Below are positions 1 through 64,000 of a stretch of DNA of 64,000 nucleotides, piece after piece. The notes under the pieces were generated by a model, which did not search any database, was not told the origin of the DNA, and saw nothing but the letters and a program-made list of their open reading frames with translations. Made by a program: the position numbers and the translations under genes. How positions within the stretch are numbered: position 1 is the stretch's first letter; each line of letters starts with the position of its first letter. Origin of the DNA: Acidimicrobiia bacterium (GTDB taxonomy: Bacteria > Actinomycetota > Acidimicrobiia > Spongiisociales > UBA11373); NCBI GenBank assembly GCA_040878325.1, contig JBBDMM010000002.1:1-64000 (forward strand), written 5' to 3'.

Positions 1-55
1 TGACTCTTGACTCTTGACTCTTGACTCTTGACTCTTGACTCTTGACTCTTGACTC
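1..55. repeat. Heptamer tandem repeat (TGACTCT)n, about 8 copies, truncated by window edge
   Basis: Directly visible; lies just downstream of glpK stop. Confidence 0.97.
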
Positions 56-59
56 ACTT

Positions 60-1514
60 CTAGGCAAGCGTCTGCCGCACCGCGTGGTGCCACTCCCCTA
101 CCAGCCGGGCCCGTTCTTCGTCACCCATCGCGGGCTCCCAGCGCCGATCCTCGGCCCACAACTGGGTCAGCTGCTCGAATCCGTCGAAGAAACCCACGGC
201 CAATCCGGCGGCGTAGGCCGCGCCCAGAACGGTGGTCTCGGAGATGGTGGGACGCACCACCGGGCGTCCCAGGATGTCGGCCTGGAACTGCATGAGCAGG
301 TCGTTGACCACCATGCCTCCGTCCACGAACAGGGTCGAGATCTCGAAGCCCGAGTCGGCTTCCATGGCTGCGATGACATCAGCCGCTTGGAATGCAGTCG
401 CCTCGAGGGCGGCACGGGCGATGTGCCCGGCATTGGAGTAACGGGTGAGGCCGGTGATGGTGCCGCGGGCGGTCGCATCCCACCAGGGGGCGAATAGTCC
501 GCTGAATGCAGGGACGAAGTAGACGCCGCCGTTGTCGTCGACAGAGCGTGCCAGGTCCTCGATCTTCGTCGACGATTCGACGAACCCGAGGTTGTCCCGC
601 AGCCACTGCACGACGGCACCGGCGATGGCGACCGAGCCCTCCAATGCGTACCGGGGCTTGGCCCCTTCCACCTGGAAGGCGACGGTGGTGAGCAACCCGT
701 GCGAACTATGCACCGGCTGTTCCCCGGTATTGGCCAGTAGGAAGCAACCGGTGCCGTAGGTGTTCTTGGCCCGGCCGGGTTCGAAGCAGATCTGTCCGAA
801 CAGCGCCGCCTGTTGGTCGCCCAGATTCCCGGCGATAGGAACGCCTTCGAGCACGCCGCGCCCCGTGCCGTAGACCGCCACGCTGGGTTCGATCGCGGGG
901 AGCATCGCCACGGGAACCCCAAACGCCTCGCACAACTGAGGATCCCACCCCGGAGTGTCGAGGCGCATCAGCATGGTGCGGGAGGCGTTGGTTGGATCGG
1001 TGACATGCCGTCCGGTGAGATTCCAGATGAGCCAGGAGTCGATGGTCCCGAACCGGGCAGAATTCGGCAGACCGGGGGTCTCATCCAGCAACCACCGCAT
1101 CTTCGGCCCCGAAAAGTAGGTGGCCAGCGGCAAACCGGTTTCAGCACGGAATCGATCAGGTCCGGCGTCCCCCCCAAGGCGGCGGGCCAGGTCGTCGGTT
1201 CGGGTGTCCTGCCACACGATCGCCGGCGCCAGCGGCGCCCCCGTCGACGAGTCCCACAGCACGGTGGTCTCGCGCTGGTTGGCGATCCCAACTGCCGCTA
1301 GATCGGCCGCGGCGATCCCCGCCTTGGAGAGCCCGCCGGCGATCACCTGCTGGGTGCGTTCCCAGATCTCCACCGCATCGTGCTCCACCCATCCGGGTCG
1401 CGGATAGTGCTGCAGGTGCTCCTGCTGATCCAGGGCCACGATCCGCCCGGCCCCGTCCACCACCGCAAACCGGGTGCTGGTGGTCCCCTGATCGATCGCG
1501 CCGATATAAGTCAC
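60..1514 (-). CDS. glpK: Glycerol kinase
   Basis: [37 protein letters not shown] motifs; start GTG at 1514 inferred (ORF track extends to 1541 through repeats). Confidence 0.95.
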
Positions 1515-1597
1515 CAGTCTCCAGTCACCAGTCACCAGCAAGGCGGAGGATCGACGCCGATTCTGGCTGGCGACTGGGGACTGGGGACTGGGGACTC
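1509..1597. repeat. Inverted pair of heptamer arrays (AGTCNCC)x4 ... (GGNGACT)x4
   Basis: The two arrays are imperfect reverse complements. Confidence 0.9.
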
Positions 1598-2204
1598 ATA
1601 GCCCGAGGCGCTGGGTCGCTTCGCCTGCTTCCTGGCGGGCGGCGTCCGCACCGGCGGTGAGGAACGTGCGCAGCACTTCCGCCGCGGCCGGCACCACAAG
1701 ATCGATGTCGGGACGCTCCGCCTTGGTGAAGGCGCGCAGCACGAAGTCGGCGGGATCCATCCGCCCCGGGGGCCTGCCGACACCGACCTTGAGCCGCCAC
1801 ACCTCGCGGCTGCCGAGGGACCGCATCACGGAAGAAACCCCGTTGTGCCCCCCGGACCCACGACTCCCCTGGAATCTGAGCTTCCCGAAGGGAAGGTCGA
1901 TGTCATCGTGGACCAGCACGAGATCGTCGGGGGCGGTCTTGTAGTACTTGACGAGGCCGGACACGGGACCGCCCGACTCGTTCATGAAGGTGATCGGCAT
2001 GGCCACTACCGCGCTTCGACCGGCGAAATCCATAGTCGCCACTTCGGCAAGGATCCGCCGTGGAGCGCGCTTGAAGGTCTCACCGCCGGCCAGGGTCTCG
2101 ACGACCTCCCCGCCGACGTTGTGGCGGGTGCCTTCATAGTTGACTCCCGGATTGCGGAGACCCACGATGAGAACGGGGCTATCCCCGGGGTTGCGACGGC
2201 GCAT
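1596..2204 (-). CDS. pth: Peptidyl-tRNA hydrolase
   Basis: VGLRNPG, TRHNVG, FMNESG, VHDDIDL, GGHNG motifs; follows rplY. Confidence 0.96.
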   Translation of the reverse strand: MRRRNPGDSPVLIVGLRNPGVNYEGTRHNVGGEVVETLAGGETFKRAPRRILAEVATMDFAGRSAVVAMPITFMNESGGPVSGLVKYYKTAPDDLVLVHDDIDLPFGKLRFQGSRGSGGHNGVSSVMRSLGSREVWRLKVGVGRPPGRMDPADFVLRAFTKAERPDIDLVVPAAAEVLRTFLTAGADAARQEAGEATQRLGL

Positions 2205-2248
2205 GAGGTGAAGGTATCAGTTGAACGGTGGGAAGGTCCGGCGGGGCG

Positions 2249-2920
2249 TCAGCCCTCGTCGTCGCCCTCTGCTTCATCCCCGGCTGCTTCACCGGCGAGC
2301 CCTTCCTCACCCTCGACAGCCTCGCCCTCCACCGGCTCCTTGACCTCTTCTTCGACGATGCGGGGGATGATCACAGTGACGATCGACGCGTCTTCATCGT
2401 CGAGATATTCGACGCCGGCGATCGCTCCGAGGTCCGAGACCTTGAGGGTGTCGCCCACCTCCATCGCGGAGATGTCGAGTTGGATGTGCGCCGGAATGTC
2501 GAGCGGCAGAGCCTCGACCATCACCGAGTTCCTGATCGTTTCCACCAGGGCGCCCTCGGTCCGCACCGGCCCGGGCACGCCGTGGAACTCGATGCCGACC
2601 TCGGCATGGATCTTGACGTCGAGCGAGATGCTGATGAAGTCGAGATGGGCGACCTCGCCCCGGACCGGGTGCCGTTGAATCTCGCGGGCGACGGTCAGGA
2701 AGGGCTTCTTGGTCCCCTCGACCTCGAGGTTGATCAACGCGTTGGAGCCCGCCTCGGTGTGGAGGACGGCGTAGAGCTCACGGCGGTCCACCACCAGGGC
2801 CTGCGGGTCGAGGCCCCGGCCGTAGAGAATGGCAGGAACCTTGCCCGCGCCGCGGAGGCGCTTGCTGGGCCGAGTGCCGGCGACGGTGCGCGGCTCGGCG
2901 CGAAGGCTTACCTGATCCAT
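2249..2920 (-). CDS. rplY: 50S ribosomal protein L25/Ctc
   Basis: RLRGAGKVPAILYG, IQRHPV..HLDF, acidic tail; prs-rplY-pth synteny. Confidence 0.96.
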   Translation of the reverse strand: MDQVSLRAEPRTVAGTRPSKRLRGAGKVPAILYGRGLDPQALVVDRRELYAVLHTEAGSNALINLEVEGTKKPFLTVAREIQRHPVRGEVAHLDFISISLDVKIHAEVGIEFHGVPGPVRTEGALVETIRNSVMVEALPLDIPAHIQLDISAMEVGDTLKVSDLGAIAGVEYLDDEDASIVTVIIPRIVEEEVKEPVEGEAVEGEEGLAGEAAGDEAEGDDEG

Positions 2921-2955
2921 GGGAACGACTCCTCAGAAGAACTGTGCGGACCGGC

Positions 2956-2985
2956 ATTATCGCTCACCGGGGAGCGGTTTGGCAA
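2956..2985 (-). promoter_or_regulatory. Putative sigma70 promoter of rplY (TTGCCA-18-GATAAT)
   Basis: Consensus-like hexamers upstream of GAGGAG RBS. Confidence 0.5.
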
Positions 2986-3231
2986 AGTACGAGTGCCGCT
3001 ACACCGCATTGCCACGCAAATCAGGGCGCGAGTTCCCCGTTGGGATCTCTCCGGGTCGAGGCGAAACCGAAAACGCCAGACTTAGCGGATCGAGTGCCGC
3101 GGTACGGCCCCGCGGGCGATCCACCGACCCCTGGCCGGCGATCCACCATCCACCCCCAATTACCCGACATCGGGAGGCGCCACCCGTTAGCCTTGTGTCC
3201 GGCGGTACAACCGATCAAAGGGGAGGCCAAC

Positions 3232-3384
3232 GTGAAGTTCGGCAAGTTCTGGTATCTGGCCCTGGGGATCTGGCTGATCCTCTTCGGCGTGTTCACGATG
3301 GGTTGGCTCGAGTTGGACAGCAGCGGAGACATCATCGGGATCCTCGCGGTCGTCACCGGCGTTCTGGTGTTGATCGACAAGTAG
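3232..3384 (+). CDS. Small 50-aa two-TM membrane protein
   Basis: GGGAGG RBS before GTG; MKFGKFWYLALGIWLILFG...ILAVVTGVLVLIDK. Confidence 0.75.
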   Translation: MKFGKFWYLALGIWLILFGVFTMGWLELDSSGDIIGILAVVTGVLVLIDK

Positions 3385-3433
3385 GAAGGGCCTCGCTTCG
3401 CTCGGCCCGGCAATCGGCAATTGGCAATTGGCA
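3381..3433 (+). repeat. REP-like hairpin GGGCCTCGCTTCGCTCGGCCC with GGCAATT heptamer tail
   Basis: Related copies at 28003, 28168, 33825, 35711, 35777, 41536. Confidence 0.75.
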
Positions 3434-3459
3434 GGACCGAGCAGACGCAATACTTGAGA

Positions 3460-3496
3460 GACTCAGCCCGCAGTCTTCACGACTGCGGGCTGAGTC
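3460..3496. terminator. Perfect 16-bp hairpin between convergent genes
   Basis: GACTCAGCCCGCAGTC-ttcac-GACTGCGGGCTGAGTC. Confidence 0.7.
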
Positions 3497-3500
3497 GTTT

Positions 3501-3911
3501 CTAGGCCGGGAGGAACGAGAGGCGGACCGTTCTCTGCGGGTTGTCACCGTTGGGGTCTACCAGGACGATCGACTGCCACGTTCCGAGTTGGAGAGTGCCG
3601 TCGAGCACCGGGACCGTGATGGACGGGGCGATGAACGCCGGCAGCACGTGGTCTGCACCGTGACCAGGGGAACCGTGGCGATGCTCCCAACGGCCGTCCC
3701 GGGGGAAGAGCGTCTCGAGGTGAGTGACCAGGTCGCGATCACTGCCGGCTCCCGTTTCGAAGATGGCCACTCCGGCGGTGGCATGGGGCACGAAGACCGA
3801 GAGCAGGCCGTCGGCGCGACCCGACACGAACCGGGCTGCCTCGGAAGTGATGTCGACCGCCGCAGCCTCCGCTCCGGTGGTGACCTCGATGGTCACAGAG
3901 TCCAAAGACAT
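3501..3911 (-). CDS. yjbQ: YjbQ/UPF0047 family protein
   Basis: VFVPHATAG, HGADH, LGTWQSIVLVD motifs. Confidence 0.9.
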   Translation of the reverse strand: MSLDSVTIEVTTGAEAAAVDITSEAARFVSGRADGLLSVFVPHATAGVAIFETGAGSDRDLVTHLETLFPRDGRWEHRHGSPGHGADHVLPAFIAPSITVPVLDGTLQLGTWQSIVLVDPNGDNPQRTVRLSFLPA

Positions 3912-3997
3912 ACGGAAGTGGGCTCGCCTCGGGATGATGTATCGGCTTGGTCCAAGCCGATACATCATGGGTCCTGCGACCCATTTCCGTATGTCTT
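3905..3997. repeat. 93-bp structured palindrome, copy A
   Basis: 18-bp outer arms, single bulged C, 4-bp stem, 6x7 internal loop, 15-bp inner stem, 5-nt loop; same architecture as 14592-14684. Confidence 0.9.
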
Positions 3998-5292
3998 CAG
4001 TCGGACATCGACTCCATGTAGTCGCGCACCTCGGGCATGGCCGTCATCTTCTCGTAGAAGAAGTTGTTGACGATGTTGAGCAGGGCATCGCGCGCCTGTT
4101 CGGCCGCTGCCGAATCGACCCCGCCGTCGCGCACACCGTCGCGCACCGCCAGGAGTTGAGCGACGATCGCCTCCTCCTCTACCCCTTCGAGTGACCGGAC
4201 CACATCGACGATCGTGCGGTCCACCTGGTCGAGGACGGCTCTGTGGTCGACGGTGGAGTCCGGCCCGGACGCCTCCTCAATCGTCCGCACCACGGCGTAG
4301 ACCTGATAGAGGGCCGTGGTGGGCTCGTCGAATATCTCCCGGAGAAAGGCCGCTTCCAGATAGTGCCCGCTCATTCGAAACACGTTGTACATGCGCTTGG
4401 CGGCCTTGCCGATATTGGGATGGTCGCGGGCGAGGTACTTCCGCACTTCCTTCTCCAGGGAATCAACGTACTCGTCGAGGGCGTCGGCCGAGACGTGCTG
4501 GGCCAGCTTGCTGAACAGCGGCACCTCCTCGGCGTTCAGGTAAACCTCCTGGAAGTAGGGGTCGAGGTATCCGTCGAGGGGCGTGATCGACCCGTCGGGC
4601 GCCTCCCAGGTCACGTCGAGCATGTTGGAGGCGTTGGCGAGTTGCTTGCGCACCGGATCGGCGACAACCCAATCGAGCTTGCACCATCCGGGGTTCTCCG
4701 CCACCTCGGCCCAGCGGATCGTCACTTCCTTGCCGTCGGAATCCTCGACGACGAACTCGCCCGCTGCGATCTCGTCGCCCGACCAAGCAATGGGGCTGCC
4801 CGCCCGCAGTTGGGACCCGCCACGGATCACATCGACCGGGTATTGGCCGAACTTGGCCTCGATGAAGCGGTAGGTGTCCCCCTCCATCTTGTCGATCACC
4901 TTCTTGCGAAGCACTTCGGCGGTCCGGCGGCAGGCGTCGACGCGAGTGGCGGCCTTGATGTTCACCCGCTCGAAGTAGTCGCAGTCACCGGGATATGCCT
5001 GGATCTTGGACTGGGCGGCTGAACCGGAGAGGGCGAGCGCCGTCTCGACATCGTCCTCGTCCGGGATCTCGACCAGCGCACCGACCGAGCGGAAGAAGGC
5101 CAGGTCGTCAGGGCTGAAGTCGAGCATGACCATCCGATGGCCAAAGACACCGGTGCGGTGGTCGAGTGTGATCTCGCTCTGGCCGCTGCCCACCTCCATC
5201 GCCTTCATCCAGCGATCGGCTTCGGCGGCGTCCAGTTCCAACCCAGCCCGCGCCGCGGACTCGATTATGCGGTCAAGGTCACTATTAGTCAT
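3997..5292 (-). CDS. Hypothetical protein with Pol-beta nucleotidyltransferase-like motif
   Basis: Long ORF with LSGS-x11-DCD and a downstream KLDW strand. Confidence 0.6.
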   Translation of the reverse strand: MTNSDLDRIIESAARAGLELDAAEADRWMKAMEVGSGQSEITLDHRTGVFGHRMVMLDFSPDDLAFFRSVGALVEIPDEDDVETALALSGSAAQSKIQAYPGDCDYFERVNIKAATRVDACRRTAEVLRKKVIDKMEGDTYRFIEAKFGQYPVDVIRGGSQLRAGSPIAWSGDEIAAGEFVVEDSDGKEVTIRWAEVAENPGWCKLDWVVADPVRKQLANASNMLDVTWEAPDGSITPLDGYLDPYFQEVYLNAEEVPLFSKLAQHVSADALDEYVDSLEKEVRKYLARDHPNIGKAAKRMYNVFRMSGHYLEAAFLREIFDEPTTALYQVYAVVRTIEEASGPDSTVDHRAVLDQVDRTIVDVVRSLEGVEEEAIVAQLLAVRDGVRDGGVDSAAAEQARDALLNIVNNFFYEKMTAMPEVRDYMESMSD

Positions 5293-5391
5293 GGGACGAA
5301 GACTACGCCGTCGAGGCCCCAGCAACAGCCCCTGCCCCAGTCAGAACGGCACAAGGTGATTCGGGCCGGAACCGCAGCGGGGTCGGAACAG

Positions 5392-5460
5392 GATTCTGGC
5401 TGTGGCCGGAGCCGGAGCCGGGGCTGGATTTCTGGCTGTGGCCGGAGCCGTGGCTGGGGC
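5392..5460. repeat. Degenerate hexamer repeats (GGCTGT/GGCCGG/AGCCGG), with an about 23-bp direct repeat
   Basis: ttctggctgtggccggagccg occurs twice. Confidence 0.75.
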
Positions 5461-5483
5461 GAGAGAATGTGTGACCGTCGAGG

Positions 5484-6467
5484 TCACACATTCTCCCCCA
5501 TGAATATCTGGCTCACCGAGGTGTCCATGAAGATCGCCTTGAGGGTGTCGGCGAGCAGGGGGGCGATCGAGAGGATGGTCAGGTTCGGGAGCCCGGCGGC
5601 GTCCTCGGGGACCGGGAGGGTGTTGGTAACCACAACCTCCTTGAGGGGAGAGTTCTTGATTCGGTCGGCGGCGGGTGGAGGCAGGATCGCATGAGTCGAC
5701 AACGCCCTCACCGACAAGGCACCTCGATCGGCGAGAAGCTCGGCGGCGAGGACGATGGTGCTGGCGGTGCCGATCATGTCGTCGACGATCACACAATGTC
5801 GACCCTCCACCTCGCCCACCACCTGGAGGGCACTCACCTCGTCGGCGACGTCGACCCGACGCCGCTTGTGCACGAACGCCACTTCTGCGTCGAGGTGGCG
5901 GGCGTAACGCGATGCCTGCTTCACCCGGCCGCTGTCGGGGGAGACGATGGTGAGCGGCTTCTCGCCGTTCGTCTTGAGGTACTCGCGGAAGATCGGCAGC
6001 GCCGTGAGCGAGTCGAAAGGCTTGGTGGTGAAGCCCTGAATCTGTGGCGAGTGCAGATCGACCGACACCAGGCGGTCGGCACCGGCCGTCACGAAGAGGT
6101 CGGCCATGAGACGCGCCGAGATCGGCTCGCGCGGCATGCTCTTCTTGTCCTGCCGGGAGTAGCCGAAGTAGGGCACCACCGCGGTGATCCGCTTGGCCGA
6201 CGCCCGCTGCAGTGCGTCGATCATGATCAACTGCTCCATGACATGGAAGTTGATCGGGTTGCTGTGGCTCTGGAGCACGAAACAATCGGCGCCACGAACG
6301 CTCTGCTGGTAGCGGACCGAGATCTCGCCGTCGGCGAAGGTCTTCAGATCGACCAAACCGACCTCGATATCCAGAAGGGCCGCGACTTCCTCCGCCAGCC
6401 CGGGGTTCGCCGAACCCGTGAAGAGCATCAAGCGCTTCCGGTTCTTGGTCTCCATGAGACCTTTCAC
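5484..6467 (-). CDS. prs: Ribose-phosphate pyrophosphokinase
   Basis: FADGEI, PYFGYSRQD, DLHSPQIQGF, IVDDMI motifs; start may be 6455. Confidence 0.97.
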   Translation of the reverse strand: MKGLMETKNRKRLMLFTGSANPGLAEEVAALLDIEVGLVDLKTFADGEISVRYQQSVRGADCFVLQSHSNPINFHVMEQLIMIDALQRASAKRITAVVPYFGYSRQDKKSMPREPISARLMADLFVTAGADRLVSVDLHSPQIQGFTTKPFDSLTALPIFREYLKTNGEKPLTIVSPDSGRVKQASRYARHLDAEVAFVHKRRRVDVADEVSALQVVGEVEGRHCVIVDDMIGTASTIVLAAELLADRGALSVRALSTHAILPPPAADRIKNSPLKEVVVTNTLPVPEDAAGLPNLTILSIAPLLADTLKAIFMDTSVSQIFMGENV

Positions 6468-7840
6468 TCGCCCTCCGATTCGGCTGTCCGCGCCCTTCGT
6501 TCAGAGTAGCCAGCGATCTCCTTCTGGGCAGAACGCTCAACCGCGAGCGCACCGGGGGCGACATCCTTGGTGATCACCGAGCCGGCACCGGTGATCGAGT
6601 CGTCCCCCAACTCGATCGGAGCCACCAGCATCGTGTCGGATCCGACGAACACCCGGCTGCCGATAACCGTCCGGTGCTTGCGAAAGCCGTCGAAGTTGCA
6701 GGTCACGGTCCCGGCGCCGATGTTGGAGTTCTCACCGATCGTCGCATCGCCGATGTAGGAGAGGTGGGGCACCTTGCTGCCGGCGCCGATCTCCGACGCC
6801 TTGATCTCGACGAACGAACCCGCCTTCGAGCCGGTGTGAAGGATGGTGCCGGGCCGCAGAGTCGCGTAGGGGCCCACATCGACGTCGTCGCCCACCTGGG
6901 CGCCTCGAAGCACCGAGTACCACACCCGCGCCCCCCGGCCGACCGTGGTGTCAAGCAAGTAGGCATCAGGGCCGATCTGCGAGTCGGCTCCGATCGAGGT
7001 CGCCCCCTCGAGGTGGACGCCGGGATAGATCCGCGCCCCGGGCTGCAGGGTCACTGACTCGTCGATGTAGACCCGATCCGGGTCCTGCATCCACACCCCC
7101 TGCCGCATCCACTCCGCGTTGATGCGACGGCGCATCACCGCGTCGACATTGGCCAGCTGGTCGTGCGAGTTCACCCCGAGCGTCTCCTCGTGATCCACCT
7201 CCACGGTCTCCACCGGGCCGACCGCGGCGAGCATGCCCACCACATCGGTCAGGTAATACTCATTCTGGCGGTTTCCGGCGTCCAGCCGGCCGAGCGACTC
7301 TCCCAGGAGACGACCGCCAAATACGTAGGTCGACACCGCCACCTCGTCGATCCGGGCCGTCGCCGGGTCGGCGTCGCGCTCCTCGACGATCGCCACCACT
7401 GCCCCATCCTTGCGCAGCACCCGCCCGTACCCGGTGGGGTCTGGCATCCGGGTGGTAACCATCGTGCAAGGAGAACCTGGCCCGTGAGCCTCGAGCAGGG
7501 TGCGCAGCGATTCGGCGGTCACCAGGGGGCTGTCGCCGGGGACAACCAGGACGGTGTCCTCGTTGGTATCGCCCATGGCTCCGAACGCCACCTGAGCGGC
7601 GTGGCCCGTACCCAACTGCTGCTCTTGGACAACCGACCTGACGCCGTCGGGAAGGACCGCAACCACTGCCTCCGCCCCGTGGCCGACGACGACGGTGATG
7701 TCCTCGGCTCCGGCTCGGGTGACCGCGTCGATCACCCATGAGATGATCGGACGGCCGGCGACCAGGTGGAGCACCTTGGGCATGTCAGACCGCATCCGGG
7801 TGCCCTTCCCCGCCGCGAGGATCATCGCCCGCACCGCCAT
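6464..7840 (-). CDS. glmU: Bifunctional GlmU
   Basis: ILAAGKGTRM, EYYLTD, hexapeptide repeats, HLSYIGDA; GGAGGTG RBS. Confidence 0.97.
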   Translation of the reverse strand: MAVRAMILAAGKGTRMRSDMPKVLHLVAGRPIISWVIDAVTRAGAEDITVVVGHGAEAVVAVLPDGVRSVVQEQQLGTGHAAQVAFGAMGDTNEDTVLVVPGDSPLVTAESLRTLLEAHGPGSPCTMVTTRMPDPTGYGRVLRKDGAVVAIVEERDADPATARIDEVAVSTYVFGGRLLGESLGRLDAGNRQNEYYLTDVVGMLAAVGPVETVEVDHEETLGVNSHDQLANVDAVMRRRINAEWMRQGVWMQDPDRVYIDESVTLQPGARIYPGVHLEGATSIGADSQIGPDAYLLDTTVGRGARVWYSVLRGAQVGDDVDVGPYATLRPGTILHTGSKAGSFVEIKASEIGAGSKVPHLSYIGDATIGENSNIGAGTVTCNFDGFRKHRTVIGSRVFVGSDTMLVAPIELGDDSITGAGSVITKDVAPGALAVERSAQKEIAGYSERRARTAESEGE

Positions 7841-7864
7841 GCCGACATCACCTCCGAAAGTGGG

Positions 7865-7936
7865 CTGGGGGGACAGGGCTCGAACCCATTCCTTGGGGAC
7901 CAAAACCCCACGTGCTGCCGGTTACACCACCCCCCA
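7865..7936 (-). tRNA. tRNA-Gln(TTG)
   Basis: Cloverleaf: TGGGGGG/CCCCCCA acceptor, TGGGG-TT TTG GT-CCCCA anticodon arm, GGTTCGAGCC T loop; typical position upstream of glmU. Confidence 0.95.
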
Positions 7937-7961
7937 CCAGAACGCGTCGTATGGGATCGCC

Positions 7962-8243
7962 GGGAGTTTACCGCTGGGGGTGAACTCAACTCTTGGGGAC
8001 CGCCAAGCCCATGGGTGCTGCCGGTTACACCACCCCCCAAAAAGGGAATTCCCCCCTTGGGCCGCGGGAGTGTACCGCCGGGGTGACTCGAACCCTTGGG
8101 GACCGCCAAGCCCATGGGTGCTGCCGGTTACACCACCCCCCACCAGAACGCGTCCTATGGGATCGCCGAGAGTTTACCGCCGGGGTGACTCGAACCCTTG
8201 GAGACCGCCAAGACCATGGTGCTGCCGGTCACACCACCCCCCA
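7962..8243 (-). repeat. Tandem array of three tRNA-Gln-derived units (period 101-103 bp)
   Basis: 5' ends at 8039, 8142, 8243 share the first 25 nt of tRNA-Gln (one change in the third), plus GGTCYCCAAG and a T-loop-like segment. Confidence 0.92.
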
Positions 8244-8285
8244 ATAGGGAGAAAGAGGAGTGTAAGCCAACGGCCTCTCGCCGAT

Positions 8286-8319
8286 AGCCACAGCCACAGC
8301 CACAGCCACAGCCACAGCC
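8286..8319. repeat. Hexamer tandem repeat (AGCCAC)n
   Basis: About 5.5 copies downstream of ispE. Confidence 0.95.
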
Positions 8320-8336
8320 CAAAGGTCCATCGACCT

Positions 8337-9218
8337 TCAGGCGACCGCGCTCCAAGGCGGTGGCGGGAGTCCTCCGCCTGGGTTGCCGTTCCAGCCTCGG
8401 TCCACCGGTACGGCTGCCAGTGTTGCCCGGGCACCACGCACCTCGGACGCGGCGTGGGTCGCCTCCTCCCGATCGTGGAAGAACGCGAACAGCGAAGGCC
8501 CGCTTCCCGACATGGCCACCGGACGGCCCCACACCCGACCAAGGTCGGAGATCCAGTCGGCGAGCTCGGGGCGGAGGTTCATGGCGGCGGGGGTCAGGTC
8601 GTTGACGAGCGGGCCGTACTCCCGCAACGAGGGTGGGAGATCGCGTCCCGCCACCTCCAGGCCCTCGGGACCATCCAGCCGATCCCACCGTCGGTAGACC
8701 GCGGCGGTCGACAGCTCGAACGGTGGGACCGCGATCGCCAGGGCGAAATCGGTGGACATGGGCACCTCCCCCAGCACCTCTCCGTAACCCTCGATCCACA
8801 TGCGGCCGCCGGTGAGACAGAAGGGGACGTCGCTTCCCAGGGAGGGGCCGAGGGCTGTCACCGCCTCCCGGGTCGCATCCAGCATTCCGCCGGCCGCGAC
8901 CAACGCGGCGGCGGCGTCGGCGCTGCCACCCCCGAAACCGGAGGCGACGGGGATCCGCTTGGTCAGCCTCACCCGCAAAGGAAACCGGGTCGACAGCCGG
9001 ACCGCCTCCACCGCCCGCCACGCCAGGTTGTTCTCATCGGCGGGAACGTCCTCGTCGGAGTCCACCTCGAATTCGTCTTCGTCGCCGCGAGACACCTCGA
9101 CCACATCGGACAGGTCGATCGACTGGGCAAGCGACCGCAATTCGTGCAATCCGGATCGGTCGACGGGACGAACCTGCAACGACAGGTTGACCTTGGCGAA
9201 GGCGGTGATCTCGGTCAC
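8337..9218 (-). CDS. ispE: CDP-ME kinase
   Basis: AKVNL, KRIPVASGFGGGSADAAA, LGSDVPF, MSGSG. Confidence 0.95.
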   Translation of the reverse strand: MTEITAFAKVNLSLQVRPVDRSGLHELRSLAQSIDLSDVVEVSRGDEDEFEVDSDEDVPADENNLAWRAVEAVRLSTRFPLRVRLTKRIPVASGFGGGSADAAAALVAAGGMLDATREAVTALGPSLGSDVPFCLTGGRMWIEGYGEVLGEVPMSTDFALAIAVPPFELSTAAVYRRWDRLDGPEGLEVAGRDLPPSLREYGPLVNDLTPAAMNLRPELADWISDLGRVWGRPVAMSGSGPSLFAFFHDREEATHAASEVRGARATLAAVPVDRGWNGNPGGGLPPPPWSAVA

Positions 9219-10018
9219 GCGTGCGCCAATCGCAGGTAGTCGGTCGGCGCCAGATCCTCGGCCCGCGCGGTGGGATCGAGGCCCGCCGCCGCCAGCGCCG
9301 CATCGGGGTCGGCAATGACGCCCCGTAGGGAGGTGCGGACCATCTTGCGCCGCTGACCGAATGCGCCCGCCGCGATCTCGATCGCTCGCTCGGCGGCCGG
9401 ATCAGCTGGTGTCCGATCGATGACCGCCACGGCCGACTCGACCTTGGGCGCCGGCACGAACAGGTGAGGAGCCACCCGCAGCGCGATGCGGACCGAGCCA
9501 TTGAGGGCGACGATCACCGACGGCAGACCATAGGTCTTCGAGCCTGGTGGCGCTGCCAGTCGCTCCACCGCCTCCCGTTGCAGCATCACCACGAAGTGCA
9601 CCACCCGCGGCACCGAGCGAAGCAATCCGAGAACGATCGGGGTACCCACGTTGTAGGGAAGGTTCGCCACCAGGCTCCATTCACCTGGGGGCAGCGCAGT
9701 ATCGAAGTCGACATCGGCGGCGTCCTCGAACCGGATTTCGGCGCCCTCACCCACGACTTCAGCGAGCACCGGGCGCAGCGCCTCGTCGATCTCATACGCG
9801 ATCACCGTTGCTCCGGTGTCGGCGAGAGCCCGGGTCAACGTCCCGGCTCCCGCGCCGATCTCGACCACCTGGCTCTCCGGCCCGACTCCGGCGATCTCGA
9901 CGATGCGCCGAACGGTGTTCGGCTCGGTCAGGAAATGCTGGCCGAGCGACGGGCGGAGCCTCACCCCGTGCCGTGCGAGAAGTGCCCGGGTAGCCGCCCG
10001 GCCCAATGGATCAGCCAC
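9215..10018 (-). CDS. rsmA: 16S rRNA adenine dimethyltransferase
   Basis: LGQHFL, EIGAGAG, ANLPYNV, PAPKVESA. Confidence 0.96.
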   Translation of the reverse strand: MADPLGRAATRALLARHGVRLRPSLGQHFLTEPNTVRRIVEIAGVGPESQVVEIGAGAGTLTRALADTGATVIAYEIDEALRPVLAEVVGEGAEIRFEDAADVDFDTALPPGEWSLVANLPYNVGTPIVLGLLRSVPRVVHFVVMLQREAVERLAAPPGSKTYGLPSVIVALNGSVRIALRVAPHLFVPAPKVESAVAVIDRTPADPAAERAIEIAAGAFGQRRKMVRTSLRGVIADPDAALAAAGLDPTARAEDLAPTDYLRLAHA

Positions 10019-10760
10019 GAAAGACCCGGGTGGCGGTGGCGGTCGTCATCCGGGCGACCTCCTCCACCGGAACCGCCCACACTGCGGCCAGCGCTTCACC
10101 GACGCGCACCACGTTGGCGGGCTCGTTGGGCGCGCCCCGGTCCGGGGGCGGCGTGAGATATGGCGTGTCGGTTTCGACCATCGTCCGGCCGGGTGGAGCC
10201 ACGGCGGCCGCGAGGCGAATCGTCTGTCCCGTGTCAAAGGTGATCGGTCCGGCGAATGAGAAGGTGACTCCGAGGTCGTCGAAACGGCGGGTCCACCGCG
10301 GTCCCCCGGTCCAGCAATGGAGAACGGCCCGCGGCCCCGCACTGGCCTCGTCGAGGATGTCGTAGACATCGCCGAACGCGTCGCGGCAATGGACGATGAT
10401 CGGCTTGTCGAGCTCCCCCGCCATCCGCACCTGATGGCGGAAGACCGCCCGCTGCTGATCGGGCGGCGAGAGATTGCGGTAGTAGTCGAGTCCGCATTCG
10501 CCGATGGCTGCCGCTCCGGCGGCGAGCGCGGTGATGGCATCCCCGTCGGCGTCCCAGGCGCCGGCATCATGAGGGTGCAGCCCGGCCGTCGAGACGACCA
10601 CGCCGGGGAACGCCGCCGCCAGATCGCGCGACTCAGCCGAGGTGATGGCATCGGTTCCGGGAGACACCACCCAGGTGACCCCGACAGCAGCCGCTCGATC
10701 CAGCAGGGTGGCGGGATCGGCGGTGCTCAACTGCAGGTGGCAGTGGGTATCGACCCACAT
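10011..10760 (-). CDS. tatD: TatD family hydrolase
   Basis: DTHCHL, GLHPH, IGECGLDY, ETDTPY. Confidence 0.95.
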   Translation of the reverse strand: MWVDTHCHLQLSTADPATLLDRAAAVGVTWVVSPGTDAITSAESRDLAAAFPGVVVSTAGLHPHDAGAWDADGDAITALAAGAAAIGECGLDYYRNLSPPDQQRAVFRHQVRMAGELDKPIIVHCRDAFGDVYDILDEASAGPRAVLHCWTGGPRWTRRFDDLGVTFSFAGPITFDTGQTIRLAAAVAPPGRTMVETDTPYLTPPPDRGAPNEPANVVRVGEALAAVWAVPVEEVARMTTATATRVFRG

Positions 10761-10763
10761 CCG

Positions 10764-12272
10764 TCAGACCTCGATGCGAGGAAAGAGCGGCTCACCCTTC
10801 GACACCATCGACTCGGGAAACACTCCGAACACCCCGGTCGTCGCCAGAGGCCCGTCATCCGGTTGCCCGGGGAGCCCGAGCTTCGCCCAGAGACGCCGGG
10901 CGGCACCCGGCATCGAAGGCGAGATCAGCACCGCCCCCACCCGCAGCGCCTCGAGACCCGCATTGAGCACCTCGTCGAGGCGGTCGGCATCATCGATGTG
11001 CCACGGCGCCGTCGCCTCAACGAACACATTCGCCGCCCCGAACAGGCCCCACACTCCATCGAGCGCCTGCTTGGTCTTGATCTCCTCGTACCAGCGCAGC
11101 GACGCCAGGGCATCACCAGCGGCCCCCACCAGCGCCCGCTCCTCGGGCCGGCTGTGATCCGCCCGGGCAACGACCTTCCCGCCCCGAAACTTCTCCACCA
11201 GGTTGAGCACTCGGCTGGCAAGGTTGCCGAGGTCGTTGGCCAGGTCGGCGTTGTACCGCTCGACCATGCCCTCCCACGAGAAGTTGCTATCGGGCCCGAA
11301 CGAGACGTCTCGCAGGAAGTGGTGCCGATAGCCATCGACGCCGAAGGTCTCGACCAACTCTGCGGGGAGGATCTGGGTGGCGTTCGACTTGGAGAGCTTG
11401 GCGCCGCCGACCAGCAGGTGGCCGTGCACCGCCACCTGCCGCGGTAGCGGCAGGCCGGCCGACATCAGCATCGCCGGCCAGTAGACCGCATGGAAGCGAA
11501 CGATGTCCTTGCCAATCAGGTGTGCCCACGCCGGCCACTGGCGGGCGAATCGTTCTGGATCATCGGAGTACCCCGCGGCCGTCACGTAGTTGATGAGGGC
11601 GTCGAACCAGACATACGACACGTGGCTCTCATCCCACGGCAAGGGGATACCCCACTGGAGCGAGGCGCGGCTGATCGACACGTCGTCGAGGCCTTGGTCG
11701 ATGAACCCCACCACCTCGTTGCGCCGGGTCTCGGGGACGATGAAGTCGGGGTTGGCGGCAATGTGATCGAGCAACGGCTGGGCGTACTTGGACAGCCGGA
11801 AGAACCAGTTCTCCTCGGCGTGGATCTCGACGGGCTGGCCATGCCACGGGCAATTGCCGTCGATGAGGTCACCCTCGGTGTAGTACGCCTCGCACCGAAC
11901 GCAGTAGAGGCCCTCATAGCTGCCGAGGTAGGTGTCACCGGCGTCATGCCAACGCCGGAAGATCGACTGGACCGTGGCCTTGTGGCGGTCCTCGGTGGTG
12001 CGGATGAAGTCGTCGAAGCTCATATCGAGCAGCTCCCACGCCTCCCCGAAGCGCTCGACGATCTCGTCGACCCACGCCTGGGGCGTCATCCCCCGGGACT
12101 CCGCTTCCCGGGCGATCTTCAGACCGTGCTCATCGGTACCGGTGACCGAATACACCTCCTCCCCGACCAGACGCCAGTACCTGGCGACGGCGTCGGTGAC
12201 CAGCGTGGTGTAGGCCGTACCGATGTGGGGCCGATCGTTTGGGTAGTAGATGGGGGTGGTGAGGTAGATCAT
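10764..12272 (-). CDS. metG: Methionine--tRNA ligase
   Basis: TTPIYY, HIGT, GTDEHG, YVWFDAL, KLSKS. Confidence 0.97.
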   Translation of the reverse strand: MIYLTTPIYYPNDRPHIGTAYTTLVTDAVARYWRLVGEEVYSVTGTDEHGLKIAREAESRGMTPQAWVDEIVERFGEAWELLDMSFDDFIRTTEDRHKATVQSIFRRWHDAGDTYLGSYEGLYCVRCEAYYTEGDLIDGNCPWHGQPVEIHAEENWFFRLSKYAQPLLDHIAANPDFIVPETRRNEVVGFIDQGLDDVSISRASLQWGIPLPWDESHVSYVWFDALINYVTAAGYSDDPERFARQWPAWAHLIGKDIVRFHAVYWPAMLMSAGLPLPRQVAVHGHLLVGGAKLSKSNATQILPAELVETFGVDGYRHHFLRDVSFGPDSNFSWEGMVERYNADLANDLGNLASRVLNLVEKFRGGKVVARADHSRPEERALVGAAGDALASLRWYEEIKTKQALDGVWGLFGAANVFVEATAPWHIDDADRLDEVLNAGLEALRVGAVLISPSMPGAARRLWAKLGLPGQPDDGPLATTGVFGVFPESMVSKGEPLFPRIEV

Positions 12273-12403
12273 GGGGTTCGATCAGGGTAGTGGTGGGTAT
12301 GTCCACGAACCGATAGGGAAGGCGGTTATCGGCTAATGTCCGGCGGCGAAAAGCCGACTCTCTGGACAAGCGTCGGCAAACCCTGCAGCGTCTTGGAGGT
12401 CGA

Positions 12404-12664
12404 ATGAACACTGGCATCGTGCGGAAGATCGATGACCTTGGGCGGGTCGTCATTCCGGCCGAGATGCGCCGAAGCCTCGGCGTGCAAGAAGGGGATCAGC
12501 TGGAGATCGTGCTCGCAGGCGATCACATCGAGATCCGCCCCCGGATCCCCACCCTGGTTCACCAATTCACCATGTCCGAGGCCGCCCGGGTCAACATCGG
12601 CGGTTCGGCGGTCGAGCTCGATCAGGGCGAGTACGTCGTCCAACGGATCGGGCGTAAGCGCTAA
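12404..12664 (+). CDS. AbrB/MazE/SpoVT family DNA-binding protein
   Basis: TGIVRKIDDLGRVVIP; GGAGG RBS. Confidence 0.9.
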   Translation: MNTGIVRKIDDLGRVVIPAEMRRSLGVQEGDQLEIVLAGDHIEIRPRIPTLVHQFTMSEAARVNIGGSAVELDQGEYVVQRIGRKR

Positions 12665-12668
12665 CGCG

Positions 12669-13547
12669 TCAGGGAGTCGCCGCCGGCCCGCGCGGATCTT
12701 CACGGCTGCGCGGCCTGCGACCAGATTCCGGGCCGATGATCCGCTCGTAGAGCTCACGACGGGACACGCCGTGCTCCTCCGCCACCCGTCTCACCGCGCG
12801 ACTCGGGCTCAACCCACCGGCCACGAGCGCCTCTGCGGCCGACACCGCCCCGGCAATGTCGGCCGGCGGCGGGGCTGACGGCCCCAGCACAACAGTGACC
12901 TCGCCCTTCACGTCGCGCTCACCCCAATACCGGGCACCGTCGGCCAGGGTGCCCCGCCAGACCTCTTCGTACAGCTTGGTCATCTCCCGGCACACCGCGC
13001 ACGCCCGGACCGAACCGTGCGCGGCCGCCAGGTCCCGCAGATCGTCGGCGAGCCGCCCCGGCGACGCGAACAACACGACGGTCCGCTCCTCTCGGGCGAT
13101 GTCGGCAATGCGCTCGGAACGCTCCTTGCCGCGTCGCGGCAGGAAGCCCTCGAATACGAACCGATCGGCGGGGAGTCCAGAGAGGGCCAGCGCCAGGGTC
13201 ACCGCGCTGGGGCCAGGGATGCCGGTCACCTTGGCGCCCACCTCGATTGCCGCCCGGACCGCAGACAATCCCGGGTCGGCGATGCCGGGGGTCCCGGCAT
13301 CGCTCAGCAGAGCGACCGTCTCTCCGTTGATCAGTCGCAAGGCGATCTCCGCTGCACGCTCCGCCTCGTTGCCGACGAAATAGGAGCGGGTCGGCACCTT
13401 CACCCCGAGATGGTCGAGCAGCGTGCGAGCCCGCCGGGTGTCTTCGGCGTAGACGATCGTTGCCGAGGCGAGCGCCTGCGCCAACCGGGGAGGAGCATCG
13501 GCGAGATTCCCGATCGGGCCCGCGCAGAGGATGAGGGTGCCGGGCAT
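12669..13547 (-). CDS. rsmI: 16S rRNA C1402 2'-O-methyltransferase
   Basis: PIGNL, AEDTR, SDAGTPGIADPG, FEGFLP, REMTKLYEE. Confidence 0.95.
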   Translation of the reverse strand: MPGTLILCAGPIGNLADAPPRLAQALASATIVYAEDTRRARTLLDHLGVKVPTRSYFVGNEAERAAEIALRLINGETVALLSDAGTPGIADPGLSAVRAAIEVGAKVTGIPGPSAVTLALALSGLPADRFVFEGFLPRRGKERSERIADIAREERTVVLFASPGRLADDLRDLAAAHGSVRACAVCREMTKLYEEVWRGTLADGARYWGERDVKGEVTVVLGPSAPPPADIAGAVSAAEALVAGGLSPSRAVRRVAEEHGVSRRELYERIIGPESGRRPRSREDPRGPAATP

Positions 13548-13569
13548 GGGGTGAGGGTACCGAGAAGAG

Positions 13570-13662
13570 CCAACAGCCAGCAGCCGCCAGCCAAGAATCA
13601 AGAATCAAGAGTCAAGAATCAAGAGCAAGAATCAAGAGCAAGAATCAAGAGCGAGAATCAAG
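13570..13662. repeat. Heptamer arrays (GCCAGCA-like, then AAGAATC/AAGAGTC/AAGAGC)
   Basis: Second array is the reverse complement type of the 1-55 repeat; overlaps the end of the DUF192 ORF. Confidence 0.92.
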
Positions 13663-13997
13663 AGGCGAGTTCCCGCTTTCGGAAGAGGGTGCGGTGCGAC
13701 TTCCAGCATCCAGCGCGCCCCTTTCGCGAAGAACACCCGGTGGGGCGGTACGACGGCGGCACGGGTGACGATCCCTTCGCCGCTCAGGGCCACCACGCCG
13801 ATCGGGGCGTGCATCCCGAAGGTGTGGATCGAACGGGTGCGCAACAGCGCTCCAATGGGGCCGGGCCCGGGCCGCAGACCCAGCCGACGGGCCCGGTGGG
13901 TGTTCAGGAGCGCAACCGGGCCAGAGGACCAGCCCTCGGGGGTGGTGACCTCCAGCAAATCGGGACAGGGGCGACGAGCGACGGGCACGGCACACAA
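13632..13997 (-). CDS. DUF192 family protein
   Basis: RRLGL, SIHTFGM, WMLEV pattern; start uncertain. Confidence 0.7.
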   Translation of the reverse strand: MCAVPVARRPCPDLLEVTTPEGWSSGPVALLNTHRARRLGLRPGPGPIGALLRTRSIHTFGMHAPIGVVALSGEGIVTRAAVVPPHRVFFAKGARWMLEVAPHPLPKAGTRLLILALDSCS

Positions 13998-14055
13998 TCT
14001 GACATCTGGAGACTCCAGAGGTAAGGTTCCCAGCCCTTCCCTCTGAGGTTTTCAC

Positions 14056-14142
14056 ATGGCAAAAGCCAAGCGCCGCAAGATCATGGCCCGTCGCAAGAAG
14101 GCCAATCACGGCCGTCGACCCAACGCCGGCCGGGGCCAGTAG
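14056..14142 (+). CDS. 50S ribosomal protein bL37-like, 28 aa
   Basis: MAKAKRRKIMARRKKANHGRRPNAGRGQ matches the KANHG(K/R)RPN signature; below ORF-track cutoff. Confidence 0.88.
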   Translation: MAKAKRRKIMARRKKANHGRRPNAGRGQ

Positions 14143-14242
14143 CAGCCCTAGGTCGCAGGCGGCAGGTCGCAGGTAGCAGCGCCGAGCGGTCGGCCGACCT
14201 CTCGTCGCTCATCTCTCAAGGCCACGAGTGGCCTGGACGCGG

Positions 14243-14267
14243 CTGAGGGGCCCGGAGGGCCCCTCAG
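14243..14267. terminator. 11-bp GC hairpin between convergent genes
   Basis: CTGAGGGGCCC-gga-GGGCCCCTCAG. Confidence 0.65.
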
Positions 14268-14286
14268 AACGATCGACTATCTGGTG

Positions 14287-14520
14287 TTACCCGGTGTTGC
14301 TCGAACCGCTGCCCCCACCGCCCATGCCCGGCATCTGCAGGCCGGCTTCCTTCACTGCCCGGAACGCCCCGTATGTGACCAGCGCCGAGGCGATGATCCC
14401 CAGGTAGAGGCCGAAACCGGCGAAGTCCGACTCCGTGACGAAGCGGAGGACGATCAGGATGAACCCGATCCCGCCGACAAGAGCCAACTTGACTCCCATA
14501 GAGAGTTTGCTGAATTCCAT
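14287..14520 (-). CDS. Small two-TM membrane protein
   Basis: 77-aa ORF, GGGGGA RBS, two hydrophobic segments. Confidence 0.7.
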   Translation of the reverse strand: MEFSKLSMGVKLALVGGIGFILIVLRFVTESDFAGFGLYLGIIASALVTYGAFRAVKEAGLQMPGMGGGGSGSSNTG

Positions 14521-14591
14521 AGTCCCCCGATCTCCTTAATCCGATGTGACGGGCATTGTGGCACCCGCCACCCATCGTGTCACCTGGCCTA

Positions 14592-14684
14592 AGAGCGCGC
14601 GCCAATAGGTCGCTGGTTCTATCAGGTGTCGGCTTGCGGGAAGCCGACACCTGATCCCGGGGCGAGCCTATTGGCGCGCGCTCT
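14592..14684. repeat. 93-bp structured palindrome, copy B
   Basis: Minus strand aligns without gaps to copy A (3905-3997) with compensatory changes. Confidence 0.9.
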
Positions 14685-15957
14685 ACGGGAGGGCTCCCCC
14701 GCTGCGGAGAGACTCGACCAGGGAAATACCGGAATTGCGATCGAAGGCGCCCACGAACAGCACTCGCTGGCCGGACCGTTCGACATACGCGTAGGCCGAG
14801 CCGCCCGGGAACGTAGTGACATCTCCGCCCTGCGGAGATCCGACGTCCATACGCGCCGCCACGGAATCGATCAGGTACTCGGCGAACTCCTCGGCATCAC
14901 GCGGCGTGTCACCCTCGTACAGGTAGGCGAACAACAGGTCGGTGCCGTTCCAATAGAGCCGATACTGGTCGCCGCCCCAACCCCCCGCGCCGACCACCGC
15001 GTTGCCCCGGCTCACCCCGTCGAGCAGGTAGAGCATGAGGTTCCACTCGCCGAAGATGCCCTCTTCGAACACCTCATAGCCCGCCACCTCGGCGGCGGGC
15101 AGGCTGACCTCGCGGGCCGGCTCCTGGGCGAAGTACTTCTCGGGGTGAAGAATCTGCTCGGTGGTTGTCGGCGGCCTCTCATATGCCTGGTTCACGCCGA
15201 CGATGCCGTGCTCCTGCACCAGCCGGGAGACGAAACCGAAGCCGGAGTCATAGGGGAACGTGAGGTCTTCCGCGAACCACGCGGGCAGCGAGTCGATCAC
15301 GGCCGTGTCGACACCGAGAGACTCCTGGATGGCATCCAACTGCTCGTCGACCGGGAGTTCCTGCATGTAGATGAGCTGGTAGTAGGTGGCGTCGCCTTCG
15401 ACCAGCGCCTGCAGCGCAACCGCTTCCTCGAACTGCTTGGCGTCGACCAGGGCGGTCGAGCGGTCGTCGAAGCCGTAGTGCTGATCGGTGAGAGCGTGGA
15501 TCAACTCGTGGACAACAATCGTCTTGGAAAGCGCGCTGAGGCCCGAACCCCCCGCCGAGACGACCATCTCGCCGGTATCGCCGTCGTAGAACCCGCCAAC
15601 CTGCTCGGCGTAAAGGTCCCGATAGGCCTGGCCCAGGTCCACCGTGCCGTCGAGCAGACCGAGTAGCTCATAGAGGCGCTGGAGGACCGCCACCTCCTCC
15701 GGGTCGAGATCTTCCTCGATCTGAAGCCTGACCCGTTCCGCCAGCTCTGCCTGTGTGACGACTGTGACGGTCGGCTCGTCGAAGAACTCGAGGCCGCGCA
15801 CCCGCTCGGCCTCGGCCACCAACGCGGCGATCTCTCCATCCACCCCTCTCGGAGCGAGGGTGCTGGTGGGTCCGGTGGTGGAGGAGGGAGTCGCGTCATC
15901 ACCACATGCGCCCGCGACGAGGGCGAGCACCATGAGAAGCGGGAAAAGACGGCGCAT
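14683..15957 (-). CDS. Lipoprotein, putative zinc metallopeptidase
   Basis: Lipobox AGAC; HELIH plus ALVEGDAT motif. Confidence 0.75.
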   Translation of the reverse strand: MRRLFPLLMVLALVAGACGDDATPSSTTGPTSTLAPRGVDGEIAALVAEAERVRGLEFFDEPTVTVVTQAELAERVRLQIEEDLDPEEVAVLQRLYELLGLLDGTVDLGQAYRDLYAEQVGGFYDGDTGEMVVSAGGSGLSALSKTIVVHELIHALTDQHYGFDDRSTALVDAKQFEEAVALQALVEGDATYYQLIYMQELPVDEQLDAIQESLGVDTAVIDSLPAWFAEDLTFPYDSGFGFVSRLVQEHGIVGVNQAYERPPTTTEQILHPEKYFAQEPAREVSLPAAEVAGYEVFEEGIFGEWNLMLYLLDGVSRGNAVVGAGGWGGDQYRLYWNGTDLLFAYLYEGDTPRDAEEFAEYLIDSVAARMDVGSPQGGDVTTFPGGSAYAYVERSGQRVLFVGAFDRNSGISLVESLRSGGALP

Positions 15958-16019
15958 CGGGCAAGAGTAGGGCCGATCTCCGCGAAGTCTTGCCCCTCGC
16001 CACCACCTACCGTGGCCCG

Positions 16020-16607
16020 ATGTCCGACCGCCGTGTCGAACGACGCGCCGTCGTTCTCGAATGGCTCACCGTCGCCTGGAACTCGGGCGAGGTCGTGGTC
16101 ACGCTCATATTGGGGATCGCAGCACGCTCGCTCGCCCTGGTGGCGTTCGGCCTCGACGCCGTGGTCGAGGTGTTCGCCTCGGTCGTGGTGGTCTGGCACC
16201 TGACGCGGGACCGCACCGAGGCCCGCAACAACCGGAAGGCCCTTCGGCTCGTGGCTGTGGCATTCGCGGCGCTTGCTGCACTCCTCACGGTGGGTGCCAT
16301 CGTTGCCCTCGCCTCCGAGCACCGGGCCGACGAGTCACCTATCGGCATCATCTATCTGGCGGCGACCGCAGTCGTGATGTTCGGACTGGCGCTCGCAAAA
16401 CGCAGGGCGGCAGTGGGCTTGGGCTCCCAACCACTGGCGGCGGAGGCGACCCTGACCATGCTCGACGGGGTACTGGCGACGAGCATTCTGCTGGCGCTCG
16501 CCGCCAACGCCGTCCTCGGCTGGTGGTGGGCCGATCCGGTCGCCACCCTCCTCGTCGCTCTGGTGGCCGCCGAAGAGGCCCGCAACAACTGGAACGACGC
16601 CGGCTGA
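16020..16607 (+). CDS. Cation transporter, CDF-like transmembrane domain
   Basis: SLALVAFGLD, GWWWADP; multiple TM helices. Confidence 0.8.
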   Translation: MSDRRVERRAVVLEWLTVAWNSGEVVVTLILGIAARSLALVAFGLDAVVEVFASVVVVWHLTRDRTEARNNRKALRLVAVAFAALAALLTVGAIVALASEHRADESPIGIIYLAATAVVMFGLALAKRRAAVGLGSQPLAAEATLTMLDGVLATSILLALAANAVLGWWWADPVATLLVALVAAEEARNNWNDAG

Positions 16608-16681
16608 CCCTGCCGAACTCCCCTATCGGTGATCGTCGAATGGCGGGATGCTGGGCCTGATCCAAACGCGAAGGAGCACTC

Positions 16682-17035
16682 ATGGACATCCCCGCGGTTC
16701 CTCCGCCGTGTACCGATCGTGACCTCCTGCCGCCCCCAGTGCTCGACGACGTCCAGTTGGCCCTGATCGGCAAGGCACTAGCCCACCCGGAGCGGGTACG
16801 GATACTTCGCCAATTCACCGGCCGCACCCCTCAAATGGTCCAGGAGGTCGCCGAGGGGAGCGACCTTGCCCCCTCCACCGTCTCGGAACACCTGCGGATC
16901 CTGCGCGAAGCCGGAGTGCTCTTCGTGCGCGAGGACGGGCCTCGACACTGGTACTGCTTGCGTCGTTCCCACCTGAGCGAATACGCCCAAGCCGTCGAGG
17001 AGCTGACGCGGTCCCACGAACTTGTCCACAGGTAG
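16682..17035 (+). CDS. ArsR/SmtB family transcriptional regulator
   Basis: KALAHPERVRIL, STVSEHLRILREAG; AAGGAG RBS. Confidence 0.9.
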   Translation: MDIPAVPPPCTDRDLLPPPVLDDVQLALIGKALAHPERVRILRQFTGRTPQMVQEVAEGSDLAPSTVSEHLRILREAGVLFVREDGPRHWYCLRRSHLSEYAQAVEELTRSHELVHR

Positions 17036-17220
17036 CCCTGGACTGTTCACGGCCTTTTGAGCCCGCTTCGTGGGGGTTCGCGTTTGGTCCCTCTTCGTTG
17101 TCGGGTATCACTCCGTCGGGTATCACTCCCTTCGTAAAGGGCCTTCGGCCCTCCCAGAACAGGTGTGACTTTCGTCTCTATCGACCTTCGACGAAATGCG
17201 AGATATTGACGGTGACCTGC

Positions 17221-17238
17221 TTGTGAAAAGTTTCACAA
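17221..17238. promoter_or_regulatory. Palindromic operator TTGTGAA-AAGT-TTCACAA (Rex consensus; also fits CRP)
   Basis: Perfect match, just downstream of TTGACG and upstream of the gene at 17271. Confidence 0.75.
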
Positions 17239-17270
17239 AGCAGCGGAGCAGAGAAATCAGGAGCAAGAAG

Positions 17271-17993
17271 ATGATGTCGAAAAGACTCAGAACCCTCGGG
17301 ATCGTGTTGATGGTGATGGGCCTTGGGCTCGTCGTCGCCGGCGGAGTCGCCTTCCTCAAGGTGCAGGCCGGGTACGACTCGCTGCAGGCGTTCAGCGCAG
17401 AACAGAACGTGACGCTCGCCTACAACGAGGACGGGCAACTCACCGACAGGGGCACCACAGAGGGGGCTGCGGCCATCATGGCCCTGCTCACCGAGGACTG
17501 GAATTACCCCGTGGTTGGGTCCGACCTGGATCCCAATGATCCGCTCGTGGACACCGCCACCGAGTACATGTACCAGATGGCGGTGATCACCTACCACACC
17601 CTTCACGGGACCCAGATCGTGACCCTCACCGAAGACGCCGAGTTCAACGGCGAACTCTTCGCAGCCGGCACCTACGAGGTGCCCATCGACGGGCGCTACT
17701 GGACCGACTTCAACCGCAGCCACCCCCTCGACGCCATTGCACGTGAGAAGGCGTGGACCGGCACGGCGCACGGCCTCATCGCCGAACTCGGCGTCGGGAC
17801 CGTCACCCATTCCGCCCTCCAGATGGGCCTTGCCCTCGCCGGCGCCTTCGCCGCCATGGGGCTGTTGGGCCTGCTGGCCGGCGGTGGGATGGTCTGGGTG
17901 AGCAGGGGCGGTCTCATCGAGGCGCCGAGCGATCGCAAGATCCGCAAGGAAGTCTCGACCGAGGTCACCCATCCGGAGCTCATCGAAGCCTGA
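17271..17993 (+). CDS. Hypothetical membrane protein (N- and C-terminal TM)
   Basis: AGGAG RBS; followed by hairpin. Confidence 0.8.
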   Translation: MMSKRLRTLGIVLMVMGLGLVVAGGVAFLKVQAGYDSLQAFSAEQNVTLAYNEDGQLTDRGTTEGAAAIMALLTEDWNYPVVGSDLDPNDPLVDTATEYMYQMAVITYHTLHGTQIVTLTEDAEFNGELFAAGTYEVPIDGRYWTDFNRSHPLDAIAREKAWTGTAHGLIAELGVGTVTHSALQMGLALAGAFAAMGLLGLLAGGGMVWVSRGGLIEAPSDRKIRKEVSTEVTHPELIEA

Positions 17994-18006
17994 GAAGGCT
18001 GCTCCA

Positions 18007-18036
18007 GGGAAGGGCCCCCTTCGGGGGGCCCTTCCC
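18007..18036 (+). terminator. 13-bp hairpin with TTCG loop
   Basis: GGGAAGGGCCCCC-ttcg-GGGGGCCCTTCCC. Confidence 0.75.
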
Positions 18037-18122
18037 GTTCCACTGCTCTGCTGATCCGTCGGCAACGACCAACACCCCCGATCGGTAGGGTTGTGGCATA
18101 ACCTGACAGGAGGAGACCGGAC

Positions 18123-19640
18123 GTGGATGTCCGCTGGGCTGCACTCGGCGAGGGAGGTCGTCCGATCTACCTCTACGAGAAGGACCGGACCACGAAGTTC
18201 CGCCAGGTGCTGTGGGGCGACTACCTGCGCATCGAGGACGAGGTCTCCGGCGGGTGGCTCAAAGTGATCTGGGCCCCCACGTCGCCCGATCCGCCCGAGG
18301 TGTACATCAGAAAGTCGGACACGGTTGAGCGGCGCCCCCTCGAGGTGATCTTCGTCGACGTCGGCCAGGGCGACGGCGCGGTCCTCATCACCCCGGAGAC
18401 GGGGGCCAAGGAGCGGGTTCTGGTCATCGATGCCGGCGAGGGAAACCACATGGGCAACTTCCTCAACGGCCGCTTCGGCTCGTACCGGACTGGATTCGAC
18501 TTTCACGCCGCGGTGATCACCCATCCCGACAGCGACCATTACCAGGGGTTCCGTCCGCTGTTTTCCAACCACAAGGTCGGGTTCGGGACGGTCTATCACA
18601 ACGGACTGGTGGAGCGCCCGGTCTCGGGGACATGGGACAAGCTGGGCGGGCTCTCCCCAAAGGACCCGGCCACCGGGCGGCAGTACCTGACCCAACTGGC
18701 CATCGACGACGCCGTCATCCAGGCGGAGTTCTCCAACGAGCAGGTGAACGGGACGAAGCTGTTCCCCCAGACGATGTTCGCCGCCCTGAAGAATCCCAAG
18801 GTGAAGCAGTTCCGCATGCTGTCCACCGCCCACGGCGACCACCAGGGGGGCAAGACCTACATGCCCGAGTTCGCCCCCTCCGATGGGAGGGGCTACACGA
18901 TCGAGGTGCTCGGACCCGTGGTCGAGGCCGGCCCCGGTGGCGCGCCACGGCTGAGACGGCTAGGCGACTACGGGGAGACCAAGAACGGCCATTCGGTGCT
19001 GCTCAAGCTGCGCTACGAAGGCCTCCAGCTCCTATTCGGCGGCGACCTGAACCGGCGGGCCGAGGAGTTCCTCTTGATGCACTACGCCGGGATCGACTCC
19101 TTCCCCGACCCCGGCACTCAGGCCTACGCCGACATGATCACGGATGCATCCAGCACCTTCCGCTGCGACGTGCTCAAGGTGTGCCATCACGGGTCAGCCG
19201 ATGCGACCGACGCCTTCCTGGCCGCGGTCAACCCTGCCGCCTTCGTCATCTCCTCGGGGGACCAAGAGGGGCACGTACACCCCCGGCCCGATCTGCTCGG
19301 CCGGTTGGGGCGATTCGGCCGGGGTCCGGCCCCGGTGCTGCTCTCCACCGAGTTGCAGAGGTCCACCCGGGAGCGCGCCGACCGGGAGCTGGTCGAGGAC
19401 CTGGAGCGGGACATCGAGACCCTGGCCGCCCAGCCCTCGGTGGAGCTGCGCGACAGCATCACCAACCGCGTCGGCGAACTGGCCCGGACCAACGTGGATG
19501 TCTGGGGGGCGATCTACCTCAAGACCGACGGGGAGCGGCTCATCACGGCCTTCAAGATCGAGTCGGGCAGTCCGGTGAAACGCTGGTTCTACTTCGAGTA
19601 CGCCTTCGACGAAACCGGCCAGCTCGTGCTGGTGGAGTGA
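18123..19640 (+). CDS. MBL-fold metallo-hydrolase, ComEC/Rec2-like
   Basis: DVGQGD, THPDSDH, GD, KVCHHGS, HVHP motifs. Confidence 0.85.
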   Translation: MDVRWAALGEGGRPIYLYEKDRTTKFRQVLWGDYLRIEDEVSGGWLKVIWAPTSPDPPEVYIRKSDTVERRPLEVIFVDVGQGDGAVLITPETGAKERVLVIDAGEGNHMGNFLNGRFGSYRTGFDFHAAVITHPDSDHYQGFRPLFSNHKVGFGTVYHNGLVERPVSGTWDKLGGLSPKDPATGRQYLTQLAIDDAVIQAEFSNEQVNGTKLFPQTMFAALKNPKVKQFRMLSTAHGDHQGGKTYMPEFAPSDGRGYTIEVLGPVVEAGPGGAPRLRRLGDYGETKNGHSVLLKLRYEGLQLLFGGDLNRRAEEFLLMHYAGIDSFPDPGTQAYADMITDASSTFRCDVLKVCHHGSADATDAFLAAVNPAAFVISSGDQEGHVHPRPDLLGRLGRFGRGPAPVLLSTELQRSTRERADRELVEDLERDIETLAAQPSVELRDSITNRVGELARTNVDVWGAIYLKTDGERLITAFKIESGSPVKRWFYFEYAFDETGQLVLVE

Positions 19641-19662
19641 CGGTCGGTTGACCTCGGGGGCG

Positions 19663-19846
19663 GACCGTCGTCTGTTCGGCCCGAAGGGCCGAAGTCGGCC
19701 CCGGGAATCAACAGGGTGGACCTAACAGGACGCGAACTACGCGATCACGGCCACGGCGGGGCTGGGGTCCCCGCTCGTGGAGGAGGGCCGACCGGCGTCT
19801 GTTCGGCCCGAAGGGCCGAAGTCGGCCCGGGAACGAACAGGGTGGA
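19663..19846. repeat. Direct repeat of about 57 bp (19663-19720 and 19790-19846) covering the tRNA-Ala 3' end and trailer
   Basis: CGTCTGTTCGGCCCGAAGGGCCGAAGTCGGCCC...AACAGGGTGGA in both copies. Confidence 0.9.
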
Positions 19847-19916
19847 GGTGAGGGGATTTGAACCCCTGGCTTCTTCCGTGCGAGGGAAGCGCTCTGCCGG
19901 GCTGAGCTACACCCCC
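19843..19916 (-). tRNA. tRNA-Ala(CGC)
   Basis: GGGGGTG/CACCTCC acceptor with G3:U70; CTTCC-CT CGC AC-GGAAG; GGTTCAAATCC. Confidence 0.96.
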
Positions 19917-19966
19917 ATGAGAGACATGGATCATCTGGTCTCAGGAGACGCTGATAGTAAAGGGTT

Positions 19967-20056
19967 CGCGATGCGCGATGCGCGGTGCGCGGCGCCCCAC
20001 AGGTCTCCTGCGTCGATGCACCCTGCGTCGCGTTGCGCATTGCGTATCGCGCATTG
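19967..20056. repeat. Inverted pair of degenerate (GCGATGC) heptamer arrays
   Basis: cgcgatgcgcgatgcgcggtgcgc ... cgttgcgcattgcgtatcgcgcattgc. Confidence 0.75.
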
Positions 20057-20077
20057 CTCTTCGCCCCGGTAGCCGCT

Positions 20078-22021
20078 CTACTCCTCGTACTGCGCCTTCA
20101 GTCTTTCCACCACGCCTGGGTCCGCCAGCGTCGTGGTGTCTCCCGCGGCGCGGCCCTCGGCGATGTCTTTGAGGAGCCGGCGCATGATCTTCCCCGACCG
20201 GGTCTTGGGGAGCTCGGCGGTGAACATGATCGACGACGGACGGGCGATGCCGCCGATCTTGTCCACGACATGCTCCATCAGCTCGTCGCGGAGCGCGTCG
20301 TTCGTCTCCACCCCCTCCTTCACCGTGACGAAGGCGGCGATCGCCTGACCCTTGACCTCGTCGGCTCGGCCCACCACTGCCGCCTCGGCGACCGAGGGGT
20401 GGTCGACCAACGCACTCTCCACCTCCATAGTCCCGATGCGGTGCCCGGCGACGTTGAGGACGTCGTCGACCCGGCCGAGGATCCAGTAGTAGCCGTCCTC
20501 GTCGCGCTTGGCGCCGTCGCCCGGGAAGTACACGCCGTCCCACCGCGACCAGTAGGTCTGCTGGAACCGTTCATCGTCGCCCCAGATGGTCCGCAGCATC
20601 CCCGGCCAGGGGCTGGTGATCGCCAGGTACCCGGCACCCACCAGATCTCCCTGATCGCTGAGCACGGCCGCCGAGATCCCCGGGAACGGGGTGGTGGCGC
20701 TGCCCGGTTTGGTCTCGGTAACTCCGGGAAGCGGCGTGATCATGATGCCCCCGGTCTCGGTTTGCCACCAGGTGTCGACGATCGGGCACCGCTCGCCACC
20801 GATGTGCTCGTGATACCAAATCCAGGCCTCCGGGTTGATGGGCTCCCCCACCGTCCCGAGAAGCCGAAGAGTCGACAAGTCGCGCCGCGCCGGCCAGTCG
20901 GGGCCCCAGCGCATGAATGCCCGGATCGCGGTGGGGGCGGTGTAGAAGACCGTCACCCCATACTTCTCGATCAGCTCCCAGAAACGCCCGCGATCGGGCC
21001 AGTCGGGGGCACCCTCGTACATGAACACGGTCGCCCCGTTGGCCAGCGGTCCGTAGACGATGTAGCTGTGGCCGGTTACCCAGCCCACATCGGCCGTGCA
21101 CCAATACACGTCTTCATCCCGCAGGTCGAACACGAGCTTGGTGGTGGCATACACATGGGTGAGGTAGCCGCCGGTGGTGTGCACCACCCCCTTGGGCTTC
21201 CCGGTGGTGCCGGAGGTGTACAGGATGAACAGCACATCCTCGGCTCCCATTGCTTCGGGCGGGCACTCCCCCGACACGTCCTGCATCAGCTCGTGGTACC
21301 AGTGGTCACGGCTCGCCAGCATGTGCACCTGGGCCTCCTGGGCGAGCCGGCGCCGCACCACCACCACATGCTCGATGCTGGGGGTCTCGTCCAGGGCGCG
21401 ATCGGCGGTGTCCTTGAGCAGCACCACCTGCCCGCGGCGGTAGCCGCCATCGGCGGTCACCAGCACCTTGGCGGCGGCATCGATGATCCGATCCCGAAGG
21501 CTGTCGGCGCTGAAGCCCCCGAACACCACCGAGTGGATCGCCCCGATCCGGGTGCAAGCCAGCATGGCGATGGCGGCCTCGGGGATCATCGGCAGGTAGA
21601 TGGCAACCCGATCACCCCGCTCCACCCCGAGTCCTTTGAGCACGTTGGCGAACAGTGACACCTCGCGGTGGAGATCCCAGTAGGTGTAGGTCCGCACGTC
21701 GCCCGGTTCGCCTTCCCAAACGAGGGCGGCCTTGTTGCGGCGGGGTCCGGTGAGATGGCGATCGAGACAGTTGGCTGACACGTTGAGCGTGCCACCGTCG
21801 AACCACCGGGCATGGGGGGCGTCGCTCCAGTCGAGCACGGCGTCCCAGTCCTTCGACCATTCGAGTTCGCGGGCGTAGCGCGCCCAGAACGCCTCGGGGT
21901 CGGCGGATGCCTCGGCGTGGATGCTCGGGTCCGAGACGGTGGCCCGATCGGCGAACCCGGGTGGTGGGGGGAAGCGCCGCGACTCGTCGAGCAGTGCTTC
22001 CAGCCTCGGTTCCTCGGCCAT
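20078..22021 (-). CDS. acs: Acetyl-CoA synthetase
   Basis: [31 protein letters not shown]. Confidence 0.97.
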
Positions 22022-22065
22022 GGTCCCTCCTGACGGGCGACGCTAGACGCGCCCCGCCGACCGGG

Positions 22066-22688
22066 CTACCGCTCGAGTTGCTTCCGCAGCCGCTCCTGGA
22101 CGACGGTCGTAGTCAGATCCGATCGGCTTCGCTCGACCAGCGCCCGGGCGACGTCGGTGGTCCGCCGCAAGCCGCCGGTCATCCCATCCGGGTAGTCGAG
22201 CGCAGCCAGCAGTTCGACCACGGCGTCCATCGCATCGAGGGTTCGCTCCGCCTCTTCGAGGTCCCCCGACCGGAGAAGGTCGAGCATCCGCCGGCGCATC
22301 TCCCCCACCGCCTCACCGAGCCCATTGAGATAGGCGGGGACACCCACCCCCAGGTCGGCAGGGAGGGGGACCGCGCTCCTGCTGGCGAGGGCGGCGGTCA
22401 ACCGTGCCTCGGCGTACTCCTTGGCGGCGTCGTGGATGAATCCGGCGTGGAGGACATCCGGGTGGTCCGCCAGCACGTCGACCGCTCCGGCCAGCAGGGC
22501 GCCCGCCTCGTCCATGAGCGCTCGAGCCTCGGCGTCTTCACCCCGGTGAATGGAGCGAATGGCGTTCGCCGAAGCCCGAATCACCTTCCGCGAATCAGAC
22601 AGACCCTTCTCCCGGGCCCGGTACTTGTCGTCGAGTGCCTCGGAGACCGCGGCGCGTACCGAGTCGAGACCCCAGCCGGTGGGATCAC
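22066..22688 (-). CDS. Translin family (C3PO-like) protein; 5' end appears frameshifted
   Basis: AREK...IRASANAI..IHRG, KEYAEA, YLNGLGEAVGEMRR; first in-frame canonical start only at 22584. Confidence 0.8.
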
Positions 22689-22987
22689 CGGGGGACGACG
22701 CTGACCTCTTCCTCGTCGCCGAACTCCTGGCTGATGTAGCGGGGGTTCCCCTGGCCCTGTTTGATCTGGAGCAGCATGGCGATGTAGCCGGCCAAGATCA
22801 CATCGACGACGAGGTTGAGGATGAGGAACGGCACCGAGCCGGTGAAGAGGGCGAGCCCCAGTGTGAGCGGAACTGCCACCACCAACGCGATCAGTGCGAA
22901 GCGGCGACGGGACAACACCTGCTGACGGGCTGAGGAAGCCATCTGCCTCTGCTGGCGTGGCATGGGCTGCCTTCTCGGCTGGGTCAC
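22685..22987 (-). CDS. Small membrane protein resembling the GlpR/SepX TM hairpin
   Basis: RRR-TM-TM with D..L.GY..L; downstream of moeA operon. Confidence 0.6.
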   Translation of the reverse strand: MTQPRRQPMPRQQRQMASSARQQVLSRRRFALIALVVAVPLTLGLALFTGSVPFLILNLVVDVILAGYIAMLLQIKQGQGNPRYISQEFGDEEEVSVVPR

Positions 22988-23071
22988 GACGAGATCACTC
23001 TCCCAGGGTGAGGCGGGACACCCCGCCTCCCTCAGTATGGAAGATTAACTGCGCAAGGTGGCCTTCCACCG

Positions 23072-23545
23072 TCAATGGCTCGTCGATTCACCCCGGATCA
23101 GGGCAACGGCGTGGGCGAGGGCAGGCCCCACCACGGCGAGCGACTCTTCGACCGCCCGCGGGGATCCGGGCAGGTTGAGGATCAGGGTCCTGCCGGCGAT
23201 ACCGCTCACCCCCCGCGACAGCATGCCGTGGGGCAACTCACCGAACGTGGCAGCCCGCATCGCCTCGGACAAGCCAGGCGCCTCCCGCTCGATCACCAGC
23301 AGGGTCGCCTCCGGGGTCAGGTCACGGGGTGCCATCCCGGTGCCCCCGGTCGTGATCACCAGGGCGACCTCGTCGTCGACCGCGGCCTGAAGGGCGGCGG
23401 CCACCGATTCGACGCCATCCGGAATCACTCGCACCTCCGGTTCGAACCCGAGGTCGAGAAGCGCCGCGGCTGCCGCCGGACCCGAGAGGTCCGCGGCCTC
23501 TCCCCCGCTGACGCGATCCGACACGGTGAGCACCACCGCCCTCAC
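23072..23545 (-). CDS. mog: MogA/MoaB family molybdopterin adenylyltransferase
   Basis: LTVSD, TTGGTG, RDLTPEAT, NLPGSP; GTGA overlap with moaC. Confidence 0.9.
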   Translation of the reverse strand: MRAVVLTVSDRVSGGEAADLSGPAAAAALLDLGFEPEVRVIPDGVESVAAALQAAVDDEVALVITTGGTGMAPRDLTPEATLLVIEREAPGLSEAMRAATFGELPHGMLSRGVSGIAGRTLILNLPGSPRAVEESLAVVGPALAHAVALIRGESTSH

Positions 23546-24009
23546 CGTGACCAGTCCCCCGACTTTCCCCCCGACTTGGCCAGAAGCCGGATCGGGCCGA
23601 TCTCGGCAGACCGATCGATCGACTTGACCATGTCGTAGAGAGCGATTGCGCCGACCGCCACCCCGGTCATCGCCTCCATCTCCACCCCGGTGCGGCCCAC
23701 GGATTTGACGGTGACACTGATGCGCGCGCCGCCGGCGACCTCCTCGACTTCGGCCACGATTGAGGCAAGCGGGATCGGATGGCACAACGGGATCAGTTCG
23801 GCAGTCCGTTTGGCCCCTCCGATCGCGGCGATTCTCACGGTGGCGAGTCCGTCACCCTTCGCCAGGGTGCCGGCGAACAGTGCCTTCTGCGCGTCCGGCG
23901 AGAGGCTGACCACCCCCTCCGCCGTCGCCGCCCGTTGCGTCTCCGGCTTGGCGGAGACGTCGACCATCCACGCCCGACCGCGCTCATCGAGGTGACTCGA
24001 CTCAACCAC
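23542..24009 (-). CDS. moaC: Cyclic pyranopterin monophosphate synthase
   Basis: MVDVSAK, LIPLCHP, TGVEMEA, KSGGKSG. Confidence 0.96.
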   Translation of the reverse strand: MVESSHLDERGRAWMVDVSAKPETQRAATAEGVVSLSPDAQKALFAGTLAKGDGLATVRIAAIGGAKRTAELIPLCHPIPLASIVAEVEEVAGGARISVTVKSVGRTGVEMEAMTGVAVGAIALYDMVKSIDRSAEIGPIRLLAKSGGKSGDWSR

Positions 24010-25237
24010 CGAGGGCCTCCGCTCTCGTTCGGCGTTCCACACTCTTGAACCACTCGACCTCGACCCTATCGCCCACCGCGACCGAACCGACCCCGACCGG
24101 GACCACGGCGAAGGCATCGGCCGCGGCGAGCGCCGACAGCATGTTGGACGCCTGGCCACCGGCGAGTCGCACCACCTGTAGCGGGTCGCCGCCACTGACG
24201 ACGACGCGGAGGAACACCACCTTCTCGGCGTCCGTCTCCAACGCCTCCCCGGCCACTCCCAGCGACCGAGGGCGAAACAGCCGCCGCGACCCCATCCGGG
24301 CCAGGAGCGCGGGCCGCACGAACTGCTCGAAGGCCACCGTCACGGATACCGGATTACCGGGTAGCCCGAACAGGGGCGTCCCCCCGACAAACCCAAAGGC
24401 GAACGGCTTTGCAGGCTGCATCGCCACCCGCCAGAAATCGACGGTACCCAGGTCGGCGAGGACCTTCTTGACGAGGTCGTGCTCCCCCATCGACACCCCG
24501 CCGCTGGTCACGATCGCATCCGCCGCCTCGCCGGCCTTCTCGAGAGCGGTCCGCAGCGCCGCCTCGTCGTCGGGCACGATGCCGAGATCGATCACCTCCG
24601 CCCCGAGTTCGTCGAGCATCCCGATCAGCATGGGACGGTTCGAGTCGCGGATGGTGCCGGGGGCGAGCTCGGCGGTGGCCGCGCCAACGAGCTCATCTCC
24701 GGTCGACATCACCGCCACCGTGGGGCGGGCGATCACCATCGGCTCCGCGATCCCGATCGAGGCGAGCACACCGAGATGGGCGGGGGTCAGCCGCTCCCCC
24801 GACTCGAAGACCACCGCGCCCGCCTCGAGATCTCCACCGGCGGGCCGCACATGTGCACCGGGGGCCACGGCGGTCGACACTCGGACCCGGCCATGGCCCC
24901 CGTCGGTGTCCTCGACCATCACCACCGCGTCAGCACCGTCGGGGATCAGGGCCCCGGTCATGATGCGAGCCGCGGTACCCGGCCGGACAGCTCGCGCCGG
25001 CACCGAGCCGGCGGGGATGTCGTCGACGACTTCGAGTTCCACGGGACCGCCGGAGGTATCGGCGGCCACCACCGCGTAGCCATCCACCGCCGAGTTGGCG
25101 AAGGGGGGCACCGGATGCGGGGCCCGCACGTCGGCGGCGAGAGCCAAACCTGAGGCGTTCTCCAGCGCCACCGTCCGGGCGGGAAGCACCGACATCGCAT
25201 CGAGCACCGCGCGCTGCGCCGCGGGTAACGACCTCAC
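24002..25237 (-). CDS. moeA: Gephyrin-like molybdotransferase
   Basis: PPFANSAVDGYA, IMTGA, STGDEL, SGGVS, LPGNP. Confidence 0.95.
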   Translation of the reverse strand: MRSLPAAQRAVLDAMSVLPARTVALENASGLALAADVRAPHPVPPFANSAVDGYAVVAADTSGGPVELEVVDDIPAGSVPARAVRPGTAARIMTGALIPDGADAVVMVEDTDGGHGRVRVSTAVAPGAHVRPAGGDLEAGAVVFESGERLTPAHLGVLASIGIAEPMVIARPTVAVMSTGDELVGAATAELAPGTIRDSNRPMLIGMLDELGAEVIDLGIVPDDEAALRTALEKAGEAADAIVTSGGVSMGEHDLVKKVLADLGTVDFWRVAMQPAKPFAFGFVGGTPLFGLPGNPVSVTVAFEQFVRPALLARMGSRRLFRPRSLGVAGEALETDAEKVVFLRVVVSGGDPLQVVRLAGGQASNMLSALAAADAFAVVPVGVGSVAVGDRVEVEWFKSVERRTRAEALGG

Positions 25238-25824
25238 GCCGGCTCCTCGATGCCAAACTCGGAGCCGTCGAGCAGCCGCCGGATGTTGGCCTGATGGCGA
25301 ATCACGATCAGCACGACGATGGCCCCCGCCCAGACCAGCGCCCAGCCGCGGTGCCCGAACGCCGCCAACACGGGCACCAGGGAAACCGCCACGATGATCG
25401 ACGCGATCGATGCCTTCTTGGTGGCCGCCACCATCAGCGCCCAGGCGACGAGGAACCCCACTCCGGCCAGCGGCTCCAACCACACGATCACGCCTGCCGC
25501 CGCCGAGACCCCCTTCCCGCCGTGAAAGCGATGCCAGATCGGGAAGCAATGGCCCAGCACTGCAGCAAATCCTGAAGCGAAGCCCACCACCTCGCCCACC
25601 ACTAGTTCCCCGGCCATCGCCGCCACGAATCCCTTGGCGAGGTCGCCCACCACCACGGCACCCGCCATACCCCGCCCCATGCTCCTGAGCACGTTGCTGG
25701 CACCCGGATTTCCGCTGCCCTTCTCATAGATGTCGACGCCCCGGAGGCGCGGCAAGATCACGCCGAAGTCGACGCTGCCAAGGAGATAGCCGCCAAGGAC
25801 GACCGCGATGGTCTCGAATTCCAC
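25234..25824 (-). CDS. plsY: Glycerol-3-phosphate acyltransferase PlsY
   Basis: YLLGS, GSGNPGASN, GHCFP, GGKGV, RHQANIRRL. Confidence 0.94.
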   Translation of the reverse strand: MEFETIAVVLGGYLLGSVDFGVILPRLRGVDIYEKGSGNPGASNVLRSMGRGMAGAVVVGDLAKGFVAAMAGELVVGEVVGFASGFAAVLGHCFPIWHRFHGGKGVSAAAGVIVWLEPLAGVGFLVAWALMVAATKKASIASIIVAVSLVPVLAAFGHRGWALVWAGAIVVLIVIRHQANIRRLLDGSEFGIEEPA

Positions 25825-25874
25825 GGCCGTGAGTGTAGGAATTGGGCGCCGACGCCGGTCCCTAGGATGACCCG

Positions 25875-26621
25875 GTGCTAGGGGTGCTCGGCGGGTCAGG
25901 CTTCTACGAGTTCTTCGACGACCCGCAACCGCGGTCGATCGCCACGCCGTATGGTCCCCCAGCCGCCGACCCGGTTATCGGCGAAGTCGAAGGGGTCGAG
26001 GTCGCCTTCATCCCGCGCCACGGCCTCGACCATCAGTTCCCGCCGCACCTCGTCCCGTTCCGGGCGAACATCTGGGCTCTGAAAGAACTCGGGGTCGACC
26101 GGATCGTGTCGGCGAGCGCGGTCGGATCACTGCGTATCGACTACGCCCCCGGCCACTTCGCCATCCCCGATCAGATCGTCGACCGCACCTGGGGCCGCCC
26201 GTCGACCTTCCACGAGGGGCCCGAGACCCATCACTTGTCCTTCGCCGACCCCTACCACCATGGGTTGCGAGAAATCGCCCTCGACGGGATGCGATCCACC
26301 GGCGCAACGGTTCAGGACGGCGGGACCGTGGTCGTGGTGCAGGGACCTCGGTTCTCCACCCGTGCCGAGAGTGCCTCATTCGTCGCCTCCGGCTGGGATC
26401 TGATCAACATGACCCAGATGCCCGAGGCCTGCCTCGCCGGTGAGGCTGGCATCGCCCTGGTGAACATCAGCGTGATCACCGACTACGACGTGGGGATCGG
26501 AGACGGCCCTCCGGTGACTCACGAAGAGGTGATTCGCCGGTTCGGCGAGTCCGTGGGAACCCTCAAGGCCGGGCTCCGCAGCATGCTGCCTCGCATCGCC
26601 GGGTTGCCGCTGTCGTCCTAG
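25875..26621 (+). CDS. mtnP: S-methyl-5'-thioadenosine phosphorylase
   Basis: GGSG, TPYG, PRHG, ANIWALK, GPRFSTRAES, TDYD. Confidence 0.9.
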   Translation: MLGVLGGSGFYEFFDDPQPRSIATPYGPPAADPVIGEVEGVEVAFIPRHGLDHQFPPHLVPFRANIWALKELGVDRIVSASAVGSLRIDYAPGHFAIPDQIVDRTWGRPSTFHEGPETHHLSFADPYHHGLREIALDGMRSTGATVQDGGTVVVVQGPRFSTRAESASFVASGWDLINMTQMPEACLAGEAGIALVNISVITDYDVGIGDGPPVTHEEVIRRFGESVGTLKAGLRSMLPRIAGLPLSS

Positions 26622-26672
26622 CGCACGACAAGGGCCTTCCCGGACGGACCGCCCTGGGATACCTTCGAACCG

Positions 26673-27194
26673 ATGTACTGGCTACAACGGCCGCCCTATC
26701 TCCGTCGGGCGGCAGCCGCCCTCCTAGTCGTCGCCGCGATCGCGTGGGACCTGCGGGGATCATCAACCGAGGTCCATCCCTTCGCCGCCCGCCCGATCGC
26801 CGCCGGAGCAATGATCTCGGACGCCGACATCCGGTGGCGGCGTCTGCCGACAGGAGCCTTCGAGATACCGGAACTCGGCGACCGGGCGGCTGCCGTAGAC
26901 CTGGCTCCCGGTGAGCCCATCATCGGGGCGGTGCTCACTGCACCGGCACCCATCCCCGACGGTTGGTGGGCGGTTCCGGTGGAAGTGGGGCCTCACGCGA
27001 TTCCGGGCGACCCGGTGATGCTGGTGATCACCGACCCGCCGCTGACCATCGGCGGCATCGTGGTCAGCACCCAGCGGGGCGACCCGTACTCCCTCGACTA
27101 TCGCCCCGCCCTGGTGGCAGTGCCGGGAGAAGTCGCTCCCCTCGTCGCCGCGGCCGACCGGGCGGGTCTGCTGGTCGCCGCGACGAGGCCGTAG
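26673..27194 (+). CDS. SAF domain (CpaB-like) protein
   Basis: N-terminal TM, AARPIAAG...AAVDLAPGEPI. Confidence 0.65.
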   Translation: MYWLQRPPYLRRAAAALLVVAAIAWDLRGSSTEVHPFAARPIAAGAMISDADIRWRRLPTGAFEIPELGDRAAAVDLAPGEPIIGAVLTAPAPIPDGWWAVPVEVGPHAIPGDPVMLVITDPPLTIGGIVVSTQRGDPYSLDYRPALVAVPGEVAPLVAAADRAGLLVAATRP

Positions 27195-27241
27195 GGAGCA
27201 AAGAGCCGAGAGACGCCGCGAAAGAGGGTTACTCTCGGACC

Positions 27242-28003
27242 GTGATCGAATCCGCCTTGTGGGGACTCGTCCAGGGCCTCACCGAATTCCTCCCCATCTC
27301 CTCCAGCGGCCATTTGGTGCTGATCCCGGCGTTGCTGGGAATCGACGGGCCGGACCTGGCCACTTCGGCGATCCTCCACTTGGGAACCCTCACTGCCCTC
27401 CTCTGGTTCTACCGGCGGGACCTGTGGGGAATCGTCGCCTCGCCCAGGTCGCAACGCAGCCGCACCATCGTGATGCTGCTGGTGGTGGGGACGATCCCGG
27501 CGGCTTTGGTCGGGTTGACCCTCGAGACCCCCATCGAGGTGATCTTCTCGGAGCCCTGGATCGTGGCCATCTGCCTGATCGTCACCGGCGGGGTCCTCGC
27601 CCTGGCATCGCTACTCCCGGCCGGCACTCGCAGCGTCGAGGACGGGACGTGGCGCGATGCGCTGCTGGTGGGCGTTGCCCAGGCCTTCGCGCTGCTTCCC
27701 GGGATCAGCCGTTCGGGGATGACCATCACCGGCGGGCTGGCGTCAGGGTTCTCCCGGAAGGAGGCGGCACGACTGGCGTTCCTCCTGGGCATTCCCGCCA
27801 TCGCCGCCGCCGGCGGCCGAGAGACGCTGCGGATGATCGATCGGGGTGGCTTCGAACCGTCGCTTCTGTTGGGGATGGTCGTCGCCGCGGTCAGCGGCTA
27901 CCTGGCCATCTCCCTGCTGATCCGGCTGATCGAGCGAGTCGGCCTGATGCCGTTCGCGGCGTACTGCGTCCTCTTCGGGGCGTTCTCGTTCATCGCGCTG
28001 TAG
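27242..28003 (+). CDS. uppP: Undecaprenyl-diphosphatase
   Basis: QGLTEFLPISSSGH, PGISRSG. Confidence 0.95.
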   Translation: MIESALWGLVQGLTEFLPISSSGHLVLIPALLGIDGPDLATSAILHLGTLTALLWFYRRDLWGIVASPRSQRSRTIVMLLVVGTIPAALVGLTLETPIEVIFSEPWIVAICLIVTGGVLALASLLPAGTRSVEDGTWRDALLVGVAQAFALLPGISRSGMTITGGLASGFSRKEAARLAFLLGIPAIAAAGGRETLRMIDRGGFEPSLLLGMVVAAVSGYLAISLLIRLIERVGLMPFAAYCVLFGAFSFIAL

Positions 28004-28168
28004 GGCCGAGCTTTGCTCGGCCCGCAATTCGCAATTCGCAATTCGCAATTCGACCGATGGTCAAGCCGCATCGTGGAGATTGGCCGTTTCGCGTTGGACG
28101 CCTCTTTCTCGTTCTGGCTAATCGCCAAGGGCTAATCGCCTATCGCTGGGCTGAGCGGAGCGAAGCCC
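28000..28168. repeat. Two convergent REP-like hairpins (28003-28023 +, 28148-28168 -) with heptamer tails
   Basis: GGGCCGAGCTTTGCTCGGCCC-(GCAATTC)x4 and GGGCTTCGCTCCGCTCAGCCC-AGCGATAGGCGATTAG. Confidence 0.8.
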
Positions 28169-28602
28169 TCCCAATGGAACCAGACCTTCTCGCCCTTGAA
28201 CAGCTTTGCGGCGGGGTCCCAGGGGAAGTAGATCACCACCTTGAATTCGACGGGCTGGTTGGTGGGCTCCACCCCGAGCCATGGGCCTTGATGAGTGCCA
28301 GTGACGTCGGCCATCTCGAAGACGCCCTGGGGGCCGATCACGATGTCGGTCAGGTTGAAGACGATGTCGGGAAAGGCGCCGAGCAGCTCCATGTAGAAGC
28401 GGGTGGCACCCGGCTTGCCCTCCCACCGGTGGCCGGTCTGCACCAACTCGTAGACACAGTCGTCGGTGAGGGTCGACATGAGGCCGGCGATGTCGCGGTT
28501 GTCCTCGGAGATCGAGTGGTGCTTCCACAGCTCGCGTACCTCGCGGTACTCCTCCGCCGAGAAGTCGCGCCGCAGCTGCTCGAGAATCGCATCGTGGGCC
28601 AT
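28132..28602 (-). CDS. SnoaL-like ester cyclase (NTF2-like)
   Basis: FY..LLGAFPD, GTHQGPWLGVEPT; GGAGGAG RBS; C-terminus encoded by REP copy. Confidence 0.85.
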   Translation of the reverse strand: MAHDAILEQLRRDFSAEEYREVRELWKHHSISEDNRDIAGLMSTLTDDCVYELVQTGHRWEGKPGATRFYMELLGAFPDIVFNLTDIVIGPQGVFEMADVTGTHQGPWLGVEPTNQPVEFKVVIYFPWDPAAKLFKGEKVWFHWEGFAPLSPAIGD

Positions 28603-28960
28603 GTTGGGCTCCTCCCGCGGACAGGGTCTCGATCCTAGGGACCCTTCTCCGAACTCTTGCCGGAGGCGGGAGGCGGGAGGCCGGAGGCGGATCTCCTCAG
28701 AAGTGCACCGACACCTCGGGGGGCCGGTGCCAGCCGAACATGAGGTCGGCGCGGGCGAGCGCCTCGGGGGTTCCTTCGACCAGCCCGAGCCAACCAAGCG
28801 CGGCGAAGCGGGGGCTCCCCAGGTAGGCGGCGCCGAGGTGCTCGGTGGCCACCACCAGGTCGGCGGCGGCGTCGGTTCGTTCGCACTCGGCACCGGCCGG
28901 ACCGCGAATTCTCCAATCAAGGGTCTTGAAACCCGGCGGCGCAGAGCATACGTTCCCGGC

Positions 28961-29779
28961 GTGGTGCGCTCACCCGGCGCACGGCTGGCGGTGCCCCTAC
29001 TGACGATGGCGATGATGGCCCCCGGAGCCCCTCCGGCCCGGGCCGCCGACGGGTGCGTCACCACTCCGGTCGGTCTCGAATGCACCTTCGAGGGCCACAC
29101 CTACACGGTGGTGACCACGACTCTCCCTCCCCTGAGATACGTGCAAACGACCACCATGGCCGGGGTCGGCATGTGTTGGCGGTGGTCCCGGTACCCGCCC
29201 GGGTTCGACTCCACCCATCCGCCCCACCACGACCTGATCGCCGTTACCAGAACCCTGTTCCCGGAGTGTCCGGCGGTTCCCGGCGGCACCTCCATCTCGG
29301 TGAGCGAACGGGCGTGGCAGGTCTTCCGCGACTTCGCGCTCGCCCGCCCCCTCCCCCGGTTACGGCCCGAAGTGGGGATCGCCAACCTGCCGTCGCTCCT
29401 CGACGTTCCTCGTCCAGCCGCGGTGACGCACTCCGAACTGCTGCCCGATGGCAGGCGGCTCGAAGTGGTGGCCCGCGTCCAAAACGCCCGCGTCGATTGG
29501 GGTGACGGATGGACCGAAGCGATGAGTGCTTCGCAGGTCTTCGGAGGCGCCGCATCTCACCCCTACCTGCTGAAGACGTGCGCCCCCAACCAAAGGCCGG
29601 GAAATGCCCCCGCCGGCCGCTGCCACTCCACCCTCGCCGCCTATCCGGTACGCGTCACGTTCGTCTGGACGGCGCGGTACCGGGCCGGCGGCTCCTGGAT
29701 CGACCTGGGCTCGATCGAGCGAAACCGGACGGTGCAACACGACGTCGACGAGGTGATCGGCGTTCAAGTCAGGGGCTGA
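28961..29779 (+). CDS. Secreted hypothetical protein with PKD-like region
   Basis: Signal-peptide-like start; DWGDG, YPVRVT..W.ARY; several Cys. Confidence 0.6.
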   Translation: MVRSPGARLAVPLLTMAMMAPGAPPARAADGCVTTPVGLECTFEGHTYTVVTTTLPPLRYVQTTTMAGVGMCWRWSRYPPGFDSTHPPHHDLIAVTRTLFPECPAVPGGTSISVSERAWQVFRDFALARPLPRLRPEVGIANLPSLLDVPRPAAVTHSELLPDGRRLEVVARVQNARVDWGDGWTEAMSASQVFGGAASHPYLLKTCAPNQRPGNAPAGRCHSTLAAYPVRVTFVWTARYRAGGSWIDLGSIERNRTVQHDVDEVIGVQVRG

Positions 29780-29781
29780 CT

Positions 29782-29905
29782 GGCGATTGGCGATTAGCGA
29801 TTGGCAAGATCTGCGAACGCGTGCGATACGGGTCAGGATGATTCAGGCGGAAGGCGGAAGGCGGAAGGCCACCTCCTCTGGACTGGAGACTGGAGACTGG
29901 AGACT
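29782..29905. repeat. Three different heptamer arrays (GGCGATT, GGCGGAA, CTGGAGA)
   Basis: Directly visible in one intergenic region. Confidence 0.9.
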
Positions 29906-29920
29906 TCCTAACCTCTCCCA

Positions 29921-30331
29921 ATGCTCGATCCTTCCACTCCGGCGGGTTCCAAGGCGGCGGCGCTTCTCGACGACGCCGTCGTCATCTGGCTCACCACCGT
30001 CGACGCCAAGGGACAGGCGAAGGCATCCCCCGTGTGGTTCGTGGTGGACGATGGCGAGTTCCTCATCTACAGCCTGGCGGACACCCCGCGGGTGCGGAAC
30101 ATTCGCGCCAACCCCCGGGTGTCGCTCAACCTGGACAGTCGGGAGGGCGGCGACGTCGTCGTCATCGAGGGTGTCGCCCGGGTCGTGGACGGGGTATCGA
30201 GCGAGGACCACTCGGCGTATCAGGACAAGTACCGCAGCCACATGGCGTCGCTCGGTTACACCTCGGCGCAGTTCGCCGCGGGGTATCCGACTTCGATCCG
30301 GGTGGCTCCCACCAGGTGGCGGGTCCACTGA
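29921..30331 (+). CDS. PPOX-class, probably F420-dependent oxidoreductase
   Basis: WLTTV, PVWF, RNIRANPRVSL. Confidence 0.85.
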   Translation: MLDPSTPAGSKAAALLDDAVVIWLTTVDAKGQAKASPVWFVVDDGEFLIYSLADTPRVRNIRANPRVSLNLDSREGGDVVVIEGVARVVDGVSSEDHSAYQDKYRSHMASLGYTSAQFAAGYPTSIRVAPTRWRVH

Positions 30332-30391
30332 CTATCGAGTCCCCGATGGCGTCTACTGTGACTTGTCCAACTCTGAGGTGAAAAAACCACG

Positions 30392-30805
30392 ATGTTTCGC
30401 AAGAGACAAAAGCCCACCGAGGTCGTCCGGATGGACGAACTCGAACAACTCGCTGCCGAGGGGAAGCCGATCCTCATCGACTTCTGGAAGGTCGGCTGCA
30501 ACCCCTGCCGGGTCATGGACGGCATCGTCGGCGAACTGGCAGATGAATTCGCCGGGTCCGCCCACATCGTCAAGGTCAACGTCGGCATGGTGCCCGGGGC
30601 GATCGAGGCATTCGGTATCCGCTCGACACCGACATTCGTGCTGCTGGGCCGCTCCCAGAAGAAGCCGTCCAAGAAGGCCCGCAAGCGCGCCGGAGGCGCA
30701 CCGGCCCCCTCGACCGCACACTCCCCGCGGTGGCGCGCGTCGGGCCTCGTCAACAAGGACGTGCTCACCAAGGCACTCGAGTCGAACGGGGCCAAGCGGT
30801 CCTAG
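30392..30805 (+). CDS. Thioredoxin family protein
   Basis: LIDFW..GCNPC, GIRSTPT. Confidence 0.85.
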   Translation: MFRKRQKPTEVVRMDELEQLAAEGKPILIDFWKVGCNPCRVMDGIVGELADEFAGSAHIVKVNVGMVPGAIEAFGIRSTPTFVLLGRSQKKPSKKARKRAGGAPAPSTAHSPRWRASGLVNKDVLTKALESNGAKRS

Positions 30806-30848
30806 AGACCTCATCCGCATCCCCCCCGGTATCGGTATTCTTCAGTCC

Positions 30849-31220
30849 ATGCCCTACGTCGAGGTCAAGCCGCCCCGCCCGATCTTCTTCGGACTGGCGC
30901 TGATCACCATTGGGGTCCTCTTCCTGCTGCGGGAGTTCGACGTCGTCCCCGACATCTCGTTTTGGACCTTCGTGTGGCTGGCGATCGGCGGATGGCTCTT
31001 CGTCGGCACGCTCGCCGGCAGTCGCAGAGGCTGGTTCTGGCCGCTGACGCTCCTGTTGATCGGCATCTTCATGCTCATGCGCGACCTCGAAGTGTTCGAT
31101 CAGGACTTCTCGATCTGGCCAATCGTGGTGATCGCATTCGGGCTCGCCATCCTGTTCGAGGCCATGGGTTGGGGTGGTCGTGCCAAGTCGAAGCCCGAAG
31201 TCTGGCGTCACGAATCCTGA
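30849..31220 (+). CDS. LiaF-TM/DUF5668-like membrane protein
   Basis: GLALITIGVLFLL and WP...I..G repeats; four TM. Confidence 0.7.
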   Translation: MPYVEVKPPRPIFFGLALITIGVLFLLREFDVVPDISFWTFVWLAIGGWLFVGTLAGSRRGWFWPLTLLLIGIFMLMRDLEVFDQDFSIWPIVVIAFGLAILFEAMGWGGRAKSKPEVWRHES

Positions 31221-31269
31221 CCAGGGGGCCTGACTCCGCCCCCAAGTGCCCTGGACCGCGGTCATGGTG

Positions 31270-33774
31270 ATGGGCACCCAGGAAAGCGCACAACGCCCGG
31301 CGCTCACCGGACTCACGACTGCCGAAGTCCGCCGCCGCGTCGCGGCGGGCGCGGTGAACCGGGTCCCTGGCGGTCCGAGCCGCACCGTCGCCGAGATCAT
31401 CAGGGCCAACGTCATCACCCTGTTCAACATCCTCCTCGGCGCGCTGCTCGTCGTGATCCTCATCGTGGCGCCCCCGCAGGACGCCCTCTTCGGCATCGTC
31501 CTGGTGGCCAATGCGGCGATCGGGATCATCCAGGAGCTGCGAGCCAAGCGAACCCTGGACCGGCTGGCTCTCCTCAGTGCTCCCCGGGCAGTCGTGATCA
31601 GGGATGGGGTCAAACGGGAGATTCCCGTCAACGAGGTGGTCATCGACGATCTGCTGGCAATCGCCCCCGGCGACCAGATCGTCGTCGATGGACTCATCGT
31701 GCTCGGGCAGGGGCTGGAGATCAACGAAGCACTGCTCACCGGGGAGGCCGACCCGGTGCCCAAGGAGCACGCGGACGAGGTGCTCTCGGGCTCGTTCGTG
31801 TCATCGGGTTCGGGGGTCTACAAGGCACGGAGGATCGGGGTAGACGCCTACGCCGCCAAGCTCGCCGCCGAAGCCAAGAAGTTCACGCTGGTCAACTCCG
31901 AGCTGCGCCGCGGGATCGACTGGATCCTCGCGGCCATCGGATGGGTGATGGTGCCGACGATGGCGATTCTCATCCTCAGCCAGCTGCAGGCGAACGACGA
32001 GCTGAAGGAGGCCATTCGGGTCGCCGTCGGCGGGATGGTGGCGATGATCCCTCAGGGCCTGGTCCTCCTGACCTCGGTGGCATTCGCCGTCGGAGTGGTG
32101 AGGCTGGGCCGGCGCAACGTCCTCGTCCAAGAGCTGCCGGCCGTCGAGGGCCTTGCCCGGGTGGATGTCATCTGCTTCGACAAGACCGGGACCCTCACCG
32201 AAGGGCGGATGTCAGCCGAAGAGATCCTGCTGCTGGTCGACGAGGATCAAGCGATCGATTTGACCGACGCCCTCGGGGCCCTTGCGGCCGCGGAGCAGAC
32301 CCCTAACGCCACGATGCTGGCCATTGCCGAGCAGTTCCCCGAACCGGCCGGATGGATCGCCACCGCAACGGTGCCGTTCTCCTCCGCCCGGAAGTGGAGC
32401 GGAGCGAGCTTCGGCGCATTCGGTTCGTGGGTCATCGGCGCCCCCGAGGTGCTGATGCCGAACGATCGGACGATCAGCGGTGCCATCGGCGATGCCACCG
32501 CGCGCGGCAAGCGGGTGCTGCTGGTCGCCAGGTCTCCCCGACCGCTGATCAAGCAGGAGGTCCCACCCGATCTCGAACCGGTCGCCCTCGTCGTCTTGGC
32601 CGACCGGGTACGGGCGGACGCCGCCGAGACGCTGAAGTTCTTCGCGGAACAGGGGGTGCAGGCGAAGGTGATCTCCGGCGACCATCCCGACACGGTCGCC
32701 GCCATCGCCCGCGAGGTGGGCCTCGACGGCGAGGTGGTCGATGCCCGCCACCTTCCCGAGGACGAACGAGAGTTGGTGGCGGTGCTCGAGCGGGGGACGA
32801 TCTTCGGCCGGGTGACCCCTCACCAGAAGCGGGCGATGGTGAAGGCGTTGCAGTCCCGGGGCCACGTGGTCGCCATGACGGGAGACGGCGTGAACGACGT
32901 TCTCGCATTGAAGGACGCTGACATCGGGATCGCCATGGGATCGGGCTCAGGTGCCGCGCGGGCGGTCGCCCAGCTGGTGCTCCTCGACGCCTCGTTCGCC
33001 ACGATCCCCAATGTGGTGGCCGAAGGCCGCCGGGTGATCGGCAACATCGAGCGTGTCGCAAACCTGTTCGTCACCAAGACGGTGTACGCCTTCCTCTTCG
33101 CGGTGCTCGTCGGCATCTTCGCCCGGGTCTTCCCGTTCGTCCCCCGCCACCTGACCCTCATTGGCACGCTGACCATCGGCGCTCCGGCCTTCTTCCTTGC
33201 GTTGGCGCCACGCAACGACCGTGCCCGGCCGGGGTTCGTCGGGCGCGTCCTCAAGTTCGCCGTGCCGGTAGGTGCGATCGCGGCCATTGCCACTTTCAGC
33301 GCCTACGAACTGGCCATCTCGGAAGGCGTCGATCTGCTGCAGGCCCGCACCCTGGCCACGATCGTGCTGGTGGCAATCGGGATGTTCGCCCTCATCATGA
33401 ACTCCCGGCCCTTGGACGCGGGCAAGCGGGTCCTCATCGGCTCGATGGGGGCCCTGTTCGGGCTGATCCTGGTGGTCCCGGGAATGCGCGAGTTCTTCGA
33501 ACTCGAAACACCGCGCTTGCTGGTGCTCCTTGCCGGCATGGGCATCATCGGGGTGACCGGGGCGCTGCTCTATGCGTCACTGCGGTCCGTCGGATGGCTC
33601 CGGCAGATGCCCGATCTGCTGCGTACCCCCTTCGAGGGCGCCGACGGACCGGTGGGCGCCCTTCGCAACGGCATCGCCCGCATCCGCCAGCGCGCCAGCC
33701 GGATCAGCCAAACCCGGGAAGCCTCCAGCCGCCAGCCTCCAGCCGCCAGCAAGAAATCAGATTTCGAGCAATAG
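31270..33774 (+). CDS. Cation-translocating P-type ATPase (CtpE-like)
   Basis: LTGE, IPQGL, DKTGT, TGDGVND; start uncertain. Confidence 0.92.
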   Translation: MGTQESAQRPALTGLTTAEVRRRVAAGAVNRVPGGPSRTVAEIIRANVITLFNILLGALLVVILIVAPPQDALFGIVLVANAAIGIIQELRAKRTLDRLALLSAPRAVVIRDGVKREIPVNEVVIDDLLAIAPGDQIVVDGLIVLGQGLEINEALLTGEADPVPKEHADEVLSGSFVSSGSGVYKARRIGVDAYAAKLAAEAKKFTLVNSELRRGIDWILAAIGWVMVPTMAILILSQLQANDELKEAIRVAVGGMVAMIPQGLVLLTSVAFAVGVVRLGRRNVLVQELPAVEGLARVDVICFDKTGTLTEGRMSAEEILLLVDEDQAIDLTDALGALAAAEQTPNATMLAIAEQFPEPAGWIATATVPFSSARKWSGASFGAFGSWVIGAPEVLMPNDRTISGAIGDATARGKRVLLVARSPRPLIKQEVPPDLEPVALVVLADRVRADAAETLKFFAEQGVQAKVISGDHPDTVAAIAREVGLDGEVVDARHLPEDERELVAVLERGTIFGRVTPHQKRAMVKALQSRGHVVAMTGDGVNDVLALKDADIGIAMGSGSGAARAVAQLVLLDASFATIPNVVAEGRRVIGNIERVANLFVTKTVYAFLFAVLVGIFARVFPFVPRHLTLIGTLTIGAPAFFLALAPRNDRARPGFVGRVLKFAVPVGAIAAIATFSAYELAISEGVDLLQARTLATIVLVAIGMFALIMNSRPLDAGKRVLIGSMGALFGLILVVPGMREFFELETPRLLVLLAGMGIIGVTGALLYASLRSVGWLRQMPDLLRTPFEGADGPVGALRNGIARIRQRASRISQTREASSRQPPAASKKSDFEQ

Positions 33775-33788
33775 GCACATCAAGGTTT

Positions 33789-33825
33789 GGCCAATCGCCT
33801 ATCGCCGGCATCGCAAAGCGAGGCC
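33789..33825 (-). repeat. REP-like hairpin with GGCGATA/GGCGATT tail
   Basis: GGCCTCGCTTTGCGATGCC-GGCGATAGGCGATTGG directly after stop codon. Confidence 0.7.
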
Positions 33826-35037
33826 TCACTCGATCTCGATCTCCAGCAGTGAATGCGCCTCGCGCAGGGCCGCCTCCACCTCCCCGGCAGATTCGCCGCT
33901 GGCGAAGATGAAGCCGAGGTAGCGATCCCCCTCGGGCAGCGGATCGATTCGCCGGCCGATCGGCACCGTGATCTCCACCGAGCTGACGCCTTCCACTTCG
34001 CCCACCGCCGCCAGGCCACGCACCGCCCGCAAGATCCCACCCCTTGCGATCGGAATCATCATCGCCCCGCTAGCCGCACCCTCCCGGCCCATGCCACGGC
34101 GCGGCATGCCGAGGGCCGCGCGGATGAGCAGCGACTCGAGGCTCTGGCGGAGCATTCCGAAGCGAAGGGAGCGGCCGCACAACCCGCCGATCGATCGCGA
34201 AGCCACCTCGATCACCTTCGGCCCCCCGTCGGTGAGTCTCAACTCGGCGTGCACCGGTCCGTGAACGAGGCCGAGCGCCGCCACCGCCTCACCAACCACC
34301 AGCTCGATCGCTTCTGTCACCTCCGCCGGATGACGCGAGGGCGTCACGTAGATGGTCTCCTCGAAGTAGGGGCCGGTCAAGGGATCGGGCTTGTCGAACA
34401 CGGCCAACACCTCTAAACCTCCGGTACCAACCAATGCCTCGACTGCCACCTCGTCACCCTCCAGATATTCCTCGACGAGCATGGGCAATGACTCGCCGGC
34501 AGCGGCAACGATCGATGCCACCCGCTGCGCTGCGGCTCGCGCCGAGTGGCGGTCGTCGGCACGGATCACTCCGCGGCTGGCCGACAGGTTGCGGGGCTTG
34601 ACCACCACCGGGTAGCCGATGGCGTCGGCTACCCCCACCGCCCCATCGGCATCATCGATCGAGGCGAACCGCGGCTGCGGAACGCCTGCCGCCTCGAGGA
34701 ACTCGCGCATCACGATCTTGTCTCGGGTAGCCGCCACCGCCGCGACGGGGTTGTGGCGCAGGCCGAGAGCCGCTGAGGCCAGGGCGGCAATCAACACGCC
34801 GGAATCGTCGACACCGATCACCGCATCGAGCGAACGATCGGCGGCGGCAGCGACGATCGCGGCCGCAGCCACCGTCGGGTCGGAACAATCGATCGGCACC
34901 ACCGAGGCGACTCCCAACGAAAGGGGAAGTGGCCCATCGGTTGCCACGACCAGTTCGACACCCAACTCGACGGCCGCGCTCACGAAGTCGGGGCCGCGGT
35001 AGCCGGAGGTGGGGAGAACCAATCCGAGGCGAGGCAT
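33826..35037 (-). CDS. ATP-grasp domain protein
   Basis: RDK..MR, GYPVVVKP, SASRGV, VEEYLEGDE, HAE. Confidence 0.88.
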   Translation of the reverse strand: MPRLGLVLPTSGYRGPDFVSAAVELGVELVVATDGPLPLSLGVASVVPIDCSDPTVAAAAIVAAAADRSLDAVIGVDDSGVLIAALASAALGLRHNPVAAVAATRDKIVMREFLEAAGVPQPRFASIDDADGAVGVADAIGYPVVVKPRNLSASRGVIRADDRHSARAAAQRVASIVAAAGESLPMLVEEYLEGDEVAVEALVGTGGLEVLAVFDKPDPLTGPYFEETIYVTPSRHPAEVTEAIELVVGEAVAALGLVHGPVHAELRLTDGGPKVIEVASRSIGGLCGRSLRFGMLRQSLESLLIRAALGMPRRGMGREGAASGAMMIPIARGGILRAVRGLAAVGEVEGVSSVEITVPIGRRIDPLPEGDRYLGFIFASGESAGEVEAALREAHSLLEIEIE

Positions 35038-35093
35038 CTCCCTAATCATGGCGCGGAGGAGTCACTTCCTGCCTCGTTTACCATGCCTGGCTC

Positions 35094-35711
35094 ATGCCCA
35101 TCGACGATCGAAAAGTGATCTCCGTCACTCCCGAGGCGATCGAGGCCATCGTTGGAATCCGCGCGGAAGAGCCCGACGCAGGTGATCTGGCCCTCAGCGT
35201 GGCCATCAGCGGCGTGCGCGGCCTGCAGTTCGCCTACGAGCTGACCTTCATCCCGACCGCCGACGCGGCCGACGACGATGTGATCCAGACCTTCGGGGAA
35301 CTGCCCGTGGTGCTCCGGGCCGACAGTGTCCCTCGCCTCGAGGGCGCCACGATCGAGATCGGCGAGTCAGGTCTCGGCATCGACAACCCGAACAACCCCA
35401 GCCCCTCGATTCCCATCGGCGGTGCGGTCATGACGGGGCCAATGGCAGAGAGGGTGGCCCAGGTGCTCGCCGAACAGATCAATCCCGCAATCGCCGCCCA
35501 CGGCGGCCGGGCCGAGTTGGTGGGAGTCGAGGGCACCACCGTGTATCTCAAATTGGGCGGCGGTTGCCAGGGGTGCGGTATGGCCCGGGTCACGCTCGGG
35601 CAGGGCATCGAGGTCGCCATACGTGGCGCCGTCCCCGAGGTCGGCGAGATCATCGACATCACCGACCACGCCTCCGGAGAGAACCCGTACTACGAGGCGG
35701 CGAAGAAGTAG
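35094..35711 (+). CDS. nfuA: Fe-S biogenesis protein NfuA
   Basis: Degenerate A-type domain plus INPAIAAHGG, GGGCQGC, TDH..GENPYY. Confidence 0.9.
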   Translation: MPIDDRKVISVTPEAIEAIVGIRAEEPDAGDLALSVAISGVRGLQFAYELTFIPTADAADDDVIQTFGELPVVLRADSVPRLEGATIEIGESGLGIDNPNNPSPSIPIGGAVMTGPMAERVAQVLAEQINPAIAAHGGRAELVGVEGTTVYLKLGGGCQGCGMARVTLGQGIEVAIRGAVPEVGEIIDITDHASGENPYYEAAKK

Positions 35712-35814
35712 GGCGCCGAGCTTCGCTCGGCACCCGCGATGGTCGGCCGGCTGCGCCGGCCTNNNNNNNNNNGATGGGGCCTCGCTTTGCGAGGCCCGCG
35801 ATAGGCGATAAGCC
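35708..35814 (+). repeat. Two REP-like hairpins (35711-35735, 35777-35797) flanking the assembly gap
   Basis: GGGCGCCGAGCTTCGCTCGGCACCC and GGGCCTCGCTTTGCGAGGCCC-GCGATAGGCGATAAG. Confidence 0.75.
35763..35772. other. Assembly gap (10 N)
   Basis: N run. Confidence 1.
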
Positions 35815-35824
35815 AGAACTGGGG

Positions 35825-38167
35825 TCAGCCGGCCCCTCGAGCGATCTGTTCGACCTGGTTCAGGTGTTCCACGCGCCGTCTGAGTTCCGCGGCGAAGGTT
35901 TCGCGTTGGCTGAGGCGCTCTGGTCCTCCGCCGGCCAGCAGGCCGCGGTTGTCGGCGAGGCTGATGGCGTGTTCGAACAGCACGGTCGAGATCGCCTCAG
36001 CGCTGGCGATCCGCTTCTGAAGCCGGTACTGCTCCCCGAGGACGAGACAGGTCTTGACCAGCGCCTTCCTGTCGACGTCGCGCCGGTAGTCGGCCTCTAC
36101 CAGCGCGTCAGCCACCAGGAGATACGACTCGAAAATCGGACGGAGCACCCAGTGGGCCGCGTTGGGACGGATGGCCCGCAGCACCGATTTGCGGTCACCG
36201 GTCGTCAGTGCCTCCCGCCAACCGGGAGCGTGGCCGTCGAGGTCCGCGGCGATCTCCGCACGGAATGCCTCCCGCTCCGAGAAGAAGAACTCGAACTTGA
36301 GCATGTCCCGAAGTGCCCGCACCTCATCCCAGAACGACTCGATCGGCGCCGGCTCGTCCTCGGCGGCCGCCACCACGGCCATCTCGGCGATGGCGGTGGT
36401 GATGAAGAAATGGACGATGGTGTTGCGGTAGTACGCCGCCTTCAACGCCTGCTCAGGCCCCACCGCGTAGACGGTCGCAGTTCCCCCCTCGACCTTTCGG
36501 ATCACATCGTGGGCGGCGAGCGCGTCGAGAGCGCGCCGCACCGATTCCGCATCGCCGGAATCGAGCCTTTCCGTTACCGGCAGCCCGCGCCGCTCGACGA
36601 ACGCGGCGAATTCCCGCAGCGAGTCATGGGTTTCGTCGACCGTGAGTGCCCGGTCGCCTGCACCGAGCAGCGCCAGCGTGACCAGCGAGATCGGTGTGAT
36701 CGGAGTCACCCGATTGATGCGCACCGCCACCTCGAAGGCGAGTTTGGCGACCTCGAGGTGCGACGCCTCGGGATCCGGCGTCGTTCCCGGCTCGTAAGGA
36801 TCGAGGGTCGCTGCCAGCGAGATGGGCTCGCCGAAATTGACATAGATCCGCCCGTAGCGCCGGCGCATGCTTCGCAGGACGCGCACCATCCATCCGAAGG
36901 ACTCCTTCTCCTTCGCTGCGCCGCGCTGCTCTGCGGCGTGTGCCCCCACATCTTGAATCTGGTCGTAGGCGATCGAGGTGGGTACCAGCACGACGTCCTC
37001 GCAGGACCCGCGGCGCCATGAATCGGCGACATAGGCGAGCATCCCGTACTTGGGCTCGCGGAGCTTCCCACTACGGCTCCGGCCACCTTCCAGGTACCAC
37101 TCGAGCGGAAAGCGCTTGGAGAGCAGATAGTCGACGTACTGCTTCAGCACGAACTTGTAGGACTCGTTGTCCTTGAAGGCCCGCCGGATGAAGAAGATCC
37201 CATGGTGCCGCAGCAGCGGTCCGATGGGGAAGAAGTTCATGTTGATGCCACCCGCGGCGTGGTTGGGCGGCATCCCGTTCTCATAAAGCACATAGGTCAG
37301 CGCCAGATGGTCCATGTTCGACTTGTGGCTCGGGAGATATGCCAGCGAGTGCTGTCGGCCGAGTTCCTCCAAACGGGCGAGCGCCTGCTCGTCATAGACG
37401 ATCCGCTGGTCATATCCCTGCGTGTAGACGAGCCTGATCAGCGCGGCAACCAGGTCGATGACGAAGGTGCTGGGCGTGGCGGCGATCTCATCGAGGTAGC
37501 GAACCGACCGGCGGGCGAGCTCCTCGACGTCCTCCCCGGCCCGGCGCGCCAGGTCGCGCAGCCCCGCCTGGAACGATGCCCGGGTGACGAGGTCCTCGCG
37601 GAGGAACCGCGGCACCTTGTAACGGTTGCCATGCATCCTCCGCTCGGCGACCTCCAGGGCAAGGGCGCCTCGCAGGGCAACGAATTCGGCGAATCCATCT
37701 CCATCCGGCCGCCCCACTCGCGCCTCCACCCACTGACGCCGCAAGTCGGCCAGTGGAGCCGGTTCACCGGTGATCACTCGAGCTCGGTCAGGGCGGAGCC
37801 ACACGATCAGCCGCTGCAACAGCCGATTGGGATCCCGCGGATCTCCGAGGGTCACCAGGTCGAGCAGCCGGGGGACGCGACGTCCCCGCAGTGGCGACAG
37901 CCAGGCCACCCGCACCGGTACCAGCAGCGGATCGTCGGCTTCGTCTATCGCCCGCTGCAACGCTTCGACACCTCTTCGGGAGCGGCGCCGGGAGGTCGGA
38001 ACAACCACGGCTCGGCTATCCCCGCCGGGTGGTCGGTGGGTCTGTAGCCATTGGTCTATCAGCCGGCGCTCCACCGGACCGGAAGCGTCGACGAGGAACC
38101 ATATGGGTCGTCCCCCGGGGTCCGGCCATGGGGTGTCTCCCGGCGGCGGGACGGCGTGGAGAGACAT
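35825..38167 (-). CDS. plsB: Glycerol-3-phosphate 1-O-acyltransferase PlsB
   Basis: HKSNMD (HX4D), FFIRR, YLEGGRSRSGK. Confidence 0.9.
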   Translation of the reverse strand: MSLHAVPPPGDTPWPDPGGRPIWFLVDASGPVERRLIDQWLQTHRPPGGDSRAVVVPTSRRRSRRGVEALQRAIDEADDPLLVPVRVAWLSPLRGRRVPRLLDLVTLGDPRDPNRLLQRLIVWLRPDRARVITGEPAPLADLRRQWVEARVGRPDGDGFAEFVALRGALALEVAERRMHGNRYKVPRFLREDLVTRASFQAGLRDLARRAGEDVEELARRSVRYLDEIAATPSTFVIDLVAALIRLVYTQGYDQRIVYDEQALARLEELGRQHSLAYLPSHKSNMDHLALTYVLYENGMPPNHAAGGINMNFFPIGPLLRHHGIFFIRRAFKDNESYKFVLKQYVDYLLSKRFPLEWYLEGGRSRSGKLREPKYGMLAYVADSWRRGSCEDVVLVPTSIAYDQIQDVGAHAAEQRGAAKEKESFGWMVRVLRSMRRRYGRIYVNFGEPISLAATLDPYEPGTTPDPEASHLEVAKLAFEVAVRINRVTPITPISLVTLALLGAGDRALTVDETHDSLREFAAFVERRGLPVTERLDSGDAESVRRALDALAAHDVIRKVEGGTATVYAVGPEQALKAAYYRNTIVHFFITTAIAEMAVVAAAEDEPAPIESFWDEVRALRDMLKFEFFFSEREAFRAEIAADLDGHAPGWREALTTGDRKSVLRAIRPNAAHWVLRPIFESYLLVADALVEADYRRDVDRKALVKTCLVLGEQYRLQKRIASAEAISTVLFEHAISLADNRGLLAGGGPERLSQRETFAAELRRRVEHLNQVEQIARGAG

Positions 38168-38203
38168 CGCGCGAGTGTACGAGGCGTTCGCTGGACCGGA
38201 CGG

Positions 38204-40507
38204 TCAGACGCCGGGCAACGCGAGCGAGAAGACACTCCACTCGCCGGCCCGCGCGTAGGTGAGTTCGCCCTCCATCAGCCGGGCAAGATGCCGCGACACA
38301 GTGAGGCCGAGGCCCACAGAGTCGGTGCGCCCTTCCACCTGGTGAGCCCGCTGGTAGGGCTCGAAGATGTGGTCGCGGTGCGACTCGGGCACTCCGGGAC
38401 CATCGTCGCACACATCGAGCAGCCACATGTCGTTGACGTTCCGCGCCCGCACCACGATCCGGTCACCCCCGTATCGGTCGGCGTTGGTCAGCAGATTCCT
38501 CACGACCTGACGGACGCGAATCGGGTCGGCCAACACCTTGACCTCTCCAGTGCGTTGGAGGTCGACCAGCTTGCCAATGCGCCGCCCCCGCAGGACGGAG
38601 TCCACCTGGTCCCACAATTCGAACGCCACCCGGTCCACCGGCACCTGGCCGTGGTCAGCACGCGACGCCACCAGCAGGTCCTCGACCAGGTCGCCCACCT
38701 CGGTGGCCTGCTCATCGATGAGGTCGACGAAGGCTTCGATCTCATCCCGTTCCATTGAGGGAGCACGGCCCCTGAGCTCGTTGGCGAACCCGACGACCGC
38801 AGTGAGGGGTGTCCGCAGTTCGTGGCTCACGATCGCCACGAACTGGTCCTTGGACCTGACCAACTCCCGCAGTTGCTCGGTGGCTCGCACTCGATCGGTG
38901 ACGTCGTAAGACACCCCGATCACCCCAACGACACTGCCGCCCTCGCGGGTCGGGCTGTAGCGGGTCTCGAGCACCATGGACCCGATCTCATCGGTCGCGG
39001 TGAAGGTCTCGCCGGCGAGAGCGCGCCGCATATTGCGGATCACCGACGCCGAGTCGCGCCGCATCTCGAAGATGGATCGGCCCACCGCCTCACCGGCCGC
39101 CTCGCCGAGCGCCTCGAGTGCGTGACCCTCAGAGTGGGTGAACACCCCGTTGGCGTCGACGGCGAACAGCAGAATCGGCGCGCCCGCCATCACCGTGCGG
39201 AGCCGCTGTTCGATACGCCGCAGCGCATGCTCGGCCCTCTGCTGCTCGGTGGCGTCCACAAAGGCCGCCAGGACCCCCCTGTAATCGGGACGAACGCCAA
39301 TCACCGGAACCAGCGACCGCATCGTGCCGACATGCTCCAGGCCGGCGAGGTCGGAGACAGCCGCGCTCCATTCGGATTGTCGCTCCCCCCGCCGGATTCC
39401 TTCGACCAGCCCGGTGAACGCCGAGCGTCCCCCGGCGGCGGCATCGAGTGAAGGCATCGGCCAGCCGTCGGGAGAGTCGCGCAGCCCGATCAACCGTTTC
39501 CCCGCCTCGTTGACGCTGCGAACCGCCACTTCGCCGAGCAACTGATCGACCGCACCGGCGTCGTGTGCCACACCGTGGGTCGTCAACACATCGACCACTG
39601 CGCTCAGGTCGAGTTCCCACATGGGCACGGGCGATAGGTCGAACAAGCTGCGGTAGTGATCCTCGCTCTGGCGGAGCAGCGCCTCGCCGCGAACGCGCGC
39701 CGAGATGTCGGCGACGTTCACGAACACGAATCCCGGCTGATCGCCCTCGTCGATCATCGACATCCCGACTACACCGTGGGCGGCGCCCTCACCGGCTCCG
39801 AACCGGCACTCCTGCTGGATGCTCACCGTCAGCCCGGCGACCAGGGTGTCGAACAGCGCGGCCTGCTCGGCTCGGTCCTCCTGGTGGACGGTCGCCAGCC
39901 ACGGGTAGCCGACCAGACCCGACTCTTCGGTGCCCGTCAGCTGGCACATGGCGTGGTTGACGCGACGAATGACCCCCTGGAGGTCCACCACCGCCATCGC
40001 CACCTGGGTCGTGTTGAACGCGGCGTGCAGGGTGCCCTCGGCCCGGATCAGCCGGTCGACGACATTGTCCCGCTCGGCGCGGAGTTTGAGGACCGGATGG
40101 GCGACGATATACGAAGCGAGGCCTACGGCGAGAAACACCAGTGAGTTGACCGCGGCGTCTTCGAGCGGAACCCGGGCGAGCCCCAGGTGGGCCACCGCGG
40201 TGTACGAAACCGCCACGATGATGGGAGCGAACCTCGAGTGGCGCCGTGCCAGTGAGAAGGGCATCACCGCGGAGAACACTCCGAGCCAGATGACAAAGCT
40301 GAGCGATGAGGCTCCCGAGAACTGTTCGGAGACGAGAACCAGAGTGCCGGCCGCAAGGGCGGTTCGGATGAGGGCGATCTCCGGATCGCGCTGTACCAGG
40401 CCTACCGCGGCGAGAGCGCCGAGAACCAGGAGGATCCCGGCCAGGGACCACTCCCAGACACCGGTATCCCGAGCGGCCCAGACCCATGCGGCATTCGCCA
40501 CGAACAA
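38204..40507 (-). CDS. Membrane PAS-domain sensor histidine kinase
   Basis: TM region, about 3 PAS, SHELRTPL, NLLTNA, DDGPG, GLGL; start uncertain. Confidence 0.92.
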   Translation of the reverse strand: MFVANAAWVWAARDTGVWEWSLAGILLVLGALAAVGLVQRDPEIALIRTALAAGTLVLVSEQFSGASSLSFVIWLGVFSAVMPFSLARRHSRFAPIIVAVSYTAVAHLGLARVPLEDAAVNSLVFLAVGLASYIVAHPVLKLRAERDNVVDRLIRAEGTLHAAFNTTQVAMAVVDLQGVIRRVNHAMCQLTGTEESGLVGYPWLATVHQEDRAEQAALFDTLVAGLTVSIQQECRFGAGEGAAHGVVGMSMIDEGDQPGFVFVNVADISARVRGEALLRQSEDHYRSLFDLSPVPMWELDLSAVVDVLTTHGVAHDAGAVDQLLGEVAVRSVNEAGKRLIGLRDSPDGWPMPSLDAAAGGRSAFTGLVEGIRRGERQSEWSAAVSDLAGLEHVGTMRSLVPVIGVRPDYRGVLAAFVDATEQQRAEHALRRIEQRLRTVMAGAPILLFAVDANGVFTHSEGHALEALGEAAGEAVGRSIFEMRRDSASVIRNMRRALAGETFTATDEIGSMVLETRYSPTREGGSVVGVIGVSYDVTDRVRATEQLRELVRSKDQFVAIVSHELRTPLTAVVGFANELRGRAPSMERDEIEAFVDLIDEQATEVGDLVEDLLVASRADHGQVPVDRVAFELWDQVDSVLRGRRIGKLVDLQRTGEVKVLADPIRVRQVVRNLLTNADRYGGDRIVVRARNVNDMWLLDVCDDGPGVPESHRDHIFEPYQRAHQVEGRTDSVGLGLTVSRHLARLMEGELTYARAGEWSVFSLALPGV

Positions 40508-40648
40508 GGCGACCGCGATCGGCTCGGCCCGGCTCAGCGCCGAGCCTGCCGTCCTCTTAGAGGCGCTGACGACCGTGGCTAACTCCCGATTGCTTCAGGC
40601 TTATCGGCGTGCAACCAGGGCGACTGAACGACGGATTGGCCCGACGCG

Positions 40649-41413
40649 CTACTTCGGGCCCATACGGGCACCGGCGTCGAGCCGGATCACCTCTCCGTTC
40701 AAGAGGGGGTTCTCGACGATGTGCGCCACCAGGGCGGCGAATTCATCGGGGTTACCCAGGCGCTTGGGGAACACGTGGATCTGGGCAAGCTGCTCTTTGA
40801 GATCGGGACTGGCCGCATCGAGCAGCGGGGTGTCCATGATCCCCGGAGCGATGGTCATCACCCGGATCCCCTGCGACGCCAGGTCCCGGGCAAGCGGGAG
40901 GGTCATCGCGGCGATGCCGCCCTTCGAGGCGGAGTAGGCCGCCTGACCGATCTGCCCCTCGAAGGCGGCGATCGAAGCGACATTGACGATCACGCCTCGC
41001 TCGCCATCCTGATTCGGCTGGTTGGCGGCCATCACCTTGGCGGCGCGACGAGCCACGTCGAACGAGCCGATCAGGTTCACCCGGATCACGAACTCGAAGA
41101 GCTCGAGCGGGAAAAGGTCGCCGTCGCGCGTGATCACCCGATGAGCGGGCGCCACCCCCGCCGCATTGACACACAGGTCGAGACCACCCAACGCCTCGCC
41201 GGCGTGGGCCACCGCAGCCTCGACATCCGCCGGCGAAGTGACATCGGCGGCGACGAACACTCCGCCGAGTTCAGCGGCGACCGATGCGCCACTGGAAGAC
41301 TCGAGATCGAGCACACTCACCGAGGCACCGCGAGCTGCCAGCCACCGGGCGGTGGCCCCGCCGAGCCCGGAGGCCCCGCCGGTGATAAGGGCTCGCAATC
41401 CATCGAGTTTCAT
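40649..41413 (-). CDS. SDR family, 3-hydroxyacyl-CoA dehydrogenase type II-like
   Basis: TGGASGLG, GQIGQAAYSASKGG, RLDAG.RM. Confidence 0.9.
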   Translation of the reverse strand: MKLDGLRALITGGASGLGGATARWLAARGASVSVLDLESSSGASVAAELGGVFVAADVTSPADVEAAVAHAGEALGGLDLCVNAAGVAPAHRVITRDGDLFPLELFEFVIRVNLIGSFDVARRAAKVMAANQPNQDGERGVIVNVASIAAFEGQIGQAAYSASKGGIAAMTLPLARDLASQGIRVMTIAPGIMDTPLLDAASPDLKEQLAQIHVFPKRLGNPDEFAALVAHIVENPLLNGEVIRLDAGARMGPK

Positions 41414-41431
41414 ATGGAATCCTCCCGTATC

Positions 41432-41543
41432 CGGCTCCAGGCTCCAGCTCCAGCCCCGGCCAGACACGATACCCGGCGGTCCGACGCGTCTGGCTGGGGC
41501 GGTGGCAGGGGCCGGGGCTGCCGAGCGCAGCGAGGCTTCCTAC
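41432..41543. repeat. REP-like hairpin (41520-41536, -) with inverted hexamer arrays
   Basis: GTAG-GAA-GCCTCGCTGCGCTCGGC; (GCTCCA)n on the other side. Confidence 0.65.
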
Positions 41544-42490
41544 ACGTGCCCTGGCGGCCGAGGAATGTCCGCGAACGCCCGGCCCCGGTCTTCGAGGATG
41601 CCCTCGGCGATCTGTTCCAGCGAATCCATCAGCCACAGGTAGGCGGCCCGGCCTTCGCGGAAGTCAGCTTCCGCCATGCCCTGGATTCGTCCCTGCTCCT
41701 GCAGTTCGCGTACTCCACGGAAGTTGTTCCTGGGCTCCGTGGTGTAGACACCGAGCGTCTTTCCGCCACGCTCGTTCACGATCGAGAAGGAAGGCACATC
41801 GCTAGGACCGTCGGCGATGTAGATCATGTTGCGAATCGGGACCCGACGCTGCTCCTGACCCATGCGGTTGTTCACATCGATCGTGGGGTTCTTGTTCACG
41901 CCCTTGTTGATCTCGAAGAGGGCCCGGGTCTTCGAGGTGTTGTCGATCATGTACGAGACGTGGCTGATCGCCGCCTTGGCCGCATCGACGTCGAGTCTCT
42001 CGCGGTAGCCGGGTGGCGCCTGGCGTTCGATGAAGCTGTTGGCCCAGATCCCATCGAGGTGAGAAGCGAGCGGGCTTCCCTCGATCATCGGACGGATACC
42101 GGTCGACACGACGTAATGCTCGACCGTGATGCCGTCGGCCATGTATCGCGGATCGGTGGCGATTCGCTCCCTGGTCGCAGTGAGGAAGTCGGGCATGCCC
42201 GGAGCGGGGGTGAGATGGCTACCGAGCTCTTTCAGCTTGGCGTTGGTGAGGCCGGAAAACACCCCCGACTCGACATAGGACAGGATGTGGAGCAAATAGG
42301 CAATGTCGCGGGCGACGATTTCGCCTCGCTTCGCATGGAACTCGACCAGCCCGTCGACTTCCGCCCAGAAAGTCGGCTCATCGACGCCGTACTCATCGAA
42401 CAGCACTTCCTGCTGATTGCCCGGGATGAGCGTGCGATCGAAGTCCCACAGGAAGGCGATGACCGTTTGGGTGAACAGGGGTACCGGCAT
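41540..42490 (-). CDS. HAD-like hydrolase
   Basis: DFDRT motif I, VSTG, K, YIADGPSD. Confidence 0.85.
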   Translation of the reverse strand: MPVPLFTQTVIAFLWDFDRTLIPGNQQEVLFDEYGVDEPTFWAEVDGLVEFHAKRGEIVARDIAYLLHILSYVESGVFSGLTNAKLKELGSHLTPAPGMPDFLTATRERIATDPRYMADGITVEHYVVSTGIRPMIEGSPLASHLDGIWANSFIERQAPPGYRERLDVDAAKAAISHVSYMIDNTSKTRALFEINKGVNKNPTIDVNNRMGQEQRRVPIRNMIYIADGPSDVPSFSIVNERGGKTLGVYTTEPRNNFRGVRELQEQGRIQGMAEADFREGRAAYLWLMDSLEQIAEGILEDRGRAFADIPRPPGHV

Positions 42491-42498
42491 GGCACCCG

Positions 42499-42834
42499 TC
42501 AGGGTACTTCGGGGCCCCCGAACCTCACGCTCTCACCGTCGGGCCACCACGGCTGCAGGGTGAGCGGAGTACCGCGCAATTCGCGATGCGCCTCGCCCAT
42601 CCGCGCCGCAGGGACGATCACGGTGATCGCCCAATCGCAGGAAGTCACCCGGGAGGGGGCCGCCAGCGCCGCCAGCTCCTGTGAATCGCTGGGGAACCAT
42701 TCGACCAGGCCGCGCTCCGGAGCAAGGACCGCTACCCCGTCGAGGGCGGGTTCGCCGAGGAAGGCTGCCAACGGCGTCTCGATCACAGATCCCTCATAGT
42801 GGAGGTGAATCGAGGCGGCGGTGGTTGCAGCCAT
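42499..42834 (-). CDS. Hypothetical protein
   Basis: Co-oriented ORF just upstream of the HAD gene. Confidence 0.5.
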   Translation of the reverse strand: MAATTAASIHLHYEGSVIETPLAAFLGEPALDGVAVLAPERGLVEWFPSDSQELAALAAPSRVTSCDWAITVIVPAARMGEAHRELRGTPLTLQPWWPDGESVRFGGPEVP

Positions 42835-42911
42835 CTGGTGGGAGCGATCGGTTGCTGTGAGAACCACTGCCCATCCCCTCGTTCGTTGCTTACACCAGTG
42901 TAGTTCGATAA

Positions 42912-43039
42912 GAGAGCCAAGAGTCAAGAGTCAAGAGTCAAGAACCAAGAGTCAAGAGTCAAGAGTCAAGAACCACGAAGGTCACGCTTCACTCCTAGAT
43001 CCCCTCTTACTGGAGACTGGAGACTGGAGACTGGAGACT
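42912..43039. repeat. Heptamer arrays (AAGAGTC) about 9 copies and (CTGGAGA)x4
   Basis: Directly visible. Confidence 0.95.
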
Positions 43040-43042
43040 TCC

Positions 43043-43444
43043 CTAGATCCCAAAGACTCCGGTCTCCGTAACTTCCAGCTCCATTCCCGTCTTGAGTCGA
43101 TCGAACAGCGCCCGGTCGACAACGACGACCGGGCAGGTGATCCCGTAGAGCTCCTCGGCGACGATGGCGCCGACCAGCACGATGTCGTCGGGGATGGACA
43201 GGACGATCGCCGCCGGAGAGGTGCCGAGGCGGATCGCCTCGGCCAGAACGCTGGAGGACGACGATGATCCCCGGCCTCCGGGCATCACCAGCACCCGCCC
43301 GGTGACCACCTCGCTGAGCTGGGGATGGCGGGCGTCGATGATTGCTCCCGTACCCGGGTCGAGGCCTCCCCACATCGAAAGCGGCTCGTCGAGCACGAGC
43401 GCAAGGCCCGAGGCGACGCCAGGAAGCAGGCTGCGGGTGCTCAT
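43043..43444 (-). CDS. Aconitase X swivel subunit (DUF126)
   Basis: [28 protein letters not shown] overlap. Confidence 0.9.
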   Translation of the reverse strand: MSTRSLLPGVASGLALVLDEPLSMWGGLDPGTGAIIDARHPQLSEVVTGRVLVMPGGRGSSSSSSVLAEAIRLGTSPAAIVLSIPDDIVLVGAIVAEELYGITCPVVVVDRALFDRLKTGMELEVTETGVFGI

Positions 43445-44691
43445 GCCCACACCGACTCGTCGCGTTTGATCGTCCCGGCAGCCGCGGACGCCACGCACTC
43501 CTCGAGGCTGCCGAATGCCACTTCGACTCCGAGGTTTCCCGGCGCGTAGTAGGCCCATTTGCCCGAATTGGTCATGACCACACCGGTGGCGTCGCGAAGG
43601 ATCGGCGTGATGTAGGTACAAGTGTCGGTGACGATCTCCACGCCGGCATCCCGCAAGGGGGTCACCAGGCCAGCGGCCGCCGCTTGGGCGAGAACGTCAC
43701 GGCTGGTGTTCACGAAGAAGTCGACAACGAACCGTTCCCCGACGACGAGCGGGGCGAGCCGCTCGAACTCGGCGAGCGAGAAGTGCGGAGTGCCGACACT
43801 CACCGCGGCGAGCGGTCCTTCGGTGGCGGTCGACAGATCGTTTCGCGCCTCCCGCAGCATTGCCAGGTCGATGTCGACCTCGAGTTTCGGGGTTCCACCA
43901 CCGAGGGCGGCATCGAGCGTGGGAGCTTCGGGCGTGCGACCGACGGCATGGAACATCGCCACTCCGCCCGATGAGGCGGCGGCGGCTCCGAGAGCCTTCA
44001 ACCCGTCCTCGGGGGCGTCGGAGGGGAGGCCGACGATCGCGGGCAGCAGGCTCCCCGTCATTCGTCCCACCAGGTGGCCGAGGATCGGATAGAGCAATTC
44101 GCTGTCGCAGACGCGTTCGGGAAGCGCCGCGATGCGGAAGACCGCCTCCGCCCTGCGGTGCTCGTCGAGGTGGAGACCCGCTTCCGGCACCCGGCCGGTG
44201 ATGGCGGCGCAGATGTCGATGAAGTCGCCATACCGATCGGTGCGCGCCCCGAGCACCGAGTTGGCGAAGACGATCGCGTTCGACTCCGCCCAAGCGATGT
44301 GCTCGCCCTGCGCCGGACGGGTCGACTGATAGGGGGCGCAGGTGAAGGTCGGTCTGCCCCCCATCGATACATAGACCCGCATCAGGCGCCGACCGCGTTC
44401 GGCGAGCAACCCGTCCCCTCTGAACAATGCGGGGTGCAGCAGGTCCAGCGAGGAAACGTTGAGCGTGGTGGGAACCACTACCCGGCCGCCGCTCGCCGAG
44501 AGTCGTTCGGCGAAGTCGAGCCCTGCCTCGCCGTGATACAGGCACGAGTCGATGTGGGCACCGGTGACGTCGATCATCCGGGAGGCCCTCGCAGCCTCCG
44601 CCATCCTGACCAGGATCCGCATGGCGAGAGCGACCGCGTCGCCCCGCTCCCCGCCGAGCATGGCTTGGTCGGTATCCGTCAGCCTGAGCAT
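43441..44691 (-). CDS. Aconitase X catalytic subunit (DUF521)
   Basis: AHID, TCAPY, WAESNA..FANSVLGART, GTPH, DTC, TNSGK. Confidence 0.92.
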   Translation of the reverse strand: MLRLTDTDQAMLGGERGDAVALAMRILVRMAEAARASRMIDVTGAHIDSCLYHGEAGLDFAERLSASGGRVVVPTTLNVSSLDLLHPALFRGDGLLAERGRRLMRVYVSMGGRPTFTCAPYQSTRPAQGEHIAWAESNAIVFANSVLGARTDRYGDFIDICAAITGRVPEAGLHLDEHRRAEAVFRIAALPERVCDSELLYPILGHLVGRMTGSLLPAIVGLPSDAPEDGLKALGAAAASSGGVAMFHAVGRTPEAPTLDAALGGGTPKLEVDIDLAMLREARNDLSTATEGPLAAVSVGTPHFSLAEFERLAPLVVGERFVVDFFVNTSRDVLAQAAAAGLVTPLRDAGVEIVTDTCTYITPILRDATGVVMTNSGKWAYYAPGNLGVEVAFGSLEECVASAAAGTIKRDESVWA

Positions 44692-44774
44692 GTGGTCAGA
44701 TCAAGCATGTCGGGAGTATGGCCCAGCAGTGACCTGCCACCTGCCACCTAACTGACTCACTACCGTCCACGAAT

Positions 44775-45251
44775 GTGAGTGACTACGAGATCCAGCGGAT
44801 CGAGGCCGCCGAGGCGCGGCCGCTGCGGCGGGCGCTGCTCCATCCCACCCAGCCGCCCGGCGCGGTCGACTACGAGGCCGACCATCAGCCGGTGGCACTC
44901 CATGTCGGCGCCTTCAAGGATGGGGTGCTGGTCGGAATCGCATCGGTACATCCCCAGCCGATGCCGGGATCTCACAGCACCGGGGCGGCATGGCGTGTCC
45001 GTGACATTGCCGTCGAACACGGCCACCGGGGCCGTGGAGTGGGGGCGTGGATGCTCGAGCGGTGCCTGGAGCACGTGTCCACCAACTCAGGGGTGATCAT
45101 CTGGTGCACTGCCCGAGTTGGGGCCTACGGCTTCTTCGAGCGCATGGGCTTCGCCCGATCCGGCCCTCCGATCGAGGACCCGGCCGAGGGCCCGCAATAC
45201 ACCCTCTATGCCGAGGTTCCGCCGCTCGAGCGGTCCTGGAAGATCGGCTGA
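44775..45251 (+). CDS. GNAT family N-acetyltransferase
   Basis: HRGRGVG, WCTAR, FFERMGF. Confidence 0.88.
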   Translation: MSDYEIQRIEAAEARPLRRALLHPTQPPGAVDYEADHQPVALHVGAFKDGVLVGIASVHPQPMPGSHSTGAAWRVRDIAVEHGHRGRGVGAWMLERCLEHVSTNSGVIIWCTARVGAYGFFERMGFARSGPPIEDPAEGPQYTLYAEVPPLERSWKIG

Positions 45252-45296
45252 CGCCGGGCGCCGCGACGTCTCGGATTGATTCGACCAGTCGGGTTG

Positions 45297-45482
45297 TCAG
45301 CTCTTGGTGGGCTGCGGAATGCGGGCGGGCCGGGGTACCGGCTGGAAATGGGTCCAGCAGAGTTCGTTCTTGTTGTACGACGAGATCCGCGTGGTGCAGC
45401 CCTGGTGGATGCACACCCGCTGTCCCCCGTACGTCTTGCGGGGTCGGCCCCCAGTCAACTTCGAGATCGAGTGTTGGCTCAC
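45297..45482 (-). CDS. Small basic Cys/His protein (C-x4-C...C-x2-H)
   Basis: RVCIHQGCTTRISSYNKNELCWTH. Confidence 0.65.
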   Translation of the reverse strand: MSQHSISKLTGGRPRKTYGGQRVCIHQGCTTRISSYNKNELCWTHFQPVPRPARIPQPTKS

Positions 45483-45684
45483 GCCCTAACGATGCCATGA
45501 ACCAGCAAGTTGTTCAAAGTGGCCGGAGGCGCAATGAGCAAAGGGGTGAACGGGTCCGAAGGGGTCTGGGGACTCTTGCGGAAGGCGGAGGGCGGAAGGC
45601 CGCCCGGACGACATGGGCCGGCCGGCAGCAGAAAGCCCTCTCTTATGGCACAATTCCGCCACGGAGAAAGGAGGTGGTCCACAC

Positions 45685-45729
45685 GTGATTGACAGTATTC
45701 GCAGGACTCCGGAGGTGGTCGGGCGCTGA
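45685..45729 (+). CDS. Putative 14-aa peptide MIDSIRRTPEVVGR within a structured RNA
   Basis: Preceded by AGAAAGGAGGTGGTCCA and TGGCACAAT extended -10-like box; followed by hairpins. Confidence 0.5.
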   Translation: MIDSIRRTPEVVGR

Positions 45730-45821
45730 GCGGCCACGGGGTGGCCGCTCCCGGGTGCTGAACCCGGACGTGGCGACTCCAACCTGGACCACCGGAATCG
45801 GGAGGCCCGTGAGCTGGTCCC

Positions 45822-46661
45822 TCACGGCGGCGATGACGCCGAAGTGCCTCCCGGTTCTTCATTTTCAGGGGCGTGGCGGATTCTCGCCCCCAGGTACAGG
45901 GGCACCCCCTGCCACAGCACCATCAGCGCGCCGGCGACCACCAACACCCACCCGGCGATCGGTCGCCAGCGGTCGAAATCACTCTCGGCCCTTCCCACCG
46001 TGCCGCGGGCCTCGTCCACCCCCACCCGGTATTCCTCGAAGAGGACCGCCGCCTCGGCGAACTCCGCCTGCATCTGACCGAGGCTCGCCTCGATCTGGTC
46101 GAGGCTTTCCCGTACCGCAACCAGGTTCGTGCGCCCCTCATCGAGGAGCCGTCCCTGCTCACGCAGGCTCTCGGGAACCTCCGCCAGTGAGAGGTCCATC
46201 TGCCGGAACGCCTCACCCAGCGTCATCTCGGAGTCGAAGCCGATCCCGAATATCGCCAGTGCCTCGATGGTGCGGTCGAGCACGTCGGCGACCTCGATCA
46301 GACCCGGAAACGACCCCTGTAGCGCGTCGAAGCTGTCCGCAAGGTCTACGCCGATGACTCCGGACATGTCGGTGAGCGCCGTCTCGAAGTCGATCAGGCC
46401 GTTGCGGAAGTCGTCCATCCCCTCATCGACGGAAGCAAGGCCTTCGTCGGCGGCGGAAAGAATCGACTGGGCCGTATCGATGCCTTCGGCGGTGGACTCG
46501 AGGACGTCGGCGACGATGGCGGTGCCGTCACCAACATCGTCGGTCAGGCCCAGCACCACGAAGCCGAGCACGACCACCGCGACCCCGACAACGATGCCGG
46601 CGATGCCGAGCGCGGTGAACCCCCACCCGAGATAGCGGCCCCCCCATTCGTTGTCAGGCAT
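45822..46661 (-). CDS. Membrane-anchored coiled-coil protein
   Basis: TM at both ends, acidic heptad-like middle. Confidence 0.75.
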   Translation of the reverse strand: MPDNEWGGRYLGWGFTALGIAGIVVGVAVVVLGFVVLGLTDDVGDGTAIVADVLESTAEGIDTAQSILSAADEGLASVDEGMDDFRNGLIDFETALTDMSGVIGVDLADSFDALQGSFPGLIEVADVLDRTIEALAIFGIGFDSEMTLGEAFRQMDLSLAEVPESLREQGRLLDEGRTNLVAVRESLDQIEASLGQMQAEFAEAAVLFEEYRVGVDEARGTVGRAESDFDRWRPIAGWVLVVAGALMVLWQGVPLYLGARIRHAPENEEPGGTSASSPP

Positions 46662-46700
46662 GCCTAATCGTAAGCCGCCGAGCCGCGCTCCGGGGCTCGG

Positions 46701-47687
46701 TCAGAATTGCAGCGCGGCCGCGGCCCAATGGAACCCGGCGCCGAAAGCGGTGAGGATGACCAGGTCGCCGGCGCCGATGCGGCTCTCCTCACGCGCCTGC
46801 GCCAGGGCAAGGGGCACCGATGCCGAGCCGGTGTTGCCGAAGCGATCGACGTTCACGAACATCCGATCCTCGGCCAACCCGAGCCGGGATCGCACTGCTT
46901 CGAGGATCCGCAGGTTCGCCTGGTGCGGAATCACCAGGGCCACGTCGTCCAGTGACTTGCCGATCTTCTCGAGCAGACTCTCGGTCGAGGCGGTCATCCG
47001 GCGCACGGCCTCGCGGAAGACCTCACGGCCGTTCATCACGATGTCGTGCTGGCCACCCTTCTCCGCTTCCGCGGTGGTGAAGGGGCGCCGGGTCCCCCCG
47101 GTCTCGAGGGTGAGGATCCCGGCACGGCTTCCATCGGTACCCGAATTCGCCCCGATCAGTTCGGCTTTGATGTCGCCCCGGCCGACCACGACCGCCCCGG
47201 CGGCGTCTCCGAACAGGACACAGGTGTTCCGATCCTCCCAGTCCATCAGCCGGGAGATGAGCTCGACCCCCACCACCAACACGCGGTCGGCCCCGGTCAT
47301 CACCCGCGACTTCGCCACGTCGAGCCCGAGTACGAAGCCGGCGCAGCCACTCCCTCCGAGGTCGAAGGCCGGGACCTCACGAGCGCCGAGGCGGTGCTGG
47401 AGGAATGCGGCGGTGTCCGGCGTGTACACCTCGGGGGTATCGGACGCCACGATTATCTCGTCGAGATCGGTCGCCGCCAGACCAGCATCGGCCAGCGCCT
47501 TGTCGGCGGCGGCGGCGGCGAGGTCGAGGGTCGTCTCGTCGTCGGCGGCGTAACGGCGCTCCTTGATGCCAGTGCGCTCGGTGATCCAGGCATCATCGGT
47601 ATCGACGAGCTTCGACCAGTCGTCATTGGTCATGACTCGCGTGGGGGTGTACGAACCGAAACCCAGCAGACCGATGCGACTGGTCAC
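46701..47687 (-). CDS. fabH: 3-oxoacyl-ACP synthase III
   Basis: WI.ERTGI, GCAGF, LFGDAAGA, PHQAN, GNT, AFGAG. Confidence 0.93.
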   Translation of the reverse strand: MTSRIGLLGFGSYTPTRVMTNDDWSKLVDTDDAWITERTGIKERRYAADDETTLDLAAAAADKALADAGLAATDLDEIIVASDTPEVYTPDTAAFLQHRLGAREVPAFDLGGSGCAGFVLGLDVAKSRVMTGADRVLVVGVELISRLMDWEDRNTCVLFGDAAGAVVVGRGDIKAELIGANSGTDGSRAGILTLETGGTRRPFTTAEAEKGGQHDIVMNGREVFREAVRRMTASTESLLEKIGKSLDDVALVIPHQANLRILEAVRSRLGLAEDRMFVNVDRFGNTGSASVPLALAQAREESRIGAGDLVILTAFGAGFHWAAAALQF

Positions 47688-47808
47688 TACACCTCTTTCG
47701 GCTTCTCCTGGACACGTTACGCCGCCATCGAAGGCCGCGCGGTCCGGCGCGCGAGCACGGATTCGGAATGGCCGCGGGAGCGGGGGAGAATGTGACCCGG
47801 TCAGCCGA

Positions 47809-48336
47809 ATGGAACTCGCACTCACCTCTCTCGGGATCTTCCTCTTGCGCATCGGCGATGTGTCGATCGCCAGTGTCCGCATCGTCACGCTCATGCGCGG
47901 CCGCATCGTGCTGGCTGCAGTGCTCGGGTTCTTCGAATCGCTGTTCTGGGTGAGCGCGGCCGCGATCGTGTTCACCAACCTCGACAACCCGGTGCGTATC
48001 GTCGCGTTTGCCGCGGGATTCGCCGCCGGCACCCTGCTCGGCGGCTACATCGAGCGCTGGTTGGCGATGGGCACCGCATTCATTCGTATCGTCGCCCCCA
48101 TCGACTCGCCCGCGGTCGCCCCCGCCCTACGGGAGAGGGGGTACGCGGTCACCGTCGTCAATGCCGAGGGCCGCGACGGTGAGGTGCGAGTGACGTTCCT
48201 GGTGCTCCCCCGCCGCCAGGCAAGGCTGGCCATGGGGATCATCCACACCACCAACCCGGCGGCGTTCGTGACCATCGAAGACATCCGGATCGCCGAGGTG
48301 GCGCGGCGATATCGCGCCAGCACGGTCAGGAAGTAG
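47809..48336 (+). CDS. UPF0316/DUF2179 membrane protein
   Basis: RIGDVS, GFFESL.W, GFAAG..LG, LRERGYAVT...AEG. Confidence 0.85.
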   Translation: MELALTSLGIFLLRIGDVSIASVRIVTLMRGRIVLAAVLGFFESLFWVSAAAIVFTNLDNPVRIVAFAAGFAAGTLLGGYIERWLAMGTAFIRIVAPIDSPAVAPALRERGYAVTVVNAEGRDGEVRVTFLVLPRRQARLAMGIIHTTNPAAFVTIEDIRIAEVARRYRASTVRK

Positions 48337-48404
48337 CCGGCCGGCGGACGGATGCGGTCCGACTCTGGGGGTCGTAGCATCTAGCATCCACGTACAGGAG
48401 GAAC

Positions 48405-49721
48405 ATGCCGACTCGCGTCGTCATTCTCGGGGCCGCAGGCAGGGACTTTCACAACTTCAACGTCCTCTACCGCGACAACCCCGAGTTCGAGGTCATCGCA
48501 TTCACCGCCACCCAGATCCCCGACATCGCCGGGCGGAAGTACCCGACTGAGCTCGCCGGCAAGCTGTACCCCAATGGGGTCGCGATCCATCCGGAGGAGG
48601 ACCTGGAGAAGCTGATCACAGATCACAAGGTCGATCTCGTCGTCTTCTCCTACTCCGACGTCTCCCATGAGCATGTGATGCACCTCGCGGCGCGCTCGGT
48701 GGCCAGCGGGGCGGCCTATCACATGCCGGGCGGCGAGACGATGCTCCACTCCAAGAAGCCCGTGATATCGGTGACTGCCGCTCGCACCGGGTCGGGGAAG
48801 AGCCAGACCAGCCGCAAGATCCGGGGAATCGTCGCTGCATCAGGCAAGACCGCTGCCGCCATCCGACACCCGATGCCTTACGGGAACCTGGTCAAGCAGC
48901 GTCTGCAGCGGTTCGAGACCTTTGCCGACCTCGACAAGGCCGAGGCAACGATCGAAGAGCGCGAGGAGTACGAGCCCTACCTCCTCGACGGCGCGGTGGT
49001 ATTCGCCGGCGCCGATTACGCGGCCATCCTCGAGGCAGCCGAGGCCGAGGCCGAGATCATCCTTTGGGATGGCGGCAACAACGACACGCCGTTCATCGCC
49101 CCGAACATCGACATCTGCGTGCTCGACCCGCATCGGGCCGGACACGAACTGCGGTACTGGCCGGGTGAGGCGAACCTGCGTCGCGCCAACGTGATCGTGA
49201 TCAACAAGGTGGACTCGGCCAAGCCCGAGGACCTGGAAACCGTTCGCCGGAACATCGCGTATGCCAATCCCGACGCCACCGTCATCGAGGCCGAATCGCA
49301 AGTGCGGGTGGACGACCCCTCGACGATCAAGGGCAAGCGGGCGCTCGTCATCGAAGACGGCCCAACCACCACCCACGGCGACATGGGTTTTGGCGCCGGG
49401 CTCATCGCGGCGAAGCGACATGGGGCGTCCGCGATCATCGATCCGCGCAAGTACGCGGTCGGTTCGATCGCCACGATGTTCGAGACGTACACCCACCTCG
49501 CCGACGTGTTGCCGGCGATGGGTTACGGAGACAAGCAGCGGATGGAACTCCGAGAGACGATCCACGCGGCAGCCAAGGACGCCGATGTGATCGTGATCGG
49601 AACCCCGATCGACCTCGCCCGGGTCCTCGACCTCGAGGTTCCCAGCGTCAGGGTCTTCTATGACCTGGTCGAGGTGAAGGGCCCCACCCTGGAAGAGGTG
49701 CTCAAGCCCCTGCTCGGCTGA
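48405..49721 (+). CDS. COG2403 P-loop synthetase (cyclic 2,3-diphosphoglycerate synthase-like)
   Basis: GAAGRDFHNFN, RTGSGKS, RHPMPYG, EEREEYE, WDGGNND; AGGAGG RBS. Confidence 0.85.
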   Translation: MPTRVVILGAAGRDFHNFNVLYRDNPEFEVIAFTATQIPDIAGRKYPTELAGKLYPNGVAIHPEEDLEKLITDHKVDLVVFSYSDVSHEHVMHLAARSVASGAAYHMPGGETMLHSKKPVISVTAARTGSGKSQTSRKIRGIVAASGKTAAAIRHPMPYGNLVKQRLQRFETFADLDKAEATIEEREEYEPYLLDGAVVFAGADYAAILEAAEAEAEIILWDGGNNDTPFIAPNIDICVLDPHRAGHELRYWPGEANLRRANVIVINKVDSAKPEDLETVRRNIAYANPDATVIEAESQVRVDDPSTIKGKRALVIEDGPTTTHGDMGFGAGLIAAKRHGASAIIDPRKYAVGSIATMFETYTHLADVLPAMGYGDKQRMELRETIHAAAKDADVIVIGTPIDLARVLDLEVPSVRVFYDLVEVKGPTLEEVLKPLLG

Positions 49722-49792
49722 CCTCCATCGAGGAATCGACCGGGTCGAACAACACCTGGCGGACTTCGGGCTCACCAACGTGATGCGGTGAC

Positions 49793-52700
49793 CTACTGAG
49801 CGCCGCCGACCCCCGTCGGTGGGATGATCGTGGTCACCACCGGCTCCCGCGTCGTGGTGGTCGCGTTCGGGTCGGTGGTCGTGGTGGCACCGGCGACGGT
49901 GGTGGTCGTCGTCGCCCCACCCGACACCGCCGACCGTTCCAGCGACCCGCCGATGGCGTAGACCACGCCATCGGTGCCGGTGACGAACACGACCCCGTCG
50001 AGCACGGCCACCGACGACACGATGGCGTTGCTCGTGTGCCACCTCCAGAACACCTCGCCGGCGGGATCTTCGGGGTTGAGGGCGAGGGCGAACACCGTGC
50101 CCGCGTTGTTGCCGAAGTACACCGTGTCGCCGGCGACGATCGGCGCCGACTGAATCAACGCCCCGGAGTGGAAGATCCACTCGAACGCCTCCGGGTCGTT
50201 GTTGTTCAGGTCGATCGCGACCAGGCTCGGACCGTTGGGCACGAGGAGCAGATCACCCACGATGACCGGGGTGGCCGACACCCCGCCAGTGAACTGGTAG
50301 ACGAACCCACGGTTGGCCGGGCCTCGATCGCAGTCACCGAGGTTACGCGGGTACACCTGGCCCTCGGCGGTGGCTATATAGACGACGCCCCCCGAGATGA
50401 TCGGGCTGTAGTCGATGTTCCCCAGAGCGGCCGACTCGCAGATCCCCTCGCCCGTTTCTGCGTTGATCAGGTACAGGCGACCTTGTGAGCCCCTCGTCGT
50501 CACGTAGACGATGCCCTCGTGGTAGGCCGGCGCAGCACGCACCGGCCCCATCGCATCGCCTTCGAACTCGGAGAAGGTCCACTCGATCTCCCGGCTGAGC
50601 GGCAGCATGGAGATGATCTCGGCGGAGTTCGGCCGGCTCGACGCAACGATCACTCGGGAATCCACCATCACGGGAGCGCCGACGATGCTCCCGTTGGTGG
50701 GTACCTCCCAGAAGGGTCCAGTGCCGGCGACCAGCGCGTCGCGGAAATAGACGGTCCCACTGGCGTCGCCGAACGCGATGATCGTGCGGGCACCGCCCTG
50801 GCCGCCGACTCCCCCCTCGGCCACCCCGCCCACCGCGGGGGTGGCCCGCAGGGCGTCACCGGCCGAGAAGTTCCACAGCTCCGAGCCGTCGGTCATGTCG
50901 AGGGCATACAGCGTGTTGTCAGAACTGGCGATGAACGTCCATTGTCCGAAGGTGATGGGCGAAGCCACGATCGGATCGGCGGTGGGGAAGGTCCAGTAGG
51001 CACCTTCCGCAGTACCGACCCCTCTGGCCGCCGGGCTGACCCCGGATCGACCGTTGTCGACGCCGTAGATCCAGCTGCCGAGGAACCGATTCTCCGGCGC
51101 GGCGAGACGGCGGTCCTCGAGTGCAAGCGTGGTCGTGGTCGTAGTGCCTTCGGTGGTCGAAGCCGCCTCCGGAGTCGTCGACTCGGGGGCAAAGAGGGTC
51201 ACCATCGTGAAACTGACGGCACCGGCCAGCGCGACTACCGCCGCAGCCGTGGTGATTCGCCGGGCCCACGACGTCACCTGACGCCGGCGCACCAGGCCCT
51301 GGGCGCGACGTTGGGCAGGGCTGAGCACCTCGTATCCGGCCAGTCCCGCCTCCGTCACGACCTGGGCCCACTGGGCGGTGAGGGTGTCGGCCGCGGCCTG
51401 GTCGTCGACGACCTCCACGCGCAGAGCGGCAGCGACATGAGGCAGTGAGGTCCACTCGTTTGCCCAAGACTCGGGCAAGTGGTGCATAACCCCTTGGGCG
51501 GCAAAGGCGACCGCCTGGCCACCGGGGTCGGACCACAGCGAAGCGGCATCGGCGGCCCGGATGGCCACCGTCGGCAGTCCCAGGTCGATGGCCAGGCCCG
51601 CAGCGGAGAGGGCGAGCTCGGGATCCTTCTCCCGCTTCGAGCGCTCGATCATCAGCTCGACGGACGGGAGGTTCCACCTTGCCTGGAGCAACTCGTCGGT
51701 CAGATCTTCGACGGCCTTCTTCGGCCACGGCGCATCCTTCGGCAGGGCGAGAAGTCGGACGACCTCGATCTCCTTGCGCAGCCGAAGACCGTCGACACCT
51801 TCAGGGGTCACTGCCAGGGCGGCACCGGCTTCGGCGGACGCCTCGTCGAGTCGCCCGAGCCCGGTGAGCGCCCGAGCGCGGAGAATCCTGGCGCGGTTCT
51901 CCCACGCGGGAAGGTCAGACAAGGCGTACTGCAGGACCCGGTCGGCAGACCCCAAGGCCTCCTCGCACCTCTCGAAGTACAAGGCTCCTTCGGCGCGGGC
52001 GATCGCGGCGAGGAACGAGATGACCGGGGCGCCCAAGTCGTAAGCGGACGCCTCGGCGCGCCCTACTGCTTCCAATGCCCCCTTGGGGTGCCCTGAGGCA
52101 AAAGCGGCTCTCGCCCAGTAGACCTCTTTGTCGGCGTGGGAAAAGGGTCCTTCGAGTTCGAGGGCCTCGCCGCGGAGCCGGTCGAAGCTGGTCTCGGCGT
52201 CTCGTGCCTCGCCACGATCGAGCTGGACCCAAGCGCGATTGACACGCCCGGTGAACCGCTGGCTCTCATTCCCATACTTGGTCAGGATTTCGAGTCCGGT
52301 CTCGAGGACCCGGTCCGACTCGCGGGGGAAACCGATGCGGCTCAGTACTCGACCGCGCAAGGTGAGCATCGACCCCGCCTCGGCGGGGGTGCCGGCGGCC
52401 CACGCCTCGCCCTCGCCCAGGGCGGCGTAGGTCTCGGCGCGCTGGGACTCCTGGAGGTCGTCGGCAACCACCGTCGTAAAGCGCAGAGCATCCACTCGCT
52501 CCAGTCCTTCGAGCCAGCGGACGGCCAACTCGAGGTCTTGCATGGCATCGTGCGAGCGTCCGGTGGAACGAAGATGCCGGGCGCGGATGAGGTGGAGCTT
52601 CCCCTGAGTAGGCCGATCGAGCCCGGGGGCGTGTCCTTGGGCATCGAGTGCAAGGCCCGCCAGGTCGGCAGCCGCCCGCGGATCGGCGCCCGCAGCCAGC

Positions 52701-53047
52701 GCCGCAGAGGCGAGGGGATCGCGCGCCTCCTGCCAGCGTCCGCCGGTCGCATACAAGCGGCCGATGTCGGCCGGGCTACCCCCGCGGGCCGCGATCACTT
52801 CGGCAAGGGACGCCGCCAGTTGGCCGTCGCGAACCGCTGATGCATCGCTGTCGTCGGCCTGCGAGCCAGGGGCGAATCCGCCGTCACGGAATTCGAGCTG
52901 TTCGCTGGCTACCAGAAGCTCACCCTCATCGACGATCGAACCAACTTCGACGCCGAGTGCCGCCGCCGCTTCTTCGGGTCTCAACGGGCGGGGTGAGAGG
53001 CGCGCGAGCGCCCTCAGGTCACGACTGACATTGGCCAACTTGCCCAC
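49793..53047 (-). CDS. TPR-like region, single TM and PQQ/BamB-like beta-propeller protein
   Basis: Helical Ala-rich repeats; TM after RRR; repeated LYALD..G..W units; Thr-rich tail. Confidence 0.8.
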   Translation of the reverse strand: MGKLANVSRDLRALARLSPRPLRPEEAAAALGVEVGSIVDEGELLVASEQLEFRDGGFAPGSQADDSDASAVRDGQLAASLAEVIAARGGSPADIGRLYATGGRWQEARDPLASAALAAGADPRAAADLAGLALDAQGHAPGLDRPTQGKLHLIRARHLRSTGRSHDAMQDLELAVRWLEGLERVDALRFTTVVADDLQESQRAETYAALGEGEAWAAGTPAEAGSMLTLRGRVLSRIGFPRESDRVLETGLEILTKYGNESQRFTGRVNRAWVQLDRGEARDAETSFDRLRGEALELEGPFSHADKEVYWARAAFASGHPKGALEAVGRAEASAYDLGAPVISFLAAIARAEGALYFERCEEALGSADRVLQYALSDLPAWENRARILRARALTGLGRLDEASAEAGAALAVTPEGVDGLRLRKEIEVVRLLALPKDAPWPKKAVEDLTDELLQARWNLPSVELMIERSKREKDPELALSAAGLAIDLGLPTVAIRAADAASLWSDPGGQAVAFAAQGVMHHLPESWANEWTSLPHVAAALRVEVVDDQAAADTLTAQWAQVVTEAGLAGYEVLSPAQRRAQGLVRRRQVTSWARRITTAAAVVALAGAVSFTMVTLFAPESTTPEAASTTEGTTTTTTLALEDRRLAAPENRFLGSWIYGVDNGRSGVSPAARGVGTAEGAYWTFPTADPIVASPITFGQWTFIASSDNTLYALDMTDGSELWNFSAGDALRATPAVGGVAEGGVGGQGGARTIIAFGDASGTVYFRDALVAGTGPFWEVPTNGSIVGAPVMVDSRVIVASSRPNSAEIISMLPLSREIEWTFSEFEGDAMGPVRAAPAYHEGIVYVTTRGSQGRLYLINAETGEGICESAALGNIDYSPIISGGVVYIATAEGQVYPRNLGDCDRGPANRGFVYQFTGGVSATPVIVGDLLLVPNGPSLVAIDLNNNDPEAFEWIFHSGALIQSAPIVAGDTVYFGNNAGTVFALALNPEDPAGEVFWRWHTSNAIVSSVAVLDGVVFVTGTDGVVYAIGGSLERSAVSGGATTTTTVAGATTTTDPNATTTTREPVVTTIIPPTGVGGAQ

Positions 53048-53120
53048 CCCTTTGGTCCGAGAGGCTCACGACGATCATGGGGACATTACTGATTCGCCGG
53101 CCTCGCTGGAGCGGGCGCGA

Positions 53121-53149
53121 TGAAGGGGCGGGGATAAGCCCGCCCCTTC
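53121..53149. terminator. 12-bp hairpin
   Basis: TGAAGGGGCGGG-ataag-CCCGCCCCTTCA. Confidence 0.7.
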
Positions 53150-53163
53150 AATCAGCCTTGGGT

Positions 53164-53814
53164 TCAGCCCCCGAAGAGCTCGGCCCAATGCTGCGCCACC
53201 TCGGTGTCGTAGCTATACGAGTAGCCGCAGGCCCACACGAAGCCATCCTCACCTGAGATCAGATACCGCTCACCCACTTCGAGCTGGGTGCCTACCAGGG
53301 CGATCGACCCGTCGTCGACCAGGATCCCGGCGTCGAGAGTGATCGTGTCGCCCTCGCCGCCCTTGAACCACTTGTGGACCTCGAAGGTCGCCAGGTTCTG
53401 GGGGAAATCGATGTCACCGCTGCCGGGAATCGTCTCCACCGAGACCAGTGTGCCGTCGAAGGCCACATCCAGACCGAGGAGGATCGCATCCTCGTACTGA
53501 ATGCACATCTGGGCGCCACCGCCCAGCGCTGCGCCGACGACGACTTCCTCGGGAGTCTCGTCCTGCCCGAACACCGCGTAAGCGCCCACCGCCATCGCGA
53601 CGACTGCCGCTGCCGATGCGGCGAAAGCGACGGGGCGCGCCCACGCTCGCTGTCTCCTGATCGGCTCCTGTTCCATCACATCCATGCTCGTAACCTCCTG
53701 GAAGAGGGCCCTTGCCTGGGCCCCACTGGTGTCGTTCGGCACCTCCAGCCGGTTGAGCGGGTCGGCGCGACGCAGTTGCTCGATGGGATCTCCCTCGAAA
53801 CCTTGTCTGCTCAT
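53164..53814 (-). CDS. Probable membrane anti-sigma factor
   Basis: ATGA overlap with ECF sigma; LRRADP start, single TM, two Cys in external domain. Confidence 0.65.
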   Translation of the reverse strand: MSRQGFEGDPIEQLRRADPLNRLEVPNDTSGAQARALFQEVTSMDVMEQEPIRRQRAWARPVAFAASAAAVVAMAVGAYAVFGQDETPEEVVVGAALGGGAQMCIQYEDAILLGLDVAFDGTLVSVETIPGSGDIDFPQNLATFEVHKWFKGGEGDTITLDAGILVDDGSIALVGTQLEVGERYLISGEDGFVWACGYSYSYDTEVAQHWAELFGG

Positions 53815-54401
53815 TCCCGTGTCACCTCTCCCAACTCTGTGCCATTCACCACTCCAGGTGTGCGGATGGCACCCTCGGATTTCACCTGATTCGGATTTCT
53901 TGTCCCGCGACGCTCCCATTCGCGGGCGAAGCGCTTCTTGGCTCGGTGCAGCCGAACCGCCGCAGTCGTGGGCGGAATGCCCAGCACCATGGCGATCTCG
54001 GGCGAGTCGAGGTCATCCCACACGTTGAGGGTGAGGATCTCCCGGTCGTCCGGCTTCAAGCGGTCGAGGGCCTCGTGGACCAGCTCGAATCCGCCATCAG
54101 ATCCCGCCGACTGCTCGCAGAGCCGGTCGTGCAGGCGGTCCCGGCGATCGGCCGAGCGGTAATGGTTCGCCAGCGTGCGCCGGGCCACGCCGTAGAACCA
54201 CGGGGTGGCACGCTCATCGGTCGGGATGTCATCGAGCCGGCGCCAGGCGGTGGCGAACACCTCGGCGACGATGTCGTCACTCTCGGACATCGACCGAGTC
54301 CGCCGGGCGACATAGGCGACGATGCGCGGATAGGCGCCGTCGTATAGGGCGCGGAATCTCTCGACCCGTTCAAAGTGGGCCGCGCTGATCGTGTCGCTCA
54401 C
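53811..54401 (-). CDS. ECF RNA polymerase sigma factor
   Basis: DIVAEVF..AWRR, WFYGVAR, L...DREIL...EIA..LG...VRLHRA. Confidence 0.92.
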   Translation of the reverse strand: MSDTISAAHFERVERFRALYDGAYPRIVAYVARRTRSMSESDDIVAEVFATAWRRLDDIPTDERATPWFYGVARRTLANHYRSADRRDRLHDRLCEQSAGSDGGFELVHEALDRLKPDDREILTLNVWDDLDSPEIAMVLGIPPTTAAVRLHRAKKRFAREWERRGTRNPNQVKSEGAIRTPGVVNGTELGEVTRE

Positions 54402-54495
54402 CCTCCTTTGAGTGCGAAACAACGAGTTTGGTTCCCGGGATTGAGCGAGGTCACTTCCGGGTAGGGAAGGGGGAAATCTTATGGGAGGAACCGAC

Positions 54496-54834
54496 ATGAA
54501 CCGCAGCCCGATACGACGCGTCCTCGCGGGACTCATTCCCCTGATTCTCGTGTTCAGCCTGAGCGCCTGTGCGGCGGAAGGCGAAGTGGACGTCACCATC
54601 GGCGACGGCGGCGACGGGGGTTCGGTGGACGCTTCTGGCTTCCTGCAGGGGATGCTCGACGGCTTCATCTCCCCGTTCACCGGAATCGCCTCGTTGTTCG
54701 ACAACTCGGTCGAAGTCTTCGATGACGGCAACGGCAACGACTACACCTTCGGATTCATCCTGGGTCTGCTGATAATCGTGTCGCTGCTCATATCCCTCCT
54801 TGGCGGAGGCCGCCGGTACTACTCGCGGAGGTAG
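54496..54834 (+). CDS. Small lipoprotein-like membrane protein
   Basis: GGGAGG RBS; LSAC lipobox; GF..G..DG...P, YTFGFILG. Confidence 0.7.
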   Translation: MNRSPIRRVLAGLIPLILVFSLSACAAEGEVDVTIGDGGDGGSVDASGFLQGMLDGFISPFTGIASLFDNSVEVFDDGNGNDYTFGFILGLLIIVSLLISLLGGGRRYYSRR

Positions 54835-54956
54835 GCGCGCTCGAGGTGCAAAGGTCCACGGGAGGCCCGACAAAGCCGACCGTGGACCTTTCGCTCCCCT
54901 CCAGACAGCCGAGGCGGCCCGCGTAAGCTCCCGGTCCGACTGCAAACGGAGGACCC

Positions 54957-55526
54957 ATGGCAAGCCGCCCGTCCTCGAACTCGATTGCCCTCGCGGGCGA
55001 GTTCGCGGTTCTATCCCAACTCGCGATCAACGGAATCGACGGCGGCCTGACACTCGGTAATACCAAGGGTGTTGACATCCTCGTGTCCGACCCAGACACG
55101 AACGACATGTACCAGCTTGAAGTGAAGACGCACTTGGTCGCCGATGGGACTGGCGCAACAGGAACTCGGGGGTACTGGGGCCACAACTTCGTGTGGTTGA
55201 TGGACAGGAAGCATGAGAGCCCTGGCTCGAATTCGCTCTTCTACTGCTTTGTGCTGGCACGACGTTCAGAGCCGTTCCGGTTCTTCGTCGTTCCGTCCGA
55301 CGTAACGGCGCACTATGTCCGAGGGCAGCACGCCCTTTGGCTGAGCGGCGACGAGAAGCGTAGAGACAACACGCGGCGGCAGTTTCGCCTTGCCCTTTCG
55401 GAGTCTGGATATCCACTGCCTACACCCATCGCCGCCAGGTACGAGGACAACTGGTCGTTCAGTCGGCAGTCCTGGCTCACGGCACCGTCACCCGACGCGA
55501 TGGATCCACAGATACGAACCGATTGA
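54957..55526 (+). CDS. PD-(D/E)xK nuclease-like protein
   Basis: AGE..V, GVDIL, LEVKT; GGAGG RBS. Confidence 0.7.
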   Translation: MASRPSSNSIALAGEFAVLSQLAINGIDGGLTLGNTKGVDILVSDPDTNDMYQLEVKTHLVADGTGATGTRGYWGHNFVWLMDRKHESPGSNSLFYCFVLARRSEPFRFFVVPSDVTAHYVRGQHALWLSGDEKRRDNTRRQFRLALSESGYPLPTPIAARYEDNWSFSRQSWLTAPSPDAMDPQIRTD

Positions 55527-55621
55527 TGTTGCACCCTCACACGTAGAGCGCTACACCTCGGAAGACCATCGCGGAGACCCAAACTCACACAGAGCATGGA
55601 TCGGCCGCTGGAATCGCAGAA

Positions 55622-58600
55622 CTACGCGGCCACCTTGAGGAACTCGTCGATTGTCTCGAAGAGTCGGTCCAGGTCGTCGGCGCCGAACAGAACGTCGGGG
55701 CCCTCTGGGGCGTAGGCCGTGAAGGGGGACTCGTAGATGCGGCGCTTCTCGACGAAGCCGTGTTCAGTGAGGTAGTTGATGATCAGGTTGACGAACTCGA
55801 TCTGGTTTCTTGTGTACTGGGCCTCATCGAGGAAGTCCGCGAACGCACGCTTCGCGGCCGCGCGATCGAGCCCGACCAGTGACCGGATGAACAGTCCGAA
55901 GCTTCCGACTCGCTCAGCCGCCGTGGCGAACAGCTCCTCATCGCCCAGGCCCGCCTCGAGAAGGGTCCGCTGGAGTTGTGCCAGGTCTCCGGCGGCAATC
56001 GGCTCGCCGTTGCGGACCTTCACTACGGCTGGGGTGTCGAGGTGTTCCTTCAGATAGTGCTGCACCTTCTTCTCGAATTGGGCGAATCCGCTGCCACCGG
56101 CACCGCCTCCAGCTCCGAATATGGCAACCTCGTCGCCCTCACCGATCGCGTCGTCGAAGTCGGAGTACACGACGTTCTTGCGTGCCTTCTCGATCAGCGG
56201 GACCAGAAGTCGAAGCCGCTTCCTGACTTCTTCGAGCATCGGGTAGGTGGCATCTACCCACCACTCGTCCTCCTGCACCGCAAGGATCAACTCCAAGTGC
56301 TCGGCGATCACCGGGATCGCCTGCTGGTCTTCGAGCAGCCCTGCGATGCGCATGACCATGCCCCTCTGGCGCTCGAATGGATCGCCTCGAAGGAGCCTGA
56401 GCTGCGCGTTGAGGACCAAGACGTCGAACCGCTTGGCGTCTTCGTGCTCGGGGTCGAGCTGGTCGGGAAGATCGGCGAGCGAGTCCGCCAGCGAGGCAAG
56501 ATCCTCCACCGACATGGTCTCCCATGCGTCGGATTCGCGGAACCGTTCGACGAGTTCGAGGTGTGGTCGCACCAGAAAGTTGTCCGGGTTCATCGACGCG
56601 ATCTTGTCGCGGAGCACCTTCGCCAACACAGATCGCTCGTCGTCGTGGACTCCAAGCGCGTCCAGCGCCTGGATCAGCTCGAGTCGGGTCTTGAAGATCT
56701 GCACACTGAGAGGCAACCCGACAGCGGTCTCCGCGGACCCCAGTGGATGGCTGAAGTACTCGAGGTTCTGGCAAAAGTCGAAAATGCTGAAGGCGGTCTT
56801 GTGCTGGCCCGGGCCGAACAGATCGGGGCACAACCGCGTTCCGCGACCGATCATCTGCCAGAACTTCGTCTTTGATCTGACCTGTTTGAAGAACACGAGG
56901 TTCACGCACTCAGGTACGTCGATCCCGGTGTCGAGCATGTCCACCGAGATCGCGATATGTGGTGACTTCTCCTTGATCGAGAAGTCGTCGATCAGGCTCT
57001 GCGCGTACTTGGTGCTGTGCGTCACAACCCGGGCGAAGTTGCCGTTGTCGAGTGCCGGGAAGTGGGTGATGAACCGCTCGTAGATGAACTCCGCGTGTTT
57101 CTGGTTCTTTGCAAAGATGATGGTCTTGCCAAGCCGATCGCCCCCGGCAACCTTGAGACCGAAGGTCATCAGGTGTTTGAGCACCTTGTCGACGGTGTCC
57201 TTGTTGAACAGCCACTTGTTGAGTTGGGCGGCCCCCACTTCGCCGGGGGGGTCAAGCACGTTACCGTCCTCGTCTTCGCCCCAGTCCAACTCGTCCCACT
57301 CGTCCTTCTCGTCCTCGGAGAGATCGTCGTACTTGATTCCCGACCGCACGAACTTCAGCGGTACCGACACCGCCTGAGGCGGAACCAGGAATCCATCATC
57401 GATCGCCTGTTCCAGTGAGTACACATCGGTGGGGACGCCTGTCTCGAGGTCGAACAGGTCGTAAGTGTTCTTGCTGACCTCGTCCTTCGGGGTGGCGGTG
57501 AGGCCGACGAGCAGAGAATCGAAGTAATCGAAAATACCCTTGTACTTGCGGTACACCGACCGGTGGGCCTCGTCGATGATCACCAGATCGAAGTGGCCGA
57601 CCCCGAAACGGCGGGTGCCGTCGGGCTTGTACTCGTCGATCTTCCCGATCATCGTCTGATACGTCGAGACGTAGATCCGCCCGTCCTGGTCCCCCTCGGT
57701 GACCAGATTGACAGCGGACGAGTGGGGCAACTGGGTCTTGAAGACGTTGACGGTCTGGTTGACCAGGGCTGTGCGGTCGGCGAGAAACAGCACACGCTTC
57801 ACCCAGTTGGCACGCATCAGTAGGTCGGCCAACGCAATCACATTGCGTGTCTTGCCGGCACCAGTGGCCATGACGATCAGTGCCTTGCGCTGCCGATCAT
57901 TTTCGAAGTGCTCTGCCACTGCCCGAACAGCACGGCGGTGGTAGTACCGCTCCACGATCTTGCCGTCGATCTCCACCTCCGCGAGCGGGATTCGAGATTT
58001 GCGGCGTTGCACCAGCAGGGCCAACTCGTCCTTGGTGTAGAAGCCCTGGACCGGCCGTGGTGGGTAGTAGGTGTCGTCCCACAGCCAGTGGTCATATCCG
58101 TTGGAGTAGAAGATCACCGGGCGCTGGCCCGTGGTCGCCTCAAGACAGTCGGCATAGAGCTTGGCCTGTTGCTGGCCAGTTTGCGGGCTCACCAAGGTTT
58201 TCTTCGCCTCGATCAGCGCAAGCGGCAAACCGTCATCACCCCACAGGACGTAGTCGACGTAGCCGATGCCCGAAGCCGACGGCATGCCGTGCACCTCGAA
58301 CTCGCGGTCCCGCGCATCGGTGAGGCCCCATCCGGCCTCTGTTAACAGGGCATCGATCTTGAAGCGCCGGGTCTCCGCCTCCGACCAATCGAACTCCTCC
58401 GCAGGAATCGCAGCCGCGGCCTTCTTTGCAGCAGCAATCTGGGCGATCAGTGCCGCTCGCTCAGCTTCGAGATCCTCAATGGTGCGACCTGCCTCAGCCA
58501 GACGCAGCCTTGCCTCCTCAGCGTCGGCTGCCTCGGCCTCCAGCCGTTCTTCGAGCTCCTGACGCTCCTTCAACGATGCGGAGTGGCCGACCTCCTCAGG

Positions 58601-59029
58601 CTTCAGGAGATTGGGGTCGAACCGAAGACCGTGGTCCGGCTTCTGAGCACGGCCGTAGGTGAACGCCAACCAGAAACAGAACTGGAAAAGCGCCGACACC
58701 ACCTCGACCGCTTCAAGACTCGTCGGCGGCTTTGACTCATGGACCGCCCGATTCCCGGCGCGCTGAATCTTCTTCGCCACACGGAACACATGACCATCGG
58801 CGAGCGCCTTGAATGCTGGCTCGTTCACGTACGCGTTCAGGGCAGCCTCGTACGGCTGCGGCAGCTGCCCATCATGCGCGTACACCCACTTGACGCCCGA
58901 CTCCAACGCCCGCCGCGCATGGATCGCCGCCGCCCCCGGATCAGACAGCGCATATCGCTCCGCCTTCTCGGCTGCCTCAAAGGCAGAAGGGAACTCAGCC
59001 CGAAGAAACGAGAACTGCGACTCGCTCAC
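55622..59029 (-). CDS. hsdR: Type I restriction enzyme R subunit
   Basis: VDY..IEAK nuclease, MATGAGKT, DEAH, QMIGRGTR. Confidence 0.95.
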   Translation of the reverse strand: MSESQFSFLRAEFPSAFEAAEKAERYALSDPGAAAIHARRALESGVKWVYAHDGQLPQPYEAALNAYVNEPAFKALADGHVFRVAKKIQRAGNRAVHESKPPTSLEAVEVVSALFQFCFWLAFTYGRAQKPDHGLRFDPNLLKPEEVGHSASLKERQELEERLEAEAADAEEARLRLAEAGRTIEDLEAERAALIAQIAAAKKAAAAIPAEEFDWSEAETRRFKIDALLTEAGWGLTDARDREFEVHGMPSASGIGYVDYVLWGDDGLPLALIEAKKTLVSPQTGQQQAKLYADCLEATTGQRPVIFYSNGYDHWLWDDTYYPPRPVQGFYTKDELALLVQRRKSRIPLAEVEIDGKIVERYYHRRAVRAVAEHFENDRQRKALIVMATGAGKTRNVIALADLLMRANWVKRVLFLADRTALVNQTVNVFKTQLPHSSAVNLVTEGDQDGRIYVSTYQTMIGKIDEYKPDGTRRFGVGHFDLVIIDEAHRSVYRKYKGIFDYFDSLLVGLTATPKDEVSKNTYDLFDLETGVPTDVYSLEQAIDDGFLVPPQAVSVPLKFVRSGIKYDDLSEDEKDEWDELDWGEDEDGNVLDPPGEVGAAQLNKWLFNKDTVDKVLKHLMTFGLKVAGGDRLGKTIIFAKNQKHAEFIYERFITHFPALDNGNFARVVTHSTKYAQSLIDDFSIKEKSPHIAISVDMLDTGIDVPECVNLVFFKQVRSKTKFWQMIGRGTRLCPDLFGPGQHKTAFSIFDFCQNLEYFSHPLGSAETAVGLPLSVQIFKTRLELIQALDALGVHDDERSVLAKVLRDKIASMNPDNFLVRPHLELVERFRESDAWETMSVEDLASLADSLADLPDQLDPEHEDAKRFDVLVLNAQLRLLRGDPFERQRGMVMRIAGLLEDQQAIPVIAEHLELILAVQEDEWWVDATYPMLEEVRKRLRLLVPLIEKARKNVVYSDFDDAIGEGDEVAIFGAGGGAGGSGFAQFEKKVQHYLKEHLDTPAVVKVRNGEPIAAGDLAQLQRTLLEAGLGDEELFATAAERVGSFGLFIRSLVGLDRAAAKRAFADFLDEAQYTRNQIEFVNLIINYLTEHGFVEKRRIYESPFTAYAPEGPDVLFGADDLDRLFETIDEFLKVAA

Positions 59030-60201
59030 AACTCGCCTCGGAAAGCTCGCTGCTGGAGGGAGGCGAACAGGGTGTCGAGCCGAGACTCCGAATCACGCAG
59101 CTCTGCCACCCGCCGATCGACCGAGCTCTTCGATCCGGCGAAGGACCCTTGCAGTGAAAGCGGAGGCACCGGAATCTCAGCCCTGCCGATAATGCCCATG
59201 TTGAGACCCGGCATCACAGCGCCCCGCGTCGCTCCTAGCTGGCGGCGGACGTCGGGGTGGATGCTCAAGCAACCCCAAAGGTAATCAGGAAGGCACCGAC
59301 CCTGGTCGAGGGTTATGCAACATAGGTGCTTCGTATTGATGGCAGTCGGTATGCCGTCAGGTACAACGGCAACTCTCCCGCACGTCGCCATGATGGTCAC
59401 GAGTACGTCGCCCGGGAACACGGTGTACCGCTTCAGATTCTCGTACTTCTCGTGAGAGATGTAGCGTCGCTCTCCCCACGCGAATCGGTTCTGGACGGCG
59501 TTGTCGATGCCAAGGACGGCAACGCCGGCGTCCGTGAACTCCGAGTGGAGAAGCTGGCTGCCGAATGGACCGGTCCGAATCGATCCCTTCGTCGGAGCGG
59601 CCAGCTCGTCGATGGTGGAGACAGTCCACTCACTCGTGCCGGCCTTGACGAACATGTCGATGAAGATGGCCTCGGTGAGGGTGTCGAGCTTGGCGATGGC
59701 TTGGCGGCGCTTGGCTCGGAGCGCATCTGCCGCGTCCAACACCGCCGCAATCCGCCGCTGCTCCTCAATCGGCGGCAGCGGGATCTCAAGCTCGGCCAGG
59801 CCCCCGTTGGTTATTGCAGGCTGTATGGCCCCGGTGCATAGACGGTCCTTCGCAGTTTGAAACTCGCAACTCAACAGGTAGTTGCGCAAGTACGCGGGCT
59901 CCAAGTGACCCGCCCGCGCTCGCAAGATGACGAATCCCGTGGAGAGGATGAGCAACTCGTCGCTCGCACTGAACTCTCGGACCTTCGTTGTGCCGCGCAT
60001 CCGCGCCAGACAGACGTCGCCAGCTCGGACTTGTAAGTTTGCCCGACTCGGTCGCTGGTCATAGGTGACTGAAGCGGACTCCAGGCGTCCGTCATCGTGA
60101 AGGTCTCCGGTGGCAACGTACGGACGGGTACCTTGAAAAGGCTGCACCCGATCAGGCGCCAGATCAGCAACATCCAGAAGTGGCACCTTCAGGTGGGTCA
60201 T
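59026..60201 (-). CDS. hsdS: Type I R-M specificity subunit
   Basis: IPLPPIEEQRRI and IPVPPLSLQ repeats, AFRGEL end. Confidence 0.93.
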   Translation of the reverse strand: MTHLKVPLLDVADLAPDRVQPFQGTRPYVATGDLHDDGRLESASVTYDQRPSRANLQVRAGDVCLARMRGTTKVREFSASDELLILSTGFVILRARAGHLEPAYLRNYLLSCEFQTAKDRLCTGAIQPAITNGGLAELEIPLPPIEEQRRIAAVLDAADALRAKRRQAIAKLDTLTEAIFIDMFVKAGTSEWTVSTIDELAAPTKGSIRTGPFGSQLLHSEFTDAGVAVLGIDNAVQNRFAWGERRYISHEKYENLKRYTVFPGDVLVTIMATCGRVAVVPDGIPTAINTKHLCCITLDQGRCLPDYLWGCLSIHPDVRRQLGATRGAVMPGLNMGIIGRAEIPVPPLSLQGSFAGSKSSVDRRVAELRDSESRLDTLFASLQQRAFRGEL

Positions 60202-61754
60202 CCGAGCATCGCCCTGAGCTCGTCAAGTCCCTCTTTGATGTCCCCTTCCAGCGCGGCCAAGTCATCGAGGATCTCTACCGGCGCCGGATAGTCGATCCCG
60301 TCGTACACGATCTCCTTGTAGCGGTTGATGCTCAGGTCGTAGTCGTTGGCCACGATGTCGGTCTTGGGGACGCAGAATGACTGGTCGGTGCGTGCCCGGG
60401 CGCGTTCCGACTCGTCGCGGTCAAACCATCGGGCGAGGGCATCGGGAAGGTTGTTGCGGGCGTGCTCGTCCTTGGTCAGCGGCACGTCGGGTACGGCGCC
60501 GAGCTTGCCTTCCGGGAGCAGCGGGGTGCGCTTGTCGTCAAGGCTGTATCCGTCGGCTTGGAGGTCGTAGAACCACACATGGTCGGTGCCGCCTGAGTCG
60601 GTCTTGGTGAACAACAGGATGGCGGTGGAGACCCCGGCATACGGCTTGAACACGCCCGATGGAAGCGAAACGATGCCGTCGAGTTTCTGGTCCTCGACCA
60701 GGATGCGACGCAGCTCCTTGTGGGCCTTGGTCGAGCCGAAGAGCACGCCGTCGGGGACGATGATCGCTGCCCGTCCGCCCGGCTTGAGGAGGCGCAGGCA
60801 CAGCGCCAGAAACAGCAGCTCGGTCTTCTTGGTCTTAACCACCTGGAGCAGATCCTTGGCAGTGCTCTCGTAGTCGAGCGACCCGGCAAAAGGTGGGTTA
60901 GCCAATACCAGCGAATACGCCTCGATATCGCCGGCGTGATCCTCGGCCAGGGAGTCCCGATACTCGACCTTCGGGTTCTGGACGCCGTGGAGTTGCATGT
61001 TCATCGACCCGATTCGCAGCATCGTGTTGTCGAAGTCGTACCCGTGGAACATCCCGTTGTGAAAGTGCTTCGACTTCTCGGGATCGGTCAGGGCAGACGG
61101 GTCAGTGCGCTCGATGTATTCACGCGCTGCGACCAGGAACCCACAGGTGCCACACGCTGGGTCGCAGATCGAATCGGTAACAGTCGGCGCCGTCATCTCC
61201 ACCATCAATCGGATGATGTGACGGGGCGTACGGAACTGCCCGTTCTGTCCGGCTGAGGCGATCTTGGACAGCATGTACTCGTAGACATCGCCCTTGGTGT
61301 CGCGGTCTGCCATGGGGACCGCATCGAGCCCGTCGACTGCCTTTTGGAGCAGGGCCGGAGTGGGAATGGTCAGGCGAGCTCCGGCCATGTGCCGGGCATG
61401 CGAGCTGTTGGCAGCCCGGGCCTGCAGGAATGGGAACACATACTTGTCTACGAGTTGGTACAGATCCTGGGGGTTGCCGAGATCCTTGAAGCGAGACCAG
61501 CGCAGATCGGAGTAGGGGCGGCCCTCTGCCATCCCGTCGGGCTTGAACTCCTTACCCTCAGGAAAGATCACATCATCGAGAGGCTCGCCAGTCCGGTTGG
61601 CCTTGTTCTCAGCCAAGGTCTGCCGCTCGTCGAGACCTTTGATGAAGAGTAGGTAGGTGAGTTGTTCCATCACCTCGAGGGGGTTGGAGATGCCCCCCGA
61701 CCAGAAGTCGTTCCAGACGGCGTCGATCTTCTGCTTCAGATCCCCCGTGATCAC
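60198..61754 (-). CDS. hsdM: Type I R-M methyltransferase
   Basis: GQFRTPRH, DPACGTCGF, NPPF. Confidence 0.96.
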   Translation of the reverse strand: MITGDLKQKIDAVWNDFWSGGISNPLEVMEQLTYLLFIKGLDERQTLAENKANRTGEPLDDVIFPEGKEFKPDGMAEGRPYSDLRWSRFKDLGNPQDLYQLVDKYVFPFLQARAANSSHARHMAGARLTIPTPALLQKAVDGLDAVPMADRDTKGDVYEYMLSKIASAGQNGQFRTPRHIIRLMVEMTAPTVTDSICDPACGTCGFLVAAREYIERTDPSALTDPEKSKHFHNGMFHGYDFDNTMLRIGSMNMQLHGVQNPKVEYRDSLAEDHAGDIEAYSLVLANPPFAGSLDYESTAKDLLQVVKTKKTELLFLALCLRLLKPGGRAAIIVPDGVLFGSTKAHKELRRILVEDQKLDGIVSLPSGVFKPYAGVSTAILLFTKTDSGGTDHVWFYDLQADGYSLDDKRTPLLPEGKLGAVPDVPLTKDEHARNNLPDALARWFDRDESERARARTDQSFCVPKTDIVANDYDLSINRYKEIVYDGIDYPAPVEILDDLAALEGDIKEGLDELRAMLG

Positions 61755-61938
61755 GTCGTCGCCTCCTCCGCCCCGGCATTGCCTCTGCCTCTACATCGCG
61801 CCAACACCAAATCACGCCGTCTTGAGGCTGGCCACCTGGCTCGAAAACTCCGGGTGCCGGCGACGCCAATCGTGCATTATGACCGTGCCGAGAGCCCTCC
61901 ATCGGCCCGCACTACCCTCAGCCTCGGCACCGGAACGC

Positions 61939-61975
61939 GTTTCCCGCCAACGAACGCGCGCACCCGCCCTCGTAG
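61939..61975 (+). repeat. Copy of tRNA-Arg leader plus first 10 nt of the tRNA
   Basis: 32/37 identity with 63684-63720; TACCCT upstream of both. Confidence 0.85.
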
Positions 61976-62134
61976 GGACGGGCGCGAAACCCGGGATGCG
62001 TTGACCGCCTAGCGGCGTGGTCGGGGTCCGGAACGTGGTTCGGCGATTTTCGGAACGCTCAGCACGAGCGCCAGGGCACAGCCAGCCCCTCAGCTCACAT
62101 GTGGGAAGGTCGACAGACAAGGCCTCGGACATGG

Positions 62135-62166
62135 CATGCACGGCACTCCTGAGACTGCCGTGCATG
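62135..62166. terminator. 11-bp hairpin downstream of ATPase gene
   Basis: CATGCACGGCA-ctcctgagac-TGCCGTGCATG. Confidence 0.55.
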
Positions 62167-62187
62167 TGGATCTCCGCCCACGAACGG

Positions 62188-63360
62188 TTACGGGCCGGGG
62201 ATTGCTCGCTTGAGAAACTGATCGAATAGAGGCACAGTGAATGCGGTGTCACCGTGAGCAGGGCTGTAGATCATCCCCTTCTTGATCAACCCAGAGCGCC
62301 GCGGGGCCACACTCTCAACCCGCACTCCCAAAGCCTGAGCGATGTCTCCGCTTCGTTGGGGGCCGGGGCCGAGTTCGGCCATTGCCCGAACGTACTCCCG
62401 CTCTTTGGGCGTTAGCCGGTCGAGGCGTACCCGAAAGAAATTCGAGTCCAGCGCCGATTCCACCAGTCGCGTCGCAGCTTCAACATCCTCGAACTTGATC
62501 CTCTCAACGGACGCCGAGTTCCAGGCGTGTTTGCCCCACTCCTGAAGAAAGTAGGGGTACCCCGCAGCCCGGCGAACCATGGCGGTCAAGGCATCTTCTT
62601 CAATCACGACCCCTGCCGCTTCTGCCGGTACCGCAAGAGCTGCCCGCGCCTCGGCGTCCGGTAGGGCGCCGATGAGCGGAAACTCGAACAGCCTCTCCGA
62701 GTAGGACTTTGCCTCACCCGCGAGTCCAGGCAGCTGTGGGAGTCCGGCTCCCACAAGTACTACTGGCAGGTTCAACTGGGTAGTCCGGTGGATACCCACG
62801 ATCAGGGCAGCTAACTCCTCGGAGTCGAGATACTGCACTTCGTCCACCGCGATGAATACCCCGAGTCCGCGGTCAGCGCCAGCTTCCCCTGTCGCGACCA
62901 GCAGCTCGGTCAGATCCTCCGAGAGGACCCCCGAGTCTCCCGTTCCCCGAATCGGGTCCACATCGATCCTTATTGAATGACCGTCGGGGAGTGTCAAGGT
63001 GAAGCTCCCAAGGACCCCGAGAGCCTTATTGACAGCCCGGGAGACCGGACCGGATGACAACGAAGCAAGGATCGCGCGCACCTTCACGGCCAGAAGCGTT
63101 GGGAAGCTGCCGGTTTCCGGAGCTTCGAGGAAGCCTGTCTTGTAGCCTTCGTCGCGGGCGATCTCCTCAAAGCGATTCAGGAGCACCGTCTTGCCCACTC
63201 CACGGAGGCCGGTTGGCATCAGGCTCTTGTCCGGAAGCCCGCGCAGCGCACGCCTAATGGTTATCCCGAAGCTGTTGATCAGTTCGTCTCGGCCAACCAG
63301 GGCGGGCGGACTGGTCCCGGCGCCTGGGCGGTAGGGGTTTTCAAGCGGGTCCATGGCCAA
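62188..63360 (-). CDS. P-loop ATPase with C-terminal winged helix
   Basis: NPY.PG, GLRGVGKT, IAVDEVQ, GYPYFLQ. Confidence 0.88.
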   Translation of the reverse strand: MAMDPLENPYRPGAGTSPPALVGRDELINSFGITIRRALRGLPDKSLMPTGLRGVGKTVLLNRFEEIARDEGYKTGFLEAPETGSFPTLLAVKVRAILASLSSGPVSRAVNKALGVLGSFTLTLPDGHSIRIDVDPIRGTGDSGVLSEDLTELLVATGEAGADRGLGVFIAVDEVQYLDSEELAALIVGIHRTTQLNLPVVLVGAGLPQLPGLAGEAKSYSERLFEFPLIGALPDAEARAALAVPAEAAGVVIEEDALTAMVRRAAGYPYFLQEWGKHAWNSASVERIKFEDVEAATRLVESALDSNFFRVRLDRLTPKEREYVRAMAELGPGPQRSGDIAQALGVRVESVAPRRSGLIKKGMIYSPAHGDTAFTVPLFDQFLKRAIPGP

Positions 63361-63710
63361 ACCTTATCAAGCTTATTCGGTGGACGGATAAGGTCTGTTG
63401 AGATGTCGAAGCCGACATGAGGGAAGACGAGTTCGGAGCCTCGACTCCGACGAGAACACCCTCGATCACTCCGTATGGCAGATCCCCGGGCCTCCGCCGC
63501 CCACGACCGACGACTCGCGCGCGAGAGCGCCGGTCCACCACTTGCCGAATAAGGCAGGCGCCACTCCTAAGGCCCGGAAACCAGAAAGAACTATCGGATT
63601 CAGATAAGTCCTTAGTAGAGCTCCCGCCACCCCGGAAGACCATCTCGGAGCCATTACCCTCCCCCAGCAGTGGCCTGGGCCCAGTTTCGCGCCACGAAAC
63701 GCGCCCACCC

Positions 63711-63783
63711 GCCCTCGTAGCTCAGTGGAGAAGAGCAACGGTTTCCTAAACCGTGTGCGAAGGTTCAATTCCTTCCGGGGGCA
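63711..63783 (+). tRNA. tRNA-Arg(CCT)
   Basis: GCCCTCG/CGGGGGC acceptor; ACGGT-TT CCT AA-ACCGT; GGTTCAATTCC. Confidence 0.95.
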
Positions 63784-63828
63784 CCCGCACGCCGTTTCTT
63801 GTCACACCCGAGTGGCACATTGCAAGCC

Positions 63829-64000
63829 ATGGAACGGCACTATCTCATCGAGGCGGTCGGGTTTGCCCGTAAGGCGAATCAGGCGTTGTCGCCTGGCCGC
63901 TGTTCGGAGGCTGAGGCTCGGGAGATGCTGGGGCGGTATGCCGAGTTGGAGAAGCTCGCCGCGTTCGGCAAGACGGCGTTGGCGGCCCGGCTCGGTGATC
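63829..64000 (+). CDS. Partial ORF, probably DUF222/HNH (13E12-like) N-terminus
   Basis: MERHYLIEAV...YAELEKLAAFGKTALAARL; open at window end. Confidence 0.5.
   Translation, partial: MERHYLIEAVGFARKANQALSPGRCSEAEAREMLGRYAELEKLAAFGKTALAARLGD

Follow-up and report, generated by a model that had tools for sequence, protein, structure and literature searches.

The 64,000-nucleotide stretch of Acidimicrobiia DNA under study (the window) carries on its plus strand, from 45661 to about 45866, what is probably a free-standing, single-copy gene for a structured RNA of about 200 nt. This RNA would be a divergent Acidimicrobiia-type homologue of Ms_IGR-5 (RF02471), and for the family as a whole the best reading is a small structured mRNA that acts at the ribosome, not a base-pairing sRNA. 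The initial annotation of this DNA had described a structured RNA or micro-ORF with a long complement to the 16S rRNA 3′ end, and every sequence feature that it listed is present in place. It had closed the element at 45827; the features up to this point are there, but covarying structure continues as far as 45857, with a U-rich tail beyond it that reaches about 45866. The kinship with the Rfam family Ms_IGR-5 had been overlooked. The locus is composed of the following elements.

45646-45654, plus strand: extended −10-like box TG-n-CACAAT, TGGCACAAT, at the same spacing from the RNA start in relatives
45662-45711, plus strand: P1 hairpin, composed of P1a (45662-45666 with 45707-45711) and P1b (45678-45680 with 45704-45706), with the start codon in the apical loop
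45665-45681, plus strand: SD1, the complement of the 16S 3′ tail, AGAAAGGAGGTGGTCCA, 17 nt, one of its pairs with the 16S of this genome being G:U
45667-45677, plus strand: bulge of P1, AAAGGAGGUGG, part of SD1
45685-45729, plus strand: micro-ORF of GTG, 13 sense codons and TGA (45727-45729), peptide VIDSIRRTPEVVGR
45711-45727, plus strand: SD2, the second SD-like copy GGAGGUGGUC, together with the rest of the P2 5′ strand (45714-45727), within the ORF at codons E-V-V-G-R
45728-45737 with 45741-45750, plus strand: P3 hairpin, 5 of 8 pairs compensatory, 86% of cells paired
45751-45755 with 45763-45767, plus strand: P4, a variable hairpin in which, by eye, length varies and pairing is kept
45772-45793, plus strand: anti-SD-like 3′ strand of P2 (GGCG 45772-45775, CCUGG 45783-45787, bulged A 45788, CCACC 45789-45793)
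45776-45782, plus strand: conserved internal loop of P2, ACUCCAA
45795-45857, plus strand: 3′ domain, a three-way junction closed by P5 (45795-45806 with 45846-45857), with junction AAGU at 45842-45845
45807-45813 with 45821-45827, plus strand: P6, with loop CUGGUCC at 45814-45820
45828-45832 with 45837-45841, plus strand: P7
45858-45866, plus strand: U-rich tail UUCAUUUUC, a possible 3′ end, which overlaps the final codons of ORF 45822-46661 (minus strand) in antisense

Of 61 genomes from the window's order, 58 have the DNA of the element (56 of 59 if the unpublished G040 and G051 are set aside), and each of the 58 copies fetched contains the element itself. In covariance-model scans of a sample of Actinomycetota genomes, it occurs mostly once per genome. 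Its fold was examined with RNAalifold and with a covariance model, R1, which was built from copies of the window's order only; 47 of the 58 were used for both, the most divergent or insert-rich sequences (L042, L045, L046, L049, L051-L054, L056-L058) having been excluded. Across these 47 sequences, the 54 base pairs of the model are paired in 95.6% of cases, compared to 33-44% when the partners are slid, compensatory changes are found at 29 of the 54 pairs, and none of 500 shuffles reaches the observed values. A search for homologues and covariation had been advised in the initial annotation; homologues were found, and the fold covaries.

Compensatory change is spread over the helices. It affects three of the five pairs of P1a, where pair 5/53 occurs as GC (28), AU (14) and CG (2), and in the 3′ domain 11 of 12 pairs of P5, 6 of 7 of P6 and 2 of 5 of P7. 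The long-range helix P2 is paired in 98.7-100% of cases and is compensatory at 65/166 (GC 40, AU 7) and 66/165. For P1, RNAalifold also gives a competing register in which GG.GGUCC pairs with GGACYCY. The same fold is seen in 31 Actinomycetales copies, 93.1% paired, a figure that leans towards structure because the alignment was fitted to the model. P2 recurs in these copies as GGUGGCUGnn with nnCAGYCACC, and the GUCC loop of P6, which might form a pseudoknot with GGAC, is kept phylum-wide.

Folding energy leaves the strand undecided because the minus strand folds about as well (−100.8 kcal/mol, z −4.71, compared to −104.4 kcal/mol, z −3.62, for the plus strand). A minus-strand RNA was nevertheless rejected, the plus strand being preferred for its upstream promoter box, its ORF and the G:U pairs in its conserved helices (15 GU at 15/53, 22 at 18/51 and 28 UG at 62/169). 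A longer protein gene on either strand was also rejected: the ORFs that cross the locus (213, 127, 222 and 60 aa) look like artefacts of high GC content, and the conservation pattern is that of an RNA. With regard to the universal RNAs and riboswitches known earlier, no Rfam family reaches its threshold.

This holds for RF02471, too, which has no match in the window at its gathering cut-off (45 bits), in 45300-46000 at E ≤10, or at the locus in a whole-genome scan at E ≤10. Homology to Ms_IGR-5 thus rests on bridging, namely on R1 and RF02471 finding the same loci. On the one side, RF02471 matches 13 of 14 named Actinomycetales copies at 56-179 bits and scores two copies from the window's order, at sites located with the window's DNA, at 36.8 bits (G037) and 27.3 bits (G050), below the cut-off of 45. 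On the other, R1 matches 50 of 50 named loci over their full length, coincides with RF02471 at G037 and G050, and falls on the same coordinates as the best RF02471 matches in an unselected phylum sample (e.g. G127, G169, G196, G141 and G155). In this sample, R1 detected the family in 64 of 151 genomes and RF02471 in 43, with a union of 71. Judged from these reciprocal model searches, the window RNA is therefore a divergent, Acidimicrobiia-type homologue of Ms_IGR-5, related by common descent.

The two types share their blocks in the same order: a promoter, an ACAC-like 5′ start, (A/G)GGAGGUGGUCC, an NUG start 8-12 nt further on, a short ORF ending in GAG GUG GYN NNN NGC stop, a second copy that pairs with a CACC-containing strand, a GCGA(A/C)UYC internal loop and a long GC-rich 3′ helix that encloses a GUCC-loop hairpin. 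They differ in the length of the ORF (14 codons in the window, 12 in most Actinomycetales copies), in the anti-SD strand, which in the window is GGACCACC and a perfect fit to SD1 but CAGYCACC in Actinomycetales, and in P7, an extra hairpin of the Acidimicrobiia type. The Rfam consensus structure of RF02471, which bears the title ‘Actinobacteria sRNA Ms_IGR-5’, has no long-range P2 helix.

Ms_IGR-5 is said to have been first reported in Mycobacterium smegmatis by Li and colleagues in 2013, in the journal RNA. It is among the few small RNAs conserved across Actinomycetota, mycobacteria and streptomycetes included, and although repeatedly detected it is still ‘validated but uncharacterised’: one preprint lists IGR-5 of M. 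smegmatis, whose locus lies between MSMEG_5794 and MSMEG_5795, as a validated, uncharacterised, NAD-capped sRNA and has the transcript begin with +1A (bioRxiv 10.1101/2021.12.14.472595). A homologue has been validated by RNA-seq in S. lividans, and another forms a transcription unit in S. avermitilis.

In the window, transcription is predicted to start at A45661, 7 nt past the −10-like box. A simple consensus scan found neither promoter-like nor terminator-like sites, so the −10 call of the initial annotation stands on positional conservation and not on a consensus match: in the 58 copies of the order, a CAnnAT or TAnnnT box keeps a constant distance to the point where the conserved RNA begins, with A2 and T6 at least 85% conserved, and Actinomycetales copies have a promoter-like TTGnCn-N17-TAnnnT. 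The U-rich tail is confined to the window's genus, whereas in other members of the order the tail reads CGCG[CU]C. A hint of expression comes from two metatranscriptome studies, whose short contigs cover 45688-45860 and 45668-45868 and cease to match the window at 45860 and 45868; they come from relatives of 95-99% identity and carry no information on ends or strand, and RNA libraries can hold DNA. Parts of 45400-45660 and 45870-46000 have no such contigs, and a further run, X3, gave no match to the stretch, which does not speak for absence. Downstream of 21 loci outside the order (L064 type) lies a co-oriented ORF of 390 aa that has no Pfam match and may be spurious.

The 5′ end of the RNA displays an extended complement to the 16S rRNA. 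The 16S gene of this genome, whose 3′ end the initial annotation had wished to see confirmed, terminates in GGCTGGATCACCTCCTTTCT, and the 17-mer SD1 consequently pairs with all 17 terminal nucleotides, with one G:U. This 17-mer with at most three mismatches is expected 0.09 times per window (at least one match in 9 of 100 shuffles), and the real site has one mismatch. Furthermore, the 14-mer AAAGGAGGTGRTCC occurs, with at most one mismatch, only at the 16S gene and at SD1 in the whole 2.2-Mb genome. The run of complementarity is 15-20 nt long in 158 of 158 distinct Actinomycetota copies and exactly 17 nt in 103, the 16S tail having been read for the window's genome and assumed for all others. 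Two copies, L046 and L056, have a perfect 16S complement, GGTGATCC, at the price of a mismatch within the RNA. The 120 loci obtained by pattern scan were chosen for both SD-like copies, so conservation of these two motifs in that set is by construction; start, frame and stop were not selected for.

It is these three properties of the micro-ORF that are conserved. A canonical start 5-13 nt after GGAGG is in frame 0 in 133 of 158 copies, compared to 1 and 6 in the other frames, and 157 of 158 copies have a start in frame 0 if near-cognate codons are counted. Within the loop, stop codons make up 1 of 1317 triplets in frame 0 but 100 of 1219 and 140 of 1255 in the other frames. All 158 copies place the stop 15 nt beyond the GAG codon, and between them they use TAG, TGA and TAA; a selenocysteine or other recoding of the TGA, for which the hairpin 3′ of the stop might have spoken, was rejected on account of this interchangeability. 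ORF length, mainly 12, 13, 14 or 15 codons, shifts in whole codons, and the spacing from GGAGG to the start is mostly 8-12 nt across the family. As the copies are phylogenetically related, the counts overstate independence. In some clades only CTG, ATC, ATA or ATT is found at the start position (20 of 178 by script, to which L021, L027, L102, L121 and L161, tallied with a downstream TTG, belong by alignment), and translation may therefore be very weak there. In one copy, L053, a 2-nt insertion cuts the ORF to three codons.

The peptide itself, 12-15 mostly polar or charged residues, is not conserved beyond the demands of RNA pairing. The comparison of peptide and nucleotide conservation that the initial annotation had recommended thus shows start, frame and stop to be kept and the peptide sequence to vary, and its idea of an RNA that binds ribosomes and bears a micro-ORF agrees with the comparative data, in which the 16S complement, start, frame and stop are conserved across the phylum. 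The best reading is that conservation acts on the engagement of ribosomes and the remodelling of the RNA, and not on the peptide as a product. Ribosome footprints on Ms_IGR-5 have been described in M. abscessus and M. smegmatis; the same was reported for the non-coding RNAs 6C and F6, and the authors caution that RNPs co-sediment. A Ribo-seq study of M. tuberculosis (PMC9094748) mentions neither flanking genes nor sRNAs in its main text, and three peptide motifs had no match in its three supplements, which possibly give no peptide sequences.

A purely non-coding regulatory RNA, in which the SD and anti-SD blocks are structural or target-binding (for a base-pairing sRNA, or one bound by a protein or RNP) and the micro-ORF is never used, we consider unlikely. 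It would agree with the cataloguing of Ms_IGR-5 as an sRNA (RF02471), with an elaborate and strongly covarying fold, with a peptide unconserved beyond RNA constraints, and with the near-cognate-only starts of some clades and the broken ORF of L053. The frame statistics, however (133 starts in frame 0 compared to 1 and 6, one stop compared to 100 and 140), are hard to explain without translation, as are a fixed stop that employs three different codons and an ORF that changes length by whole codons. Nor does any structural partner within the RNA need a 16S match of 17 nt, and L046 and L056 hold a perfect 16S complement despite the internal mismatch. That the peptide of 12-15 residues is the functional product, and the RNA structure merely tunes the synthesis of a small protein, is more improbable still. 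The ORF is conserved, a C-terminal pattern [RWG]-T-x-E-V-[AV]-x-[RS] recurs, and the RreB and RreR peptides of a comparable system are conserved within clades (PMC5711450). Yet every conserved residue stems from nucleotides that are fixed by pairing or by an SD-like block (GGAC, GAGGUGG, the P2 strand), residues at the x positions covary with the pairing partners in the RNA and switch amino-acid class (one position is P, L, S, R, C, H, G or E), and the N-terminal 4-6 residues are free.

Least credible is a translationally switched type I toxin-like unit, which the initial annotation had entertained, or an attenuator through which ribosomes would govern an adjacent gene. The control regions of leaders and toxins do look similar in their strong SD, short ORF and alternative pairings. 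Type I toxins, however, are small, hydrophobic, membrane-active peptides opposed by an antisense RNA, and their genes are often multi-copy and patchily distributed. The 14 residues of VIDSIRRTPEVVGR are polar or charged and offer no hydrophobic helix, and the gene is mostly present as one copy per genome across the phylum, not patchily. An attenuator should have a co-oriented gene downstream to control, but the next ORF in the window, 45822-46661, is on the minus strand and convergent, which bears out the earlier remark that no co-oriented gene follows. Neighbours vary by clade (aminotransferase IV, nitrobindin-like, GcvT-like, MBL, ABC, PALP, amylase), the largest neighbour cluster comprises 25 of about 120 loci outside the order and 17 of 58 within it, and neither conserved synteny nor a regulated neighbour was found across clades in these two sets. 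Because no downstream gene is conserved, the RNA is not a normal attenuator, as had been stated from the start.

The initial annotation had further proposed that TGGACCACC (45785-45793) is an anti-SD that can switch between the two SD-like copies. Its pairing with the second copy, GGAGGTGGTC, which is present at 45711-45720, is borne out by a covarying helix. In the window's lineage, prediction makes the alternative pairing with SD1 iso-energetic: the MFE fold joins 45673-45681 of SD1 to 45785-45793, and the SD1-paired and SD2-paired folds have predicted energies of −104.4 and −103.7 kcal/mol, respectively, 0.7 kcal/mol apart. The SD1 pairing is without covariation support because both strands are invariant. 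The switch is not family-wide, since pairing with the first copy is favoured in 0 of 16 Actinomycetales copies in the same energy comparison, from which 6 of 58 order-level and 15 of 31 Actinomycetales sequences dropped out because their motifs were not located, and in which the anti-SD site is probably mislocated in L031, L041 and L048. As GGACCACC fits SD1 and the Actinomycetales strand reads CAGYCACC, SD1 pairing is competitive in the window's lineage only.

For the tiny mRNA acting at the ribosome, we propose the following course of events. The gene would be transcribed from its own promoter, as its conservation indicates and as has been published for homologues. The nascent RNA would, as covariation shows, form P1, exposing AAAGGAGGUGG in the bulge and the start codon in an A/U-rich loop, while the 3′ half of the ORF, the second SD-like copy and the stop would be locked in the long-range helix P2 with the anti-SD-like strand, followed by the three-way junction. 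A 30S subunit may then capture the 5′ end through up to 17 bp with its 16S tail and initiate at GUG, UUG, AUG or a near-cognate codon, as the conserved start, frame and stop and the analogy to rreB suggest. The ribosome would decode 12-15 mostly rare codons and would have to unwind P2 in doing so; at the stop, the spacing from SD2 to the stop would equal that from SD1 to the start. In the window's lineage only, the freed GGACCACC might finally re-pair with SD1 at equal predicted stability and thereby shut the site.

One possible cellular role for such an RNA is to titrate or sense free 30S subunits or intact 16S tails. Carried further, and with considerable doubt on our part, the Ms_IGR-5 family in its full span, Acidimicrobiia and Thermoleophilia through to Mycobacterium and Micromonospora, could be a ribosome-engaging ‘one-shot’ micro-mRNA that uses its 5′ end to grip a 30S subunit by a 16S 3′ tail that is free and intact, and in which translation of the micro-ORF unzips an internal mimic of the SD:anti-SD helix, so that the RNA is reset or inactivated and the cell senses or buffers its pool of initiation-competent 30S; it would then be a convergent counterpart of the rre genes. 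New here are (i) the wider range of the family, which takes in Acidimicrobiia- and Solirubrobacteraceae-type copies that the Rfam model misses, (ii) a structure model backed by covariation with a long-range helix between an SD-like copy within the ORF and an anti-SD-like strand, and (iii) the hypothesis that the RNA is a micro-mRNA which is translated and holds the 16S tail over 15-20 nt, in parallel to rreB. No paper linking Ms_IGR-5 to an extended SD or an sORF was found in the literature searched; Li et al. 2013 and the bioRxiv supplements lay outside that search and may bear on the point.

A parallel is provided by two small mRNAs of alpha-proteobacteria, rreB and rreR (Hahn et al. 2016, RNA Biol, PMC5711450). 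Of these, rreB attaches to 30S by way of a 17-nt SD, has weak translation and owes its stability to the start codon. Like the window RNA, these are small free-standing transcripts (165 nt for rreB) that carry, close to their 5′ end, 16-17 nt complementary to the 16S 3′ end and open an sORF of 14-18 codons with GTG; part of their complement is single-stranded and the remainder lies in a hairpin, and their genomic context varies across orders. An rre gene is recognized by at least 16 nt complementary to its own 16S 3′ end upstream of an sORF, and the window has 17 nt with one G:U. The complement of rreB and rreR, however, reaches the first base of GTG, whereas a 3-nt gap separates the two in the window (45681 and 45685). 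Their peptides are conserved within clades, unlike that of the window's family, and their description contains no second SD copy within the ORF, no anti-SD strand and no large covarying 3′ domain (PMC5711450). Binding to 30S, demonstrated for rreB, is predicted for the window RNA. The likeness, which spans different phyla, is read as analogy and not as homology. The Caulobacter sRNA CC2171 (RF01867), taken as a proxy for rre sequences, scores 15.6 bits against the window, below a cut-off of 75, with a match that comprises only the 16S-complement block and one hairpin and skips 105 model positions. Its Rfam consensus starts with GAAAGGAGGUGAUCCA, a 16S-tail complement, and ends in a GC-rich hairpin, and CC2171 is probably the Caulobacter counterpart of the rre genes.

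All features that the initial annotation of this locus had picked out by eye were found where it placed them. Together with the helices of a structure derived from the comparison of homologous copies (see below), they are as follows.

45646–45654, plus strand: −10-like box TGGCACAAT (sequence)
45661, plus strand: predicted +1, an A, placed from the box at 45646–45654
45662–45666 with 45707–45711, plus strand: helix P1a (comparative structure)
45665–45681, plus strand: SD1, AGAAAGGAGGTGGTCCA, 16S-tail complement
45667–45677, plus strand: 11-nt bulge AAAGGAGGUGG, with SD1 on display (comparative structure)
45678–45680 with 45704–45706, plus strand: helix P1b (comparative structure)
apical loop of P1, plus strand: A/U-rich, containing GUG 45685 (comparative structure)
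45685 (GTG) to 45727–45729 (TGA), plus strand: 14-codon micro-ORF (sequence)
45711–45720, plus strand: SD2, second SD-like copy GGAGGTGGTC (sequence)
45714–45727 with 45772–45775, 45783–45787 and 45789–45793, plus strand: helix P2, its internal loop ACUCCAA conserved and A45788 bulged (comparative structure)
45728–45750 and 45751–45767, plus strand: hairpins (sequence)
enclosed by P2, plus strand: hairpins P3 and P4 (comparative structure)
45785–45793, plus strand: anti-SD-like TGGACCACC (sequence)
45807–45827, plus strand: last hairpin of the initial annotation (sequence)
3′ domain, plus strand: three-way junction P5/P6/P7 (comparative structure)
45814–45820, plus strand: invariant loop CUGGUCC of the 3′ domain (alignments)
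45858–45866, plus strand: U-rich tail, confined to the window's genus (alignments)

As the sole 16S rRNA gene detected in the genome ends in ...GGCTGGATCACCTCCTTTCT, SD1 pairs with the whole 17-nt 16S terminus (17 of 17 nucleotides, one as a G:U pair), and the complementarity proposed from a general actinobacterial tail thus holds for this genome's own. The match is not due to chance: 0.09 sites per window are expected for a 17-mer with up to three mismatches and the actual site has one, while the 14-mer core, with at most one mismatch, occurs in the 2.2-Mb genome in the 16S gene and in the element and nowhere else. The two copies are spaced nearly equally, the start codon lying 10 nt past the first GGAGG and the stop 11 nt past the second. 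At two loci (L046 and L056, from genomes G045 and G056) GGTGGTCC is replaced by the perfect 16S complement GGTGATCC, which introduces a mismatch with the internal partners.

The element is real and represents an RNA gene that is both conserved and structured. A 271-nt query (45600–45870) matched 58 of 61 same-order genomes (56 of 59 without the unpublished G040 and G051), mostly once each; G020, G054 and G080 carry two copies of the element and nearly all others one. All 58 order-level copies retrieved, a set without those of G040 and G051, contain the element. The conserved core runs from 45664 to about 45859, with invariant blocks alternating with stems that vary by compensation; upstream of it, always equally far away, sits the −10-like box, in which A2 and T6 reach at least 85% conservation. 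RNAalifold, applied to 47 of the 58 copies (the 11 excluded being the most divergent or insert-rich), predicted a 45-pair structure in which 21 pairs show compensatory changes. Changing the register of the 5′ hairpin by eye and adding P3 yielded a 54-pair structure in which 95.6% of cells are paired, compared to 33–44% with partners slid by 1–3 columns. Two-sided changes occur at 29 of the 54 pairs, and the observed values were reached by none of 500 shuffles. By helix, compensatory changes affect P5 (11/12 pairs), P6 (6/7), P3 (5/8), P1a (3/5), P7 (2/5) and P2 (2/14, with one-sided variation in seven more pairs and 99–100% pairing). The window RNA is stabler than its shuffles on the plus strand (−104.4 kcal/mol, z −3.62) and on the minus strand (z −4.71), so folding energy cannot assign the strand; the plus strand was chosen because the conserved helices contain G:U pairs on it, and because of the ORF and the promoter box ahead of the RNA. 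Most other order-level copies carry a conserved CGCG(C/U)C tail after P5 where the window's genus has its U-rich tail, and this sequence could form an extra helix with GGGCGC immediately before the stop codon.

Rfam models do not detect the window's copy: at gathering score there was no match to it in the whole window, a scan of 45300–46000 with E up to 10 returned nothing relevant (the top match being CC2171, 15.6 bits), and RF02471 (Ms_IGR-5) had no match at this locus in a whole-genome scan with E up to 10. The pattern of two SD-like copies occurs at no fewer than 120 loci in named genomes across Actinomycetota; among the matches listed are Mycobacterium, Mycolicibacterium, Rhodococcus, Tsukamurella, Micromonospora, Amycolatopsis, Nonomuraea, Actinomadura, Nocardiopsis, Kineococcus, Blastococcus, Nocardioides and Frankiaceae, and MAGs of Acidimicrobiia, Ilumatobacteraceae, Microthrix and Solirubrobacteraceae. 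When 14 named copies were scanned against Rfam, RF02471 matched 13 over its full length (56–179 bits), the Solirubrobacteraceae copy giving no match to it. Full-length RF02471 matches that are significant though sub-threshold fall in G037 (36.8 bits) and G050 (27.3 bits) at the same places that the window DNA matched. Conversely, R1, a covariance model trained on order-level copies only, matched 50 of 50 named loci at full length (Mycobacterium 70.7 bits, Micromonospora 76.1 bits). In 151 genomes drawn evenly from the phylum with no motif used in choosing them, R1 matched 64 and RF02471 43 (19 above its cut-off), for a union of 71 with seven genomes matched by RF02471 only (58/145 and 39/147, respectively, without unpublished genomes); the coordinates of the two models coincide, for example in G127, G169, G196, G141 and G155. 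The same helices are found in 31 Actinomycetales copies (93.1% paired, compensatory changes at 37/54 pairs), in an alignment that was fitted to the model and is hence biased towards its structure. These comparisons make the element a novel and divergent representative of an RNA family that is known but has no assigned function. Its form is named the Acidimicrobiia type because the top-scoring named R1 copies are MAGs labelled Acidimicrobiia or Actinomycetota. The Rfam consensus differs in pairing the first SD block locally and in lacking the long-range GAGGUGGCUG:CAGYCACC helix, which covaries in the present alignments, and its model fails to detect copies of the Acidimicrobiia and Solirubrobacteraceae types.

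The micro-ORF was located in 178 of 178 loci (158 distinct sequences), of which those from the pattern scan had been chosen for both SD-like blocks and not for start, frame or stop. At the aligned position, 5–13 nt past GGAGG, the start codon is TTG (73 loci), ATG (50), GTG (35) or, more rarely, CTG (9), ATC (8), ATA (2) or ATT (1); in a few loci, automated calling had passed over an aligned ATA (L021, L027) or CTG (L102, L121, L161) in favour of a canonical codon further on. Most ORFs have 12 (88 loci) or 14 codons (65), with 13 in 15 loci and 15 in four, and end in TAG (122), TGA (30) or TAA (26). Among the 158 sequences, 133 have a canonical start within the 5–13 nt in the conserved frame compared to 1 and 6 in the other frames, or 157 compared to 6 and 28 if near-cognate starts are admitted. 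From the start region to the second copy, stops make up 1 of 1317 triplets in the conserved frame, that one lying upstream of the ATG in L101, and 100/1219 and 140/1255 in the others; a stop lies exactly 15 nt beyond the GAG codon in all 158 copies. These frame statistics indicate selection for translatability, and from them we infer translation itself. In locus L053 (G043:C1), a 2-nt insertion terminates the ORF after three codons.

The peptide sequence, by the same alignments, is not what conservation preserves. N-terminal residues are free to vary. The blocks GGAC and GAGGUGG, along with the P2 strand, encode a recurrent C-terminal pattern, [RWG]-T-x-E-V-[AV]-x-[RS], whose x positions covary with their RNA partners and change amino-acid class. 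The type I toxin-like reading of the element was rejected.

The 5′ strand of P2 holds the second SD-like copy and the final codons of the ORF, up to the first nucleotide of its stop codon. In the minimum free energy fold of the window RNA, SD1 (45673–45681) instead pairs with UGGACCACC (45785–45793), displacing P1 and P2, and forcing the SD2:anti-SD pairing costs 0.7 kcal/mol (−103.7 vs −104.4). Covariation backs P1 and P2; as all bases of SD1:anti-SD are invariant, it neither supports nor refutes that pairing. SD1:anti-SD is favoured in 46 of 52 parsable order-level copies (median difference −4.5 kcal/mol) but in none of 16 parsed Actinomycetales copies (median +6.65), where the strand CAGYCACC is compatible with the second copy only. 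The switchable anti-SD envisaged earlier is therefore plausible in the window's lineage, given the near-equal predicted energies, but does not extend to the family as a whole.

The genes closest to the element are:

44775–45251, plus strand: GNAT acetyltransferase gene
45297–45482, minus strand: 61-aa Cys-rich ORF (MSQHSISKLTGGRPRKTYGGQRVCIHQGCTTRISSYNKNELCWTH..., C-x4-C ... C-x2-H), divergent from the RNA gene, with no family match in Pfam or NCBIfam
45822–46661, minus strand: 279-aa ORF whose 3′ end runs antisense into the RNA gene, the two sharing about 45 nt

The last is probably a membrane protein, judging by hydrophobic stretches seen by eye; no family scored over its cut-off, with weak sub-threshold matches to Mce4_CUP1, DUF3040 and LegC2/C7. 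Further upstream lie an aconitase X gene (AcnX, PF04412; 43441–44691, minus strand) and an adjoining ORF (43043–43621, minus strand) that by eye resembles the small AcnX subunit. No co-oriented gene follows the element, as the initial annotation had noted. Neighbours vary by clade (including aminotransferase IV, THAP4/nitrobindin-like, GcvT-like, MBL hydrolase, ABC, PALP, amylase), and the RNA is thus free-standing and not a leader; the attenuator reading was rejected.

Metatranscriptome contigs from close relatives (95–99% alike) span near-exactly the predicted RNA: a 181-nt contig from a soil study covers 45688–45860 and a 212-nt contig from an ice study 45668–45868. The window's similarity to a 535-nt contig from a further run, of unspecified type, starts at 45661. 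As contigs reveal neither ends nor strand and RNA libraries may contain DNA, this cover is a weak hint of expression. Of the homologues, Ms_IGR-5 of M. smegmatis is described as a validated, uncharacterised sRNA between MSMEG_5794 and MSMEG_5795 with an NAD-capped +1A (bioRxiv 10.1101/2021.12.14.472595), and was detected again as ncMSMEG15794c (PMC10454040). It was validated by RNA-seq in S. lividans (PMC8079986) and is one of the transcription units of S. avermitilis (PMC8780764). Ribosome footprints on it are reported in M. abscessus and M. smegmatis, as they are on the classical ncRNAs 6C and F6 (PMC4974804).

By analogy, the closest functional counterpart of the element would be rreB of Bradyrhizobiaceae, a 165-nt mRNA with a 17-nt SD and a 14-aa sORF that begins with GTG. 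This mRNA binds 30S strongly, is weakly translated, relies on its start codon for stability and has no assigned function (PMC5711450). Analogues (rreR and others) are described there for other alpha-proteobacteria, the paper making no mention of Actinobacteria. The element lacks the overlap of complement and start codon found in rre RNAs, is likened to them by analogy and not by homology, and is not counted in the rre family. The comparative evidence favours a translated, ribosome-engaging micro-mRNA that would work like rreB, with ribosome binding and translation both predicted. Our literature search found no paper tying Ms_IGR-5 to an extended SD or an sORF, the original report of Li et al. 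2013 being outside its coverage. The consensus of RF01867 (CC2171, a Caulobacter sRNA) opens with GAAAGGAGGUGAUCCA, which is complementary to the 16S tail over 16 nt; although catalogued simply as an sRNA, CC2171 probably corresponds in Caulobacter to the small mRNAs of the rre type (PMC5711450).
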